Assembly (NCBI GenBank): GCA_040222015.1
Contig: JAVJWO010000130.1
Coordinates: 95,956-159,955 of the forward strand
From: Coleofasciculus chthonoplastes F2-STO-03
GTDB lineage: Bacteria; Cyanobacteriota; Cyanobacteriia; Cyanobacteriales; Coleofasciculaceae
Reading direction: 5' to 3'
DNA: 64,000 nucleotides
The position numbers and the translations under genes are program-made. This document shows, in pieces, positions 1 through 64,000 of this stretch. Positions within the stretch are counted from its first letter, which is position 1, and the number at the start of each line of letters is the position of its first letter. The notes below the pieces were generated by a model. It ran no database searches and was not told the origin of the DNA. It worked only from the letters and a program-made list of their open reading frames with translations.

Positions 1-1016
1 AGTTCCCAACGGTGAAAAATATCAATTAACTCCTGTTCTCGTCCTTTATGTGCCACAAATAGCATCCGTTCCTGGGATTCCGAGAGTAAATATTCATAGG
101 GAACCATCCCCGTTTCGCGGACAGGGATTAAATCTAAATCTAATTCAATCCCCACACCCCCCTTTGCCGCCATTTCCGAGGTGGAACAAGTAATCCCCGC
201 CGCCCCCATATCCTGTGCCGCGACAACCGCCCCAGTTTTAAAGGCTTCTAGACAAGCTTCAATCAGGCATTTTTCCAAGAAGGGGTCTCCCACTTGCACC
301 GCTGGGCGGTCATCCATAGATTTATCGGTGAGTTCGGCACTGGCAAAACTGGCACCGCCCATACCATCGCGCCCGGTAGTGGAACCCACATACAGCACCG
401 GATTGCCAATTCCTGACGCCCCAGATTTCACAATTTCTGGGGTTTCCATCAATCCCAGCGCCATCACATTTACTAGGGGGTTTCCGGTATAAGCGGGGTC
501 AAAGTACACTTCACCGCCAACCGTGGGGACACCAACGGAGTTACCATACCCCGAAATACCCGCCACAACCCCAGAAAATAAGCGCCGGGTGCGGGGATTA
601 TCCAGGGAACCGAAGCGCAGGGAATTCAAAACAGCGATGGGACGCGCCCCCATGGTAAAGATATCCCGCAGAATTCCGCCAACACCTGTGGCTGCACCTT
701 GATAGGGTTCCACAGCCGAGGGATGATTATGGGATTCAATTTTAAACGCGAGTTGGAGTCCGTCGCCTAAGTCTACCACGCCAGCATTTTCCCCCGGACC
801 CACAAGGATACGTTTTCCGGTGGTGGGGAATTGTTTGAGGAGAGGGCGGGAGTTCTTATAGCAACAATGTTCTGACCACATGACGCCGAACATCCCCAGT
901 TCAGCTTTATTGGGGTGACGCCCTAGACGTTTAACAATTTCCGCGTATTCGTCCGGTTTGAGTCCTTCATCGGCAATTTCTTCGGGGGAAAAGGGGGCAG
1001 AGGATAGAGTAGACAT
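1..1016 (-). CDS. purL: Phosphoribosylformylglycinamidine synthase subunit PurL (5' part; runs off window start)
   Basis: Minus-strand translation from ATG at 1016: [65 protein letters not shown]...ESHNHPS, the PurL signatures. Absent from the ORF track because it has no stop inside the window. Confidence 0.96.
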
Positions 1017-1092
1017 GGAACCCTTGTACAAATGGCACAGGGATAATTGTATCGGGTAATGGGGTCTGGCTAGTAATTCTGAATCAGAGACT

Positions 1093-1162
1093 GTAGGGGC
1101 GGGTTTGACTGCTATCCTTTCTTGGTCAACCCGTAGGGTGTGTTAGCGAAGCGTAACGCACC
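1093..1162. repeat. Nested GTAG-type palindromic repeats
   Basis: GTAGGGGCGGGTTT... followed by GTAGGGTGTGTTAGCGAAGCGTAACGCACC hairpin. The GTAGGGGCGGGTTT/AAACCCGCCC family recurs at ~29329, 31405, 33423, 48617, 50113, 50191 and 53863. Confidence 0.8.
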
Positions 1163-1831
1163 TTTGTGTGTCTTCGACTATTGTAGCTGTGCCACGCCTG
1201 TAGTAAGGGAACCTTAACCCTATATTGTTGGGTTTCCTGTCATCAACCCAACCTACAACTTTCATTTGCTACCTTGCTAGTTTGATAGCTTAAGAAAAGC
1301 CCTAGTGTGATCAGGGAAAGCGATCGCCTTGGGCATCAGTTATTACCCAATGTGCAAGAAACCAGAGTATCTCTCCTTATTAATGGTCTCTTCATCAAAG
1401 CTTTAAACTCATCTTCTCTGAAAGGGAGTATTTTTACTTATAGAGCTGGTTAATTGCCTACATAAGTAAACTTAATTACTGAAGGCTAAGACAATATGGT
1501 TAGCATCTGCAAAAAAATTGCTCTCACCCTTAGTTTTACCCATCTCCAGCTTCGCTCCGGACTCCACTCAGCATGACAAATTATACCTTAGACTGCAACT
1601 TGGTATCAGTTCCCCTGGTTTTCTCTGTTGGGTTTCACTCCGTTCAACCCAACCTACAAATGTAACATTCCGAATAACAGCGATGTGTTGGTCGCCATGA
1701 AGCTTTATCATCAAATTTTCGGCAGATGCAAGCTGTTCAGTTAGGACTTTATCGAAAAGAAGAATGATTTTAGTTAGGATTGATGATTGATGGTTGACGG
1801 TGGCTAAGTCACTGAAATTTCTCAAAGCACG

Positions 1832-2116
1832 TTAACAAACACAAGCGTCGGCTTTTAAAGGCTGGTGAGAGGCTAATGAACGAGGAATTAAGCCAGCAAA
1901 GGATAATTCACCTTGTTCTTTACTCTGAGAAGTTTGAGGATTGTTTTTGGCAAGAATAAAATCGAGGATTGACTGTGCTTGTTGGGGATCAGTCAAGTAA
2001 TAAATCGCCTGAGATTTAGGCGATAGCCAAATTTGTAGCTTCCAGGGCTTAGATGGAGACGCAGAATTGGGTTCGAGTGAAAAGGTAATCATTATCGGCT
2101 GGCGTCCTGATTTCAA
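1832..2116 (-). CDS. Hypothetical protein (uncertain)
   Basis: ORF track only; one of three short tandem minus-strand ORFs (1568-2366) with no recognised motif. Confidence 0.3.
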   Translation of the reverse strand: MKSGRQPIMITFSLEPNSASPSKPWKLQIWLSPKSQAIYYLTDPQQAQSILDFILAKNNPQTSQSKEQGELSFAGLIPRSLASHQPLKADACVC

Positions 2117-2554
2117 GTAATTAAAAAGATGGAGAACCTAAAGCTTGAGAGAGAAATGCTTTTTTGATTCCCACTTATAACTGTACCGATTTTTTCCACT
2201 CTTTATAGAGTGTTAAATCATCCGGAGTTTTGATTTTAATCCGCCCTAGAGGTGAGCCGCGTAATATAAATTTGATGAAATAGATCAACTTAATAAAGTG
2301 ATTGCAGTCACAAGTATGGTGGCGGAAAATCATTTTTTTCCCGGAGAAAAACTGCTGCTCTGCCATGATTAGTTAGGTATCATTAGTCATACTCGCTCTT
2401 CCTCAAGTCGGGATGTTTACATTCATAAAATGTAGTTTTTGTCAAGACTCAGTAATGAATGGCTGGTCTAAGACATACCCGAATCCGGATGTTCTGCTCA
2501 GAAGTGCCAAAATTATTACAATAAATTAAGCAAGTAGGATTAGAGCTTAAACTT

Positions 2555-3433
2555 ATGGTGAATCGCAAAGACACGCTTTGGGAGCAATTCTTACAACCCA
2601 TTGTTGGCGTATTCATCGACGGGGAGCAATTGCGCCAGCTTTATGAGAGCATTGACTGGGAACAAGAGAGCGATCGCGTCTCAACGCCTGACTTAGTTTA
2701 CCCTGATTACTACAAGAGTCAGAACTTCCATGGTATTGAAGGGGGTTACTTGAATGGCAGTGCAGCAACCAGTTATGATCCGATTACCCAATACGCTTTA
2801 CCTCCCAACGAAACCTGGGTACGCCAGGAGTTAATCAATCGCATCCAGGGAACACCGCGACGGATTCTGGATTTAGGCTGCGGTACGGGTTCAACTACCC
2901 TACTGTTAAAACAGGCGTTTCCTCAAGCCGAGGTAATCGGTTTGGATTTATCCCCTTATATGTTAGTCATGGCAGAGCGCAAAGCGAAAGCCGCCGGGGT
3001 AGACATTCAATGGCGTCATGGTAAAGCGGAAGAGACGGGCTTACCAGAGGCATCTTTTGACCTGGTAACCGCCTCGCTATTATTCCACGAAACCCCCCCA
3101 GCCGTGGCAAAGTCAATTTTGCGGGAAAGTTTTCGACTCCTCAAAGGAGGTGGACAAGTTCTGATCTTAGATGGTAATCAGCGAACCTTGCGTCAAGTAA
3201 ACTGGTTAACAGAGGTGTTTGAAGAACCCTATATCAAAGCTTACGCCACCGATAGCGTAGACGCCTGGATGGGTTCGGCTGGGTTTGAAGCGGTGCAGAC
3301 TCAAGACGTGTGGTGGCTGAATCAAGTTACCCAAGGAATGAAACCGCTTCCGGTAGACGAACAAGTGTACCAACGGACTCAACGCCGTACAATCGACGAC
3401 TTCGGTTCCTCAGGTATTCCAGCTCCAGCATAG
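2555..3433 (+). CDS. Class I SAM-dependent methyltransferase (UbiE/Methyltransf_11-like)
   Basis: ILDLGCGTG motif I, GLDLSPYML, FDLVTASLLFHE. Confidence 0.9.
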   Translation: MVNRKDTLWEQFLQPIVGVFIDGEQLRQLYESIDWEQESDRVSTPDLVYPDYYKSQNFHGIEGGYLNGSAATSYDPITQYALPPNETWVRQELINRIQGTPRRILDLGCGTGSTTLLLKQAFPQAEVIGLDLSPYMLVMAERKAKAAGVDIQWRHGKAEETGLPEASFDLVTASLLFHETPPAVAKSILRESFRLLKGGGQVLILDGNQRTLRQVNWLTEVFEEPYIKAYATDSVDAWMGSAGFEAVQTQDVWWLNQVTQGMKPLPVDEQVYQRTQRRTIDDFGSSGIPAPA

Positions 3434-3446
3434 TAACGAATTGAAT

Positions 3447-4154
3447 ATGAGTTTAAAGGCAGTTCTGTTTGATTTCAACGGCGTGATTATCAACGATGAG
3501 TCGATTCATCAGCAACTCATCGAAGACATTCTGCTGGGCGAAAATCTGCGTCCCTCGGCGTCGGATTACTGGGAGGATTGTTTGGGGCGTAGCGATCGCG
3601 CTTGCTTAAAAGTATTATTGGAGAAACGAGGTCGGGTGGTGAGTGATGACGACTTAACCCGTTTAATCTCCCGAAAAGCCGACGCCTACCGCCGTCAACT
3701 GGAATCTCTATCTGAATTACCCATATATCCGGGAGTCGAAGATTTAATTTACAAAATCCGCGTGGCTCAATTACCCATGGGAGTGGTGAGTGGTGCTTTG
3801 CGACAGGAAGTTGAGTTAGTCTTGGATCGGGCTAACCTATTGCAATATTTTCCGGTTATTGTGGCAGGTGATGACATCAAGGTGAGTAAACCGGAACCGG
3901 ATGGCTATCTGTTAGCGGTGGAACGCCTCAATCAGCAGTTTCCAGAACTTAATGCCAAATCCTCAGATTGTCTCGCTATAGAAGATACACCGGCGGGTAT
4001 TGAAGCCGCCAAACGAGCCGGGATGCAAGTCGTCGGCGTTGCTAATACCTATCCCTTCCACATGCTTCAGCGTCAAGCCGATTGGACGGTTGATTATCTG
4101 CATCAGCTTGAACTTGAACGAGTGCAGGAAGTTTATGCTCAAGTTGTGGGTTAG
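3447..4154 (+). CDS. HAD-family phosphatase (CbbY/Gph-like)
   Basis: FDFNGVI motif I variant, SKPEPDGY, IEDTPAGIEAAKRAGM. Confidence 0.9.
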   Translation: MSLKAVLFDFNGVIINDESIHQQLIEDILLGENLRPSASDYWEDCLGRSDRACLKVLLEKRGRVVSDDDLTRLISRKADAYRRQLESLSELPIYPGVEDLIYKIRVAQLPMGVVSGALRQEVELVLDRANLLQYFPVIVAGDDIKVSKPEPDGYLLAVERLNQQFPELNAKSSDCLAIEDTPAGIEAAKRAGMQVVGVANTYPFHMLQRQADWTVDYLHQLELERVQEVYAQVVG

Positions 4155-4219
4155 TAACCATGAGCCATGAATCATGAACTATAAACCAATACCCGCAAGT
4201 GTTACAATAAACCTAGTCC

Positions 4220-4292
4220 GGGGAATTAGCTCAGTTGGTAGAGCGCTGCGATCGCACCGCAGAGGTCACCGGTTCAAATCCGGTATTCTCCA
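4220..4292 (+). tRNA. tRNA-Ala (anticodon CGC)
   Basis: GGGGAATTAGCTCAGTTGGTAGAGCG...CTGCG-ATCGCAC-CGCAG...GGTTCAAATCC...ATTCTCCA; the cloverleaf folds and a G3:U70 pair is present. Confidence 0.96.
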
Positions 4293-4322
4293 TTTGTGTC
4301 GATTGCCACATTATTTGTCATT

Positions 4323-4428
4323 TATAGCAATAGACACATCGATTAGGACGTTCGGCACCATTGTAGAGACGCGCCATGGCGCGTCTCTACATAAATGATG
4401 TGTCCTAACAGCCATGGCGGTTGCTATA
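4323..4428. mobile_element. 106-bp MITE-like element, copy 1 (TATAGC...GCTATA ends)
   Basis: Imperfect terminal inverted repeats with TA ends and internal TTAGGAC/GTCCTAA; carries the GTAGAGACGCGCCATGGCGCGTCTCTAC palindrome. Identical copy at 20491-20596. Confidence 0.85.
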
Positions 4429-4600
4429 AATCCTTCACGCAAAACTTCAGTGAAAGTTGTAGGGGCGTTGGTTGCCCGATCAAAAGCCGATACCGTCGGA
4501 GTAAAATACTCAATGGAAGAGTTGCAGCTCGGTGGCGATGATGGTCGTTTGCATCCCAATCGGCGAGAATTGAAATCCTGAGTGATTTAGCGTTAGAGCT

Positions 4601-7600
4601 ATGAATGCAGTCGAAATCGAAGAAGCCGTTTCCCAACTCGCTGAAGCTCCCTTTGACCCAGAGGAGTTTCCTTTTGCCTTCCTTGAAGCGTTTGGAAATA
4701 AGAAAACGACGATTAAACGGCTCAAGAGTCAGCGCAACAGTACCAACAAATCTGATCTGGATGGGGTTCTCCAGCGCAACAATATCCACATTAAGGTTTG
4801 CCTAGAAGGGGAAGTCACCGATACCCTCACGGCTTTGCGGGAGAGTCCAGCGACTGCTAAACAAAAGGCAAAGTTTATCTTAGCGACAGATGGCAAAAGC
4901 CTGGAAGCGGAAAATTTAGCTGATGGAGAAACTATTGTCTGTGACTATCCTGAGTTTCATAACCATTTTGGTTTCTTTTTACCGTTGGCGGGGATTACGA
5001 CGGTTAAGCAAATTCGGGAAAATGCCTTTGATATTAAGGCGACAGGGCGACTCAATAAACTCTACGTCGAACTGCTCAATGAAAACCCCGACTGGGACAG
5101 CGCAGAACGTCGGGAGGAACTCAACCATTTGATGGCTCGGCTGATTTTCTGCTTTTTCGCCGAAGATACGAATATTTTTTACAGTAATAATTTATTCACC
5201 GATACCATCGCGCAGATGAGTGCGGGGGATTCGTCGAATACCCATGAGGTGCTAGAGGAGCTATTTCGGGCAATGGCAACCCCGCTCAAGCAACGGGAAA
5301 AGGCAGGAATCCGCAACTGGGCGAATGGCTTTCCCTATGTGAATGGGGGGCTGTTTAGTCCTCACCCCCTAACCCCTTCTCCTCTCTCCCCATCTGGGAG
5401 AGGGGCTGGGGGTGAGGGTAATAGTTTAGGAAAATACCCCCATCCCCTAGCCCCTTCCCCCAAGCAGAGGGAAGGGGGACAAGAGACTATGAGTGAGGGC
5501 AAATACTGGGAGATTCCCCCTGCACTCAAGAAAAAAATGACCGAAGTTGCTCGTCAGTTCCGCAAGGAACCTACTCCTAGTGAAAAGATCCTCTGGCAAG
5601 CTCTGCGGGGACGCAAACTAGAAGGACGAAAATTTCGACGACAACAGCCTATTGGCGCATTTATTGTTGATTTCTTTTGTGGAGCAGAACGGCTAATTGT
5701 GGAGGTGGATGGAGGTATCCATCAATCACAGCAAGAGGCGGACCAACAGCGTCAGGAGTTGTTGGAGTCGTTAGGACTCAAGGTTGTTCGGGTTTCGAGT
5801 GAGTTGGTGGAGACGAATTTAGCTGAGGCTTTGGCAGTCGTGCGTCAGGGGTTTAGCCCCCATCCCCTAACCCCTTCCCCCAAGCAGGGGGAAGGGGGAC
5901 AAGAAACTCCGACTCCCCTCTCCCCATCTGGGAGAGGGGCTGGGGGTGAGGGTCTTATCGTGCCACGTTTTAGCCGGATTGCTCGATCTTACTTGCTTCA
6001 TGTAGGCAATCTCGACTGGACGAAGATCAACCCGGATATTTTCGGCTCGATGATTCAGGCGGTGGCAGATGAAGACGAGCGCGGGGCGTTGGGGATGCAC
6101 TATACCAGTGTGCCGAATATCCTCAAGGTGCTGAATCCGTTGTTTTTGGATGATTTGCGCGAGCAACTGGCAGCAGCCGGGGATAATGGGCGTAAGTTGC
6201 TGAATCTGCGGAAACGGCTGGCACGGATTCGGGTGTTTGACCCCGCTTGTGGGTCGGGTAATTTTTTGGTGATTGCCTATAAGGAAATGCGGGCAATTGA
6301 GGCGGAGATTAACCAGCGCCGGGGGGAGGCGGATCGGGCTTCGGAGATTCCCTTGACGAATTTTCGGGGAATTGAGATTCGGCATTTTTCCTGTGAGATT
6401 GCGCGGTTGGCGTTGATTATTGCCGAGTATCAGTGTGATGTGTTGTATCGGGGGCAACGGTTGGCGTTGGCGGAGTTTTTGCCCTTGAAGGCGGAGAATT
6501 GGATCACCTGTGGAAATGCGTTGCGGTTGGATTGGTTGAGTTTGTGTCCGCCGACGGATAAGGGGGTGAGGGTGCAACGGGAGGATTTGGATTTGTGGCA
6601 GGAAACGCGGGATGAGGCAGAGATTGAGTTTGAGAATGAGGGGGGAGAAACTTATATTTGTGGGAATCCGCCTTACTTGGGTTCAACGTGGCAATCGAAG
6701 GAACAAAAAGCAGAAATCAGAGACGTAGTAAATAATAGGACTAAATCACCTGGTTTTTTAGATTATGTTTCCGGTTGGTTTATCAAAGCAGCAGACTGGT
6801 TGCAGCATTCTGAGGGTCGCGCTGCATTTGTGTCTACTAATTCAATCTGTCAAGGGCAAATGGTGCCTTTACTCTGGCAAATCATTTGGAATGCCGATTG
6901 CGAAATCTTATTTGCCCATACTTCATTCAAATGGTCAAACCTTGCAAGTCATAATGCCGGGGTTACTGTCGCTATCGTTTGTATAGGTCGTACATCAAAC
7001 GATCAAAAGGCTTTATTTGAAATAGATCAGTATGGAAAAACATCTGTAAGACTAGGTTCAGCAATTAATCCTTATTTGACATTTGGTAACTTCGTTATCG
7101 TCAAGAAGACTACTAAACCAATCTCTAAACGTGCAGTTATGGAATTTGGAAATAAACCAAGTGACGGAGGAAATCTTCTCGTCTCGCGAGAAGAGATAAA
7201 CAATCTGGGTTTAAGCACCGAGCAGAAGAGACGATTCCTAAGAACTATCGTCGGCTCTGGCGATTTCATTAATGGGAATTCTAGATACTGTATTTGGATT
7301 GAGGATTCGCATTTAGAAGAAGCACTTTCCATTGAACCTATTGCTAGACGAGTTGAATTAGTTAGGAAGATACGGTTAGCTAGTCGAGATAAAGGAGCAA
7401 ATGCTCTTGCACAAAGGGCGCATCAATTAAAGTTGATGAGGATAGGGAAGCAAAGTAGTATCGTAGTTCCAGCAGTTTCATCTGAGCGCAGGAACTACTT
7501 ACCCGCAGGTCTGATTGATAGAAATACGACAATTACAAATGCTGCCTTCGCTCTCTACGATGCTCCACTTTGGAACATGGCAATCATCGCCTCCCGCCTT

Positions 7601-7957
7601 CACCTCGTCTGGATTGCCACCGTCTGCGGTAAACTTGAAACCCGATATCGCTACTCCAACACCCTTGGCTGGAACACCTTCCCCGTCCCCACCCTCACCG
7701 AACAAAACAAAACCGACCTCACCTGTTGTGCTGAAGACATCCTCCTGGCGCGGGAACAGTATTTCCCTGCTACCATTGCCGATATGTACGACCCAGAGCG
7801 CATGGACAAAGAGTTTCCCCTAGTGCGAGAAGCCCATGAACGCAATGATGAAGTGCTAGAGCGCATTTACATCGGTCGTCGCTTCAAAAACGATACCGAA
7901 CGCTTAGAGAAACTGTTTGAGCTTTATACGAAAATGACCGCGCCGAAATCTTCCTAA
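4601..7957 (+). CDS. YeeA/MmeI-family N6-adenine DNA methyltransferase with in-frame DUF559 insertion
   Basis: Motif I VFDPACGSGNFL, motif IV GNPPY, GMHYTS, C-terminal TRD and RFKNDTERLEKLFELY typical of YeeA/MmeI-like proteins. Confidence 0.9.
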   Translation: MNAVEIEEAVSQLAEAPFDPEEFPFAFLEAFGNKKTTIKRLKSQRNSTNKSDLDGVLQRNNIHIKVCLEGEVTDTLTALRESPATAKQKAKFILATDGKSLEAENLADGETIVCDYPEFHNHFGFFLPLAGITTVKQIRENAFDIKATGRLNKLYVELLNENPDWDSAERREELNHLMARLIFCFFAEDTNIFYSNNLFTDTIAQMSAGDSSNTHEVLEELFRAMATPLKQREKAGIRNWANGFPYVNGGLFSPHPLTPSPLSPSGRGAGGEGNSLGKYPHPLAPSPKQREGGQETMSEGKYWEIPPALKKKMTEVARQFRKEPTPSEKILWQALRGRKLEGRKFRRQQPIGAFIVDFFCGAERLIVEVDGGIHQSQQEADQQRQELLESLGLKVVRVSSELVETNLAEALAVVRQGFSPHPLTPSPKQGEGGQETPTPLSPSGRGAGGEGLIVPRFSRIARSYLLHVGNLDWTKINPDIFGSMIQAVADEDERGALGMHYTSVPNILKVLNPLFLDDLREQLAAAGDNGRKLLNLRKRLARIRVFDPACGSGNFLVIAYKEMRAIEAEINQRRGEADRASEIPLTNFRGIEIRHFSCEIARLALIIAEYQCDVLYRGQRLALAEFLPLKAENWITCGNALRLDWLSLCPPTDKGVRVQREDLDLWQETRDEAEIEFENEGGETYICGNPPYLGSTWQSKEQKAEIRDVVNNRTKSPGFLDYVSGWFIKAADWLQHSEGRAAFVSTNSICQGQMVPLLWQIIWNADCEILFAHTSFKWSNLASHNAGVTVAIVCIGRTSNDQKALFEIDQYGKTSVRLGSAINPYLTFGNFVIVKKTTKPISKRAVMEFGNKPSDGGNLLVSREEINNLGLSTEQKRRFLRTIVGSGDFINGNSRYCIWIEDSHLEEALSIEPIARRVELVRKIRLASRDKGANALAQRAHQLKLMRIGKQSSIVVPAVSSERRNYLPAGLIDRNTTITNAAFALYDAPLWNMAIIASRLHLVWIATVCGKLETRYRYSNTLGWNTFPVPTLTEQNKTDLTCCAEDILLAREQYFPATIADMYDPERMDKEFPLVREAHERNDEVLERIYIGRRFKNDTERLEKLFELYTKMTAPKSS
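5360..5953 (+). mobile_element. In-frame cassette: DUF559 (Vsr-like) endonuclease flanked by GC-rich palindromic repeats
   Basis: ARQFRKEPTPSEKILWQALR...KFRRQQPIGAFIVDFFC...LIVEVDGGIH is DUF559. Both sides carry CCTCACCCC...GGGGTGAGGG palindromes, translated as PHPLTPSP...GRGAGGEG. Internal ATG at 5489. Confidence 0.85.
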
Positions 7958-7968
7958 ACGTAGTATTC

Positions 7969-8075
7969 GCCCTCATCCCCCAGCCCCTTCTCCCAATCTG
8001 GGAGAAGGGGAGCAAGAAGGAGAATCTGTTTCAAAGTCCCTCTCCTGTTTTGGGAGAGGGATTTAGGGTGAGGGC
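7969..8075. repeat. Free-standing copy of the CCCTCA..TGAGGG composite palindromic repeat
   Basis: GCCCTCATCCCCCAGCCCCTTCTCCCAATCTGGGAGAAGGGG...CCCTCTCC...GGGAGAGGGATTTAGGGTGAGGGC; same architecture as the repeats flanking DUF559. Confidence 0.85.
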
Positions 8076-8077
8076 AA

Positions 8078-8644
8078 TCAGAAAGCAATGTCTTCGTACA
8101 GGTTAGTCAACTCGGCTTCAAACTCAAGGCTAGTCAGGTGAAAAGTGTTGTGACTGGGGGCATAGAATTGAAATAACCACAGCCCTTCCTCGGTACGACG
8201 GTAACAGTCTACCCGTTGCTGTCTGGTACTAATCAAGACATATTCTTGCAGACTGTCGAGGGTTTGATAGTCGATGAATTTATCCCCTCGGTCAAAGGCT
8301 TCGGTGGAGTCAGAGAGGACTTCAATGATTAGTTTGGGATAACGCTTATAGGTAGTAGTTTCTGCGTCGCGGGGGTCACAAGTCACCATCAAATCAGGAT
8401 AGTAGTAACAGTTGCACTCTTCAAGTCTGGCTTTGACATCGGCAAAATAGACGCGACAGTCTGACCCCCGTAAATGGCTACGAATCAGCGTAACAAGGTT
8501 GATAGCAATAGTATTATGAGCATCGGTTGTCCCCGCCATAGCATAGGCTTCACCATTGCGATATTCGTGTTTGGTGTCGCTGGTGGCTTCGAGTTGGAGG
8601 TATTCGTCAGGAGAGAGGTAATAATTGTCTGGGGTAGCAATCAT
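8078..8644 (-). CDS. Uma2-family (DUF820) endonuclease
   Basis: YYYPDLMVTCD, LIIEVLSDSTEAFDRGDKF, LQEYVLI. Confidence 0.92.
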   Translation of the reverse strand: MIATPDNYYLSPDEYLQLEATSDTKHEYRNGEAYAMAGTTDAHNTIAINLVTLIRSHLRGSDCRVYFADVKARLEECNCYYYPDLMVTCDPRDAETTTYKRYPKLIIEVLSDSTEAFDRGDKFIDYQTLDSLQEYVLISTRQQRVDCYRRTEEGLWLFQFYAPSHNTFHLTSLEFEAELTNLYEDIAF

Positions 8645-8808
8645 GGATGAGGAAGGGGCGAATTGGGTACAGTCCTGTTTTTAATTTAGTTCAAAAAGCG
8701 CAATGCATTCAGCAGGCTACGCCTACGCGCCTCCAACAGCAAGTCAAGCCCAATTTCAATCAGGGCAAATGATAAAATTAAACCAGTTTCTTCGCGTTAA
8801 ACTAGCCA

Positions 8809-9048
8809 ATGCTAACCCTAGACCAACTCATTGCCGAAGCCACTGCCCTCCCTGATGCTGACAAAGCAATCCTGATTGATAAACTGACAGCAAGCATGGA
8901 CGAACAACGCACTGCTTCAAAAACCGCAAGCATTCCTCCCGGTACTCTCACCCAACTTCGAGGTATCGCTAAACGTTCTAGAAAAACCCCCAGCGATAAA
9001 GAACTGCAAGCAGAGTACACCGATTATTTAGTTCAAAAATATCAGTAA
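8809..9048 (+). CDS. Small hypothetical protein, antitoxin-like
   Basis: 79 aa, ending PSDKELQAEYTDYLVQKYQ, in a TA neighbourhood; the 5' 160 bp are duplicated at 14490-14649. Confidence 0.65.
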   Translation: MLTLDQLIAEATALPDADKAILIDKLTASMDEQRTASKTASIPPGTLTQLRGIAKRSRKTPSDKELQAEYTDYLVQKYQ

Positions 9049-9056
9049 CCTTTCTC

Positions 9057-9374
9057 GTGAAAATTCTCATTGATACCATTGCCGAATTCTGTCGCAAATG
9101 GAACGTTATCGAATTTGCGCTATTTGGCTCTGTTTTGCGTGATGATTTTCGCCCAGACAGCGACATCGACGTTATGGTGAAATTTCACCCTGACGCTCAT
9201 CCCAAATTCAGCACCCTAGACCAAATGGAAGGGGAACTGAGGACAATCTTTGACCGGGATGTGGATTTAGTGACTCGCCCTGGGGTTGAAGCCAGTCGTA
9301 ATTATTTACGTCGTAATACCATCCTCTCCTCTGCTCAGGTGATTTATGCAACGAAATCTCCAATTTCTGCTTGA
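9057..9374 (+). CDS. Minimal nucleotidyltransferase (MNT antitoxin)
   Basis: ALFGSVLRDDFRPDSDIDVMV = GS...DxD nucleotidyltransferase motif. Confidence 0.9.
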   Translation: MKILIDTIAEFCRKWNVIEFALFGSVLRDDFRPDSDIDVMVKFHPDAHPKFSTLDQMEGELRTIFDRDVDLVTRPGVEASRNYLRRNTILSSAQVIYATKSPISA

Positions 9375-9419
9375 TATGCTGCAATCGGCGGAGTTGATCG
9401 AAATCTATATCGCCCAATG
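9346..9419 (+). pseudogene. HEPN/DUF86 toxin N-terminal stub
   Basis: MQRNLQFLLDMLQSAELIEIYIAQ resembles a DUF86 N-terminus overlapping the MNT stop; similarity ends where the DUF4258 ATG begins. Confidence 0.65.
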
Positions 9420-9749
9420 GCTACGCTACTTACAGAAATACGTCAGAAATTTGCTGAGGAACGGTTTGAATTTTCCAAACACGCTGTCGATCAATCCATC
9501 TTACGAAAAATTCGAGTTCAAGAAATCAGAGAAGTGATTGCCAATGGTCAAATTATTGAGGACTACCCAGAAGATAAATACGGTCCTAGTTGTTTAATTT
9601 TAGGTTTGACAGCGATGAAACGTCCGCTTCACATTCAGTGCAGTTATCCTACCCGTTCACTGGTCAAAATTATTACACTATACGAACCCAACCCCCAAAA
9701 ATGGAATAACAACTTTACGCAAAGGAGACTAAATAGCGATGACGCCTAA
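9417..9749 (+). CDS. DUF4258 domain protein (putative RelE-like toxin)
   Basis: FSKHAVDQ...IIEDYPEDKYGPSCLILG...RPLHIQCS...IITLYEP. Confidence 0.88.
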   Translation: MATLLTEIRQKFAEERFEFSKHAVDQSILRKIRVQEIREVIANGQIIEDYPEDKYGPSCLILGLTAMKRPLHIQCSYPTRSLVKIITLYEPNPQKWNNNFTQRRLNSDDA

Positions 9750-9972
9750 CTCACAAGCAGCTTATGTTGAGAAACAAGTAACCTACACCTTAAATCTGAA
9801 TGGTCAAATTATTGTGATCGAAAACGTCCCTGCCCGTGTTAATGAAGAAACAGGGGAACAGTTTTTCTCCCCCTCAACCGTAGAACGTTTACAACAGACC
9901 CTTTTAGATCACCCAGAACCCGACCATTTTATCCGCGTTCCGGTGTACAACTATTCAAAAAATGTAGCATAA
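9739..9972 (+). CDS. YgiT-type/MqsA-like antitoxin (Cys-less variant)
   Basis: VTYTL...IVIENVPARVNEETGEQFFSPSTVERLQ; overlaps the DUF4258 gene. Confidence 0.85.
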   Translation: MTPNSQAAYVEKQVTYTLNLNGQIIVIENVPARVNEETGEQFFSPSTVERLQQTLLDHPEPDHFIRVPVYNYSKNVA

Positions 9973-9996
9973 ATCCTCTGCCAAAAAATTTCTCCC

Positions 9997-12078
9997 TTGC
10001 CCATGACCAAACCTAACACCATTCCCGCCGTTTCCGTCACCTACGCCCAAGCTGGTACTTCCACTCGCCTCAATGAACTAGGGATGCGCCCGATGCAGGA
10101 ACGGGCTTACCAAAAGCGGGGAGAACAATACCTGTTGATTAAATCCCCCCCTGCCTCTGGTAAAAGTCGCGCCCTGATGTTCATCGCCCTGGATAAGCTC
10201 GAAAACCAGGGATTACAACAAGCCATTATCGTTGTCCCTGAAAAGTCCATCGGGGCAAGTTTTCACAATGAACCCTTGAGTCAGTTTGGCTTCTGGGCAG
10301 ATTGGCAAGTTGAACCCAAGTGGAACCTCTGCGACGCACCTGGAACCGATGGGGGTAAGGTCGATGCAGTTCGGAAATTCCTTGATAGTGAAGCGAAAGT
10401 GCTGGTCTGTACCCATGCCACCTTTCGCTTTGCCGTGGATAAATTCGGCGTGGAAGCCCTGGATAACCGCTTAATTGCCGTCGATGAGTTTCACCACATT
10501 TCCGCCAACCCCGACAACAAATTAGGCGATATTATACGTCAACTGATGACCCGCGACAAAACCCACATTGTCGCCATGACGGGTTCTTATTTTCGCGGGG
10601 ATGCCGAAGCGGTGCTACATCCTGATGATGAGGCGAGATTTGATACCGTCACCTACACCTATTACGAACAACTCAACGGCTATCAATACCTCAAACAACT
10701 GGATATCGGCTACTACTTCTATGCAGGAAGCTACACCGACGCAATCATGGAGGTACTCAATCCCCAGGAGAAGACCATTATCCACATCCCCAATGTCAAC
10801 TCCCGCGAAAGTACCAAAGATAAAATCCGCGAAGTCGAACACATCATCGAGGAACTAGGAGAATGGCAAGGAACTGACCCCGCAACCGGGTTTCAACTCG
10901 TACAAACCGCCGATGGTAAACTCTTGAAGATTGCCGACCTCGTAGACGACGACCCCAGCAAGCGAGATAAGGTCACGGCTAGTCTGAAAGACCCCAGCCA
11001 GAAAAATAAGCGCGATCGCGTGGATATCATTATCGCCCTGGGTATGGCAAAAGAAGGCTTCGACTGGATTTGGTGCGAACACGCCCTTACCATCGGCTAT
11101 CGTTCCAGCCTCACCGAGATTGTCCAAATCATCGGTCGCGCCACCCGTGATGCCCCAGGGAAAACCCGCGCCCGTTTCACCAACCTCATCGCTGAACCGG
11201 ATGCCAGCGAAACTGCCGTCACCGAGGCAGTCAACGACACCCTCAAAGCCATTGCTGCCAGCCTCTTGATGGAACAGGTACTTGCCCCCCGCTTCGAGTT
11301 CAAACCCAAAAACCCCAACAATCAACCCACTCCAGGCTTTGACTACGGAGAAAATGGCTACAATCCCCAGGGGTGTAATGTGGGAGTCAATGCAGAAACG
11401 GGACAAATTCAACTGGAAATTAAAGGACTCGCTGAACCCAAAAGCCAGGAAGCCCAACGGGTTTGTCGGGAGGACTTAACCGAACTGGTGACAGCTTTTG
11501 TCCAAGATAAGCCCACCATCGAGCGGGGCTTGTTCGATGAAGAACTGGTGCCAGAAGAACTGACCCAGGTGCGGATGGGCAAAATTATCAAAGAGAAATT
11601 TCCCAACTTTGAACACGAGGATCAAGAAGCAGTTCGCCAACACGCGATCGCGGCGCTTAACCTCGTCCAACAAGCCAAGCAAACCGTAAATGAAAAGGGT
11701 GGGACGTATAATGTAAATCCCCGTGAGGTTGAAGGGACGAAAAACACCGCCCTCATCGACGGAATCAGGCAGTTCGCCCTCTCGGTCACGGAACTGGACA
11801 TGGATTTGATTGATCGCATCAATCCCTTTGGGGAAGCCTACGCCATTCTAGCTAAGTCCATGAGCGAAGAACGGCTCAAGCAAGTCGCAGCAGTCATTGC
11901 TGCCAAGCGGGTCAGCCTCTCGGTTGATGAAGCCAGAGAACTCGCCAAACGCGCCGTGCGATTCAAGCAGGAACGGGGGCGATTACCCTCCCTCACGGCA
12001 ACTGACCCCTGGGAAAAACGCATGGCAGAAGGGGTGGCATTCCTGCAACGTAAAGTGAAGGAGGAAAACAATGGTTAA
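9997..12078 (+). CDS. YeeB-like SF2 DEAD/DEAH helicase
   Basis: Walker A SPPASGKS, DEFHH, MTGS, MAKEGFD, QIIGRATR; likely ATG start at 10003. Confidence 0.9.
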   Translation: MPMTKPNTIPAVSVTYAQAGTSTRLNELGMRPMQERAYQKRGEQYLLIKSPPASGKSRALMFIALDKLENQGLQQAIIVVPEKSIGASFHNEPLSQFGFWADWQVEPKWNLCDAPGTDGGKVDAVRKFLDSEAKVLVCTHATFRFAVDKFGVEALDNRLIAVDEFHHISANPDNKLGDIIRQLMTRDKTHIVAMTGSYFRGDAEAVLHPDDEARFDTVTYTYYEQLNGYQYLKQLDIGYYFYAGSYTDAIMEVLNPQEKTIIHIPNVNSRESTKDKIREVEHIIEELGEWQGTDPATGFQLVQTADGKLLKIADLVDDDPSKRDKVTASLKDPSQKNKRDRVDIIIALGMAKEGFDWIWCEHALTIGYRSSLTEIVQIIGRATRDAPGKTRARFTNLIAEPDASETAVTEAVNDTLKAIAASLLMEQVLAPRFEFKPKNPNNQPTPGFDYGENGYNPQGCNVGVNAETGQIQLEIKGLAEPKSQEAQRVCREDLTELVTAFVQDKPTIERGLFDEELVPEELTQVRMGKIIKEKFPNFEHEDQEAVRQHAIAALNLVQQAKQTVNEKGGTYNVNPREVEGTKNTALIDGIRQFALSVTELDMDLIDRINPFGEAYAILAKSMSEERLKQVAAVIAAKRVSLSVDEARELAKRAVRFKQERGRLPSLTATDPWEKRMAEGVAFLQRKVKEENNG

Positions 12079-13291
12079 ACACACCACCGATGCCGATTTA
12101 GACCTGCTCGCGGAATTGGGGGTAGATACCGCCCCTGCACCCAAAGTCAAGCGTACCCCCAGAGAAGAACGGATCATCGCTGGATTTGAGGAAATCGAAC
12201 GCTTTGTCACCGAACAAGGGCGACTTCCTCAACACGGGGAAGACCGGGATATTTTTGAGCGCCTCTATGCCGTGCGCTTGGATTGTTTGCGGAACTCGGA
12301 GGAATGTCGCACCCTCCTCGAACCGCTAGACTCACGGGGTATCCTCAAGGCTGACACCGATCTTAACCTCCCTCCAGAAACAGACCTGGATGATGAAGCC
12401 CTGTTAGCCTCCCTGGGGGTTGAGGCAACACCAGGGAACGATATTAACCAGCTTACCCATGTGCGATCGCGTAGCGTTGCCGGAGGCAAATCGCGTCAGG
12501 AGATTAAAGCTGCCGAAGAAATTGCCCAACGCACCCCCTGTCAGGACTTTAAACAGTTCAAACCCATCTTTAAAAAAGTGCAACAGGACTTAGAAACTGG
12601 GGCTAGAGAAACCCTGAAATATCGGGATGATGCCACGGTCAATCAGGGGGATTTCTTTATTCTGGATGGGCAAAAGTTGATCGTTGCCGATCTAGGTGAA
12701 CCGTTTATCAGCGATTATGGTAAGCCAGACCGCAGGTTAAGAGTCATTTACGACAATGGGACAGAGAGTAATTTATTGCTGCGATCGCTCCAACGGGCAT
12801 TAAATAAGGACAAAACCAGTCGTCGCATCACCAACCCTGATTTTAGTTCCCTGCCCCTGTTTGCCCAAACAGAAGCCGAAGACGATATCACAACGGGCTA
12901 CATCTATGTGCTGAGAAGCAAATCCGACGATCCCTTCATTGTTCAGAATTATGAGTTAGTCCACAAAATTGGTGTCACGGTCGGCGATGTCAAAAAGCGA
13001 ATTGCCAACGCGAAAAAAGACCCAACCTACCTACTCGCAGAGGTAGAAATCGTCGCTACCTTCAAACTGGCTAATATCAACCCAAAGAAACTGGAAGCAC
13101 TCCTGCACAAGTTTTTCGATAATGTTCGTTTAGATATGGAATTGCGCGATCGCTTTGGCATTCCCGTACAGCCGAGAGAGTGGTTTCTCGTGCCATTAGA
13201 AGCGATTGAAGAAGTCATTGCCAAAATCAAGGCAGGAACAATCGATCAATTTCGCTACGATCCAGAAACCGCAAGTCTCACGCGATCGTAA
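12071..13291 (+). CDS. YeeC-like GIY-YIG/T5orf172 domain protein
   Basis: GYIYVLRS...HKIGVT...LEALLHKFF...PREWF; overlaps the helicase stop by 8 nt. Confidence 0.88.
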   Translation: MVKHTTDADLDLLAELGVDTAPAPKVKRTPREERIIAGFEEIERFVTEQGRLPQHGEDRDIFERLYAVRLDCLRNSEECRTLLEPLDSRGILKADTDLNLPPETDLDDEALLASLGVEATPGNDINQLTHVRSRSVAGGKSRQEIKAAEEIAQRTPCQDFKQFKPIFKKVQQDLETGARETLKYRDDATVNQGDFFILDGQKLIVADLGEPFISDYGKPDRRLRVIYDNGTESNLLLRSLQRALNKDKTSRRITNPDFSSLPLFAQTEAEDDITTGYIYVLRSKSDDPFIVQNYELVHKIGVTVGDVKKRIANAKKDPTYLLAEVEIVATFKLANINPKKLEALLHKFFDNVRLDMELRDRFGIPVQPREWFLVPLEAIEEVIAKIKAGTIDQFRYDPETASLTRS

Positions 13292-13378
13292 TACCATCCA
13301 AAGAGAACAGCTTCACGAAGACGGTTTAATCTAAACCGCGACTCTCCTTACATAATCTTTATATAATTTTGGATTTTC

Positions 13379-13468
13379 ATGAAACCGCTTTATATTGAAG
13401 CAGTGGGGCAGCAGATTGAGAGTATAGAACAATTCAAAAAAGGCTTGCTGCAAAAAATGTTTGTTTAG
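13379..13468 (+). pseudogene. Type I R-M HsdS C-terminal remnant
   Basis: Manual translation MKPLYIEAVGQQIESIEQFKKGLLQKMFV*, the characteristic HsdS C-terminal helix (KKGLLQKMF). Confidence 0.65.
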
Positions 13469-13543
13469 CTTGTTAAAATCAAACCAAATAACCCAGAACT
13501 AAACTACCCCCAAGCAGCGACAAACTTAGGAGGTCACGAAACC

Positions 13544-14140
13544 ATGATTGCAGCCCCAGAAAAATTCCCCACCCTAACCCCTGAAGAATACTTCACTTGG
13601 GAAGAACAGCAACTAGAAAAACACGAGCTGATCGACGGTCAAGTTTATGCCATGAGTGGCGGTAGTGTTAATCATGGTCGCCTTGCCATTAGACTTACAG
13701 TCATGTTTGATAATCACCTAGAAAATAGCAGTTGCATCACGGGCAATTCTGACATCAAAATTAATATTCTTGAGACTAATAACTACACCTACCCCGATGC
13801 CAGCGTCACTTGCGACGATCGCGACAAAACCACAACCCAATACATTACCTATCCCTGCTTAGTCGTTGAAGTTCTTTCCCCCAGCACCGAAGCCTATGAC
13901 AGAGGCAGAAAATTTAGAATGTATCGCCATAATCCAGCCCTACAAGACTATTTGTTAGTCAGTTCCACCCGCCTCGAAATCGATTTGTATCACAAAAAAG
14001 AGACAGGCGAATGGCTGATCATTAACTACCAAGCAGGCGACACCATCGAACTCAAAAGCATCAATCTAAATTTTCCCATTGAGCAAATCTATCGCAACCT
14101 CGACCTCAACCCAGAAACTGAATCAACTCAATTACTCTAA
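13544..14140 (+). CDS. Uma2-family endonuclease
   Basis: YTYPDASVTCD, LVVEVLSPSTEAYDRG; AGGAGG RBS upstream. Confidence 0.92.
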   Translation: MIAAPEKFPTLTPEEYFTWEEQQLEKHELIDGQVYAMSGGSVNHGRLAIRLTVMFDNHLENSSCITGNSDIKINILETNNYTYPDASVTCDDRDKTTTQYITYPCLVVEVLSPSTEAYDRGRKFRMYRHNPALQDYLLVSSTRLEIDLYHKKETGEWLIINYQAGDTIELKSINLNFPIEQIYRNLDLNPETESTQLL

Positions 14141-14428
14141 ACTCTATTCCCTGATACGAATGTACTTATAGAATTCTATAAAGGCAATCCCGCGATCGTC
14201 CAGGAGCTAAGACAGATCGGCATCGCGCAACTAGCAATCAGCGTGATTGCCCAAGCCGAACTCTACTACGGTGCGCTCAACAAAGCCGAATTACTCAGAA
14301 TCCAAAAACACCTAAATCTACTGCACAACCTGCCGATTGATCGGCAAGTCTCCAGTCAGTTCATTGAACTCATGGTGCAAGGACTTATACACGATGTTCT
14401 ACATTGCTTAAGCTTTCCTAGAAGGTAA
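14141..14428 (+). pseudogene. VapC/PIN toxin fragment
   Basis: Frame extended upstream of the 14243 ORF reads TLFPDTNVLIEFYKGNPAIVQELRQIG...LAISVIAQAELYYGA; no start codon and no C-terminal PIN acidic motifs. Confidence 0.75.
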
Positions 14429-14479
14429 AGGGCTTTCTTTTTCCAAGCATTCTAACGTTAAAATGAGGTTATCTATTTA

Positions 14480-15124
14480 GTGCAAAACGAGCCAATGCTA
14501 ACCCTAGACGAACTCATTGCCGAAGCCACTGCCCTCTCTGATGCTGACAAAGCAATCCTGATTGATAAACTGACAGCAAGCATGGACGAACAATGCACTG
14601 CTCCAAAAACCGCAACCATTCCCCCCGCTACTCTCACTAAACTCCGAGGATTTCTAGTATTATCGCTTTTCCTATATGGCATAGCACTTGCGCTACCTTG
14701 CCTTTTGTTTAATGTAGTTCCTACAGACTCTGTTGGCGTGAGTCCCTCTGACCCTAATGACGTTTATGCCATGAAGGGGATCGAACTGACTTTCTTTGGC
14801 ATTATTGGATTACTTTTTCTGCAAATTCCCGCGATTGGATGGTTCGCTAATCCACTCTATTGGTTGTGCTGCATCACTTTTATAATGCAACGATACAGGT
14901 TCTCAGCTATAGCTGGAATAGCCGCCGTTCTTATTGGTTTTGGAGGAACATTTTCAGCATTTTGGTTCAAATTACCCGCTGATAGCGGTGGCGTTTCTGA
15001 ATTTGCCCTGAACCAATTATTATTGGGTTTCTGGCTGTGGCTAGCGGCTCCTGGCTTAATAGCCCTAGTTTCTATCATCGGTCTATTAAAACAGCCAGCC
15101 CGATTAAGCACTAGAAGCGATTAA
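14480..15124 (+). CDS. Chimeric membrane protein (N-terminus duplicated from the 8809 ORF)
   Basis: First ~55 aa near-identical to the 8809 ORF, then about 4 hydrophobic segments with WFANP and GFWLW motifs. Confidence 0.65.
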   Translation: MQNEPMLTLDELIAEATALSDADKAILIDKLTASMDEQCTAPKTATIPPATLTKLRGFLVLSLFLYGIALALPCLLFNVVPTDSVGVSPSDPNDVYAMKGIELTFFGIIGLLFLQIPAIGWFANPLYWLCCITFIMQRYRFSAIAGIAAVLIGFGGTFSAFWFKLPADSGGVSEFALNQLLLGFWLWLAAPGLIALVSIIGLLKQPARLSTRSD

Positions 15125-15139
15125 GAGGGGAGCAATAGA

Positions 15140-15275
15140 TATAGCGCTACGCGCTAGGCAATGGGCAATAGGCAATAGGCAATGGGCTTTCTTTGAAGAA
15201 AGAAGCTTACCGTATAAGGGATTGAGCGATTTAAATTTTTCTTCATTTGTCCTAACGTGTGTGCGTAGTGCTATA
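15140..15275. mobile_element. MITE-like element (TATAGCGCTACGC...GCGTAGTGCTATA) with internal GGCAATA heptamers
   Basis: 13-bp imperfect TIR. The right end has GTCCTAAC at the same 27-nt offset as the 106-bp element. Confidence 0.7.
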
Positions 15276-15312
15276 AGAGCTATGAAAACTAAACCTGTCA
15301 AGGCAACTTGTA

Positions 15313-16104
15313 ATGAAAAAACATCCCGTAACTTGGTTCTACATCTTAGCGTTTAGCTTCTCATGGCTTGGCATGATATCAGCCGCCTTAGGTTCGCGAG
15401 CTATTGCCCCATTTGACAGTCCCTACGTCCAGATTCTTTCCATCTTTTATGCCGTTGGACCGGCGCTTGCGGCTGTGATTGTGTCACAAGTGGCCGATGG
15501 GAAAACAGGGGTGCAAGAATTGGATCAGGGGCTTATTCAATGGCGGGTTAGTCTAGTATGGTACATCGTAGCGGTGCTCGGTCCTGTTGTTCTTGCCATT
15601 GCGGCACAAGTCGTCACAAAATTACTTAGCTTGCCCGTAACAATCGCAGTGCCACAAGGCAATTTATCTTTCTACGCCATTTTTGGTTTCGTGATTAATT
15701 TCTTCGCCAATACCTGTGAAGAAATTGGGTGGCGTGGTTTCGCATTGCCACGATTGCAGAAACGACATAATGCCTTGACTGCCACCCTCATAGTGGGCAT
15801 ATTGTGGGGTTTTTGGCATTTGCCGCTTGTCTTTTTGGTAGGCAACCCGATGTCTGAGTTTCCTTTCCTCTGGTTCATCATGATCGTGACCAATGCTTTT
15901 ATCTATACTTGGATTTACAACAGTACTAAAGGCAGTATTTTGCTCGTGGCACTTTTTCATGGTTCGCTGAACATATTTGGAGCATTTATACCTGGAGTGT
16001 CTCCTATCTCGGATGTCCTTCTGAATTGTGTGGTGGCTATCATCCTGATCGCCGTGTTTGGAAGAACGAATCTCTCTCGCCGAAAAAGAGTTTGTGCGGG
16101 CTAA
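15313..16104 (+). CDS. CPBP/Abi-family intramembrane metalloprotease
   Basis: EEIGWRG, WGFWHLP, ALFHGSLN motifs; multi-TM. Confidence 0.9.
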   Translation: MKKHPVTWFYILAFSFSWLGMISAALGSRAIAPFDSPYVQILSIFYAVGPALAAVIVSQVADGKTGVQELDQGLIQWRVSLVWYIVAVLGPVVLAIAAQVVTKLLSLPVTIAVPQGNLSFYAIFGFVINFFANTCEEIGWRGFALPRLQKRHNALTATLIVGILWGFWHLPLVFLVGNPMSEFPFLWFIMIVTNAFIYTWIYNSTKGSILLVALFHGSLNIFGAFIPGVSPISDVLLNCVVAIILIAVFGRTNLSRRKRVCAG

Positions 16105-16194
16105 AATCTGGTTCCAACTAACCGTTAGGCTCCTGAGTGATTAACACAATGGTCTTGGGCCTGCTGGCTGCTGTCTTCGGTTGTTAGACCACAG

Positions 16195-16533
16195 TTGCCC
16201 ACCTTAGGTATGGTGCTGTTTATCGCGGGGATTTTTGGCCCCGGTATCGCGGCGATATCTGTGGTGAGGTATGCCAGTGGACAGAACGGGCTGCATAGTT
16301 GGCTCTGGCGTTCTCTTCAATGGCGGCTTGGCTGGCGCTGGCTGGCTCTCTCGTTTTTCTTGCCTCTGGCAGTCATGGCGCTGGCCGCCGCTGTGCACAT
16401 TGCCCTGGGCATTCCATCCGATGACAAGGAACTTCCCCGAAATCATTACCAGTCCGAGTCTTCACCGACAACCGATCGCCCAGTCAATCGACATAGCTGG
16501 TCAGTTTTACAAAGTAATTTTTCAGTTTGTTAA
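16195..16533 (+). pseudogene. Fragment of a second CPBP/Abi protease
   Basis: FGPGIAAISVV...LQWRLGWRW resembles the CPBP N-terminal part; no EExxxR motif, and the tail is non-homologous. Confidence 0.55.
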
Positions 16534-16726
16534 GGCTTTGGTAACTCTTGTATCATCCTCACTACAATCGTGAGTTGAGTGGTTCGAGATGAGTTATGGT
16601 AAAAAAAACCAAGCAATCCTTAAGTAATTCTTAAAGGAGTCGTGTTCTTTGCCAGATCGCGACACGGCGTTGGAAAACCAGCTTTATTTCTCGGCTGCTG
16701 CCACTTTACCTAAGGAAGGAGATTGT

Positions 16727-16960
16727 ATGACTCCCACAATGCTGCGTCAGTTGTGGTCTTTAATTGAAATGACTCAATCTAATCTGCTACTGAAACTTGA
16801 CGATGCTAGTCTGGTTCAGTGGATACTCAAGCAATTCAAACAAGAGCGAGGTCTTAACTCAGAGGAAATGCATATTTTGAATGACTATCTCTATAATCGC
16901 TTGTCTCTGATCCGGGATCTGGCAGAACAACGGTATGCAACGAGTCACTCGTCATCCTAG
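16727..16960 (+). CDS. Conserved-type cyanobacterial hypothetical protein
   Basis: MTPTMLRQLWSLIEMTQ...RLSLIRDLA with AAGGAG RBS; the ORF track starts further upstream (16649). Confidence 0.7.
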   Translation: MTPTMLRQLWSLIEMTQSNLLLKLDDASLVQWILKQFKQERGLNSEEMHILNDYLYNRLSLIRDLAEQRYATSHSSS

Positions 16961-17418
16961 TGCAATTTGGCTGTAAATACCCATCAGTTCACAAAAGAGG
17001 GGGGTGATGGGGTGAACGGGTGACAGTATACAGACGATTGAGGTGGGCAATAACACGTTCTTGATAACCTGAGCATTTCCTTCTTTGATCACTCTTGCCC
17101 ACCCGACTTCAACTTGAATTGACTTATTCTCAACATTTATTAAAAAATATTTCGGTAAATTACTATATATTTCGTGCCTAACCAGCGCTACGTTGCCGCT
17201 AATCCCTGGGAATGGTATAGGGAATCTGTTTCAGCGTTTATCCATCTTGTCAGATTAAGACAAGGGGTTTACACTTTGATCAGGACAGGGAAGAAGGCTT
17301 CGTAGTCAACCTTCGGTTAATGGATCTCAGCTAAGAGAGGTTCCTCTTCCCCCCCAAATATTAAGCTTTTTTAAAAGGTAGACCTGATACAGAAACCTAG
17401 GTGATTATTGACTACACT

Positions 17419-17437
17419 TAATGAGAATTACTTTTAA
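17419..17437 (+). promoter_or_regulatory. Candidate Fur box upstream of feoB
   Basis: TAATGAGAATTACTTTTAA resembles the Fur consensus; a second TGAGAAT-containing site lies in reverse at ~17117-17137. Confidence 0.5.
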
Positions 17438-17479
17438 CAAGTTGTAGAATTCGTTTCCCATCATCGGAGTCAAGAAGAT

Positions 17480-18100
17480 ATGGAATGTCACAAATGTCAA
17501 AATACTTGCCACCACAAGCCCAGTAGAGGGAGTGGCTGGAAATGGTGGGGAAAACCGCCGCAACCATCACCTCTGAAAACTGAACCCATTCCCCAAGTGG
17601 CTTTGGTGGGAACGCCCAATGTGGGTAAAAGTGTTCTGTTTAATGCCCTGACGGGTACGTATGTCACCGTCTCCAACTATCCCGGTACAACAGTGGAAGT
17701 CTCCAGGGGTCAGATGACGGTTGGGGATCGCCCGTTTGCGGTGGTGGATACGCCGGGAATGTATTCCCTACTCCCGATTACCGAAGAGGAAAAAGTATCG
17801 CGGGATTTATTACTCAGCGAATCAGTAGACTTGGTGATTCATGTCGTCGATGCCAAAAACTTAGGGCGGATGCTTCCGTTGACGTTTCAGCTTATTGAAG
17901 CGGGTTTGCCTGTGCTGTTAGCCGTCAACATGATCGATGAAGCCGAACAACTGGGGATTGAGATTCACCGGGATCATCTGGAAATGGAATTAGGGATTCC
18001 GGTTGTCACTATGGCAGCTGCACTGAATGTTGGTTTACGAGATTTGAAATATAAGGTGGGTGATTATGTTAAGTCAGGTTGCTTATCCGGAACCTATTGA
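17480..18100 (+). CDS. feoB: FeoB GTPase domain (split FeoB, N-part)
   Basis: GTPNVGKS, VSNYPGTTV, DTPG, NMID G-motifs. Confidence 0.9.
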   Translation: MECHKCQNTCHHKPSRGSGWKWWGKPPQPSPLKTEPIPQVALVGTPNVGKSVLFNALTGTYVTVSNYPGTTVEVSRGQMTVGDRPFAVVDTPGMYSLLPITEEEKVSRDLLLSESVDLVIHVVDAKNLGRMLPLTFQLIEAGLPVLLAVNMIDEAEQLGIEIHRDHLEMELGIPVVTMAAALNVGLRDLKYKVGDYVKSGCLSGTY

Positions 18101-19517
18101 GGGGGCGATCGCGAAACTGGAGTCGTTGTTATCACGATTGTCGCTATCCCAGGATTATCCCCTGTCTCGGCGCAGTATTGCCTTACTCCTGTTGCAAAAA
18201 GATCCGGCACTTTGGCAACAACTTCAGATTCAGGATACAGAAGCGGAAATTAAAGCCGCGATCGCAGATGCTGAGAGTCAGTTGGATGAACCGCTAATCG
18301 CAGTTATTGCTAAGGCGCGTCAGCAACGGGCGTGGGCGATCGAACAAATTGTCCTCAGCGAATCGAGTCAAGAGAAAACCCCATTAGCGGAACGACTGCA
18401 CCAACTCACAGTTAATCCGTGGACAGGATTTCCGATTTTGCTGGCGATTCTCTATTACGGGGTTTACAAATTTGTCGGCGAATTCGGCGCGGGGACGATG
18501 GTGGATACCATTGAAACCTTTTTTGAGACATATATTAATCCCGTTGTCAACCAAACGGTAACGGTAATTTTGCCCTGGCAACCCTTACAGGATTTAATCG
18601 CCAACGACTACGGGATTATTACCCTAGGGATTCGCTATGCCGTGGCGATTGTCTTACCTGTGGTTGCCACATTCTTTTTCATGTTTTCCTTCCTGGAAGA
18701 CAGTGGCTATCTGCCGCGATTATCCCTGATGCTGGATAACCTGTTTAAAGCGATCGGGTTATCGGGGCGGGCGGTGATTCCGATTGTGTTGGGATTAGGG
18801 TGTGACACCATGGCAACCTTAGTTACCCGAACCCTGGAAACGACACGGGAACGACTGATTGCCACGTTTTTACTCTCCTTAGCCATTCCCTGTGCCGCAC
18901 AGTGGGGGGTGATTGTGGGATTGTTAGCCCAAAAACCCGCCGCGTTGTTGATTTGGGGTGGAGTTATTGGGGCAATTTTTATGATTACGGGCTATCTAAG
19001 CGCCCGAATGCTGCCGGGAAACCCAGCTAGTTTTTACATGGAAATTCCCCCCTTGCGCTTTCCCAAACTGCAAAACATTCTGGTGAAAACCTATCTCAGA
19101 ATGAAGTGGTATTTTTTGGAAATTCTGCCCCTATTTATTTGGGCATCGGTGATTATTTGGTTTGGGCGTTTGACCGGGTTGTTTGGCTGGATTATCCAGG
19201 GGATTGAGCCGATTGCTTTAGGGTTAGGATTGCCCAGAGAAGCTGCGCCGATCTTTTTATATGGTTTCTTCCGGCGGGATTACGGCGCGGCTGGATTATT
19301 TGATATGCAACAAGAGGGAATTTTTACGGGGAATCAGTTGGTGGTGACAGCGATTGTGTTAACCCTGTTTTTACCTTGTATTGCCCAACTGCAAGTAATG
19401 TTGAAAGAGCGCGGGGCGAAAGTAACTTGGGCGATTGTGGCGTTTATTTTTCCCTTTGCCTTTTTTGTGGGATATTTGGTCAATAGTTTGTTAACTGGAT
19501 TAGGAGTAACGATTTAA
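18060..19517 (+). CDS. feoB: FeoB membrane domain (split FeoB, C-part)
   Basis: LEDSGYLPR, GLGC, IPC, FYMEIPPLR, LPCIA gate motifs. Confidence 0.9.
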   Translation: MIMLSQVAYPEPIEGAIAKLESLLSRLSLSQDYPLSRRSIALLLLQKDPALWQQLQIQDTEAEIKAAIADAESQLDEPLIAVIAKARQQRAWAIEQIVLSESSQEKTPLAERLHQLTVNPWTGFPILLAILYYGVYKFVGEFGAGTMVDTIETFFETYINPVVNQTVTVILPWQPLQDLIANDYGIITLGIRYAVAIVLPVVATFFFMFSFLEDSGYLPRLSLMLDNLFKAIGLSGRAVIPIVLGLGCDTMATLVTRTLETTRERLIATFLLSLAIPCAAQWGVIVGLLAQKPAALLIWGGVIGAIFMITGYLSARMLPGNPASFYMEIPPLRFPKLQNILVKTYLRMKWYFLEILPLFIWASVIIWFGRLTGLFGWIIQGIEPIALGLGLPREAAPIFLYGFFRRDYGAAGLFDMQQEGIFTGNQLVVTAIVLTLFLPCIAQLQVMLKERGAKVTWAIVAFIFPFAFFVGYLVNSLLTGLGVTI

Positions 19518-19736
19518 ATGATTGCACTAGCATCGGTTAAACGGGGAAATAGCGGCACCGTTGCTGCGTTGAAGACGAAGGATGAGATGACGTTGCAGAA
19601 GTTGATGGCGATGGGGATTAGTCCCGGAATGCCGATTCTGTTGGAGCAGCGGTTTCCTTCTTATATTATTAAGGTGGGCAGAACTCGGGCGGCGTTGGAT
19701 CGGGAAATGGCAAAGATTATTTATTTGCATCGCTAA
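19518..19736 (+). CDS. feoA: FeoA
   Basis: QKLMAMGISPG; 72 aa, abuts feoB. Confidence 0.9.
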   Translation: MIALASVKRGNSGTVAALKTKDEMTLQKLMAMGISPGMPILLEQRFPSYIIKVGRTRAALDREMAKIIYLHR

Positions 19737-19959
19737 GAGGGCAAATGTCACCAGATTTAGGGTGATTTTGGCTAGGGTGAGATGGACGAGTAGGGTGGGC
19801 ACTGCCCACCCGCCTTAAGCTGAAGTTCCCCCAAGCAAAAAATTAAAACTGCTGTTTTATACATTGATTATTTCTTGTTTTGTATCTGCTTGAGATAGTT
19901 CGGAAAATTTTGAGGCAAGAACAGGAATAATAGTCCACCATTCACGAGATATTACAGGA

Positions 19960-20936
19960 TCAGCATTTGCAGAATAAATTGGTTTTGATTGCCAATTTGA
20001 CGGCGAGTTTCTGTGACAATATATCGGCTTCCGCCAAAAGTTCATCCAGCCAAGTTGGGTTAAAAACTTCCCTTAAAATCCGGTTAGTGACTCTTAACTT
20101 TCCCTGCTGCTTTACCACTAACCCAGACAGCCGTAATTCCATCTGTTCTGGGGTGTCCTTGGCTTTCACTTTTCCTTGGTGTAAAATCTGTTGATACAGC
20201 AGGAGTAAGGGTTTCCGGCGCTGACTCCACTTCATGCGATCGCGTATTGTTCTTAAATGTTCCGGTTCATCACAGGCTTCCCAGTTTTCGATGATATTTT
20301 CCCGGACTAACGCCTCAATCCCGTTCGCAGATTTAAAAGTATCAGAGTCTGACTCTTGTACAATTAGTTTACAAAGCTTTTGGGTCAAAAATGGCTGACC
20401 CCCTGTCCACTCCAATACCTCAGCAATTACCTGGCTAGGATGGCTGACAATTGGCTCTAATCCTTGCACCAATGGGTCAACTTCATCAGATATAGCAATA
20501 GACACATCGATTAGGACGTTCGGCACCATTGTAGAGACGCGCCATGGCGCGTCTCTACATAAATGATGTGTCCTAACAGCCATGGCGGTTGCTATAACAC
20601 AGAGCGATCGCGCCACCAGTTGCTAAAGTTAATTTTCCGAGAAAGTCGAAACCCGCGCAATAACTCAGACACCAATCCGCCATACCATTCTTCTGGTGTC
20701 ACATGGCTACCAATGCGAGTCATATCAATCGCGGCACATTTAACCCCTTGGACTTTTAGCTTCTTTGTCATCTGCACCCGCAAGCTAGATTTGCCCATCT
20801 GTCGGGAGTTGAGAACGTAACAGAATTCCCCATTCATTAATCCCTGATACAGTTGAGCATCCGCCTGTCGCACCACATACGTTGGATGCTGATACTCTAA
20901 ACTTCCGCCGACTTTGTAATAGTTACTATCTAGCAT
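19960..20936 (-). pseudogene. AAA_35-family STAND-like ATPase, disrupted and internally deleted
   Basis: 5' part YKVGGSL...YVVRQAD...SRQMGKSSL; 3' part WTGGQPFLTQKLC...DEPEHLRTIRDR. The parts are separated by the 106-bp MITE, and no Walker B segment is present. Confidence 0.85.
20491..20596. mobile_element. 106-bp MITE-like element, copy 2
   Basis: Identical by eye to 4323-4428. Confidence 0.88.
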
Positions 20937-21453
20937 AGAGTCATTTTAGAGCAGTTAGGATTGATAGTAAATTGCTATAGCGTCAGTTAGTGTAATTCCA
21001 GTTACAGCACTTTCTCACACTCTGTCGTATAATTTAACGATTTTTATTTGATAAAAATGGTGTCCCAAAATTGTTGCGGTTTTTGGGCGCTGTTAAGTCG
21101 GTGGACACAATTAAAGTGAACGGTTGAGATTAGGCAACAAGCAACACCTGAACCCTTCGACAGGAATTCGGACGTTCGGCGAACGTCTCAGTCGAACGCT
21201 CAGGACATTGCTTACCTCGAATTTCCTCAATTCCACTGAGTTAGAGAAATCCTCAATTTTCCTCAACTACTTGCTCGAATCAGGAAACATACTGGAACTG
21301 AAAAGCCATCCTACCAACAATCGGGTTCTACTCAACTGAGGCATTTTAGCTGTTTCACAGATGTGTACAACCCGTGAGTCTGTGAATCTTGCTACACAGA
21401 ACCTTGATGTGTAGAGGTTGACTGCTTCAATGATTCGTTAATAGAGTCCACTT

Positions 21454-21484
21454 TCACATTTGTAAATAAATGTTACAAATGTGA
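21454..21484. promoter_or_regulatory. Perfect 12-bp inverted repeat, operator candidate
   Basis: TCACATTTGTAA-ataaatg-TTACAAATGTGA. Confidence 0.5.
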
Positions 21485-21702
21485 CCATTCTGCGTAAAAG
21501 GAAGGACTGAAATATGAGTAGTCTATAGAATCTCCAAATCACCAATGATCTAAATGTGCATAAGTTATCAGCCTTGAGCAATATAGCTGATTAAGCAGCG
21601 ATAAAGCCGCACTAGAGCAGCACTATAGCCGCAAACAAAAAAAACGGGAGCCAAATCTGACCTTGACTCCCAACCATCGTTTAATGTCAACTTCTGATTG
21701 TA

Positions 21703-21906
21703 ATGGCAAACGCACATAACCCAAACCCTTTTGTTGAAATAATTCTCAATCCCGCCACTCAACGAGTTACAGAAAATGCTCCCTTACCCACCCTTTCGGT
21801 TCAGTGTTTTGGGCAAGCAAGCTGTGAACACCATGTCAGTGATACCTACGATTGTCTCACACAGTTACAACATCATGCCTACCTCATCTTTGATGCTTGG
21901 GCGTAA
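21703..21906 (+). CDS. Small hypothetical protein
   Basis: ATG ORF of 67 aa immediately upstream of and co-oriented with the Fe-S membrane protein. Confidence 0.4.
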   Translation: MANAHNPNPFVEIILNPATQRVTENAPLPTLSVQCFGQASCEHHVSDTYDCLTQLQHHAYLIFDAWA

Positions 21907-21929
21907 TTGTTTTCAGATGATTCTTCAAC

Positions 21930-23597
21930 TTGATTGAAGGGAAAGATTTATTTCACCTTAATCCTCGTATCGACACAGGAGGCAATAACAAAGTGCTGAG
22001 TAAGATTTCTGAAAAAAAGATGCACTCTGTCCGAGTCTTGTTGACTCTGGGTTGGTTGGTCTTAATTTTCTCTCTCTTTTATGACCCGATTTCCCATCAT
22101 TTAACTGATCCGAACACCCTCCTGAGTCCTTTTCGCGATACCCATACTTGTGTATTAGTGCAAGGAAAATGCCTGGAACAAGCCGCCTATCCCATGGGAA
22201 CCCGCATTTTTTGGGGCATGATTGTTCCCAGTGCGATTATGATTCTCTTGGTGTTCGGTCATGACACCTGGCGGCGGATTTGTCCACTCTACTTTCTGTC
22301 CCAAATTCCCAGGGCATTGGGCTTAAATCCTCGACTGAATATTCGCAAAAATCGCTGGCTGGCACAAAAACACCTCTATCTACAATTTGCGCTTCTGTTT
22401 ATTGGTTTGAACTGCCGCATTCTGTTTATTAACTCCGTTCGCACGGTTTTAGGGCTGTTTTTGCTTCTCACTATTCTCTCAGCAATTACGGTAGTTTTCC
22501 TGTACGGAGGACGGAGTTGGTGTCATTATGTCTGTCCCTTTGGCATCGTGCAAACTGTTTTCACCGGTCCACGGGGATTATTAAGCTCCCCAGTGCATAC
22601 AGCAGGACGTCAGAGTATTCCCCAATCCGAGTGCCGCACATTTGACAAGACAAAAGGCAAAGAAAAAAGTGCCTGTATCGCCTGCAAGTCTGCTTGTATG
22701 GATAAAGATGCCGAAAAATCCTACTGGCACTATCTCAGCCATCCGGGACGGAAACTGGTGCAATACGGGTATTTGGGTTTAGTGATTGGCTACTTCATTT
22801 ATTACGGATTGTATGCTGGGAATTTTGACTATTACTTTTCCGGAGATTGGGCGCATGAATCGAATCAGTTAGCCACACTTTGGCAACCTGGTTTTTATCT
22901 GTTCAATCAGCAAATTCCGATTCCCAAACTCGTGGCTTGTCCGTTAACCCTGGGGGTTTGTGTGGTAATGAGTTGTCTGATTTGTACGAAATTAGAAAAA
23001 GCATACCGGGCTTTTCTCAGACGGCATAACCCCAGTATCAGCCGGGAACAGGTTCTGCACCGCGTCTTTTCGATTTGCACCTTTTTGGCGTTCAACATTT
23101 TCTTTATCTATGGCGGACGTCCAGAAATTCTCCGCTTACCGCTCTCGGTGCAATTTCTATTCGATGCGTTTGTGGTTATGGTGAGTAGTCTTTGGCTTTA
23201 TCGCACTTGGAATCGCAGCGCCGAGCAGTATAATCGGGAAAATCTCACCCAGAGTTTCCGGCGTCAACTGCAAAAGCTGCCAGTGGATTTTTCTCAGGTT
23301 TTAGAGGGGCGTTCTTTGGAGAAATTGAAAGCTGATGAACTCTATGTTCTGGCGAAAGTCCTACCAAACTTTAGCCAACAGTACCATTTCTCCCTTTACA
23401 AAGGAGTCTTGCAGGATGGATTAGAAGAGGGGCGTTTTCAGTCGTCCCAAAGTCTAGAACCACTTCAAGCTATTCGCCATCAACTGGGATTAAGCGATGA
23501 GGATCATTATACGGTTTTGACTGAGCTAGGTGGTGAGCATTCCCATCTGTTATATCCTCATCAAAAAACAGAATTTGTTGCCATACAGCAAAGTTGA
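21930..23597 (+). CDS. Membrane 4Fe-4S binding protein (NapH/YccM-like)
   Basis: WRRICP, WCHYVCPFG, CIACKSAC and multiple TM helices; true start probably GTG at ~21993. Confidence 0.8.
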   Translation: MIEGKDLFHLNPRIDTGGNNKVLSKISEKKMHSVRVLLTLGWLVLIFSLFYDPISHHLTDPNTLLSPFRDTHTCVLVQGKCLEQAAYPMGTRIFWGMIVPSAIMILLVFGHDTWRRICPLYFLSQIPRALGLNPRLNIRKNRWLAQKHLYLQFALLFIGLNCRILFINSVRTVLGLFLLLTILSAITVVFLYGGRSWCHYVCPFGIVQTVFTGPRGLLSSPVHTAGRQSIPQSECRTFDKTKGKEKSACIACKSACMDKDAEKSYWHYLSHPGRKLVQYGYLGLVIGYFIYYGLYAGNFDYYFSGDWAHESNQLATLWQPGFYLFNQQIPIPKLVACPLTLGVCVVMSCLICTKLEKAYRAFLRRHNPSISREQVLHRVFSICTFLAFNIFFIYGGRPEILRLPLSVQFLFDAFVVMVSSLWLYRTWNRSAEQYNRENLTQSFRRQLQKLPVDFSQVLEGRSLEKLKADELYVLAKVLPNFSQQYHFSLYKGVLQDGLEEGRFQSSQSLEPLQAIRHQLGLSDEDHYTVLTELGGEHSHLLYPHQKTEFVAIQQS

Positions 23598-23615
23598 GGA
23601 AACCGCAAAAACCCT

Positions 23616-23643
23616 GTAGAGACGTTGCATGCAACGTCTCTAC
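23616..23643. repeat. GTAGAGACG-type palindrome
   Basis: GTAGAGACGTTGCATGCAACGTCTCTAC; also at ~24002 and ~39809, with variants at 4363, 20531, 45863 and 53826. Confidence 0.85.
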
Positions 23644-23662
23644 TCCTAGCTATAATTCATAA

Positions 23663-23850
23663 TTAATAATTCATAATTTGCTGAAAATATTGCCGATATA
23701 ACTGACAACGAGGAATGACGCGATCGCGCTTTCGCTGAATCAGTCCCATACTGTATAATTGGTACGCCTGCATAGTTTCAATTCGCACGGGTTCTGTGGC
23801 ACTAACAACCTGTTTTAATGCGGCGGCTAATTCCGAATTTTCTTTGAGGA
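23663..23850 (-). pseudogene. AAA_35 ATPase C-terminal fragment
   Basis: ELAAALKQVV...AYQLYSMGLI...PRCQLYRQYF, the winged-helix end of cyanobacterial AAA_35 proteins. Confidence 0.7.
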
Positions 23851-23961
23851 ACAAATTTAGTTGGGGATATTGGTTCATCTTCTGACAATCTCATCAACAT
23901 CGATAGTACAATCCAATTCACCGCTAATGATGGCGTGAATGGAACCGAACTCTGGGTTTAG
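23848..23961 (+). pseudogene. Single ELWxxDGT-repeat remnant
   Basis: Manual translation GTNLVGDIGSSSDNLINIDSTIQFTANDGVNGTELWV*. Confidence 0.65.
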
Positions 23962-24094
23962 TTGATAGTCTACCGCTGCTAACCCATTCTCCTTCTAGAT
24001 TGTAGAGACGTTGCCTGCAATGTCTCTACTCCAGATATAGACCCCTCATTTAGCTTTACAGTCACTAATTTCTCATCTACAGGGACTGATTAAT

Positions 24095-27000
24095 TCAGCG
24101 TAAGCCTTGGCAGGTAAATGCCGCCCAGAATCGGGGTTGTGAGAAAGGATGATGTTCATCTGGAGATTTTTTTATAGTCTGAATTTGCTGAATCATTGTA
24201 TGGTATTTACGATAGTCGCTTTCCCATTTTAAATAGTCTGTTGAATCGGGTTGGCATTGGTTGCGCTTATGCCTTGCCTCTTTCCGCTTTACTTCTGCTT
24301 GTTGGCAGAATTCTTTGATATCCTCTCGATTTAGCAGTTCGTCTTTCTGGAGTTTTCTTAATTTGATTTGAGCCTGTCGCAGCGCTTCCGGACGATTTTT
24401 TCCCTGTTTTCGCTGTTGATAGTAAAAAATAGAGAATAAAGCTGTAGCTAAATCAGCCACTGACCAAAGAGTGCTAACCACACTTCTCGCCCCGGCACAT
24501 AAAAATCCAGTCGAGAGAGTGAGACTATCATCAGTGATTTCTGGCAATCCTAAACCTGTTTCGCAGCAGGAGAGAAAGACATCGAATAAATCATGTAAAC
24601 GCCATCCCGGTGTCATTAATTGCCCTAATGTAATATGACCATCCGCTAATTTTAATACCGATTCCAATGGATTATCCAGGCGAAATTCGGCATGGTGACT
24701 GGAGTGAATCACTTGGACTTGATTGACCAGTTGGCGATAATTTTTAACCGTGGCTTGAGTCTTCCCCTTTAATCGTAGATTATCGGGAATATTATGTAAC
24801 CTGGCGATTTGTTCGCCTTCAAAACTGGCAAAAGGCAGGTCATCTGTGGCATCTTCAACTGTGCCATATTGGGTTGCAGGTAATATCTCTACATCCTGAT
24901 CGCGGCGTTGGTGGCAAAATTTTAAGATTTGGCAACTGGGGGTATAACGAATAAGAAATTTGTCTCCGAAATAGTCTCGACTTGCACCATTCTTTGAGTC
25001 GGGAGAAGAGTTCGGAATCGGTAAAGCCGCAAAGGGAATTTGATGCAATAATAAGTGAGGAATGATAATCAGTTCGTCAATACCGTTTAAATGGTTGGTA
25101 ATCAGTTCAGTCAGTTGCAGGCGTTGAGAGAGTTCGTTGAGAAATGTGTTGATATTGCTTTTCCAATTCAAATTATTCTCAATATAAGGTTGTAACCAGT
25201 TCTGAGAAATCCAAGCTTGCAGGGTATTAATTCCTTGACCGGGACAAGTCTGAAGCGTCAGTTTATTTTGTCGTAGAATGAATAAATGTAGGTCGTTAGT
25301 CGTTGTATAGAAACTCAGAATAGCAGTAGTCGGTTCGTCAATAAGTTGTTGTATCTGAGCAAAATTAGGCGCATCAACTTTAATTTCTCCAGCTAGTACG
25401 GGGTCAAGGCGTCTCAGTTGTTCCCAGACGTGCAGTTTTTCAGCTTCTAAGGATGCGATCGCGTCGTTTTCGGCTTGGAATGCAGCGCGGTTTTTGCGAT
25501 TGCTATCCATCCCCATCAGTTCTCGATTATTACTGGATTTATTTTGCCTTCGTTCTTGGTCAATGCGCTGTTGCAAATTATCAAACTTTTGCAACAATTC
25601 CTTGACATTAGGGGCAATTTCATCACTTTGGTAAAGGTCATTACTTGCCATTAAATCGACCAAACGTTTAGCCCGCGATCGCTCGACGGTTTCCAGGGCT
25701 TTTTCTAATTGTCCAGCATTGATACAAGCTTGTACCATATTGTGATAGATATGAAAGGCTTCTGCCGAAATCTCTTGACGGCGAGATTCAGACGTTGCCC
25801 AACTGCGGCTGGTTTCTACAGCTTCAATGGCAATACCGTATCCCTCAATAGATTCTGCCCAACGCTTTGCCTTTGCCGCAATCTCACCGAATTGGCGTGC
25901 AGCTATGAAGCACTCCGCAGGAAATGCGGTTGGTGTAAAAACTTCTAAAGCTAACCGACAACAAGCGATCGCTTCCTCAATTTGCCCTAGATTTGTATAG
26001 GCAATAGCCAGATTATTTTGGTTTTTAGCCCAATAATCGGGAAAAGCATCATGATTAAAGACTTGAGAGGCAGCTTGGTAAGCTGTCATTGCTTTCTCTA
26101 AGTTTTCTGTCCGATTGCCGCGAATTCGTTCACTGTAGACAAGTCCCAAATTTTTTTGAGCCATTGCCCATTCTCTGGGAAACATCTCTTGGCTGTAAAC
26201 TTGTAAAGTAGCTTCATAAGCGGCGATCGCTCGTTCCTGATGCTCGGCATCGTATGTCCGCTTCGAGTAAACCATGCCTAGATTGTTTTGAATCGCCGCC
26301 CATTCTCTAGGAAATTCCTCTTTAGTGGCGACTTGTAAGGCAGATTTGTATGCAGCAATAGCTATTTCCAGATTTTCTGCCAGATTCCCCCGAATCCGAT
26401 CACGGTAAGCATTAGCCAGATTCATTTGTGTCTGCACCCATTCCTGGGGAAACGCCTCCCGGGTATGAACTTGCAAGGCGGCTTGACAGTAGGCGATCGC
26501 TTTTTCCAGATTTTCCGATCGATCTCCGCGAATTCGTTCCTGATAGGTAACTGCCAACGTGTTTTGAGCATTTGCCCACTCTTTAGGAAACATCTCCTTA
26601 GTATAGATTTCCAGTGCGGCTTCGATATACTCAATGGCTACTTCCAAGTTTTCTGCGCGATTTCCCCGAATTCTATGAAGATAGGTATCTCCAAAATTAT
26701 GTTGCAGCTTTGCCCATTCTGAGGGTATTGTCTCACGGGTGCAGACGTCTAAAGCTGCTTGAAAGTGTCGGATTGCCTCTTCCAAGTTATCAGCTTTTTG
26801 TCCCAAGACTCGGTTGCTGTAAGCCCCTCCTAAATTATTGTGAATCCCTGCCCAGAGTTGAGGAATTTTTTTTCGGGTATCAATTGTCAATGCTTGTTTA
26901 CCAACCCAAATAGCTTTTTCTAAGTTCTCAACTCTATTTCCACGTATCCGGTTCGTGTAAGCCAAAATCAAATTATTTAGAAGTTGTGACCAAAGTAGCT

Positions 27001-27373
27001 TTTCATCAAACTTTATTGCCTGACTGAACATTTCAGAAACAATTTCATAACCTTTTATGGCAATCTCTAAATTGATAGCCCTATTGCCTAGTGGAAATTG
27101 CATCAGCAATGTGTTAAAGTATATAATTTTTAACGAGATAAATCGTGCGGTTTTAGACTCATCTTTCCGTAGAGTAGTATCTGCCCACTTGCAAAACTGC
27201 TGTAAAAAATCATCATTCAGTTTATGTGAGTTAGCTTGTAGCAGTGAATATACTATTTCTAAATCATCCGGGCTTTGTCCAATTGCCCCCAATACCTCAG
27301 TTAAGAAAGAAGGAGGCTCTATTTTACGTTTTTTGTGTTTTTTATTTTTATTAGTGCCAAATCCTTTTGCCAT
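24095..27373 (-). CDS. TPR-repeat + CHAT (caspase-like) domain protein
   Basis: 40-aa repeats WAxxQNNLxxAYxxRIRG.ENLEKAI; CHAT motifs LIIIPHLLLHQIPFAAL, HSSHHA, LSCCETG, STLWSV, WAAF. Confidence 0.92.
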   Translation of the reverse strand: MAKGFGTNKNKKHKKRKIEPPSFLTEVLGAIGQSPDDLEIVYSLLQANSHKLNDDFLQQFCKWADTTLRKDESKTARFISLKIIYFNTLLMQFPLGNRAINLEIAIKGYEIVSEMFSQAIKFDEKLLWSQLLNNLILAYTNRIRGNRVENLEKAIWVGKQALTIDTRKKIPQLWAGIHNNLGGAYSNRVLGQKADNLEEAIRHFQAALDVCTRETIPSEWAKLQHNFGDTYLHRIRGNRAENLEVAIEYIEAALEIYTKEMFPKEWANAQNTLAVTYQERIRGDRSENLEKAIAYCQAALQVHTREAFPQEWVQTQMNLANAYRDRIRGNLAENLEIAIAAYKSALQVATKEEFPREWAAIQNNLGMVYSKRTYDAEHQERAIAAYEATLQVYSQEMFPREWAMAQKNLGLVYSERIRGNRTENLEKAMTAYQAASQVFNHDAFPDYWAKNQNNLAIAYTNLGQIEEAIACCRLALEVFTPTAFPAECFIAARQFGEIAAKAKRWAESIEGYGIAIEAVETSRSWATSESRRQEISAEAFHIYHNMVQACINAGQLEKALETVERSRAKRLVDLMASNDLYQSDEIAPNVKELLQKFDNLQQRIDQERRQNKSSNNRELMGMDSNRKNRAAFQAENDAIASLEAEKLHVWEQLRRLDPVLAGEIKVDAPNFAQIQQLIDEPTTAILSFYTTTNDLHLFILRQNKLTLQTCPGQGINTLQAWISQNWLQPYIENNLNWKSNINTFLNELSQRLQLTELITNHLNGIDELIIIPHLLLHQIPFAALPIPNSSPDSKNGASRDYFGDKFLIRYTPSCQILKFCHQRRDQDVEILPATQYGTVEDATDDLPFASFEGEQIARLHNIPDNLRLKGKTQATVKNYRQLVNQVQVIHSSHHAEFRLDNPLESVLKLADGHITLGQLMTPGWRLHDLFDVFLSCCETGLGLPEITDDSLTLSTGFLCAGARSVVSTLWSVADLATALFSIFYYQQRKQGKNRPEALRQAQIKLRKLQKDELLNREDIKEFCQQAEVKRKEARHKRNQCQPDSTDYLKWESDYRKYHTMIQQIQTIKKSPDEHHPFSQPRFWAAFTCQGLR

Positions 27374-27509
27374 ATCAATTCAATTTTCTGCCAATTGACT
27401 AAGTTTTTTATTGCTGATCTAGTTCATTCGCAATCTCAGAGATATTAGGATAATTTATTTCCTGAAAATTAACGGTATATAATAATTAAAATTTAACTCT
27501 TTTATTAAT

Positions 27510-27746
<237 letters not shown>

Positions 27747-27868
27747 TTATAAATTATAGCGACAAAAACTCAGATATTGCACCAATGGCAACCCATTATT
27801 CGTAGGGGCGCACCGACGTGCGCCCTCGACGTGCGCCCTTTTCTTCCCTGAAAGCAGATCCATTCACT

Positions 27869-28435
27869 TCAATTCCCCATAATTCTCCATTCTCTTTCTT
27901 TCAATTCCGCTAATTTCTCCAACAAACTTTCAGCTAAATCAAATAACTTAAACTCATCTTCCTCATCCCCAGAATCGCGAGTCATCTCTCCCACAGTAAC
28001 CCCACCTGCCAAAATCGCGATCGCTTCATGCAACCTATCCGATTCATCAGCAATACTTAAACAGCCTTCCAACCGGGCAATAATTTGAGCTAATCCCTCA
28101 GTTTCCCGTTGCTGCTGCACTCGCATTGCTAAGGGATGATCACTGTCTCGCGCCCAGACTGCGGCGGGATAATCACTCGCCAAAAAAGCACCGATAAATT
28201 CGACAATTGAGGTATCAATAAATGTTTCTTCCGATGCTAAAGTAACAGAATTTTCTACCGTTGTTTCATCATCATCCCATCTGTCTAGCCAATCTCCCTC
28301 GATATCCTCAATATACAAATTCACAAAATCAAGTCCATGAGTCAGCCAATCCTGCTGCATTTTGCGGGATTTTTCCAGCGCTTCAGAAAAAGCGCCTAAG
28401 TCATCATGACTGTAATTTTGTTGTTTGGTGACCAT
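27869..28435 (-). CDS. Acidic hypothetical protein
   Basis: 188-aa ORF rich in D/E, downstream of the 28498 ORF. Confidence 0.7.
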   Translation of the reverse strand: MVTKQQNYSHDDLGAFSEALEKSRKMQQDWLTHGLDFVNLYIEDIEGDWLDRWDDDETTVENSVTLASEETFIDTSIVEFIGAFLASDYPAAVWARDSDHPLAMRVQQQRETEGLAQIIARLEGCLSIADESDRLHEAIAILAGGVTVGEMTRDSGDEEDEFKLFDLAESLLEKLAELKEREWRIMGN

Positions 28436-28497
28436 AACTTAGATAGAAAATTCCGTTTGTGCTAAAAAATTTCGGTCGTCAGCACCAATCTACCCCG

Positions 28498-29190
28498 TTA
28501 GGGAAATTGGAGATAACGTCCCAGGGGAAGAAAGTCACTGTTATGAAGTGTTATTGTTACTAACTGCTCCAAAAAATCGGGTTTTTCAGGGTTATAACTG
28601 AGGAAAAGTCCTCGATCAATTACCCACATTTGTAGCGTATCCTGCCAATTTTCATATTTTTTTTGAGCATAGTTATTACTCACAGTTGTTACCTGAAGGC
28701 AGAGTGGCTTTCTTTGACGATAACTAACAATCAGATCCGTTGCCATAGAGAAATCGGCGATATAGCGTCGCCAAACTGTACCCCCTCGACTCTCAATTGT
28801 TTGAGCTATAGAGTTAAGGATATCATCGTCCGTTTGACTAAATTCGCATGACATCAATTTTTGTTTCCAAATATAAAACTTTGGATCATTGCTATTTAGC
28901 CATAGGGGAAAAAGATAACGATACCAATATCGTTCCGTGGGCGTCATTTGCTCAAAAGCAGAGTCCTGCAACTCTGGAGAGGTTAAGCTTTTAATCTTAA
29001 GCCAAACGTCAGCATCTCGAATCACCTCTAACAAAAACGCCATGACAAATTTTTTGGCAGTAAGGGAACCTGGCTTGACGTCTTTCACCCAGCGGTTGAT
29101 CTCATCTAACCGTTTCGCTAAACAGGGTTCTATCGATGATGCTTTTTTCATTAGGGATTTGAGTTGATCCTTGATTTCTAGGGGATGCAC
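28498..29190 (-). CDS. Hypothetical protein with PD-(D/E)xK-like motif
   Basis: ADFSMATDLIVS...PLCLQVTT resembles a D...QxT/K nuclease core. Confidence 0.65.
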   Translation of the reverse strand: MHPLEIKDQLKSLMKKASSIEPCLAKRLDEINRWVKDVKPGSLTAKKFVMAFLLEVIRDADVWLKIKSLTSPELQDSAFEQMTPTERYWYRYLFPLWLNSNDPKFYIWKQKLMSCEFSQTDDDILNSIAQTIESRGGTVWRRYIADFSMATDLIVSYRQRKPLCLQVTTVSNNYAQKKYENWQDTLQMWVIDRGLFLSYNPEKPDFLEQLVTITLHNSDFLPLGRYLQFP

Positions 29191-29384
29191 ATGATTGCTC
29201 TATTTGTCGATAACGGGATGATGGTTGAATTTATTATATCTCACTTCGTCCCAAGTCTCTACTTGATTCGCCATTAATTAAATTAACATAAAGAAACGCT
29301 GTATTGAGCAAAAATTGGACTTAGGGTCAGGGCGGGTTTATTCACTTGGTAAGATCTCGCCGTAGCTAAGAGTAAAACCCGCCC

Positions 29385-29534
29385 CTACAAATCAACCTTT
29401 TGATTGAAGGGTGTGATGCAAGCGTTGATGGCGAAGACAGCGCCTACTACAAACGGCGCGATCGCACACAAGAAGGCGAGGATGGCAGCGAACCCTAGAC
29501 GCCTTAAATTAGAACTAGCCAATACCTGGATCAT
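29385..29534 (-). CDS. Candidate 49-aa single-TM protein (not in ORF track)
   Basis: MIQVLASSNLRRLGFAAILAFLCAIAPFVVGAVFAINACITPFNQKVDL*, starting 10 nt after the PIN gene stop. Confidence 0.4.
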   Translation of the reverse strand: MIQVLASSNLRRLGFAAILAFLCAIAPFVVGAVFAINACITPFNQKVDL

Positions 29535-29543
29535 TTCTGTTGC

Positions 29544-30152
29544 TTATTCAGATTGCTGGGACTGTAGCCAATTGAGCAATACTTGAGTGCTACTAAAATA
29601 ATTGGTAATCCCCACATTTCCCAACGCGGCTTGAACTTCAGGTGTACCAAAGTCCCGTTCATTACTACTCAAAAATACTTGAGTTTCCGTCTGGTAAGAT
29701 TGAGCCTGATGTAGAATACAGTGAAGAATCAGATTATCTGTATAATCTTGATCAATTAAAGAAATAGTTAAACCATCTTGGATTATGGACGGCGTTAAAG
29801 CAATGAGTTCGGCTTTTTCAGATATCTGGTTAAGCGCTTGAAACAGACGCATTTTAATCTCTGTAAGTAGCTGCTCATTTTCCGTTTTAGACTCCATTAA
29901 AAGCGCCAACATAGACCTGGCATTAGATGAGGTTACATCTCGCCGTAACTGACTGATTTGCAAATTTAGTTCATTTTCAAAACGTCGGCGGTATTTTTGT
30001 TCATTTTCCAACGCTGATAAGGATTCCATTAAACAAATACTTGGCATGACTAGCTGCACCGATGATGGCGTATTTTGCAGCAATGTAGTCGCTAATAAAT
30101 CACGCCCCGTACAAATACTCATGAGAAAGTTCGTCTCTAAGTATAGTATCAC
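29544..30152 (-). CDS. PIN-domain protein
   Basis: ILYLETNFL, PSICLME, DNLILHCI, FLSSNERDF. Confidence 0.8.
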   Translation of the reverse strand: MILYLETNFLMSICTGRDLLATTLLQNTPSSVQLVMPSICLMESLSALENEQKYRRRFENELNLQISQLRRDVTSSNARSMLALLMESKTENEQLLTEIKMRLFQALNQISEKAELIALTPSIIQDGLTISLIDQDYTDNLILHCILHQAQSYQTETQVFLSSNERDFGTPEVQAALGNVGITNYFSSTQVLLNWLQSQQSE

Positions 30153-30633
30153 CTGAAATTTCTACCTCACGTTTGGTGCTACCTTCGTCTAGTCGTTTTA
30201 ATAAACCAATAGCTGCTAATTCTTCTGATGCTGGCGGTGTTTCTAACTTCCAGTGGAAGGCTAAATCGTCCAGCCATGCTAGAAGTAGCGTTTCTAAGTA
30301 ACCTCCAGTTATCTGTTGATGCTGATAGTCACGCTTATAGCTATCAAAGTCCCTAATATAGGGTTTTACCACATCAGTGGTCTTTAGGGAATAGATAGCC
30401 TCAGACCAATTGACGCCATCCCATTGAACAATTTGAATCGTTTCGGGGTCAACTAGCATCGCGAATGGAACGACGGTTTGTGTGGCTTTTAGGTAGGACT
30501 TAAATTGAGAGAGGGTAAGCTTAACCACACGGCTACCTCTGACATCAGCAACTAGAATAACTCGTCCCTGTTTGTCTAAGGCAATTACATCAGCAGAGAT
30601 TTGATGGCGGAATATGGGATTGGCAGTTTCCAT
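30100..30633 (-). CDS. HsdR_N-like/PD-(D/E)xK-fold protein
   Basis: ADVIALDKQGRVILVADVR...QFKSYL...PFAMLVD; overlaps the PIN gene by 53 nt. Confidence 0.6.
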   Translation of the reverse strand: METANPIFRHQISADVIALDKQGRVILVADVRGSRVVKLTLSQFKSYLKATQTVVPFAMLVDPETIQIVQWDGVNWSEAIYSLKTTDVVKPYIRDFDSYKRDYQHQQITGGYLETLLLAWLDDLAFHWKLETPPASEELAAIGLLKRLDEGSTKREVEISGDTILRDELSHEYLYGA

Positions 30634-30659
30634 AGGGTTGATTGGTGATGGGTGATTGG

Positions 30660-31256
30660 TTATAGTTTAACAACAATGGGTTGACAATCTAATCCCTTGG
30701 CTGCTGTTGATTTTTCTTCACACTCAATTGGATGCGGCTGAAATAACAGTTTCAAATTGGTTGTATCTTCGGGAACTTCAAACACAAGCTGTCCCTGTCG
30801 TTGATCGCCGGGACTAATTTCACCTGTCGGTGTCTCAATATCCTCCAATGCACTGGCTAAAAGCGCCACTTCATAAGTATTATTGTTGCCATCGATAACG
30901 TCAAAGGAAACCACGGAAAAGGTTTGCGGTTGTTGTCCTTGATTAACAATTGTTGTATCGACTACCACCCACTGATTTCCTTTATTGGGTTGAATCACGC
31001 CTTTTCCGGGATGCATCCTGGTGCTGTTAACAGTAAATTGGAGATTAAGATTGTTTTGGCTGATGGAAATGACCTCACCGAGAGAATGTGTTGGTGCTGA
31101 AATGGGCTTGGTTGCAGTAGATTCAGTCGTTTCCCCAGACGTGCGATCGCGGCTTTCAATCGTCTCAGGGTTTTGTTCTGATGGAGAACATCCTAGGGCT
31201 AAAGTGAGGAGGATAATCGACGCGATCGCACCTATTTTTTTTAGTGTTTTATACAT
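30660..31256 (-). CDS. DUF4352-like lipoprotein
   Basis: Lipobox LALGC; GEISPGDQRQGQLVFEVP. Confidence 0.8.
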   Translation of the reverse strand: MYKTLKKIGAIASIILLTLALGCSPSEQNPETIESRDRTSGETTESTATKPISAPTHSLGEVISISQNNLNLQFTVNSTRMHPGKGVIQPNKGNQWVVVDTTIVNQGQQPQTFSVVSFDVIDGNNNTYEVALLASALEDIETPTGEISPGDQRQGQLVFEVPEDTTNLKLLFQPHPIECEEKSTAAKGLDCQPIVVKL

Positions 31257-31490
31257 ACTTATTCATCCAAATTTTAGCCGGACGCCACTTTCAATCAGAA
31301 TTCATCGAATGAACAGTTTTGATATCAATTCCGGTAGCCTCATCATTGTATATTGGGGAAAGGGTAAAAGGGCAGAAGGCAGGAGGGAAAAGTTATATCC
31401 TATTGTAGGGGCGGGTTTAGCCGTTTAATTGATGGGTATACCGATAACTTATCAACAAAACCCGCCCTCTTGTCGTTTAGATTTGATCCA

Positions 31491-31534
31491 AATGACAAAT
31501 GACGAATGACAAATGACAAATGACGAATGACAAA
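31491..31534. repeat. Heptamer tandem repeat (AATGACA/G)n
   Basis: Similar arrays at 43723-43754, 47273-47306, 55977-56045; CTATTCC at ~39883-39918; GGGAACA at 49434-49470; 9-mers GGGGGAGCT at 48054-48102 and 60514-60551. Confidence 0.9.
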
Positions 31535-31538
31535 TACC

Positions 31539-33386
31539 CTAACTTCCCAACATCTGCAACTGATACAAAGCCGCATACAAACCCTTCTGTTGCAACAGGT
31601 GTTCATGAGAACCCGATTCCACCAACTCACCCCGTTTAAGCACCAAAATTCGGTCTACATTGCGAATGGTTGAGAGACGGTGGGCGATAATAATCGCCGT
31701 GCGTTTTTCCAATAAATGATCAAGGGCTTGTTGAATCAACGCTTCGGTTCCCACATCTAAACTCGCCGTCGCTTCATCTAATACTAAAATTTGCGGATCA
31801 CGAATTGCCGCCCGCGCAAATGCCAATAACTGCTTTTGACCCCCAGAAAGGTTCGTTCCCCTCTCCCGGAGTTGGGTATCATAGCCTTGAGGAAGTTCTT
31901 CGATAAATTGTGCCACATTTGTGGCTTCAGCCGCCGCTTTCACTTCTTCAATCGAGTAATCTTCGCCCAAGGTAATATTACTTTTAACATCCCCAGCAAA
32001 CAAAAACCCCTCTTGCAAAATAACCGCCATCTGACGCCGTAATTCAGCTTGGGGCAAATCCCGAATATCAACCCCATCCACTAAAATGCGTCCCTTTGTG
32101 GCTTCATAGAGGCGACACAGCAAACGAATAATTGAACTCTTTCCCGCACCTGTGGGACCCACTAACGCTACTTTTTCTCCAGGGCGAATGGTAAAGTTTA
32201 AATCTTTGAGAACATAGTCATCATCTTTATAAGCAAACCAGACGTGTTCAAAGCGAATTTCACCTCGATGTGCCGCTATTTCTCTCTTACCATTTGTCCT
32301 CTGCTGTTCGGAAATTAACCCCGAATGCGCTAAATCTGGATCACGAATTTCAATCGGCTCATGCATAATATCACTCACCCGTTCAAGTGCGGTGAATCCA
32401 GCTTGGAACATGGTAAACTTGTCAGCAAACTGACGTAATGGATTAAATAAACGCTGGGCGTAGAGAATAAAAGCAGATAAGACACCAAAACTGAGATTAT
32501 CTCGCAGGATCAACCAGCCTCCTAACCATAATACCGCCGCGATCGCAACCAAAGAAATCCACTCTAATGTGGCAGATACAGCAGAATCGTGAAAAATGGT
32601 TTTATCAACTTCCGCGACATAGCGCTGGTTCACCGCCCGAAACATCTCAGCATTTACTTGTTCCCGGCGAAATAGTTGGACAATATTAATTCCAGCGATA
32701 TTTTCTTGCAACATTGAGTTGAGTGTGGATAGTTCTTCTCTGGCTGTATAATTTGCTTTCCGATATTGCCCCTGGAAGTAGACAATCAGTCCGGTAACCG
32801 GAAATAACATTAATATTAGAATTAGCGCCAGTTGCCATTGTAGGGAAAACATGAAAATGGCAATAACCAGCATTGAGAAAATGTCATTGAGAATGCCAAT
32901 GGCACCACTGGAAAAGACTAATCCTAATGCTTCCACATCGCTGGTGATCCGGGTAATCAGTTTTCCCACGGGGGTTCGGTCAAAAAATCGCACTGCCAGG
33001 GAGGTAATATGGTCAAATAAATCATTGCGAATCCCGGCGGTAATTTGCTGACCTAAGTTCTCTTCCAGGAATTTCTGGAAAACGCTACAGACTAATCGGA
33101 TAATGATACTCAGTAATAACAGAGTTGCCAGGATATTGATGCTTTCTGATAAAGAACGATTATCCAGAAACCACCAGGTTTCTTCTTGACGGATCAAGGA
33201 AACCGCTTGCCCAATAATTAAGGGTTGAATTGCACCCAGAATGGATACGGGAACGAGTAAAATAATCGCTATGATCAGTAGGCGTTTTTTCCTGAGTGCA
33301 TAAGGAATCAATCTCCGGAAAAGTCGCCAATCGGTTTCCCCGCGTCGGTTAACGCCTCTAGATGTTGGTGATGATGCCTTAGTCAT
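31539..33386 (-). CDS. ABC transporter ATP-binding/permease (MdlB-like)
   Basis: GPTGAGKS, LSGGQKQ, ILVLDEAT, IAHRLST; ATG at 33386 preferred because the longer ORF starts inside a REP. Confidence 0.93.
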   Translation of the reverse strand: MTKASSPTSRGVNRRGETDWRLFRRLIPYALRKKRLLIIAIILLVPVSILGAIQPLIIGQAVSLIRQEETWWFLDNRSLSESINILATLLLLSIIIRLVCSVFQKFLEENLGQQITAGIRNDLFDHITSLAVRFFDRTPVGKLITRITSDVEALGLVFSSGAIGILNDIFSMLVIAIFMFSLQWQLALILILMLFPVTGLIVYFQGQYRKANYTAREELSTLNSMLQENIAGINIVQLFRREQVNAEMFRAVNQRYVAEVDKTIFHDSAVSATLEWISLVAIAAVLWLGGWLILRDNLSFGVLSAFILYAQRLFNPLRQFADKFTMFQAGFTALERVSDIMHEPIEIRDPDLAHSGLISEQQRTNGKREIAAHRGEIRFEHVWFAYKDDDYVLKDLNFTIRPGEKVALVGPTGAGKSSIIRLLCRLYEATKGRILVDGVDIRDLPQAELRRQMAVILQEGFLFAGDVKSNITLGEDYSIEEVKAAAEATNVAQFIEELPQGYDTQLRERGTNLSGGQKQLLAFARAAIRDPQILVLDEATASLDVGTEALIQQALDHLLEKRTAIIIAHRLSTIRNVDRILVLKRGELVESGSHEHLLQQKGLYAALYQLQMLGS

Positions 33387-33735
33387 AGTAAACCCTGGTT
33401 TTAAGAAGTTGAACGTTATTGGGTAGGGGCGGGTTTTACCGATAACGTTTGGCAAAAACTGATAACGTAACTAAACCCGTCCTCCTCAGTCAAAAGTTAT
33501 TTAGAGATGTGCCATGGCACGTCTGTCACAACAAGAAAATTAATCATAAATTTATAGGTCGAGTTGTCAATCACCTGTTTTAATCCTCAGTACGATTCGA
33601 TATCAGTCGTCATTTTGTCTTTGCTGGTCAGGAACTCATCGATACTGATGTAAATGATTGGTTCAATACCTTCGGCTGGGGTTGACAGAAGTGATAAGAT
33701 ATATCAAAACTTATTGGCAGAGGTAAAACTGTAGA

Positions 33736-35013
33736 GTGCGAAATGTGACCACAATGACAACGTTTACCGGAAAAATAAAGGAAGTTGTGAAAAATGATAG
33801 AACTTACATTTTGATAATAGGGGTTGCCCTAGTACTGCGTATCCTTTGGGCAATAGCCGTACCAGTAATACCAGTCTCAGATAGTAACGCTTACGATACA
33901 TTTGCACTCAACTTGGCAACTGGACAAGGGTATGGCTGGGAGAGGGGTTCGCCAACGGCTTATTGGCCCCCCGGTACCTCTTTTGTCTATGCCATATTTT
34001 ACTGGCTGTTTGGTCACAGCTATTTACCGATTATTGTTTTCAATCTTTTATTGACAGCCGTCATTATCTGGGTGGCAATGCGCTTGGCAGAAACTTGGTT
34101 CAATCGTCGCATTGCAATTATAACAGGTATTATCCTAGCACTATGGCCTAGCCAAATCCAATTTACCACCGTCCTTGCTAGTGAGTTACTCTTTACTGCA
34201 TTGGTATTAGTGGGACTGTTTCTGTGGTTTAATGAGAGATTCACACTCCGGTCGAGAGCATTAGGGGTTGCCGTGGTGCTGGCAGCAGCAAGTTATGTGC
34301 GACCGACGGCACTGTTAATTCCCATCTTACTATTATTCTTTAGAGCGGTTAGGACAAGGGAGATATTTAAGAACTTGACGGCTACCTTGGTCATGTTTGT
34401 TGTCATGGCGCTGCTGATTGCACCTTGGTCAATTCGTAATACTCTAGTATTCGGACAGTTTACCACTATTTCAACGAATTCAGGATCAGTTTTTTGGATG
34501 GGCAATAATCCAGAGTCCACGGGTGGATATATGCCATTACCCCCTGAAGTCAAGGGGATGAATGAAGCACAGCGAGACGATTACCTAAAGTCTGTTGCTG
34601 TTTCTCATATTAAAGAAAAACCAATTTTGTTTATCAGACGCTGCCTGATTCGGTTGGTTAAAACTCACGAGCGTGAAAGTATCGGAGTAGCTTGGAATGA
34701 GAAAGGCTTAGTCAAGCGTTATGGAAATTGGATTTTGTTGCCGTTGAAGATAATCAATCAACTCTACTGGTTAGCTGTGCTGGGACTTGCCTTGATTGGC
34801 ATTGTTCTACTCGGTAAACAGCAGGGATGGTTCATAATAATAACCCATCCAACTGTCTTACTTTGGGGCTATTTTGCCGCTGTCCATGCAGTGATTATCG
34901 CCCAAGATCGTTATCATTTTCCAAGTATTCCGATGATTGCTATACTTGCAGCTTTGACCCTGACATCCTGGTTGGATAGGAGACGAAAGGTGTTTAAAAA
35001 ACGCTCAAGCTAG
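33736..35013 (+). CDS. GT-C fold glycosyltransferase (GT39/ArnT-like)
   Basis: SDSNAY, TAYWPPG, ASELLF, YVRP, DRYHFP; about 10 TM helices. Confidence 0.8.
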   Translation: MRNVTTMTTFTGKIKEVVKNDRTYILIIGVALVLRILWAIAVPVIPVSDSNAYDTFALNLATGQGYGWERGSPTAYWPPGTSFVYAIFYWLFGHSYLPIIVFNLLLTAVIIWVAMRLAETWFNRRIAIITGIILALWPSQIQFTTVLASELLFTALVLVGLFLWFNERFTLRSRALGVAVVLAAASYVRPTALLIPILLLFFRAVRTREIFKNLTATLVMFVVMALLIAPWSIRNTLVFGQFTTISTNSGSVFWMGNNPESTGGYMPLPPEVKGMNEAQRDDYLKSVAVSHIKEKPILFIRRCLIRLVKTHERESIGVAWNEKGLVKRYGNWILLPLKIINQLYWLAVLGLALIGIVLLGKQQGWFIIITHPTVLLWGYFAAVHAVIIAQDRYHFPSIPMIAILAALTLTSWLDRRRKVFKKRSS

Positions 35014-35049
35014 TTAAAAAAAATACAGTAATCCTAGAAATAAATACAA

Positions 35050-35676
35050 ATGAACAAACAACTGAATTCAATTATCAAAAGCTATCCTTTAATAATTCCC
35101 AGATTATACAATTATTTGCGAATTTTTATTTTGCCGATTGCAGAAATAGCAAAATATGTTCCTGAAAAAGGGAAAATCCTTGATGTAGGATGCGGCTATG
35201 GTATTCTGGATATATACTTAGCTAAAACATCGCCAAATCGGCAGGTAATAGGGAGTGAACTAAATAGTAAGAGAGTAAAAATTGCTTCTAGTGTATCCAG
35301 AACAATTGAAAATGTTGAATTTTTTCAAGAAAACCTGTTGCAAGGTGATAAACCCGAAAAATTTGACGGCGTTGTCCTGATAGACTTACTCCATCATATA
35401 ACTTCTATTCAACAGCAGCAATTGCTACAAGCAGTTGCCAACATTCTCAAAAAAGATGGACAATTGATTATCAAAGATATGGATACTAAACCAGCCTTCA
35501 AATTCTATTGGAACCTGGTGCATGATAAGTTAATGACTGGTTTTGAAAGGTTAAATTTTATCGGTCATCAAGAGCTTATAGTTAAGCTAGAAGAACAGGG
35601 ATTTAATGTGTCATTTAAGAAAAAAATAAACCATCCACTATATGCTCATTATTTGCTCATTGCTATAAAAAAATGA
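35050..35676 (+). CDS. Class I SAM-dependent methyltransferase
   Basis: ILDVGCGYG, DLLHHI; AT-rich. Confidence 0.88.
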   Translation: MNKQLNSIIKSYPLIIPRLYNYLRIFILPIAEIAKYVPEKGKILDVGCGYGILDIYLAKTSPNRQVIGSELNSKRVKIASSVSRTIENVEFFQENLLQGDKPEKFDGVVLIDLLHHITSIQQQQLLQAVANILKKDGQLIIKDMDTKPAFKFYWNLVHDKLMTGFERLNFIGHQELIVKLEEQGFNVSFKKKINHPLYAHYLLIAIKK

Positions 35677-35695
35677 AGACATAAAATTTTATTGA

Positions 35696-35791
35696 TAGAG
35701 CTGTTTTCGATTAAATGAGGTATAGCATAACGCCTGTATTATAAGCTTTTTAACCGTTCGTTCGGACTTCATCAAACTGAGAACCGCTATA
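35696..35791. mobile_element. Degenerate MITE-like element
   Basis: TAGAGCTGTTTTCGATTAAATGAG...TCATCAAACTGAGAACCGCTATA imperfect TIRs. Confidence 0.45.
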
Positions 35792-35872
35792 AACTCCAAA
35801 TCAAATGAGTGGCTGCTTTAATCTGCTGTACATCAGTCTGGATCTAGTTATCAAATCATCCACAAGAGTATA

Positions 35873-36802
35873 GTGAACAGCAAAAATATTCCGTATTTAA
35901 CTGCCCTCCGCCCTCGTCAGTGGACAAAAAATTTAATCGTTTTTGCTGCCCCTCTTTTTGCTGTTAGTATTAATCTTCAATCTTTTCTAGGCAGCTTACT
36001 CGCATTTGTCCTATTTTGCAGCGCTTCTAGCAGTTTCTATTTATTCAATGACATTGCCGATGTCGAATCTGACCGTCGCCATCCAGTCAAGTGTAAGCGT
36101 CCTATTGCAGCAGGTTTAGTCAGTGTGCCAGTGGCAATAGGGATGGCGGTTATTCTGTTGTTTGGTTCCCTGATTATCGGGTGGCTACAGTCGTCTGCTT
36201 TAGGAGCAACTATCCTCGGCTACGCCGTACTGCAAGTTGCCTACAACTTAAGGCTGAAGCACACCGTAATTTTAGATATGTTCGCCATCGCCACTGGGTT
36301 TGTACTCCGGGCTTTTGCTGGTGCTGCGGCTACTGGAATTATTCTATCTCCCTGGTTTCTCTTGTGTACAGCGATGCTGGCGCTATTTTTGGGTGTGGAA
36401 AAGCGCAAAGCTGAGTTGCGATTGAGCGAAATTAGGGGTGGCAAAACTCGTTCGGTGCTGCGCCGTTATTCTTTATCGCTGCTGAGTCGCATGGAGAATA
36501 TCGTGACAACAGCTACCGTGGTTACCTATGCGCTTTGGAGTTTCGGTCCAAAAGTCCAGGGAGCATCAACCCCTTGGATGATGCTGACGTTACCCTTCGT
36601 TCTCTACGGCATTTTTCGTTATCAACTGTTGAGTGACCCCCGCGAAATTGCGCGTAGAAGTGACACGGTTGAACAAGGAGGGCGAACTGAGCAACCGGAA
36701 GAAGTCTTATTAAAAGACTTACCGACTTTGCTCACAGTCTTGGGTTGGGTGCTGACCAGTTTTATCATTTTGTTTCTCAAACAGAAAGGGGTAATTGACT
36801 AA
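35873..36802 (+). CDS. UbiA-family decaprenyl-phosphate phosphoribosyltransferase (DPPR synthase-like)
   Basis: LRPRQWTKN, YLFNDIADVESDRRHPVKCKRPIAAG, KRKAEL, YGIFRY. Confidence 0.9.
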   Translation: MNSKNIPYLTALRPRQWTKNLIVFAAPLFAVSINLQSFLGSLLAFVLFCSASSSFYLFNDIADVESDRRHPVKCKRPIAAGLVSVPVAIGMAVILLFGSLIIGWLQSSALGATILGYAVLQVAYNLRLKHTVILDMFAIATGFVLRAFAGAAATGIILSPWFLLCTAMLALFLGVEKRKAELRLSEIRGGKTRSVLRRYSLSLLSRMENIVTTATVVTYALWSFGPKVQGASTPWMMLTLPFVLYGIFRYQLLSDPREIARRSDTVEQGGRTEQPEEVLLKDLPTLLTVLGWVLTSFIILFLKQKGVID

Positions 36803-36859
36803 ATTTTTTCAGATTTCATTGAAAAAAACTATATATGAAATGAGAGGTTAAAATAATAT

Positions 36860-37462
36860 ATGCGGAAACGTTTCACAATTTTTATTTCTCCTTTAAGATT
36901 ACTTAAACTGAAATCAAAATCGAAGCGAATAAGACAAAAAAATCCTAGGAGAGATGATTTCCCTACAAAAGTTCATAGCGTGGCTTGTGTTAATCTGGAT
37001 TTATTGAAGACCGCTGGCATTCGAGGCGTAATTCTCGATTTAGATAATACCATTGTTTCGGAAGATGATCGCTACTTATCTCCGGAAGGCGAAGCCTGGA
37101 TCAAAAAAGCCAAGTTAGCCGGATTTAAGTTTTTTATTCTCTCCAATGGCAAGCGTCGCTATCGTGTAAAAACCTGGTCTGAGCGTCTGGATATTCCGGC
37201 AATCAATCCGGCAAGGAAACCCTTTCCTTTTGCCTTCCGCAAAGCCTTGGCTCAGATGCAACTAACACCCAAACAAGTTGTCGTGGTTGGAGACAGTCGC
37301 CATACGGATATTCTAGGTGCATGGATAGTCGGCTGTTCAAGCATTCAAGTTGCCACGCTTCCTCATCCTTTTCGCTGGTGGGAAAAACTTTTCGGAAAGT
37401 ACGTGCAAACTCCCTATCCAGCCGAGTATGATCTTTGGCTCTTTGATCCGCATTCCATATAG
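36860..37462 (+). CDS. YqeG-family HAD IIIA phosphatase
   Basis: ILDLDNT, ILSN, ARKP, VVGD..TDILG. Confidence 0.88.
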   Translation: MRKRFTIFISPLRLLKLKSKSKRIRQKNPRRDDFPTKVHSVACVNLDLLKTAGIRGVILDLDNTIVSEDDRYLSPEGEAWIKKAKLAGFKFFILSNGKRRYRVKTWSERLDIPAINPARKPFPFAFRKALAQMQLTPKQVVVVGDSRHTDILGAWIVGCSSIQVATLPHPFRWWEKLFGKYVQTPYPAEYDLWLFDPHSI

Positions 37463-37544
37463 GTTTTGGTATTAGTTAAGTTAAATTTGCCAATTGCCTA
37501 TTCTTGAATATCTTATTTGATAGTCGCTGGGTGGGAAATATAGA

Positions 37545-38315
37545 TTACTCATGAATTCTACCATCAGGTAAAATAGTCCCCGATAAAATAGCCCCTGTTA
37601 ATTTAACCAACAATCGTTCGCCTGTCCCCACTTTAGCGCCCCGCAAATCCGCACCCCGCAAATCCGCACCACTCAAATCCGCACCAATCAAATTAGCATC
37701 CCGTAAATTTGCCTGAACTAAACAGGCTTGAAATAAGTTAGCGCGAAACAGATTTGCTCCTTCTAAATTCGCGCCACTGAGATTAACATTATGTAAAAAA
37801 GCATCCGTCAGGTTAGCTTGACTGAGATTAGCCTTACTAAGATTACGTCCAGATAAGTCTTTTTCTTTCAGATCAACCCCCTGAAAATTAGCGCCACTGA
37901 GATCAGGCTGCGATCGCGGGCGCTGGGATTGCGATCGCGTTCTGGGTTGGGAGTAATTCCTGGATGCGTAGGGCGGTTGCTGCGGTTCTCTGGATTGATA
38001 GTAACGCCGCGATTGAGTCGGTTCTCGTCGGGGCGATCGCGCACGGTAATAATAGGTATTGGAAGCAGGTTTGGGCGGCGGTGGGGATGAGGGTTTGGGG
38101 GTTTTGGGTTTTTGCGATCGCAGTTCGTCTCGCGCTTGGTTAATTTCCTTGAGTTTGGCTTCAGCTTTCTGACGCAAGCGCTGATTATCCTTGGGGACAC
38201 GATCCGGGTGCCAAATAAATGCCAAGTCTTTATAGGCTTGGTTCACGTCTTCTAGGGAGGCTCCGGGTTCTAGTCCCAGTATTCTGTAGTAGTGGTCTAA
38301 ATTGTTAGATGACAT
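37545..38315 (-). CDS. DnaJ domain + pentapeptide repeat protein
   Basis: WHPD J-domain; ANLxx repeats. Confidence 0.92.
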   Translation of the reverse strand: MSSNNLDHYYRILGLEPGASLEDVNQAYKDLAFIWHPDRVPKDNQRLRQKAEAKLKEINQARDELRSQKPKTPKPSSPPPPKPASNTYYYRARSPRREPTQSRRYYQSREPQQPPYASRNYSQPRTRSQSQRPRSQPDLSGANFQGVDLKEKDLSGRNLSKANLSQANLTDAFLHNVNLSGANLEGANLFRANLFQACLVQANLRDANLIGADLSGADLRGADLRGAKVGTGERLLVKLTGAILSGTILPDGRIHE

Positions 38316-38423
38316 TGCCGTCTTATATTAACCTCAAATTTAGACTCTCTTTAAAAATTTTAGTCCATTTTAATGGACTTGGGCGATTAGCCCGGAGTTT
38401 GAACTCCGGGCAGGTTTAAGGGT

Positions 38424-39755
38424 TTACTTTATACCCTTAAACCGTTCTTTCGCCGACTCAAATGCTTCTTTCATCACCGATTGAATTTTCTGGGGATCGG
38501 GTTTTTTCCCGCCCATTAAATCCCCAAAATAAACACAAGCCCCCTCACCCAACGCCCAGGTATACGCCGCCGCCCAAGACGCCGCGATCGCACTCCCTAA
38601 ACCGGGTAAGAATTTGATTAATTCTCGTCCCACAGCTTGCGCCACAAAACCCCCCGCGATCGCACTCACAACTCCCCCAGCTTGAGAAGGCGTCAGCGTC
38701 TGTCCATATAATTTCCCCAACAAGCCAACCAGCGAGACTTGTAGCGCAGTCAAAACAGGCATTGTAGCAAAAGGTAACGGAACCGCCGCCAAGGTTGCAG
38801 CCATAATCGAAAATGCCAAAATATACCGTCGCCCCACATCTCGATACAGATTCCCCAGTTGCTGACTGGCGTCTTTTTCTTCTAATAATTGAGAAATGGC
38901 ACGAGATTCGGCTTCGGGTAATAAGTCGGCTAAGGCGTCGCTGAGTGCCTCTAAGCCATAAAAGACGGGATGATACTCATCTTCTTCTCGGGTAAAATCA
39001 ATGAGAACTGCTCGATTATACAGACCCTTAAAAGCAGTCTGAATTCCCTCAAAGGCGCGGTTCATCTCTTCATACTCTGGGGGATAAGCTGGATGATCAA
39101 TGACATCAGTTGGATAAAGTTCATGTAAGCAGGTGAGAGCCAGCAAACAGGGAATCTCTGGATATTTTTTTTGTAACTGTTCAGCCACCTGTCTTAATGT
39201 ATCGGTGGCAAAGTCATTAATTTTCACCGTCAAAATCAGGATTCTGGCACGATGAGTATCCTGTTGCAATTCATCGGCTAATTCCTGAATAATCATCGGC
39301 GTTTCTTGGTTGACATCACCCAAACCCACGGTATCGGTGAAAATCAGTAAGGGTAAATCATTGGAAGGGTAAGCATAACGCTCAGTATATTGCGTATGGG
39401 GACGAAATCCCTGACCGACAATCTCCCCTGAAACCCCAGTCAATCCCCGGACAATGGAACTTTTCCCCGATTGAGGTTTGCCAATCAGCAGCGCTTGGGT
39501 GGTGGGGAGTTCTTCCCGTATCGACGCCAAAATCTCCGCGACTTGAGATTCACTGACACTAAACCAGTTGAGAACGGTTTGGGTTACTTGTTCCGTGGGG
39601 AGGAGTTGCTGCAAGCGATCGCTTGCTGTAGTCCAGAGTCCAGCCATGCGGTTCGTCCAGGAGTTATCAACCGATTCTGAGGTTGTCCCTTCCGTCGGTT
39701 TTTGCACCTGCTGAGAATCAGCCGATGGTACGTCAGCCTTATGTTCGTCAGTCAT
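38424..39755 (-). CDS. YcjF/DUF697-type GTPase
   Basis: GKPQSGKS, DTVG; C-terminal hydrophobic AVPLPFA...LGKLYG. Confidence 0.8.
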   Translation of the reverse strand: MTDEHKADVPSADSQQVQKPTEGTTSESVDNSWTNRMAGLWTTASDRLQQLLPTEQVTQTVLNWFSVSESQVAEILASIREELPTTQALLIGKPQSGKSSIVRGLTGVSGEIVGQGFRPHTQYTERYAYPSNDLPLLIFTDTVGLGDVNQETPMIIQELADELQQDTHRARILILTVKINDFATDTLRQVAEQLQKKYPEIPCLLALTCLHELYPTDVIDHPAYPPEYEEMNRAFEGIQTAFKGLYNRAVLIDFTREEDEYHPVFYGLEALSDALADLLPEAESRAISQLLEEKDASQQLGNLYRDVGRRYILAFSIMAATLAAVPLPFATMPVLTALQVSLVGLLGKLYGQTLTPSQAGGVVSAIAGGFVAQAVGRELIKFLPGLGSAIAASWAAAYTWALGEGACVYFGDLMGGKKPDPQKIQSVMKEAFESAKERFKGIK

Positions 39756-39896
39756 CTGATAAAACGATGAATCTCTTCAATCCTACCTATCTTTAGATTA
39801 CATACAGATGTAGAGACGTTGCATGCAACGTCTCTACAGATTGATTGGCTTTTGTCTTTACTATTGCCAGAAAGTCTATTGCCTATTCCCTATTCC

Positions 39897-40430
39897 CTAT
39901 TCCCTATTCCCTATTCCCTGGCGCGTAGCGCTATAACGGTTGAGCATTTGCCAGATATCCAATTCTGTATCCGCTAGATTAACCGAATTCACCGCTAAAA
40001 ATCCCTCGCTGGTTTGAGGCGGATGATCTCGCAATGCGCGATAAAAATCCTCAATCACCAGATCAGGAACTTGGCGTTGGCGCTGTCGGTTCCAAGTTTT
40101 GCAGGTTTCTAAGGGAGTGGTAAGATACCAACCTAACCAGCGCACAGTTTCACCAGATATCTTAGGCAACAGCGATCGCCGCCATTCGGGTTTAGCATTG
40201 GTGGCATCATAAATCACCGGGTTGCCATCGGCAATGGATCGATGAATTTGCTGCAACACTTGCGTTTCAATCAGTAACCAATCCCCTTGGATGTTCTCAT
40301 CCCCAAATAGCTGCGCCCGGATCGCGTCTGTGGACACAATCACCGCTTTAGGTTCGAGTTGAGTTAGTTTGGCAGCTAGGGTAGACTTGCCAGAACTAGG
40401 AGAACCGATGAGAAAATGACAGATCATCAA
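39897..40430 (-). CDS. AAA_33 / predicted kinase
   Basis: GSPSSGKST, STDAIR, YDATN; C-terminus supplied by a repeat element. Confidence 0.85.
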   Translation of the reverse strand: MMICHFLIGSPSSGKSTLAAKLTQLEPKAVIVSTDAIRAQLFGDENIQGDWLLIETQVLQQIHRSIADGNPVIYDATNAKPEWRRSLLPKISGETVRWLGWYLTTPLETCKTWNRQRQRQVPDLVIEDFYRALRDHPPQTSEGFLAVNSVNLADTELDIWQMLNRYSATRQGIGNRE

Positions 40431-40487
40431 TAGAATTGTTTCAAACGCGATTTACCTGACAATTAACCGATTACGGGCCACAATTAT

Positions 40488-41009
40488 ATGACTTCTGTCA
40501 ATACTAATTTATACCTAATTTTAGAGAACCTAGGTTTCTTTATCGTTGCTACTGGGTTTACCGCAATTGTCGGCTGGGCGTGGCGGAAGGCTAAACCGTT
40601 CACTATTCCTGAACCCTTGCCCGGATGGTTTAAAATTTGGTTTGGTACAGTTCAGGTTATCGGAGTCTTGGTTCCCCTAGTCGTTATGCTTCTCTGGGGT
40701 GTCTGGTGGAATTATTCTACCGTGTTAACTGTACTTGCCTTCTATTTTTTGATGCTAGGATTACAAATTTTATCGGAGATAATCACATTAAAACAGTTTC
40801 AATCGGTCGTTTGGGTAATGGTTCCCTACTTATATCTGCCTTATCGCCTCTGGCAATTATATGAAGGATTGACTATCCTGAATTCTGATAGCGAATTGAT
40901 GTGGGTAAGGACTCTGTTAATTATAGAAATTGTTCTTTGGACGGGTAACTATCTCCTAGATTTGGCACAGCTTCCCCGGTTGTTTCGATGGGAGGTTAAG
41001 GAAGGCTAA
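40488..41009 (+). CDS. Hypothetical membrane protein
   Basis: About 5 hydrophobic segments. Confidence 0.75.
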   Translation: MTSVNTNLYLILENLGFFIVATGFTAIVGWAWRKAKPFTIPEPLPGWFKIWFGTVQVIGVLVPLVVMLLWGVWWNYSTVLTVLAFYFLMLGLQILSEIITLKQFQSVVWVMVPYLYLPYRLWQLYEGLTILNSDSELMWVRTLLIIEIVLWTGNYLLDLAQLPRLFRWEVKEG

Positions 41010-41058
41010 CTCTCTTAATCAGATCCCCAACTTCTTGAAGAAGTCGGGGATCTTAGGT

Positions 41059-42192
41059 TTAGTGATCGTGGTGATGATGATGGTGATGATGATGACTGGA
41101 AGCCAATTCCGGATTAACCGCGATCGCAGTTTCGCTTAAAAGGGCTTCAATCTGAGGATTTGCCCAATCTGCCACCATGGCTAAAAAGTCAGGATGATCA
41201 TTGACACAGGGCATCTGTACATAAGTCACATTAGGGCTACGATGCTCTAAAGCGTGGATAATATGATGAACATCCAGCAAGGTTTCATGATTTTCTGTAG
41301 CAAAGCCAATCGGCATAAATACGATCGCTTTTGCCCCTAAATCAATCAGATTCTTCGCGGCTAACTCAGCATTGGGCTGTGTCCACTTAATCAGAGGCGT
41401 TTGGTGATTCAGCCAACCCACAGAAATGAGGGGATACTTATAAATCAGCTTCTCCCGTACCCGTTCATAAAGTGCCTCACTTTCCATGATGCCCGAGGTA
41501 AACCCCTTTGCCTCGTGGGGACAGCCATGATTCATCAGGACAATGCCAATTTGAGAGGGTAAGTAAGCGCTGGCTAACTCAGCCGCAATTTTTTCCTCCA
41601 CCATTTGCGCCATCAAGTCAATGTAGGCGGGTTCGTTGTAAAAGGAGGGGATATACCGTTGTCCGTTGAGCCAATGTTCATCGCCCTCCGTCAACTTGAC
41701 TAAAGCATTATTCACCTGTTCGACAGCAATCCCACTGGTGAAGATAGAATCAACGACCAAGAGAGGATAGATCAGCAGTTTATCAAAGCCTTGGGCTTTA
41801 ATCTGCTCCAGCACCTGTTCCGGTAAAAACGGAGCGCAGAAGTTAAACGCCTTAAAGACTTGGACGCGATCGCCCCATTGTTCTTGCAGGCGTTGTTCAA
41901 TTCCGGCTCGTTGCTGCTCAAAAATTTGGTTGTGGGGAGAGATGAAGTTATTGTGCTGATGTCCCCACTCATGGAAATCAAAAACGGCTAACAGTTTAGC
42001 TAAGGGGGGATACACCCAGGTAGGTACAGGGGCGAACTTAGCGGTTAGTAAGTTTAAGGCTTGCTCATTATAGTTGGCAAAGTCTTCGTAACTTTCGACT
42101 TCCCCGTAACCCATGAGTAAGACAGCAACGCGATCGCCGCCTTCTGGGTTAGATGTGGGTATTGATTGGACTTTTTCAGGAGTGGCAACCAC
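41059..42192 (-). CDS. Ferrochelatase-family chelatase with poly-His tail
   Basis: AVLLMGYG, ISP, NHG, PIGFATENHETLLD, CVNDHP; ends HHHHHHHHDH. Confidence 0.85.
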   Translation of the reverse strand: MVATPEKVQSIPTSNPEGGDRVAVLLMGYGEVESYEDFANYNEQALNLLTAKFAPVPTWVYPPLAKLLAVFDFHEWGHQHNNFISPHNQIFEQQRAGIEQRLQEQWGDRVQVFKAFNFCAPFLPEQVLEQIKAQGFDKLLIYPLLVVDSIFTSGIAVEQVNNALVKLTEGDEHWLNGQRYIPSFYNEPAYIDLMAQMVEEKIAAELASAYLPSQIGIVLMNHGCPHEAKGFTSGIMESEALYERVREKLIYKYPLISVGWLNHQTPLIKWTQPNAELAAKNLIDLGAKAIVFMPIGFATENHETLLDVHHIIHALEHRSPNVTYVQMPCVNDHPDFLAMVADWANPQIEALLSETAIAVNPELASSHHHHHHHHHDH

Positions 42193-42511
42193 AAGACTAT
42201 CCTATCAATTGATGGAACATTCACTGGGTCTCTTCCGAGGTTTGGAATGAAGACTCGCCAGTTACCCTTAGGGTAACATCCCCTGTGGGGGGATGATTCA
42301 CCTGTCTCGTTACAATTAGTTCATTCAACTTAGCTGCCAGATTCTTTACACCGCGATCGCGCCGTTCTCCAATGACTTACAGACGATCCTAGTGCAGCTC
42401 GGCGGAAATATTGGAGCAGCTTTGTAGGTGTGGAGGAGCAGGGGAAGCAGGGGGAGATGTTAGCTGTTCAGTGATTTCTGCTTTCTTGCACTAGCAAGTC
42501 TATCTTTTGAA

Positions 42512-42598
42512 CGGAGAGGGAGGGATTCGAACCCTCGTTAGAGTTTCCCCTAAACAGCATTTCCAGTGCTGCGCCTTAAACCGCTCGGCCACCTCTCC
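42512..42598 (-). tRNA. tRNA-Ser (anticodon GGA)
   Basis: Reverse complement GGAGAGGTGGCCGAGCGGTTTAAGGCGCAGCACTGGAAATGCTG...GGTTCGAATCCCTCCCTCTCCG; long variable arm; no encoded CCA. Confidence 0.96.
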
Positions 42599-42674
42599 AG
42601 GGGGTTTATTATGATCTGTGCGAGACTTAACAGTATCAAACTTAGCACACAATCTGTAACTATACACGAAAGGG

Positions 42675-43043
42675 ATGACTCGATTCTATAAAATTACAAT
42701 TCACCATCGCCAAAGCAATACCCAGCATACCCTAGACGTTCCCAGCGATCGCTACATTCTCCAAGCCGCAGAAGACCAAGGGGTAGAACTGCCGTTTTCT
42801 TGTCGCAATGGCGCTTGCACCACCTGTGCGGTGCGTGTTCTCTCCGGTGAAATCTATCAACCGGAAGCCATGGGACTGTCTCCAGCACTGCGCCAAAGAG
42901 GTTACGCACTTTTATGTGTGGGGTATCCCCGTTCCGACATAGAAGTCGAAACCCAAGACGAGGATGAAGTATACGAACTCCAATTTGGGCGCTATTTTGG
43001 TAAAGGCAAGATTCGGTTTGGATTGCCCTTAGATGAGGATTAA
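42675..43043 (+). CDS. 2Fe-2S ferredoxin (plant-type with C-terminal extension)
   Basis: CRNGACTTC...LLC. Confidence 0.92.
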   Translation: MTRFYKITIHHRQSNTQHTLDVPSDRYILQAAEDQGVELPFSCRNGACTTCAVRVLSGEIYQPEAMGLSPALRQRGYALLCVGYPRSDIEVETQDEDEVYELQFGRYFGKGKIRFGLPLDED

Positions 43044-43692
43044 ACAGCACACTCGCCCCCTCTATTTCAGTCACTCCCCCCTTTTTAAGCAGGGCTGGGG
43101 GGGATCGAAACGCCCAACAGTTAACGTGAACAGCAATACAGCTTATCCCAGCCGCCTCGTCGCCCTCCTGATCGGCTGTGGTTTTCTCCTTTTACTGGGG
43201 GGATGTCAATCTAAAAAAGTTCCCCCTGGTATCCCTGTACAAGTCCAACAAGTCGTCAGTGGACAAACCATCGAGGTATTAGATACCACCCAACAACCCG
43301 CCTTAATTGTCCGGGTGCGGTTAATTGGCATAGAATCACCCGACTTAAGACAACAGCCTTGGGGAACCGCCGCTAAAACTCGGATTGAACAACTGATCGG
43401 TGAAAGGAGGGGTCAGCAACTGGTACTCCAATCGGTTTTCTTAGAACCCGATGTACAAACCAAAGACAGTTTTGGTCGCTGGTTAGCCTACGTTTGGCAT
43501 GATGGAATCATGATCAATGAACAACTGATCAAAGAAGGATATGTCCTAGCGACACCGCGATCGCCTAATAATAAATATAATGAACGCCTAATCCGCGCTC
43601 AGGAATACGCCCGAATTATGGGATATGGTATCTGGAACCCGGAACAACCCCTACGCTTAACCCCAGCGGAATTTCGGCGACGCAATCCTTAG
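43033..43692 (+). CDS. Thermonuclease (SNase) family lipoprotein
   Basis: VRLIGIESP, DSFGRWLAYV, INEQLIKEG, GIW; lipobox LGGC; true start probably downstream (~43126). Confidence 0.85.
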   Translation: MRIKQHTRPLYFSHSPLFKQGWGGSKRPTVNVNSNTAYPSRLVALLIGCGFLLLLGGCQSKKVPPGIPVQVQQVVSGQTIEVLDTTQQPALIVRVRLIGIESPDLRQQPWGTAAKTRIEQLIGERRGQQLVLQSVFLEPDVQTKDSFGRWLAYVWHDGIMINEQLIKEGYVLATPRSPNNKYNERLIRAQEYARIMGYGIWNPEQPLRLTPAEFRRRNP

Positions 43693-43755
43693 CAGCGGAC
43701 AAGGTACAGGGGCAGGGGAACAAATGACCAATGACCAATGACCAATGACCAATAA

Positions 43756-45027
43756 CTAAAACTGCCCATTCCCCTGAACCACCTGTTTCAGTGTGGTTAA
43801 CGTCTCCAACGTAATCATCCCGCGACGATACCCTTTTTGATTAGACATCCCCAGAAACACCGAGTCCCCACGTTTGGGGTTGCGGGAAAATCGTGGTGAG
43901 GAATTGAGATACACCGAAGCACTATCCACTTTTAGGGAAAATTGGCGACTTTCCAGATAAGACTCAGTAACTAAGCAGTCAGCATGGCGGCTACTGTATT
44001 GATTAATCCACGCGATCGCATCTTCGCTGCTATCGACTAATTTAAAAGCTACCACCTTATCTAAGTAAGGTTGACTCCATTCGGATTCCGATGCTAGCGT
44101 TAGCTGTTCCGGGAATTTTGCCACTAATTCGGCATCCGCTTTTAGTTTAAATCCTTTGTCACTTAAACTCTTACAGAGATTCATTAACGAGGATGGCTTT
44201 TGATTGCGATGGATCAAGACTTTTTCAATCGCATTCACTGGATCAGGGATACTGACGTGGCTGTCTAAAATAATCGATCGCACCCCATCCCAAGTTCCTG
44301 ATGCGGACCAGTAGAGATAGCAGTTTCCCATCGCTGATCTTAAAACTGGTACCGTTGCTTGTTGCAAGACTTGCTGCACTAGCGTTGGGCGTCCATAAGG
44401 AATCACCAAGTTTAAATAGTCATCCCGTGTGACTAAATCTCGCATAGAAGCCCCCTGTTCTGAAGGGAACAATTCCAAACAACCTGAGGGTAAACCCGCG
44501 TCGTCCAAGGCGTTCTGTAACGCTTGGGCAATCACTTGATTGGATTGACTGGCTTCGCTACTTCCTTTTAATATCAAACTGTTGCCCGTTTTAATACAAA
44601 AACCCGCCGCGATCGCACCTAACTCAGGGAACGCCTCATAAATTAAAGCAATCACGCCCAACGGCATCATTTGACAATAGGTTTGAGAATGGTCAAGTTG
44701 ATAAGACGCATTCATCACCCGACGAATCGGATCAGATAATTCCCCAATCCGCTGCAAAATCCCAATCGCAATCTGGAGTCGTTCTGGCGTTAGCTTCAGC
44801 CAGTCTAATACCAAGTCAGGAACTGCCATTTCGCGACTGGCTTCCAAGTCCATGGTATTGGCATCCAAGATATCATCAAACGCATTTTGCAAGGCTTTTA
44901 CCATCGCTTGAACGCCACGCGATCGTTCAACTCCTTTTGTGGTTGCCAACACCACAGATGCCCGATATGCTCTGGCAATCACACGGTTGGACTGAGGCGT
45001 AGGATCAGAGGCTTCCATATCCATCAT
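43756..45027 (-). CDS. Gamma-glutamyl phosphate reductase-like protein (divergent ProA paralog)
   Basis: PLGVIALIYE, KTGNSLILKG, VIPYG; the usual catalytic-Cys segment reads PVNAIE. Confidence 0.85.
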   Translation of the reverse strand: MMDMEASDPTPQSNRVIARAYRASVVLATTKGVERSRGVQAMVKALQNAFDDILDANTMDLEASREMAVPDLVLDWLKLTPERLQIAIGILQRIGELSDPIRRVMNASYQLDHSQTYCQMMPLGVIALIYEAFPELGAIAAGFCIKTGNSLILKGSSEASQSNQVIAQALQNALDDAGLPSGCLELFPSEQGASMRDLVTRDDYLNLVIPYGRPTLVQQVLQQATVPVLRSAMGNCYLYWSASGTWDGVRSIILDSHVSIPDPVNAIEKVLIHRNQKPSSLMNLCKSLSDKGFKLKADAELVAKFPEQLTLASESEWSQPYLDKVVAFKLVDSSEDAIAWINQYSSRHADCLVTESYLESRQFSLKVDSASVYLNSSPRFSRNPKRGDSVFLGMSNQKGYRRGMITLETLTTLKQVVQGNGQF

Positions 45028-45438
45028 TTACGAACGCCGATAAGCTAACCACACCATAAGCGCTGGCAACACGGCTAAAATCACTGCCAGTAATGCCCAG
45101 AGAATTATAGAAGGACCGGTTGGAGATTGCAGCGCTAGGGGTAACCAGACAATCAATAAAACCAGCACGATCAAGAGGGCTACAGGTAAGTAGCTTTCCC
45201 CAAGATTCCCCTGGGTACTCACCCAGCGATGACCTGTCCAACGCCACGTTTTTTTGTATGGATAAGTCGTCGATAATTGCTCGATTATAAGCCCATTTTC
45301 TTCAAGAACGAAAATTTGCTGACAGCGATTACAGCCAAAGGCTTCCGTCAGGGTAATCGGCACTAAACACCCCCGCCGCCGACAAGGGCAGGGATATTCC
45401 TTACTTAAATCTATCTTTTGAGTTTTCTGAGGTGGCAC
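45028..45438 (-). CDS. Hypothetical membrane protein with Zn-ribbon-like Cys motifs
   Basis: CPC...CNRC plus two TM helices. Confidence 0.75.
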   Translation of the reverse strand: MPPQKTQKIDLSKEYPCPCRRRGCLVPITLTEAFGCNRCQQIFVLEENGLIIEQLSTTYPYKKTWRWTGHRWVSTQGNLGESYLPVALLIVLVLLIVWLPLALQSPTGPSIILWALLAVILAVLPALMVWLAYRRS

Positions 45439-45699
45439 AAGCGCTATTCAAAACCAAGATTACGTTGATGATTGAGTGTTCCTGATTGCACGATCAACTT
45501 GCATAGTAAATCACTATAGCTTGAATTTATCCCCACAAATTCCCAACAGAGATTTTCTTGGAGACGCCCATGCTCTAATATTAGCGCTTTCCTTTCCGAT
45601 AACCGGAACCCTTCACCAATTTTTGATTGGGCATCGACAAGTTATATGCAACAAACTATACTCAACAAACAAAGCTCCAACAGCTTCGCTTTTTAGTTA

Positions 45700-45771
45700 A
45701 GCGGGTAACGCGATTCGAACGCGCGACATTCACCTTGGCAAGGTGACGCTCTACCACTGAGCTATACCCGC
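45700..45771 (-). tRNA. tRNA-Gly (anticodon GCC)
   Basis: Reverse complement GCGGGTATAGCTCAGTGGTAGAGCGTCACCTTGCCAAGGTGA...GTTCGAATCGCGTTACCCGCT; no encoded CCA. Confidence 0.96.
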
Positions 45772-45910
45772 ACTTAATTTTGCTCTTTTTTGCTTTTTAT
45801 AGTCTCTCAGAATAATCCAGGTTTGTCAACTTATTCGTTATTTTCCATAGCTCCATTGCTCCGAGACATGCCAGGGCATGTCTCTACATGATTACACGAT
45901 TCTCAGTGGC

Positions 45911-46513
45911 TCATGAATTCGCAGACTCATTGTATTCAGACGCTGACTCTGAAGGAAGAGACCGCCCTGATGAAACAGGCAAGGACTGAGGAGTTCCTGC
46001 TGGATCATAAGCATTATAAGAGGTTGAGCCATTTTGCCCCTTAAACTGCTGCATTAAACTCGCCATTTCTAAGGCACTCATGGCATATTCCCAACCCTTA
46101 TTGCTCTTGATTCCTGCTCGTTCTAAGGCTTGCTGCATCGTATCAGCCGTTAGAATTCCAAAGACTACAGGAATTCCAGTTTGAAAGCTAGCGGCGGCAA
46201 TGCCCTTAGAGACTTCAGCCGCCACATAATCAAAATGGGGGGTTTGACCGCGAATGACAGCGCCCAAGCAAATCACCGCATCATAGCGATGGCTAAGGGC
46301 AGCTTGACGAGCCATGAGAGGGACTTCAAAACTACCTGGCACCCAGATATAATCAACTTGGGAGCCATGAGGATTAGGATCGACACCGTGGCGTTTTAGG
46401 CAATCTTGACACCCGGCTAATAGCTTCTCTGTGACTAGGTCATTAAATCGACCGATAATAATCGCCAAGCGCAGGGAGCTGGCTGATGTAAAATTCCCCT
46501 CAAAAACTGCCAT
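45911..46513 (-). CDS. ribH: 6,7-dimethyl-8-ribityllumazine synthase
   Basis: [24 protein letters not shown]. Confidence 0.96.
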
Positions 46514-46555
46514 GGCTGTCTTTCCCCTCTTGCGTCATGAGCATCTGTTCGTGGT

Positions 46556-46599
46556 AGAAGCCCCGTCTGAATTGAATGATTCAGGCGGGGAGACAGTCA
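46556..46599 (+). mobile_element. Solo IS200/IS605 right-end-like hairpin
   Basis: AGAAGCCCCGTCTGAAT-tgaatg-ATTCAGGCGGGGAGACAGTCA; the terminal TCA coincides with the psbZ stop codon. Confidence 0.5.
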
Positions 46600-46788
46600 G
46601 GCTACCACAAAATAGTTCAGGACGCCAACCACAATAACCAGAGCCAGCCAAAGCCCTGAACCTAGCCAAATCAAATTTTTGGATTGCTCCCAGTTTTGGG
46701 GGGTAGCATAGGCGACAGGGACACCCACCACCATGACGAATGACAAAATGACCAAAGCTGCCAGTGATATTTGAAATAAGATAGACAT
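46597..46788 (-). CDS. psbZ: Photosystem II protein PsbZ
   Basis: [18 protein letters not shown]. Confidence 0.96.
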
Positions 46789-46828
46789 TTCCTGTTTGTG
46801 CCTTTCAAAACGTTAAATCCTTCTGATT

Positions 46829-47187
46829 TTGACACTCCTCAGCCTAAAAGGCATGAGGATTCTTCATTCACCGAGCGCTCTTACTGAGAGATAGTTACCT
46901 ATCAAACAGCCTAGGAGCATCTCTCCTGAAGCGTTTGCCCCATTTCAAGAGCTAGTTCCGGTATGCCCTACCGTACTAGAGAAAACAAAATCTTAGGTTT
47001 CAAGCGTGCTTGTTGCTTAAACCTTTTACCTGTACAAGCTGTTCTGTACAGAATCCTCTAAGCCTAGTTTTCAAGGTACAAATGCCTTTCGGCTAAGGGT
47101 TTTAAAAGAGGTTGAATACCCTTTCCTCCAAGTTAAGTCTAATATAAAGTCGTCCTAGAAGGACGGGGCTTTAGACTCAATCTTCCA
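46829..47187 (-). mobile_element. Non-autonomous IS200/IS605 derivative retaining LE, tnpB 3'/omegaRNA region and RE
   Basis: Minus strand: TTAC|TGGAAGATTGAGTCTAAAGCCCCGTCCTTCTAGGACGAC (LE hairpin)...ACGGTAGGGCATACCGGAACT...GAAGAATCCTCATGCCTTTTAGGCTGAGGAGTGTCAA (RE). No long ORF. Confidence 0.78.
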
Positions 47188-47309
47188 GTAAGCTACCAAA
47201 AATTGACCCGTTTTTTTGAAAAAACTGAAAATCAACAACAAGGCAAATGGCACAAGGTAGGAGTGAGAAGACAGACAAATGACAAATGACGAATAACAAA
47301 GGACAAACC

Positions 47310-48155
47310 ATGGACTTAATCCTGTGCCACACAATTAGCGACTTTGATGCCCTAGGAGCAGCCGTCGGGCTGACGCGCCTGAAAACAGGAGCGAAACTTG
47401 TCCTAACAGGGGGCGCTCACCCGGCGGTTCGGGATTTTTTGGCACTGCATCGAGATGAGTATGCTTTGATTGAACGACGTTCGGTTAAAGTAGACCAAAT
47501 TCATTCCCTCGTCGTGGTGGATACCCAAAAGCGCGATCGCTTGGGGAAAGCCGCTCAATGGTTCGACTTGCCTCATCTTACTGCCATTGAACTTTACGAC
47601 CATCACGGCGACACTCATAGTGATATTCCTGCCACGTTCCGACAGGTTGAATCCGTGGGTGCCACCACAACGCTCATCGTTGAGCAATTACAACAAACCT
47701 CAATCCAATTAACCACAGCCGAAGCCACAGTGATGGCACTCGGTATCCATGTAGATACAGGTTCTTTAACCTTTGACCAAACCACCCCACGGGATGCCAT
47801 GGCTCTGGCTTGGTTAATGACACAAGGAGCAAATATACGTCAGATTGCCGACTATGTTGATCCCGGACTTTCGCCCCAGTTGCAACAACTGCTCACCACA
47901 GCCTTAGACCAGTTAAAATCTCAACGATACCAAGGGTATACCCTGTCCTGGGTTTTTCTGAAGACTCCCAACTATGTACCGGGACTCTCAAGTTTAGCCT
48001 CACGATTAGTGGATTTGACGGAAAGTGACGCCCTATTGCTAGCAGCAGAATATGGGGGAGCTGGGGGAGCTGGGGGAGCTGGGGGAGATGGGGGAGATGG
48101 GGAAGAAGACTTCCCGATGGGAGTGATCGCACGCTTCTACCTTATCGGCGATTAA
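47310..48155 (+). pseudogene. N-terminal DHH domain of the DHH-CBS-nucleotidyltransferase (A-adding enzyme-like) gene, truncated
   Basis: [32 protein letters not shown]. The frame ends shortly after a 9-mer repeat ([15 protein letters not shown]), with no CBS or NTase domain. Confidence 0.75.
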
Positions 48156-48168
48156 AATAGATTACTAA

Positions 48169-48596
48169 GGAGAGAGTCGGCGCAGGTGGTTGCGGATTCA
48201 CCCTAGTGGTGAATCTGAGGAAAGTCCGGGCTCCCGAAAGACCAAACTTGCTGGGTAACGCCCAGTGCGGGCAACCGTGAGGATAGTGCCACAGAAACAT
48301 ACCGCCAATTTGTCATTAGTCACCAGTCTGATGTCTATAACCAAGGACATAAGACAAAGGACATAAGATGAATTGGTAAGGGTGCAAAGGTGCGGTAAGA
48401 GCGCACCAGCAGCATCGAGAGGTGCTGGCTCGGTAAACCCCGGTTGGGTGCAAGGTCGTTAGGAACTACGGTTGGTCTTTTACCAGTTCCTGCTTAAAGA
48501 GCCGCTAGAGGCGTCTGGTAACAGGCGTCCCAGATAGATAACCACCCTCCTAGTGATATAGGAGAACAGAACCCGGCTTACGTCCGACTCTCTCCC
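48169..48596 (+). ncRNA. rnpB: RNase P RNA (type A)
   Basis: GAGGAAAGTCCGGGCTC, AGTGCCACAGAAA, GGTAAACCCC, AACAGAACCCGGCTTA; P1 pairing GGAGAGAGTCGG/CCGACTCTCTCC. Confidence 0.97.
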
Positions 48597-48709
48597 TTCT
48601 AGTCATAAGTTTATTGTAGGGGCGGGTTTAGGGACTCAAGCTAGCTTGTCACTAATAACTGAACAACAAAACCCGCCCTTATTCATGGACTTACCAATCC
48701 GTTTTTTCG

Positions 48710-49417
48710 ATGACCATTGACCCCAGACGACACAAACAATTGCAAAAATTAGTGCAAAAGCTCGGATTACTGGACAATGCGCCCATTCAATGGGATAAGC
48801 TTGATTTGGCGCTGACTCACCCCAGTATGTCCCGTGATGTGAACTATGACCAGTTGGAGTTTGTCGGGGATGCGGTGGTGCGAATGGCTGCCTCAGAGTT
48901 ATTATTTGAAACCTATCCCAACGCTTCAGTCGGTGACTTTGCGGCAATTCGTTCCGTGTTGGTGAGCGATCGCATCTTGGCTCAATTGGCTCAAGAGTAT
49001 GGACTGGAGCGATACTTGCTCCTGGCTCCCAGCGCAGCGGCTGATCCCAGGGGTGAGATGTCACGGCTGGCTGACGCCTTTGAAGCGATAGTCGGCGCAC
49101 TTTATCTGAGTACCCACACCTTAGAATTAATTCGCCCTTGGCTTGATCCTCATTTTCAGCGATTGACTGAAGACATTCTTAAAGATCCCGCCCGCCAAAA
49201 CTATAAAGATGCTCTGCAAGAATGGACTCAAGCTCACTATAAATCTTTACCCGAATATCGCCTTACCGAAACCAATCCCATTGAGGCAGACGAGAATCGC
49301 TTTACTGCCCAAGTTTGGTTTCAAGGTCAACAATTGGGTGAAGGGCAAGGGCGCTCTAAAAAAGCGGCAGAACAAGCCGCCGCTAAAGCAGCTTTAGCTA
49401 AAGTGATTGGTGATTAG
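48710..49417 (+). CDS. rnc: Ribonuclease III
   Basis: LEFVGDAV, ADAFEAIVGALYL, dsRBD YKDALQEW. Confidence 0.94.
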   Translation: MTIDPRRHKQLQKLVQKLGLLDNAPIQWDKLDLALTHPSMSRDVNYDQLEFVGDAVVRMAASELLFETYPNASVGDFAAIRSVLVSDRILAQLAQEYGLERYLLLAPSAAADPRGEMSRLADAFEAIVGALYLSTHTLELIRPWLDPHFQRLTEDILKDPARQNYKDALQEWTQAHYKSLPEYRLTETNPIEADENRFTAQVWFQGQQLGEGQGRSKKAAEQAAAKAALAKVIGD

Positions 49418-49500
49418 TCATTTGTCCAGGAAAAGGGAACAGGGAACAGGGAACAGGGAATAGGGAACAGGAAATTCAAAACTCAACATTCAAAATTGCT

Positions 49501-50682
49501 ATGAAGACTAAAATTGCCATATTGGGAGCAGGACGCTGGGGTACGCATTTGGTGCGGAATTTCGCGTCACATCCCGATGCTCAACTGGTAGCGGTAGTTG
49601 ATTCCTCTAGGGAACGCTTAACTCAGCTTAAAGAACGGTTGAACCTGAATGACAATGTGGTTCTAACAGACAATTGGCAATCGATACAATCCCAGATAGA
49701 GTGCGATGCGATTGTAATCGCGACTCCGGCGGTGACTCATTATTCCCTGATTCAAGACGCCCTACAGCAAGGGTTCCATGTGCTAGCCGAAAAGCCCTTG
49801 ACCCTCGATGCGGCTGAATGCCAACAGTTGTCTGATTTAGCCCGTCAACAGCAGCGTCAATTGATGGTGGATCACACCTATTTATTTCATCCGGCTGTTG
49901 AGCAGGGTAAAGCGGTGGTGCAATCGGGATGCTTAGGAGAATTGCGCTATGGCTACGCGGCTCGGACTAATCTAGGACCAGTGCGTCAGGATGTAGATGC
50001 GCTGTGGGATTTAGCCATTCATGATATCGCAATCTTCAATACCTGGTTAGGCGAACAACCTGTGCAAGTTCAAGCCATGGGACGGGTGTGGTTACAACGG
50101 CAAGAGGGATCTGTAGGGGCGGGTTTGACCAATAACGTTTCACAAGAAACCGCTAATGTAACTAAACCCACCCTAGATCAATCGGGGGATGTAGGGGCGG
50201 GTTTAACCGATAACGTTTCACAAGAAACCGCTAATGTAACTAAACCCGCCCTTCTTGAGGAACATGATTTAGCCGATTTTGTTTACGTTATTTTGACATA
50301 CCCAACGGGTTTTCAGGCATATATTCACTTATGTTGGCTCAATCCAGATAAAAAAAGGCGTCTGGGAGTAGTGGGGAGTCAAGGAACGTTAATTTTTGAT
50401 GAGATGCAAAATGATGCGCCCCTAACGCTTCAGCATGGGTATTTCGAGCAAAGTGGAGATGTGTTTACGCCTGCGGGTTTGCGGCGGGAAGTCATCGAAA
50501 TTGAGCGTCGTGAACCGTTGGCGCAAGTGTGCGATCGCTTTTTGCAGAGCATCCGCGATAATCAACCTGTATCAGTATCTTCCGGTTGGGTGGCGGCTCA
50601 ACTGGTCAACATCCTCAGTTGTCTATCCCAGTCTCTCCAACAGGGAGGAACACCGATTCAGGTTCCCCAGTTAGCGGAATGA
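49501..50682 (+). CDS. Gfo/Idh/MocA oxidoreductase with translated repeat insertion
   Basis: GAGRWG, AEKP, DLAIHD; two 26-aa REP-derived repeats at 50113-50252. Confidence 0.9.
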   Translation: MKTKIAILGAGRWGTHLVRNFASHPDAQLVAVVDSSRERLTQLKERLNLNDNVVLTDNWQSIQSQIECDAIVIATPAVTHYSLIQDALQQGFHVLAEKPLTLDAAECQQLSDLARQQQRQLMVDHTYLFHPAVEQGKAVVQSGCLGELRYGYAARTNLGPVRQDVDALWDLAIHDIAIFNTWLGEQPVQVQAMGRVWLQRQEGSVGAGLTNNVSQETANVTKPTLDQSGDVGAGLTDNVSQETANVTKPALLEEHDLADFVYVILTYPTGFQAYIHLCWLNPDKKRRLGVVGSQGTLIFDEMQNDAPLTLQHGYFEQSGDVFTPAGLRREVIEIERREPLAQVCDRFLQSIRDNQPVSVSSGWVAAQLVNILSCLSQSLQQGGTPIQVPQLAE

Positions 50683-50812
50683 CAGACAACTTAAAAAATT
50701 GGGTAGGGTGTGGGGTGTCGGGAAAATTTTCGACCTCAAGTTATTCGTTGGTTGATTTTGGAGTTGAGCAATCATTGAAAATGTTTCTTTTCAATATGAC
50801 TATAGTAAACTA

Positions 50813-52924
50813 TTAATCACTTATGAATTTGCCGTTAATCTCGTCAATTGACTCCTGAGGTTTAGGCAATTCTGTTGATAGTTGTGAGGGTGGATCACTG
50901 TCAAGTTGCTCATCCGTATCCTGTCCCTTTGTTTCGACAAGCGGTAAGCTAATGTTCACCGTCGTTCCCTGACCTTCTCCAGCACTAAAAAGGGTAATTG
51001 TCCCCCCCATCAATTCGATCAAGTTGCGGGAAATAGCCAGACCGAGACCTGTACCACCGTACTTGCGCGTGGTTGACCCATCTACCATGACAAAGGGACG
51101 AAATAGTTTAGCCTGTTGCACCGGATTGATGCCAATTCCCGTATCTCTAACTGTGACAACAACTTGTGCAGGAAATAACTCTCCAGTTCCATGATTTTTA
51201 GTGACTTGTCTATTGCTGGGAATCGTGGAGACGCTAGCAACAGATGTAGAATCATCAGCACTCACCAAGGGTTCGGTCTTATCGCTGGCTGTTTCAATCT
51301 GTGTACTGACTGTAATGCTGCCCGAATCAGTAAACTTTGCCGAGTTACCAATGATATTAATTAGGACTTGCTTCAGTTTAGCGGGATCGGCAAGAACGGG
51401 AAGTTTTTCATGCAAGTTTTTCGTATTGAATTTGAGTCCCTTCGATTTAATAGAGACTGCCTGTAAGTGAATTACTTCATCAATCAGTTGACGCAGATCG
51501 ATCAGTTCAACTTCAACGGAAAGTTTCCCTGACTCAAGTTTTGCCAGGTCTAAAACATCATTAATAATGTTCAACAAATGAATAGCCGCTTCATCGGCTC
51601 GTTGTAAAAAGTCAAGTTCTTCCTCGCGGTCATCACAGAAACCATCTTTGACCAGTCGCAGGCAACCAATAATACCATTCAGGGGAGTTCTCAATTCGTG
51701 AGATGTTGTAGCGAGAAACTCATTCTTAAGCTGGTTGGCGGCTTGGGCTTCTTTCCAGGCGGCTTCGAGTTCTTCTGCCCAATGTTTGAGGCGCTCAAAC
51801 ATGCCATCAAGGGCTTCGGCTAATTGGTTAATTTCTCGAATTTTGAAGGTATGAGGAATACGATAATTCGAGTGCAGCTGGGATTCATGCAGGGCGCAAT
51901 CTCTGAGTTTTTCTAAGGGACGGGCGAGGTCACGGGCAATGTAAATTGTGGCTAAAATACTGGCAGTAATTAAGCCACAGGTGAGGATAAACAGAACTTG
52001 GCGGATATCCTGAAGACCGATCAGCGCACTCTCTAAGGGGGTAACAGCGAGAATAATCCATTGCTGGTCAGATTGGTCGCTAATCGGACTTTCAACCGCT
52101 GTGTAGCCAGCGACATATTCCTGACCATTCAAGGCAAGATGGATAAAGGACTCACGACCTGCGATCGCGTCTTCGACCAGACTCTGAAGTCTTGCAGAAT
52201 CGAGTTCTTGGTTGATATTGCGTCCCACTTGCTGGGCGATGGGATGCACCAGAATTTTACCCTCTTGGGTAATCACCACGGGTTCACCAGATAGAGAACC
52301 AGGCTTGATAGATTTGGACTGGAGTAAGGTTGAGCATAAGCTCAAAGCATATTGGAGTTGACCCTCAGCGTTATAAACGGGCGCACTCAACAGAATCGGG
52401 AGTTGACTTTTGTCTGAGATGGCTTCAGCTTCGTTTGTAGCAGGGGTTGAGGGTGCTAGCTGAGGTAGCACTGTGACCTCAATTTGAGACGGATCGACAG
52501 AAACCTCACCTTGCTGGCTAGACCATTGCGATATCACTTGCTGGCTGACGAGTAAGGGTTGATTACAGGTACTGCCCACGATATCTTGAGTCTGGATATC
52601 ACTCAACTGCACGCAATTGATCGGGGTTGGGAGTTGTTGAGCCAGTTGGTTGATAAATTGTTGATAGCCTGTCGATGACTGAGATTGAAGGACTATGGCT
52701 TGGCTAGCGGTCAGCAGGTTGGCTTGTAAGGCTGAGATCGACTCTTGAATGCTTTCTCCTTTCCTCACAGCACTTTCGGTTAAATTTTGACGCGCTGTGT
52801 CTAAAAGCGTTGAGCGTGCTTTTCTGTAGGTCACATAAACTCCCAGAAGCAACACTGGCACGCTGAGTAACAACAGGCGTGACAGCAAAACACGACGAAA
52901 GGAGGATTGACCTGGCTTAGCCAT
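50813..52924 (-). CDS. Sensor histidine kinase (Cache-like, HAMP, HisKA, HATPase)
   Basis: SHELRTPLNG, NIIGNSAKFT, DTGIG, GGTGLGLAI. Confidence 0.93.
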   Translation of the reverse strand: MAKPGQSSFRRVLLSRLLLLSVPVLLLGVYVTYRKARSTLLDTARQNLTESAVRKGESIQESISALQANLLTASQAIVLQSQSSTGYQQFINQLAQQLPTPINCVQLSDIQTQDIVGSTCNQPLLVSQQVISQWSSQQGEVSVDPSQIEVTVLPQLAPSTPATNEAEAISDKSQLPILLSAPVYNAEGQLQYALSLCSTLLQSKSIKPGSLSGEPVVITQEGKILVHPIAQQVGRNINQELDSARLQSLVEDAIAGRESFIHLALNGQEYVAGYTAVESPISDQSDQQWIILAVTPLESALIGLQDIRQVLFILTCGLITASILATIYIARDLARPLEKLRDCALHESQLHSNYRIPHTFKIREINQLAEALDGMFERLKHWAEELEAAWKEAQAANQLKNEFLATTSHELRTPLNGIIGCLRLVKDGFCDDREEELDFLQRADEAAIHLLNIINDVLDLAKLESGKLSVEVELIDLRQLIDEVIHLQAVSIKSKGLKFNTKNLHEKLPVLADPAKLKQVLINIIGNSAKFTDSGSITVSTQIETASDKTEPLVSADDSTSVASVSTIPSNRQVTKNHGTGELFPAQVVVTVRDTGIGINPVQQAKLFRPFVMVDGSTTRKYGGTGLGLAISRNLIELMGGTITLFSAGEGQGTTVNISLPLVETKGQDTDEQLDSDPPSQLSTELPKPQESIDEINGKFISD

Positions 52925-53112
52925 AAGATACGCTGGTGTGATTACAGAAGAAAAGGTGGTAGAAAGAGTAATCGTTAATACAGTTTACGAGTCACCGAGT
53001 TTCCTTGAAAACCCCTTATCTCTATCCTAGAACGATTCAAAACCTCTTTCGATTGTTTTGATCGACCCCTCTCAACCGCCAACTTTAATTTTGTCGGACT
53101 ACTTAGACAACT

Positions 53113-53814
53113 ATGCCGGAAACCCCTGCTATCAATCGACCCCATACCACAGTGGTTCTGGCAATGAGTGTCGATGGCAAGATTGCGGACGTGACGCGAT
53201 CGCCTGCCCGATTCTCATCGCCTGCGGATCAAGCCCATCTAGAAAACCAGGTGGCGTTGGCGGATGGGGTTTTGTTCGGTGCAGGGACTCTGTGCGCTTA
53301 TGGTACCACTCGCCCTGTCTCAAATTCCCAGTTACAGCAGCAGCGTCAACAACGGGGCTTACCCATTCAACCGGTGCAGATTGTTTGCTCCCGTCTAGCT
53401 CAATTCGATCCACAATTACGCTTTTTTCGCCAAAACGTACCCCGTTGGCTGTTGACGACAGAGGCGGGTGCTGCACCCTGGCGGGACAAGTCGGATTATT
53501 TTGAGCAGATTTTGGTGGTGAATGCCTCTAGGGATGGGATAAATTGGCATCAGGCTTATCAACAGCTCAAGCAATTGGGCATCCAACGGCTTGCCGTCTT
53601 AGGGGGGGGTAACTTAGTGGCATCTCTACTTGCGGCTGATTTAATCGATGAACTCTGGTTTACGGTTTGCCCCCTGATTTTAGGGGGTGCAGCCGCCCCA
53701 ACGCCAGTACAGGGGGCTGGCTTTTCTGAGCAATTGGCGAAGCGTTTAGAACTTTTGGCGGTTGAGAGGATTGACCAAGAGTTATTTCTGCACTATCGGT
53801 TGTCCAAGGGATGA
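53113..53814 (+). CDS. RibD C-terminal domain reductase
   Basis: AMSVDGKIA, GAGT, LGGGNL, IDELWFTVCPLILGG. Confidence 0.9.
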   Translation: MPETPAINRPHTTVVLAMSVDGKIADVTRSPARFSSPADQAHLENQVALADGVLFGAGTLCAYGTTRPVSNSQLQQQRQQRGLPIQPVQIVCSRLAQFDPQLRFFRQNVPRWLLTTEAGAAPWRDKSDYFEQILVVNASRDGINWHQAYQQLKQLGIQRLAVLGGGNLVASLLAADLIDELWFTVCPLILGGAAAPTPVQGAGFSEQLAKRLELLAVERIDQELFLHYRLSKG

Positions 53815-54150
53815 GCAGATGGGGGAGTAGAGACGCGCCATGGCGCGTCTCTACTTAAATAAAGGGCGGGTTTTGCCGCCAAGCTAGGGAAAACAACCAA
53901 TATTAGTCCCTCAACCCGCCCCTACCAATTCACGCGCCATTCTCTCGAAGGTCGTGAAGGGTCAAAACTCTCTTCCAAGCTCCTTAATTTTGACAATTCA
54001 TCTCACATTAATCGGTCAAAATAAACTCTATTATGTTAACTTATGTAAAGAACCCCTCCATACCTTACCAATGACATAGAGAAAATTGCAAATAACGATC
54101 TTCACCGTTCATTCTAACTAATAGTGCAGACCTAATTATAAATTTTCCCA

Positions 54151-55347
54151 ATGGTTCACCAACCGCAGACTGACTATTCCGTTAACTGGGTTAACCGGAT
54201 GGCTGATATTCCCCAAGCAGCTTGGGATGCCCTTGCCCAACCCCTGAAAACACCATTTCTGGAATGGGATTGGTTGAATAATTTAGAAACATCGGGAAGT
54301 GCGACATCTAAAACCGGCTGGTTGCCCAATCACCTAACAGTATGGCAAAACCGACAGCTTATTGCGGCTGCGCCCTTCTATATTAAAGGTCATAGCTATG
54401 GAGAATTTGTCTTTGACCACCAATGGGCAGATCTATCTCATCGTTTAGGCGTTCGCTACTATCCCAAACTGTTAGGAATGACGCCGTTTACTCCAGCAGG
54501 GGGTTACCGATTTTTAATCGCACCTGGAGAAGATGAAGATGAACTCACTGAGATTATGGTGAGTGCCATTGATCACTTTTGCGGGAATAACCAGATTAGT
54601 GGCTGTCATTTTCTCTTTGTTGACCCTGAATGGCGACAGGTGATGGAACGCCATGGTTTTACAAGCTGGTTGCATCACAGTTATATTTGGCAGGATAAAG
54701 GGTTTAGTAGCTTCGATGATTATCTGAGTATCTTTAACGCCAATCAGCGCCGTAATATTAAGCGGGAACGTAAAGCGGTGACTAAAGCCGGACTACGTTT
54801 GGTTCCTTTAGTCGGGGATGATATTCCCAAATCCTTATTTCCCCTGATTTATAACTTCTATAGCAGCACCTGCGATAAGTTTTTTTGGGGCAGTAAGTAT
54901 CTGACGCGCCAGTTTTTTGAACAGTTGTATCCCGACTATCGTCATCGTGTGGTATTGGTAGCGGCTTATCGAGACGATGATGACCGACATCCAGTGGGGA
55001 TGTCGTTTTGTATTAATAAGGGTGATCAGTTGTATGGACGCTATTGGGGCTGTTTTGAGGAATATGATTGCCTGCATTTCGATGCGTGCTATTACACCCC
55101 GATAGAATGGGCGATCGCGAATGGGGTGAAGATGTTTGATCCAGGTGCTGGGGGACGCCACAAGAGACGACGAGGATTTCCCGCGACACCGAATCACAGT
55201 CTGCACCGATTTTATAATCAACGCCTGATGCAAATTTTGCGCCACTATATTGGTGAGGTGAATGAAATGGAACAGGAAGAAATCGACGCAATTAATAACG
55301 ATTTACCGTTTAGCAAACGAGACATTCAATTTTTGGTTCAGGATTGA
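54151..55347 (+). CDS. GNAT/FemAB-like protein (DUF482)
   Basis: KGHSYGEFVFDHQWA, PFTPAGG, LYGRYWG, LHFDACYY. Confidence 0.9.
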   Translation: MVHQPQTDYSVNWVNRMADIPQAAWDALAQPLKTPFLEWDWLNNLETSGSATSKTGWLPNHLTVWQNRQLIAAAPFYIKGHSYGEFVFDHQWADLSHRLGVRYYPKLLGMTPFTPAGGYRFLIAPGEDEDELTEIMVSAIDHFCGNNQISGCHFLFVDPEWRQVMERHGFTSWLHHSYIWQDKGFSSFDDYLSIFNANQRRNIKRERKAVTKAGLRLVPLVGDDIPKSLFPLIYNFYSSTCDKFFWGSKYLTRQFFEQLYPDYRHRVVLVAAYRDDDDRHPVGMSFCINKGDQLYGRYWGCFEEYDCLHFDACYYTPIEWAIANGVKMFDPGAGGRHKRRRGFPATPNHSLHRFYNQRLMQILRHYIGEVNEMEQEEIDAINNDLPFSKRDIQFLVQD

Positions 55348-55523
55348 TTGTCACGGGATGATGAATGATTAAAGTATCCCAGTTTTTAACCGAACCTCAG
55401 CACAATTGGGAGGGGTCTTAATTTTCCAATTGCCATAAGATGCTTCTGCTTCCTGCCCTCTGCCTGCTTTAAACGGTCTAAACACGATACTATTCAAGAA
55501 GGGACGCATTGAGCCAAGACAAG

Positions 55524-55907
55524 ATGAACCAAACAGTAGAAGACCTGCGTACAATTAATGACAAACTGTCTAAACGGGAAATTGAACTTGATCCCGGTGG
55601 ATATTTTATTATCTACCTCAACCGGGATGCACGATTAATTTGTGCCAAACATTTCACCAATGTGATTGATGATCGCGGTTTAGCCGTTGACCCCGAAACC
55701 GGTAAACCGATTCCCGCACGAGGTAAGGTGGAACGGACTCATACCACCTTGTTTACAGGTAGAACCGCCAAGGAACTTTGTGTGGTTATTTTTGAGCAAA
55801 CCCAGCCCTGTCCAGTCACGATGTTGGATCATGCAGCTTATTTAGGACGGGAGTTTATGCGGGCTGAGTACGCTTTAATTTCTGGACAGGAGTATGTCCA
55901 AGATTAG
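55524..55907 (+). CDS. DUF4346 domain protein
   Basis: LDPGGYFII, GRTAKE, DHAAYLGRE, YVQD. Confidence 0.88.
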   Translation: MNQTVEDLRTINDKLSKREIELDPGGYFIIYLNRDARLICAKHFTNVIDDRGLAVDPETGKPIPARGKVERTHTTLFTGRTAKELCVVIFEQTQPCPVTMLDHAAYLGREFMRAEYALISGQEYVQD

Positions 55908-56047
55908 TGCCCCACAGCAAAAGCTTCTGATCATCTCTTAGAGAAGAGAGAAGAGGGAACAGGGAACAGGGAACAGTAATAAATGACAAATGACCAATGA
56001 CCAATGACAAATGACCAATGACCAATGACCAATGACCAATGACCAAC

Positions 56048-56764
56048 TTAACTAGAGAAGCCCTGATAAAAGAAGTAGGTTGCCATCGGTACGACTGTCG
56101 CGACAACCAATAAGACAACAACCCAGATGGTTGAGTTTTTGGTGTCAGTTTCTTCTGCGCTGGTAAATGTGCCTTCAACCTGAACCGTTTCTTCGACAAC
56201 TGGAGGACCGGGATCAGGTTGACCCGATAGCACCGCCACTAAGCGATCGCTAGCCTCTAAAAAAGACTTATTGTACTTGTTACCCTCCCGCAAGGGGACT
56301 GTCATTGTTTCCGAGGCGACACTCTCGGCAATGTCGTCGGGCATAATTGACTTGACGTCTTCCCCGGTGACAATGGCAGTATTATTTGTCAGGGTGTCGA
56401 TAAGTAGCAAGGTTTGATTCGCTTGGGCTTCCGGTGTCGGATACCATTTTTTGAATAGGGCTTTAGCAAAGCTGTCTACGGTTTCACCGTAGTCTAAACG
56501 GCGAACCGTCACAAATCTGACTTCCTGGTCGGTTTTCTGGGCTAAATCTTCCAAGCTTTTGCTCAACTTGCCTTCACTCAGGCGGCTGAGTACGTCGGCT
56601 TGATCAATCACCCAGGTTGGTTCACCCGCGTTGACATTGGGCATTTGATAGACGTTTATAGCGTTGGCAGGTGTAGCCACCAATCCGCTAACTAAAACGC
56701 CCAGTAATAGCGGTAGTATTAGACGTTTCAGGTTTTTGTATAGTTGATTGAAGATTTGTCTCAT
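56048..56764 (-). CDS. psb32: Photosystem II repair protein Psb32 (TPM domain)
   Basis: WVIDQADVLSR, VRRLDYG, LSGQPDPGPP, C-terminal TM VPMATY. Confidence 0.88.
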   Translation of the reverse strand: MRQIFNQLYKNLKRLILPLLLGVLVSGLVATPANAINVYQMPNVNAGEPTWVIDQADVLSRLSEGKLSKSLEDLAQKTDQEVRFVTVRRLDYGETVDSFAKALFKKWYPTPEAQANQTLLLIDTLTNNTAIVTGEDVKSIMPDDIAESVASETMTVPLREGNKYNKSFLEASDRLVAVLSGQPDPGPPVVEETVQVEGTFTSAEETDTKNSTIWVVVLLVVATVVPMATYFFYQGFSS

Positions 56765-57092
56765 TTACTGACTCTTGAGATGACTGTTTTTTTCAAAATA
56801 CTACACTCTAGTGAACGACCGACATCTAGCTCATGTCTTGACAGATAACCATAGTTGTGCAACTTAGATTCCTGATTTTTCCAAGAAGTCAGGGGTTTTG
56901 GTCGGTGGACCTAGACGATGATTCGCGCCGATTACTCCCTAGAGACACGGCGGTGTTATATCCTTAAGCTATAACTAATTTGATGAAGTTTTTTAAAGGT
57001 CTTCCCATATTGTGTCATGGGATTACCCTTCCCTGCTTACAATGTTAAGTCAGGTATTTTTGTAAACATTCAGATTGAGAGGCAATATCTAG

Positions 57093-57587
57093 ATGGCAGA
57101 TGCAAGAAATATGGAAATGGTAAAGCCCTACAATGGAGACCCCTTTGTGGGTCATTTATCCACTCCAATCAGCGATTCAGCGTTTACCCGGGCATTCATT
57201 GGCAATCTGCCCGCTTATCGTAAAGGGCTATCCCCATTCATACGCGGTTTGGAAATTGGCATGGCTCATGGTTACTTCCTACTCGGTCCCTGGGTTGTCT
57301 TTGGCCCCTTACGGGATTATGAACCTGCCAAATATCTAGGCGGCTTAGTCGGTGCTTTGGTGTTGGTGTTGCTGGGAACCGCCGGAATGGCAGCTTGGGG
57401 ATTAGTCTCGCTCAAAAGCGCGGATGAAAGTGCTCCGGGTACAGAACGACTCAAAACGTCTGAAGGCTGGAGCGAATTTGCAGGTGGATTCTTTGTTGGA
57501 GGTATGGGGGGTGCTTTCGTGGCTTACTTCCTCCTGGAAAATTTTGAAACCGTGGATGCCATTTTCCGGGGTTTGGTGAATAACTAA
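57093..57587 (+). CDS. psaL: Photosystem I subunit XI
   Basis: DPFVGHLSTPISDS, NLPAYR, RGLEIGMAHGY. Confidence 0.97.
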   Translation: MADARNMEMVKPYNGDPFVGHLSTPISDSAFTRAFIGNLPAYRKGLSPFIRGLEIGMAHGYFLLGPWVVFGPLRDYEPAKYLGGLVGALVLVLLGTAGMAAWGLVSLKSADESAPGTERLKTSEGWSEFAGGFFVGGMGGAFVAYFLLENFETVDAIFRGLVNN

Positions 57588-57656
57588 CCCCATTGGGTTC
57601 ACAAATTGAGTAATATTTGTCTTGAACTCTTGTAAATTTAGATAGGACAATTTGAC

Positions 57657-57773
57657 ATGACTGGTTCTTATGCAGCTTCGTTCTTGCCTTGGATTCTGAT
57701 TCCCGTCGTTTGTTGGCTCATGCCTGCTGTGCTGATGGGACTTTTGTTTATCCACATTGAAAGTGACGCCTAA
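57657..57773 (+). CDS. psaI: Photosystem I subunit VIII (not in ORF track)
   Basis: [38 protein letters not shown]. Confidence 0.95.
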
Positions 57774-57804
57774 GCAGGTCGTTTTTCAACGTTGAGCTAG
57801 ATGA

Positions 57805-57850
57805 GTCGTGTGGGTGGTTGTTCCCATTGTGAGTAAAACACCCACACGAC
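57805..57850 (+). terminator. Stem-loop downstream of psaI
   Basis: GTCGTGTGGGTG...CACCCACACGAC perfect 12-bp stem with a large loop and weak U-tract. Confidence 0.5.
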
Positions 57851-58552
57851 AAATTTACTTACATTAATGGGGAGATTTGGAAGTCCTGTATGTTGGTTTA
57901 GTCAGGTAAAAAGACTTTGGTGAAGGCTAAAACAACTTCAATATTAGAGACTCCAGCAAGATAATCCCAGAGAGAAAAATCATCGCCGTTAATTTGTTTC
58001 CACTGCTGAAAATCACTCATCTTCTCTGTATTTAAGGATAGGTGCTGGGTTTCCATAATTTTGAAGGTGTCTCGTCAGTTATAGCAGTTTCGGTGGCGAT
58101 GAAAATGCTTGCTGGTATCCCAACTGTCCAGTCAATAGGTTTAAACACTAATATAAGTTTTCGGACATAACTCAATACTTGGTATTAATGTCAAAAACGG
58201 GAAAACCCTTTTCATGCGAGCATCTTGCTCGCTACCCATTCTAAATTTAAATACGTGAAAGCTTAACCTTCCAGTCCAGTGTCAGAGTAAAGTTATTGCT
58301 GAACACATATTTTCTAGTTTTATTTTGGTTGTATTTTTTGTATCTCATTTGCTTTGAATTTTACTATTAAAATTAACATAATCGTATTGAAAAATATTTG
58401 TAATACCATCCTATAATAGAGTGTAGTATACTATTATTGAAAGTCAATCTGCTTTCCTTAGAGATTCATCTCACCGTCAAATCGAAGATTACGACGGGAT
58501 TCATCTTACCCGATCAACTTAAATTATTTCGTAAGTTACACAAGGAGTTTAC

Positions 58553-59278
58553 ATGAGCAACACGAGTAACTTTCGTCAAGCCATGCGTAATGCTAAGGGT
58601 CAAGCCTTAGTCGGACCCAATGTGATAGCCAACGCCCTGCCCTACGTTGGTGGTGGATTAGTTTTAACGGCTGTCGGGACTTATGGTGGTTTGAATGTCC
58701 TTACCACCAACCCCGGGTTATTCATGACAACCTTCTGGGTTGCCCTGATTGCTGAATTAGTCCTATTCTTCGTCGCTCGTGGTGTGGCGGAGAAAGGCAA
58801 TAACAGTGCAGCATTGCCTCTATTGGCGACCTATAGCCTGCTCTCCGGCTACACCCTCAGTGGTATCGTCTACGTTGCCCTTGGCACATCAGGGGTGGGG
58901 GTTTCAGGAATTGGCATCGCCGCTCTCGGTTGTGGTGTCACTTTTGTCGCTGCCCGTCAAATTGGCTCGAATCTTTCGGACCAAGATGGGATGGCGTTAA
59001 CCCAAACCGTGCAACTGGGTATTATTGCCTTGTTGGTAGTGTTGGTGGGTCAGCTCGTCTTAAGCTTTTTTGGCGTCTATACCCCTAGCTGGCTAGAAAT
59101 TGGCATCTCTGGGATTGGCGTTTTACTGTTTGTTGGTGCAGCGGTGGTGGATTTCTATATCTTGCCCCGCACCTATCGCAATGATCAGTATCTGCCAGCC
59201 GCCCTGTCGATGTATTTGACCTACATCAACCTGTTTATCTTTATTTTGCGGTTGTTGATTGCCTTTAATCGCGACTAA
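58553..59278 (+). CDS. Bax inhibitor-1/YccA family membrane protein
   Basis: 7 TM helices; AALSMYLTYINLFIFILRLL. Confidence 0.9.
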   Translation: MSNTSNFRQAMRNAKGQALVGPNVIANALPYVGGGLVLTAVGTYGGLNVLTTNPGLFMTTFWVALIAELVLFFVARGVAEKGNNSAALPLLATYSLLSGYTLSGIVYVALGTSGVGVSGIGIAALGCGVTFVAARQIGSNLSDQDGMALTQTVQLGIIALLVVLVGQLVLSFFGVYTPSWLEIGISGIGVLLFVGAAVVDFYILPRTYRNDQYLPAALSMYLTYINLFIFILRLLIAFNRD

Positions 59279-59393
59279 TTGACTCACCTTATCCCACGAC
59301 TTTTAAGGCGTGGGATACCTGTCATTGGTCTGATGTAATTAAGTTTTCTGATTACAATTGATTAAAGGGAGTAAAGTACCAGCACAAAAAAAC

Positions 59394-60501
59394 ATGGAAG
59401 TTGTAGAGATTAAACGCGAAGTCGAAACCTTGTCCCTTCGCCTGGGAAAAACCCAGGACTATCTTTGACGTACCTGCACTGACTGCCAAAATTAAAGACT
59501 TAGAGCAACAAGCGGCTCAACCGGATTTTTGGGATGACCAAACCTTCGCTCAGCGAACCCTGCAAAAGCTGAATGACCTGAAATTGAATTTGCAGCAGTA
59601 CCAGCAGTGGAACAGTAATCTAGAGGATGCGAAAGCGGTTCTGGAATTGCTGGAATTGGAAACCGATGAAGCATTGCTGCAAGAAGCTAAAACCAATGTA
59701 GTCAAGCTGAATCGCGAACTTGACCGTTGGGAACTAGAACAGCTACTATCGGGTCCTTATGACGCCAATGGTGCGGTACTGGCGATTAATGCTGGGGCTG
59801 GCGGAACGGATGCCCAAGATTGGGCGCAAATGTTGCTGCGGATGTATACCCGTTGGGCAGAAAGTCAAGGGTATAAAGTGCAGTTGGCAGAATTCTCGGA
59901 AGGAGATGAAGCGGGGATTAAGTCAGCCACCCTAGAAATTCAGGGACTCCGCGCCTATGGCTATTTGAAAGCTGAGAAAGGAACTCACCGACTCGTGCGA
60001 ATTTCTCCCTATAACGCCAACGGAAAACGGCAAACCAGTTTTGCTGGGGTTGAGGTTATGCCCATCCTGAACGAGGATGTAGACCTAGATATACCTGAAA
60101 CGGATTTAGAGATTACCACCTCTCGTTCTGGGGGTAAGGGCGGTCAAAATGTCAATAAAGTGGAAACTGCCGTTCGGGTGAAGCATATTCCCACAGACAT
60201 TGCCGTGCGCTGTACCCAAGAGCGATCGCAGCTCCAAAATAAGGAAAAAGCCCTCGCCCTGCTGAAAGCCAAGCTATTGGTGATTGCACAAGAACAACGC
60301 GCTCAGGAAATTGCCGAAATCCGAGGCGATATGGTTGAAGCCGCTTGGGGGAATCAAATTCGTAATTATGTCTTCCACCCTTACCAGTTGGTGAAAGACT
60401 TGCGGACGAATGTGGAAACCACAGGCGTTGATGATGTCCTGAATGGGACTCTCGATCCCTTTATCGAAGCCTACCTGCGTCAGGAGAATCAATTGACCTG
60501 A
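59394..60501 (+). CDS. prfB: Peptide chain release factor 2 (programmed +1 frameshift at CTT-TGA-C, 59463-59469)
   Basis: 24 codons MEVVEIKRE...TQDYL, then TGA; the +1 frame continues into the ORF with SPY and GGQ motifs. Confidence 0.96.
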
Positions 60502-60638
60502 TCGGTGGAGAGAGGGGAGCTGGGGGAGCTGGGGGAGCAGGGGGAGCAGGGGACGAAGGACAAATGACAAATGACAATTTGTTACATTATGTAAACAAAG
60601 ACGATATAATAGCTTTCAACAGCAAATCACCATTACAG

Positions 60639-60854
60639 ATGAGTCAATCCTCAACCCCCCCGGATACAGCGAAGCCGCCGTTTGCTGAACAGCAAACACC
60701 AGCCAATGCCGCTTTGAATGAACCGAAACCCAGTTACGTAAAATTAGCCATGCGTAACATGGTGAGTAAAGGAGGCAAGTCCTTACAACACTTTTTTCTA
60801 ACCACCGTGGGTCTATTAGCTGTGCTGATTGGTTTAGCTTACCTGACTCGTTAA
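60639..60854 (+). CDS. DUF3285 protein
   Basis: PSYVKLAMRNMV...SLQHFFLT. Confidence 0.85.
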   Translation: MSQSSTPPDTAKPPFAEQQTPANAALNEPKPSYVKLAMRNMVSKGGKSLQHFFLTTVGLLAVLIGLAYLTR

Positions 60855-60892
60855 CGTTCTCATAGCTCATCTACACACCAGAGGCGGCACAA

Positions 60893-61420
60893 GTGAATAT
60901 CGAACTAATAGTGCAGGATTGTTTCTTTGAAGCCTCCCAGTCAGCGACTCTGGAAGGGAATTCCCTGACTAACCCAATTTCCACCTCCACTTGGGAACAT
61001 TGGTTCAGCCAATGGCTAGAAACACTGCACCCCGATAGTCCGCCAGCGCCGACGTATGAACTGACACTACGCCTGACTGATGACGCAGAAATTCAGGCAC
61101 TTAATTCTCAGTTCCGCCACAAAAATCAACCCACTGATGTACTCGCCTTTGCCGCACTCGAGGTAGACTCGCCTCAGATACCTCAAGACATGCAAGCGGA
61201 TGAATCAGTCTACCTTGGCGATGTCGTCATTTCAGTGGAAACCGCTTATCGCCAAGCCCAACACCAAGGTCATCCCTTGAGTATAGAGCTGTCTTGGTTA
61301 GCAACCCATGGGTTGCTACATCTTTTAGGGTGGGATCATCCGGATGAGGAAAGCCTACAGCGAATGCTAAACCAGCAGCAGGCTTTACTTGAGATTGTCA
61401 ACTTGACGTTACCCGTATAA
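60893..61420 (+). CDS. ybeY: rRNA maturation RNase YbeY
   Basis: PTDVLAF, LGDVVIS, HGLLHLLGWDH. Confidence 0.95.
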   Translation: MNIELIVQDCFFEASQSATLEGNSLTNPISTSTWEHWFSQWLETLHPDSPPAPTYELTLRLTDDAEIQALNSQFRHKNQPTDVLAFAALEVDSPQIPQDMQADESVYLGDVVISVETAYRQAQHQGHPLSIELSWLATHGLLHLLGWDHPDEESLQRMLNQQQALLEIVNLTLPV

Positions 61421-61470
61421 TGACACTGGATTCGGTGTCAGTTCATTACTAGCAATGGAATTCAATTCCC

Positions 61471-61986
61471 ATGGTTTATAACAATACTCACTCTCCCAAT
61501 TCTCAATACTTGGTTCCAAGTTCCCGGTCGATAGTGCATGACTTGTCACTGCCAAATCCGCCAGAGTCTGACCCGAATCAGAGATTTAAACGAGACTTGG
61601 CTTGGTGCATTGCCCCAACCCTGTTGGTCAGTTTTAAATATGCTTGGGCGGGAGTTCGCTATGCCTTTGTCACCCAACGGAACTTTCGCATTCATACCCT
61701 GATTGGCATAGTGGCAATCAGCTTGGCGATTTTGTTAGAGTTGCCGCCTGTAGAAATTGCGGTGATTGGCTTGACTAGTGGGTTAGTGATGACCCTGGAA
61801 TTGCTGAATACAGCAGTTGAGGCGGTGGTTGACTTAACCGTTAAGCAGTCCTATCATAAGCTGGCAAAAGTTGCCAAAGACTGTGCGGCAGGTGCTGTTC
61901 TCATCTCCGCGATCGCAGCCCTACTCGTTGCTGGTTCCCTACTTTTGCCCCCCTTGGTGACTCGTATTCTGTTACTGATACGCTAA
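61471..61986 (+). CDS. dgkA: Diacylglycerol/undecaprenol kinase
   Basis: QRNFRIH, ELLNTAVE, AKDCAAGAV. Confidence 0.9.
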   Translation: MVYNNTHSPNSQYLVPSSRSIVHDLSLPNPPESDPNQRFKRDLAWCIAPTLLVSFKYAWAGVRYAFVTQRNFRIHTLIGIVAISLAILLELPPVEIAVIGLTSGLVMTLELLNTAVEAVVDLTVKQSYHKLAKVAKDCAAGAVLISAIAALLVAGSLLLPPLVTRILLLIR

Positions 61987-62059
61987 GCTATTTTTTTAAC
62001 TTAAATTACAGTGTAACGTTTTGTCGTGGTTAGGGTAAGTTGCAAAAGGAGTGTAAATT

Positions 62060-62680
62060 TTGATTGTTGTCATAGATAACTACGACAGTTTTACCTATAA
62101 CTTGGTGCAGTATCTAGGGGAACTTGGGTTCACATTGCCCATTGCCACTGATATTCAGGTTTACCGTAATGACCAAATTGACCTGGATCAACTGCGCCAG
62201 TTAAATCCTGATGGGATAGTGATTTCCCCAGGACCAGGACGTCCGGATGATGCCGGGATATCTTGTGAGTTAATTCACCAACTTTGTGCAACTGTACCCA
62301 TCTTAGGCGTTTGTCTGGGTCATCAAGGTATTGGTCAAGTCTTTGGCGGCAACATTATCTCCGCACCCCTGTTGATGCATGGCAAAACCTCGGAAATTTA
62401 CCACACAGGCGTTGGTGTTTTCCAGAATTTGCCCAATCCTTTTATCGCCACTCGATATCACAGTCTGGTAATTGAACGAGACACCTGTCCAGACGTACTG
62501 GAAATTACCGCTTGGGTAGAAGATGGCACAATTATGGGGGTGAGACACCGGAACTATCCCCACCTCCAAGGCGTCCAATTTCATCCAGAGAGTGTTTTGA
62601 CCGATTGCGGTAAACAGTTATTGCAAAATTTCCTAGTTTCTCTTCCAGCATCGGTTCAAAACCCAATGGCTTTAGCTTAA
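62060..62680 (+). CDS. trpG: Anthranilate/aminodeoxychorismate synthase component II
   Basis: IDNYDSFTYNL, SPGPG, GVCLGHQ, QFHPES. Confidence 0.92.
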   Translation: MIVVIDNYDSFTYNLVQYLGELGFTLPIATDIQVYRNDQIDLDQLRQLNPDGIVISPGPGRPDDAGISCELIHQLCATVPILGVCLGHQGIGQVFGGNIISAPLLMHGKTSEIYHTGVGVFQNLPNPFIATRYHSLVIERDTCPDVLEITAWVEDGTIMGVRHRNYPHLQGVQFHPESVLTDCGKQLLQNFLVSLPASVQNPMALA

Positions 62681-62706
62681 GTTTGAGGAGTATTGATTAA
62701 CTAACG

Positions 62707-63492
62707 ATGAAACGGCGACAGTTGATGCGCTACGTGGGTGCAGGGGTGCTTGGCACTTTAGGAACGACATTGGCTTCACAATTTCAGTCGGCGGCGCAGT
62801 CGGCGAGTGGAACGTTGACAGTTAAGTGGTTAGGACATACCTGCTTTTTGTTTACAGGTGGGGGAATACGGATTTTGGTGAATCCGTTTCGGACAGTTGG
62901 CTGTACAGCCGGCTATCGTCCGCCAAAAGTGGAGTCGGATTTGGTTTTAATTAGTTCTCAGTTGCTGGATGAAGGTGCGGCTGAGGGATTGCCGGGAAAT
63001 CCGCGTATCCTCTTTCAACCGGGCGTTTATCAGATTGGGGGGATTCGATTTGAAGGAATTAGTATTCCTCATGATCGCCAAGGTGGACGTCGATTGGGGA
63101 ATAATGTGGCATGGCAATGGGAGCAAAGTGGGATCAAACTTCTCCATTTAGGTGGCGCAGCCGCACCGATTGAAATTGAGCAAAAAATTCTCATGGGGCG
63201 TCCAGATGTGGCATTTGTGCCTGTGGGCGGCAGTATTAAAGCCTATAATCCAAGGGAGGCGAAAGACGCGATCGCGGTGTTGAATCCGAAGATGGTAATC
63301 CCAACTCATTTCCGTACCCAAGCCGCGGATGAAACCTGTGAGGGGGACTATGGGATTGAACCCGTGGATGAGTTTTTAACGGTGATGGAGGAAATGCCTG
63401 TAAGTCGGGTTAGTAGTGATACCCTGACGTTGAAACCCTCAGATTTACCTCAAAATGGTTCGATGATTAAAGTGTTGAGTTATCGATTTTAA
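62707..63492 (+). CDS. MBL-fold metallo-hydrolase-like protein with Tat-like signal
   Basis: MKRRQLM, WLGHTCF, LHLG, IPTHF; the HxHxDH motif is degenerate. Confidence 0.85.
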   Translation: MKRRQLMRYVGAGVLGTLGTTLASQFQSAAQSASGTLTVKWLGHTCFLFTGGGIRILVNPFRTVGCTAGYRPPKVESDLVLISSQLLDEGAAEGLPGNPRILFQPGVYQIGGIRFEGISIPHDRQGGRRLGNNVAWQWEQSGIKLLHLGGAAAPIEIEQKILMGRPDVAFVPVGGSIKAYNPREAKDAIAVLNPKMVIPTHFRTQAADETCEGDYGIEPVDEFLTVMEEMPVSRVSSDTLTLKPSDLPQNGSMIKVLSYRF

Positions 63493-63573
63493 GGGAAATG
63501 ACTCTGACTTGAGAAGTTTGTAGTAAGCGCTGTCGGGAGCTTCTGGCACGCTTCCTATAGCTTCCTATCGCTT

Positions 63574-64000
63574 CCTATAGGTCGGCACATTTTCCCATTA
63601 TGAAATAAGTCTACAAGACAACTACGATATTTGTCAATCCCTCCAATAGGATTATTTTCCTCTAACCCGCTTTTGAGACAATATATATAGTGTGCTGTCG
63701 CCTCAATTATACGTTGCCCGTATCGGTTCACAAAAAGCGCGATCGCGTCCGTCTCTTTGTGGTTTGATGCTTATTTTCACCACGACAATACTTTCGCTCA
63801 AAGTTGGGACAATTATTCTTATTCCTGATGAGTGCAGAATCGGAAGTAACACCCTATAGGTTGGCACATTTTCCCATTATGAAATAAGTCTACAAGACAA
63901 CTACGATATTTGTCAATCCCTCCAATAGGATTATTTTCCTCTAACCCGCTTTTGAGACAATATATATAGTGTGCTGTCGCCTCAATTATACGTTGCCCGT
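63574..64000. repeat. Long direct repeat, period 279 bp, running off the window end
   Basis: 63574-63721 is repeated at 63853-64000 with one visible mismatch; preceded by CTTCCTATA/CG x3 (63551-63580). Confidence 0.9.

Follow-up and report, generated by a model that had tools for sequence, protein, structure and literature searches.

The MmeI-family restriction-modification gene of Coleofasciculus chthonoplastes F2-STO-03 carries a DUF559 nuclease module in a loop of the region that corresponds to the helical spacer of MmeI; the module lies between direct copies of a composite palindrome and is read in the frame of the host. It is probably a mobile cassette, which is copied into particular sites and is lost by recombination between its repeats. 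The insert likely represents a mobile element of a kind not described before, whose translation product stays within the host protein; a search of open-access full text found no description of such an arrangement. This element is best read as a combination of features of homing endonucleases and of in-frame palindromic elements similar to the Rickettsia palindromic elements (RPEs).

The window, i.e., the whole stretch of DNA that was analysed, is 64,000 nucleotides long. The following features of the host gene and its insert were identified.

4601..7957, + strand: host gene, an MmeI-family (type IIL-like) restriction-modification/methyltransferase ORF (ORF and Pfam).
5360..5953, + strand: whole in-frame insert, 198 codons, 594 nt, host residues 254-451 (sequence, translation, and empty orthologues).
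5360..5419, + strand: left repeat copy A (repeat families D1, D3, and D4 and inverted repeats).
5384..5419, + strand: left copy of the exact 36-bp direct repeat (family D1; partner at 5918-5953, spacing 534 nt).
5437..5488, + strand: left repeat copy B, outer left arm and hairpin 1 (family D2).
5489..5491, + strand: in-frame ATG 5' of the DUF559 core, not conserved in orthologues (sequence and orthologues).
5507..5854, + strand: DUF559 (Vsr-like PD-(D/E)XK) nuclease core, 116 codons, WEIPP...VVRQGF (Pfam PF04480).
5857..5953, + strand: right repeat copy, complete (D1-D4, I1, I3).
~7964..8078, + strand: solo copy of the composite palindrome family, just 3' of the host stop codon (D1-D4; hairpins I8 and I14).

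In translation, the insert is flanked by ...FPYVNGGLFS and LIVPRFSRIARSYL. The initial annotation had described a stop-free in-frame insertion bounded by composite GC-rich palindromes, an exact 36-bp direct repeat with a spacing of 534 nt, and a solo copy of the same repeat family after the gene; the sequence, its translation, and the repeat analysis agree with all of this. The D1 repeat can be followed over 39 nt (5384-5422 and 5918-5956) with 95% identity, its first 36 nt being exact. A second direct-repeat pair of family D2 (5437-5488 and 5857-5908) covers 52 nt with 94% identity. Since the spacings of the two pairs, 420 and 534 nt, are multiples of three, the host frame survives the loss of the sequence between the repeats. 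The right copy is composed of an outer left arm, hairpin 1, a spacer, hairpin 2, and an outer right arm, in this order, and is translated as PHPLTPSPKQGEGGQETPTPLSPSGRGAGGEG. Left copy A, translated as PHPLTPSPLSPSGRGAGGEG, contains the outer arms CCTCACCCCC and GGGGGTGAGGG and the inner hairpin 2, and is devoid of the right arm of hairpin 1. The solo copy matches families D1-D4 at 61-77% identity.

The ATG at position 5489 had been regarded as belonging to the nuclease itself. This codon does exist; however, it is not conserved in the orthologues, where KYWE, QYWE, or EYWE comes straight after the repeat. As the internal ATG is not conserved, the nuclease is predicted to be made within the host protein and translated as part of it.

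The host ORF encodes 1118 aa without stop codons. All five MmeI domains were found by Pfam above the cut-off and in the MmeI order: MmeI_N (residues 1-160), MmeI_hel (172-252), MmeI_Mtase (524-807), MmeI_TRD (831-1032), and MmeI_C (1035-1114). DUF559 occupies residues 312-412, between MmeI_hel and MmeI_Mtase. The gene had been considered to encode a DNA methyltransferase; the methylase domain and its motifs are present, but the protein as a whole is a complete five-domain enzyme of the MmeI family. The AdoMet motif VFDPACGSGNFL and the catalytic ICGNPPYLG are invariant across 51 aligned homologues. According to the passages of PMC4833311 on the MmeI structure, the catalytic residues of the N-terminal nuclease are D70, E80, and K82 (D...ExK), and the helical spacer comprises residues 156-300. 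Host residues 90-252 align with residues 108-262 of the MmeI chain 5HR4 (phmmer), and by this alignment and these passages the insert falls at the equivalent of the helical spacer. The best candidate for the N-terminal nuclease of the host, D52...H63-I-K65, was chosen by spacing, the 5HR4 alignment spanning only residues 90-252; the three positions are near-invariant in the 51-row homologue alignment, with His in place of the MmeI Glu.

The DUF559 match scores 105.2 bits when the complete host protein is searched and 108.7 bits with the insert alone, the cut-off being 20.6, and covers positions 2-102 of the 109 positions of the Pfam profile. The sole PDB match in a phmmer search (E <= 1) is 3HRL, an "endonuclease-like protein" (E = 7.9e-19, query residues 31-118), and 3R3P was not retrieved. 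The length of the core is 116 aa in 35 of 35 filled orthologues, and Pfam detected neither an additional domain nor a separate DNA-binding region in it. Invariant positions of 31 filled orthologues are the D of the VDFFCG motif, the E and D of E.DG, the next H, and a D further along; judging by the family, these residues are presumably catalytic. Comparison of the core with that of the G003 orthologue (dN 0.008, dS 0.358, dN/dS 0.02) points to strong purifying selection on the embedded nuclease. The mean p-distance is 0.139 for the DUF559 core versus 0.195 for the host, and the two co-diverge (r = 0.64, n = 31).

A full-length AlphaFold model, based on a 51-row alignment, is poor (mean pLDDT 56, pTM 0.31). 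Residues 248-305 and 419-460 are modelled as coil with pLDDT below 50, and the DUF559 core displays an alpha/beta pattern at pLDDT ~47-69. Given the quality of the full-length model, the picture of a nuclease that loops out on disordered linkers is weakly supported.

Three states of the insertion site were found in orthologues. Among the 120 matches listed, 114 have a readable site, which is empty in 46, contains only repeats in 33, and contains DUF559 with repeats in 35. Empty alleles have the form NGGLF-SGGVE-VPRF with 5-9 residues between the two conserved motifs, mostly SGGVE, SGSVE, or SGGVA, and the empty-site sequence codes NGGLFSGGVEVPRF. According to the initial annotation, only a few residues connect GGLF with VPRF in YeeA-like proteins, and these 46 of the 114 orthologues among the matches listed conform to that; the empty alleles that were expected in relatives do exist, one of them in P0049, labelled with the same genus. 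In the 35 filled orthologues, the host frame is maintained.

On the host tree (FastTree, 108 rows, 584 columns, unrooted, without bootstrap), the empty, repeat-only, and filled states are intermixed. The distribution of DUF559 on this tree requires at least 20 changes, 16 of which are forced by well-supported branches. Close sister pairs of filled and repeat-only alleles are P0035 and P0071, P0030 and P0058, P0023 and P0051, as well as the Limnospira alleles with P0055; P0014 and P0118 are a close sister pair of a filled and an empty allele. The P0039 allele is equal to P0009 minus DUF559, with a breakpoint inside the repeated PHPLTPSPK and identical flanks, and the N-sides of the two proteins share 99.2% identity over 250 aa. 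At the level of sequence, this pair documents an in-frame loss of DUF559 by repeat-to-repeat recombination. Such an excision had been predicted for the 534-nt pair; a natural allele of this type was indeed found, but it corresponds to the 420-nt pair. All gains and losses are deduced from allele comparison on this unrooted tree. In most of the allele pairs, gain and loss are indistinguishable. Much of the distribution would be accounted for by one old insertion, with many subsequent losses and exchange of alleles.

Other in-frame insertions of the module, whose existence had been suspected, are present in several host families and positions. At least six families of host proteins contain the same architecture, at differing positions; the hosts are MmeI-family proteins, HsdR, Eco57I-type enzymes, PF01555 methylases, DUF1156 proteins, and an SNF2-type helicase. 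The module lies within the MmeI methylase domain in G031 and after the TRD in G028 and G010. The modules in PF01555 methylases show 83-91% DUF559 identity. In every other-host case examined, PSP...GEG peptides flank the core, and the free-standing DUF559 copies are likewise repeat-flanked. A methylase or restriction-modification Pfam family was detected in 103 of the 120 matches listed, and among the matches listed every host is a DNA-modification, restriction, or helicase protein.

HsdR shows a similar polymorphism. Among the 120 matches listed for this protein, 85 are readable, with 47 empty, 5 repeat-only, and 33 filled alleles; 26 of these filled alleles have the module at site A and 7 at a site ~50 aa upstream. 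The HsdR insertion site directly precedes the Walker A motif, and palindrome-coded flanks are present wherever the flanks were examined. HsdR proteins labelled as Spirochaetia and Halobacteriota archaeon carry DUF559 at the same place, with 47-56% identity.

We infer the movement of the cassette from the comparison of alleles. The cassette would be copied into particular sites of restriction and methylase genes and removed again via recombination between the flanking repeats. For gain, a filled copy would serve as the donor in gene conversion or in the repair of a double-strand break, and the repeats or a repeat-like GGGGTG target would provide homology. The DUF559 nuclease itself possibly starts this process in a homing-like manner, which is the least certain step. 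The repeat arms, translated as PSP...GEG, are predicted to be disordered linkers on which the nuclease domain would loop out of the host protein. Several facts count against a mobile cassette. Insertion leaves both flanking repeats whole and would thus not destroy a homing target of the classical type. The restriction of hosts to DNA-modification, restriction, and helicase proteins is unexpected for an element merely tracking dispersed repeats. The 116-aa core is without a separate DNA-binding region, unlike the Vsr-like homing enzymes characterised in the parts of PMC3239194 that describe them.

The alternative that survives best, although we hold it to be rather unlikely, partly overlaps with the cassette reading: DUF559 would be a domesticated domain, an extra nuclease on repeat-derived linkers that is beneficial to the host and has no mobility of its own. 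It might, for example, serve as a second strand-cutting site or introduce a repair nick at the target of the enzyme. Two MmeI molecules are required for cutting both strands, according to passages of PMC4833311, and an additional nuclease could thus be of consequence. Such a domain would also be in line with the strong purifying selection, with the higher conservation of the core relative to the host and the co-divergence of the two, and with its predicted production as a fusion, which follows from the unconserved internal ATG. The narrow range of hosts and the common position of DUF559 in HsdR proteins with spirochaete and archaeal labels favour it as well. Patchiness would then result from ordinary recombination, allele exchange, and deletion. 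This is opposed by the occurrence of three states at a single site, where well-supported branches force at least 16 changes, and by near-identical host alleles that differ just by the module. Also against domestication, a nuclease subfamily with 83-91% identity occurs in unrelated hosts at unrelated positions, some modules sit inside a catalytic domain (G031), and palindromic flanks accompany the module in every case examined, free-standing copies included.

The mobile-cassette reading can be extended, although this is a tentative proposal for which we see somewhat less than an even chance. DUF559 modules with translatable palindromic ends may constitute a distinct selfish class, namely, splicing-free nuclease "domain cassettes" that move from gene to gene and, in bacteria and archaea alike, settle in restriction-modification, methylase, and helicase genes. 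Such cassettes would borrow the DNA binding of the host protein, and nuclease domains would be reshuffled among defence enzymes. They would survive because their repeat ends are read in frame as flexible PSP...GEG linkers, and the solo palindromes, both intragenic and intergenic, would be footprints left by the cassettes or non-autonomous forms derived from them.

The repeat family is abundant in the genome: the 23-nt arm motif has 118 copies versus one for the reversed control. There are 126 repeat clusters, 11 of them inside long open frames (an ORF of at least 250 aa with at least 60 aa open on each side of the cluster). All four DUF559 genes of the genome are located within ~100 bp of a repeat cluster, and the share of the genome within 150 bp of a cluster is 0.6%; the motif count and this proximity are beyond chance. 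In relatives, 21 of 28 DUF559 loci have a GC hairpin at a distance of up to 200 bp, and the density of such hairpins beside DUF559 is 3.9 per kb against a background of 0.15 per kb, a 26-fold enrichment. The association between DUF559 and the palindromes, raised in the initial annotation, is thus borne out. Recurrent neighbours of the clusters also include haemagglutinin-like, NACHT/pentapeptide, and WD40 proteins, sensor kinases, and Ser/Thr kinases; the neighbours from these large paralogous families are judged to be incidental.

A REPtron-like partnership, in which DUF559 multiplies the palindromes, its copies being autonomous and the ~120 solo repeats being non-autonomous derivatives, would account for the proximity of DUF559 genes to the repeats and for the hairpin enrichment. 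Copies of the motif are often paired as inverted doublets ~29 nt apart, as in REPINs, and DUF559 is the sole small family near the 126 clusters whose every copy in the genome is adjacent to one. None of the 16 places with Y1_Tnp (17 matches) is within 600 bp of a cluster of this repeat family, and the RAYT-like genes of the genome have distinct REP families of their own on their flanks. RAYT as the mobiliser of the PSP/GEG repeat family was rejected, there being no Y1_Tnp place near the family. Nevertheless, we regard the partnership as improbable. The earlier inference that DUF559 is the catalyst spreading the palindromes is not supported. G026 has 53 motif copies and no DUF559 match in a 96% complete genome, although many of its contigs end in the repeat. 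G006 has 19 copies and no DUF559, and five genomes (G011, G013, G025, G030, and G033) contain DUF559 and zero copies of the motif. Across 41 genomes, the relation between motif count and DUF559 presence is weakly positive, with these seven exceptions, and is confounded by kinship. Similarly, the supposed REPtron-like ends do not agree with the flanks of DUF559, which are direct copies of the repeat and not inverted REPs. Moreover, a PD-(D/E)XK nuclease alone is not known to carry out strand transfer.

The structure of the insert is supported by independent assemblies. The contigs of the public run X1 tile the region (4900-5413, 5390-5947 with 0 differences, and 5924-6500) at similar depths of 22.6, 20.2, and 21.4, and they break solely at the 36-bp repeat; none of them joins across the insert, although contigs cannot reveal rare variants. 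The junctions agree with independent contigs of four DNA runs and with RNA-library contigs. Record 25 of X18, the RNA library of a relative, is continuous over 4900-5849, where it leads from host sequence across the left repeats and on to DUF559, and empty alleles occur in the same RNA runs. Low-depth joints from relatives connect 5418 to 5914 (X5) and 5355 to 5977 and 5356 to 5960 (RNA runs X15 and X16); the X15 and X16 joints are read as empty alleles.

Pfam found no Hint or intein family in the host protein (E <= 0.01). The insert opens with Pro254 after Ser253 and ends with ...GGEG followed by Leu-Ile-Val, and a terminal His-Asn does not occur; with Pro at its start and Leu-Ile-Val after it, there is no Cys, Ser, or Thr at the splice positions. 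An intein is ruled out by the absent Hint family and by these junction residues, as had been concluded earlier. For the region 4100-8700, Rfam (E <= 1) found no intron family, just tRNA and sub-threshold hairpin-like miRNA matches. A group I or II intron was rejected on this ground, and by the RNA contigs of relatives that run from host to insert and the frame that is open in 35 orthologues. A spliced element or an assembly artefact is extremely improbable: like many inteins and intron homing genes, the insert occupies a region of conserved motifs in a DNA enzyme, and this and an HsdR site directly before Walker A would suit splicing, but 198 stop-free codons in a host frame that is kept in the orthologues stand against it, and the concordant junctions of the DNA runs and RNA-library contigs stand against an artefact.

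If the module is mobile, it represents a third route, beside introns and inteins, by which a nuclease gene can reside inside an essential reading frame, with the nuclease staying in the protein, tethered by linkers made from its own palindromic ends. If true, this would account for the gain and loss of nuclease domains by defence enzymes, make sense of the label "very-short-patch-repair endonuclease" that many restriction and methylase genes of cyanobacteria bear in annotations, and assign a function to the large DUF559 family. From the three kinds of allele, loops that tolerate insertions can be recognised in MmeI-type and HsdR enzymes, and these may be of use in protein engineering. Tandem 36-residue units in the helical spacer, a region believed to take part in setting the cutting distance of MmeI, may alter the geometry of the enzyme.

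The module has features in common with several known systems. Like the Vsr-like (EDxHD) homing endonucleases, e.g., I-Bth0305I, it is a small Vsr-like PD-(D/E)XK nuclease that resides in conserved DNA-metabolism genes and has a patchy distribution, one and the same site being either occupied or vacant; homing-type polymorphism at one precise site was found at both the MmeI and HsdR sites. A Thermosynechococcus paper equates a DUF559 gene with the Vsr-like homing family (PMC9403480). As described in parts of PMC3239194, the EDxHD enzymes combine an N-terminal NUMOD/HTH DNA-binding region with a Vsr-like catalytic domain and are either borne by introns or split inteins or free-standing. In contrast, the DUF559 module has no intron, intein, or DNA-binding region and is flanked by palindromic repeats instead; the intron- and intein-borne enzymes are removed from the host product by splicing, whereas the module remains in frame. 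Inteins with homing endonuclease domains also place an in-frame nuclease module at conserved sites of DNA enzymes and have empty alleles in relatives, and the nuclease-free forms are mini-inteins in the one case and repeat-only alleles in the other. Unlike inteins, the module has no Hint domain or splice residues and is predicted to be retained in the mature protein.

RPEs, according to passages of the review PMC10969869, are short multicopy palindromes located in frame in genes and translated without destroying the protein. The repeats of the module resemble RPEs and intragenic MITEs in being multicopy short palindromes inside ORFs with an intact frame, as seen in the repeat-only alleles of MmeI-family proteins and HsdR. 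However, RPEs have no enzyme gene, while the repeat pair of the module brackets a conserved nuclease ORF, and this composite, unlike RPEs, occurs in restriction, methylase, and helicase genes. In REP/RAYT systems, a single-copy enzyme gene is likewise flanked by a dispersed palindrome family with frequent inverted doublets; the differences are that their enzyme is a Y1 HUH transposase and that their REPs are extragenic with inverted flanks, while the flanks of DUF559 are direct. The transition from P0009 to P0039 is similar to the formation of solo LTRs, in which the internal part is lost between direct repeats and one copy is left, but the spacing of the repeats in the module (420 and 534 nt) is a multiple of three. 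Finally, the host protein shares the five-domain architecture of MmeI and is distinguished from it by a domain inserted in the helical spacer.

A composite mobile module, made up of a nuclease ORF between two copies of a translatable palindrome, is consistent with the data. The insert occupies codons 254–451 (5360–5953) of an MmeI-family restriction–modification gene, between ...FPYVNGGLFS and LIVPRFSRIARSYL. The elements of the host protein and of the insert are as follows.

4601–7957, plus strand: host ORF, 1118 aa, five MmeI-family domains in order (Pfam)
Host residues 1–160, plus strand: MmeI_N (Pfam)
Host residues 172–252, plus strand: MmeI helical spacer (Pfam)
Host residues 312–412, plus strand: DUF559 (Pfam, 105 bits against a cut-off of 20.6)
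Host residues 524–807, plus strand: MmeI methylase (Pfam)
Host residues 831–1032, plus strand: MmeI TRD (Pfam)
Host residues 1035–1114, plus strand: MmeI C-terminal bundle (Pfam)
5360–5419, plus strand: repeat copy A, half of hairpin 1 absent
Between copies A and B, plus strand: 17-nt spacer
5437–5488, plus strand: repeat copy B, without hairpin 2
5489, plus strand: in-frame ATG preceding the DUF559 core
5507–5854, plus strand: DUF559 core, 116 codons
5857–5953, plus strand: complete repeat copy, outer stem CCCCCATCCCC ... GGGGGTGAGGG around two inner hairpins
About 7964–8078: solo repeat copy just past the host stop codon

The methylase motifs DPACGSGNFL and CGNPPY were found in the host translation. 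In a sequence alignment to MmeI, the insertion point falls near MmeI residue 262, within the helical spacer (residues 156–300; PMC4833311). By spacing only, D52...H63-I-K65 (window 4601–4800, residues ~52–65) is a candidate for the host N-terminal nuclease motif, where MmeI has D70...E80-M-K82 (PMC4833311); His63 is nearly invariant among 51 homologues, and the nuclease proper to the host may have changed or lost its activity.

Two pairs of direct repeats surround the DUF559 nuclease, one exact, of 36 nt and spaced 534 nt apart, the other of 52 nt with 94% identity and a spacing of 420 nt; each spacing is divisible by three. The initial annotation had reported the 36-bp pair and the solo copy after the gene, and both are present. 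In the host frame, the C-rich arms are translated as Pro/Ser/Leu and the G-rich arms as Gly/Glu/Arg, giving PHPLTPSP...GRGAGGEG (hereafter the PSP/GEG family). The insert is a real feature. Contigs of the public run X1 cover the region at even depth and end only at the 36-nt repeat, the middle contig (5390–5947) shows 0 differences from the window, and relatives with the same arrangement are present in four RNA libraries and in three DNA runs besides X1.

The surroundings of the host gene read as a defence island.

4220–4292: tRNA-Ala(CGC) gene directly upstream of the host gene
4363–4390: perfect 28-nt GTAG-type palindrome GTAGAGACGCGCCATGGCGCGTCTCTAC, after the tRNA gene and before the host gene
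Within 8078–12078, minus strand, downstream: Uma2-family putative endonuclease gene
Within 8078–12078, downstream: nucleotidyltransferase (NTP_transf_2) and DUF4258 pair
Within 8078–12078, downstream: DEAD/ResIII helicase, 693 aa

The tRNA gene, whose anticodon arm includes the cyanobacterial HIP1 palindrome GCGATCGC, is together with the GTAG-type palindrome a typical island border, and the NTP_transf_2–DUF4258 pair looks like a toxin–antitoxin module.

A search with host residues 100–620 yielded at least 120 homologues, and the site was readable in 114, which carry labels of several cyanobacterial genera. Among the matches listed, 46/114 alleles are empty (NGGLF followed by SGGVE, SGSVE or SGGVA and VPRF), 33/114 carry only repeats (one to three units), and 35/114 are filled, with DUF559 between repeat units. 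The empty alleles that had been suggested as a check thus exist, including P0049, which bears the genus label of the window's near-identical matches and is 93.6% identical to the window protein on the N-side; the proposed in-frame insertion between GGLF and VPRF is borne out by empty orthologues that join NGGLF to VPRF via a pentapeptide. The empty-site DNA of ten other genomes reads TCG GGC GGG GTG GAA GTG CCG or near it; in one of them, G061, it reads TCGGGGGGTGAGGGC, the outer right arm of the repeat. In two genomes the outer arms persist in degenerate form and enclose a palindrome of a different family. In Limnospira alleles, as many as six tandem 36-residue units precede the nuclease and eight follow it, which results in a protein of 1545 aa. 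The number of these units varies by strain in P0001, P0002 and P0008 (Limnospira/Arthrospira labels; 1341 to 1545 aa, all in frame), and in one genome with such a label the orthologue is broken into two genes, P0124 and P0038, within the nuclease or close to it.

The three states are interspersed on a host tree of 108 sequences (253 aa preceding and 330 aa following the site, insert removed, 584 columns kept, FastTree, unrooted, without bootstrap). The presence of DUF559 requires at least 20 changes, 16 of them forced by branches with support of at least 95. In several cases a filled and a repeat-only allele are sisters and nearly identical; P0014/P0118 is a filled/empty sister pair. From this pair and the scattered placement of filled alleles, the module seems to have entered the same site repeatedly; such gain is inferred, because the tree is unrooted and without bootstrap. 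Loss can be traced in filled P0009 and nuclease-free P0039, whose N-sides are 99.2% identical over 250 aa and whose repeat flanks are idiosyncratic and identical. P0039 equals P0009 minus exactly the segment between the left and right PHPLTPSPK, which, by this comparison, is an in-frame nuclease loss through recombination between flanking repeat copies. The predicted in-frame deletion is therefore seen, but at the equivalent of the 420-nt pair, not the 534-nt pair.

The genome of the window contains four DUF559 genes: the window copy, one in HsdR and two free-standing ones. On contig C52, one of these follows an Eco57I-like enzyme gene at a distance of 1.2 kb.

C179:84514–88317 (L036:4515–8318): 1268-aa type I HsdR gene with DUF559 in frame directly before WHTQGSGKS (Walker A)
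C52:98933–103903 (L040): Eco57I/MmeI-like gene, 1156 aa, three separate in-frame repeat insertions, one just before the GNPPF motif

The HsdR gene belongs to an hsdM-hsdS-hsdR operon, and its module stands between direct copies of a further palindromic repeat variant; on the left side there are additional tandem sub-repeats. On C52, the 1156-aa gene shares its end with an overlapping ORF of 327 aa that contains a TRD remnant, and the free-standing DUF559 gene after it has a repeat-coded N-terminus of its own. The HsdR site shows the same three-state pattern: at least 120 proteins were listed, and among the 85 with a readable site, 47 are empty, 5 repeat-only and 26 filled at the Walker-A site, while 7 are filled ~50 residues upstream. 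Filled HsdR proteins at 47–56% identity, known from proteins alone, have palindrome-type flanks and labels of Spirochaetia and a Halobacteriota archaeon.

Across 41 related genomes, DUF559 lies in frame in four further settings: G031 has it within an MmeI methylase domain, G028 and G010 beyond the TRD, G017 ahead of the methylase in an Eco57I-type enzyme, and G002 and G003 at the orthologous MmeI and HsdR sites. A search for longer proteins with the window's DUF559, excluding free-standing genes by design, gave at least 120 matches, about half being window-gene orthologues. A methylase or RM family (MmeI-type, Eco57I, N6_Mtase, PF01555, DUF1156; Pfam) is present in 103 of the 120 listed; the others comprise one SNF2-type helicase, two proteins with other domains and 14 with no other domain. 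The expected further in-frame insertions are thus found in HsdR, Eco57I-type, PF01555, DUF1156 and helicase proteins. PSP...GEG peptides surround the core in 17/17 inspected proteins with a recognisable core, and nuclease identity to the window copy reaches 83–91% in PF01555 methylases among the matches listed. P0121 (1538 aa, metagenome, Eco57I-type) has two tandem DUF559 modules; because ~35 duplicated host residues accompany them, duplication of the module together with its target is suggested.

The nuclease is maintained by selection. The core is 116 aa long in 35/35 filled alleles, its presumed active-site residues are invariant, and its mean pairwise difference (0.139) is below that of the host flanks (0.195), with which its divergence co-varies (r = 0.64, n = 31). 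Against the same-genus orthologue in G003, dN is 0.008 and dS 0.358 (ratio 0.02); comparisons with paralogues show saturation at synonymous sites. Among solved structures, PDB 3HRL matches the core (E = 7.9e-19). In a poor full-length structure model (mean pLDDT 56), the two stretches coded by the repeats come out as low-confidence coil and the part between them as a folded alpha/beta core, a picture that is tentative. The own start codon assigned to the nuclease is not supported: the ATG at 5489 is not found in orthologues, where KYWE, QYWE or EYWE directly follows the repeat, so translation within the host protein is the economical reading. A serious rival to the mobile module is a nuclease domain purely serving its host, and both readings can be partly true.

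The REPtron-like unit of the initial annotation is possible. The proposed co-occurrence of DUF559 and palindromes was recovered: the genome has 126 repeat clusters, with 0.6% of its sequence within 150 bp of one, and 4/4 DUF559 genes lie within ~100 bp of a cluster. Of 28 loci that carry DUF559 in relatives, a GC-rich hairpin lies no more than 200 bp away in 21 and on both sides in ten, and hairpin density is 3.9 per kb near these loci vs 0.15 per kb farther off. However, there are counter-examples, and the link is not strict, because 53 copies of the motif occur in G026, where DUF559 gave no match, and the window's motif is absent from five genomes that bear DUF559. Many copies of the 23-nt repeat arm form REPIN-like inverted doublets 29 nt apart (for example C4:40755–40806, C23:48091–48142, C33:27868–27919, C181:33147–33198), and some form tandem triplets 30 nt apart (C201:17378–17460). 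Large proteins outside RM systems, of NACHT/WD40 type among others (C28, C69, C90, C119, C176), carry in-frame copies of a shorter, different palindrome family (read as PPSLAGKGAGGLGF or similar), and DUF559 was not seen in them; restriction genes are therefore not the sole location of in-frame palindromes. An intein or intron is dismissed, since no Hint or intein family (Pfam) was detected, the junctions are without Cys, Ser or Thr, in agreement with the lack of intein motifs reported initially, and no Rfam intron family appeared at E <= 1. RNA-library contigs of relatives (X18 record 25, 4900–5849) also continue from the host through the left repeats into DUF559 with no break, although DNA carry-over in these libraries is possible.

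For the mobile module, we propose that it would enter permissive loops of DNA-modification and restriction proteins and stay in the host reading frame, and that repeat-to-repeat recombination would remove the nuclease and leave solo repeats. Entry might proceed by recombination across repeats or a repeat-like GGGGTG target, with a filled allele or paralogue as the template to be copied, so that no special enzyme would be required, or the DUF559 nuclease itself might initiate it, which would make the module a homing-type element.

No description of this in-frame, palindrome-flanked arrangement was found in the open-access literature naming DUF559, and within the same bounds, that on cyanobacterial in-frame palindromic repeats, Vsr with HsdR, and EDxHD enzymes offers analogues only. 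Y1 transposase genes are near the PSP/GEG family in 0/16 places of the genome. Five RAYT-like Y1 transposase genes (C28:52250, C18:49787, C134:44284, C157:25491, C207:2322) are each flanked by a REP family of their own, such as GTAGGTTGGGTT..., GTAGGGGCGGGTTT... and CCGTAGGGTGCGTTAACG..., which differ from PSP/GEG repeats; one REP of this kind precedes the free-standing DUF559 gene of C165. With their REPs, these five genes make up classical REPtrons that have no relation to the PSP/GEG repeats.
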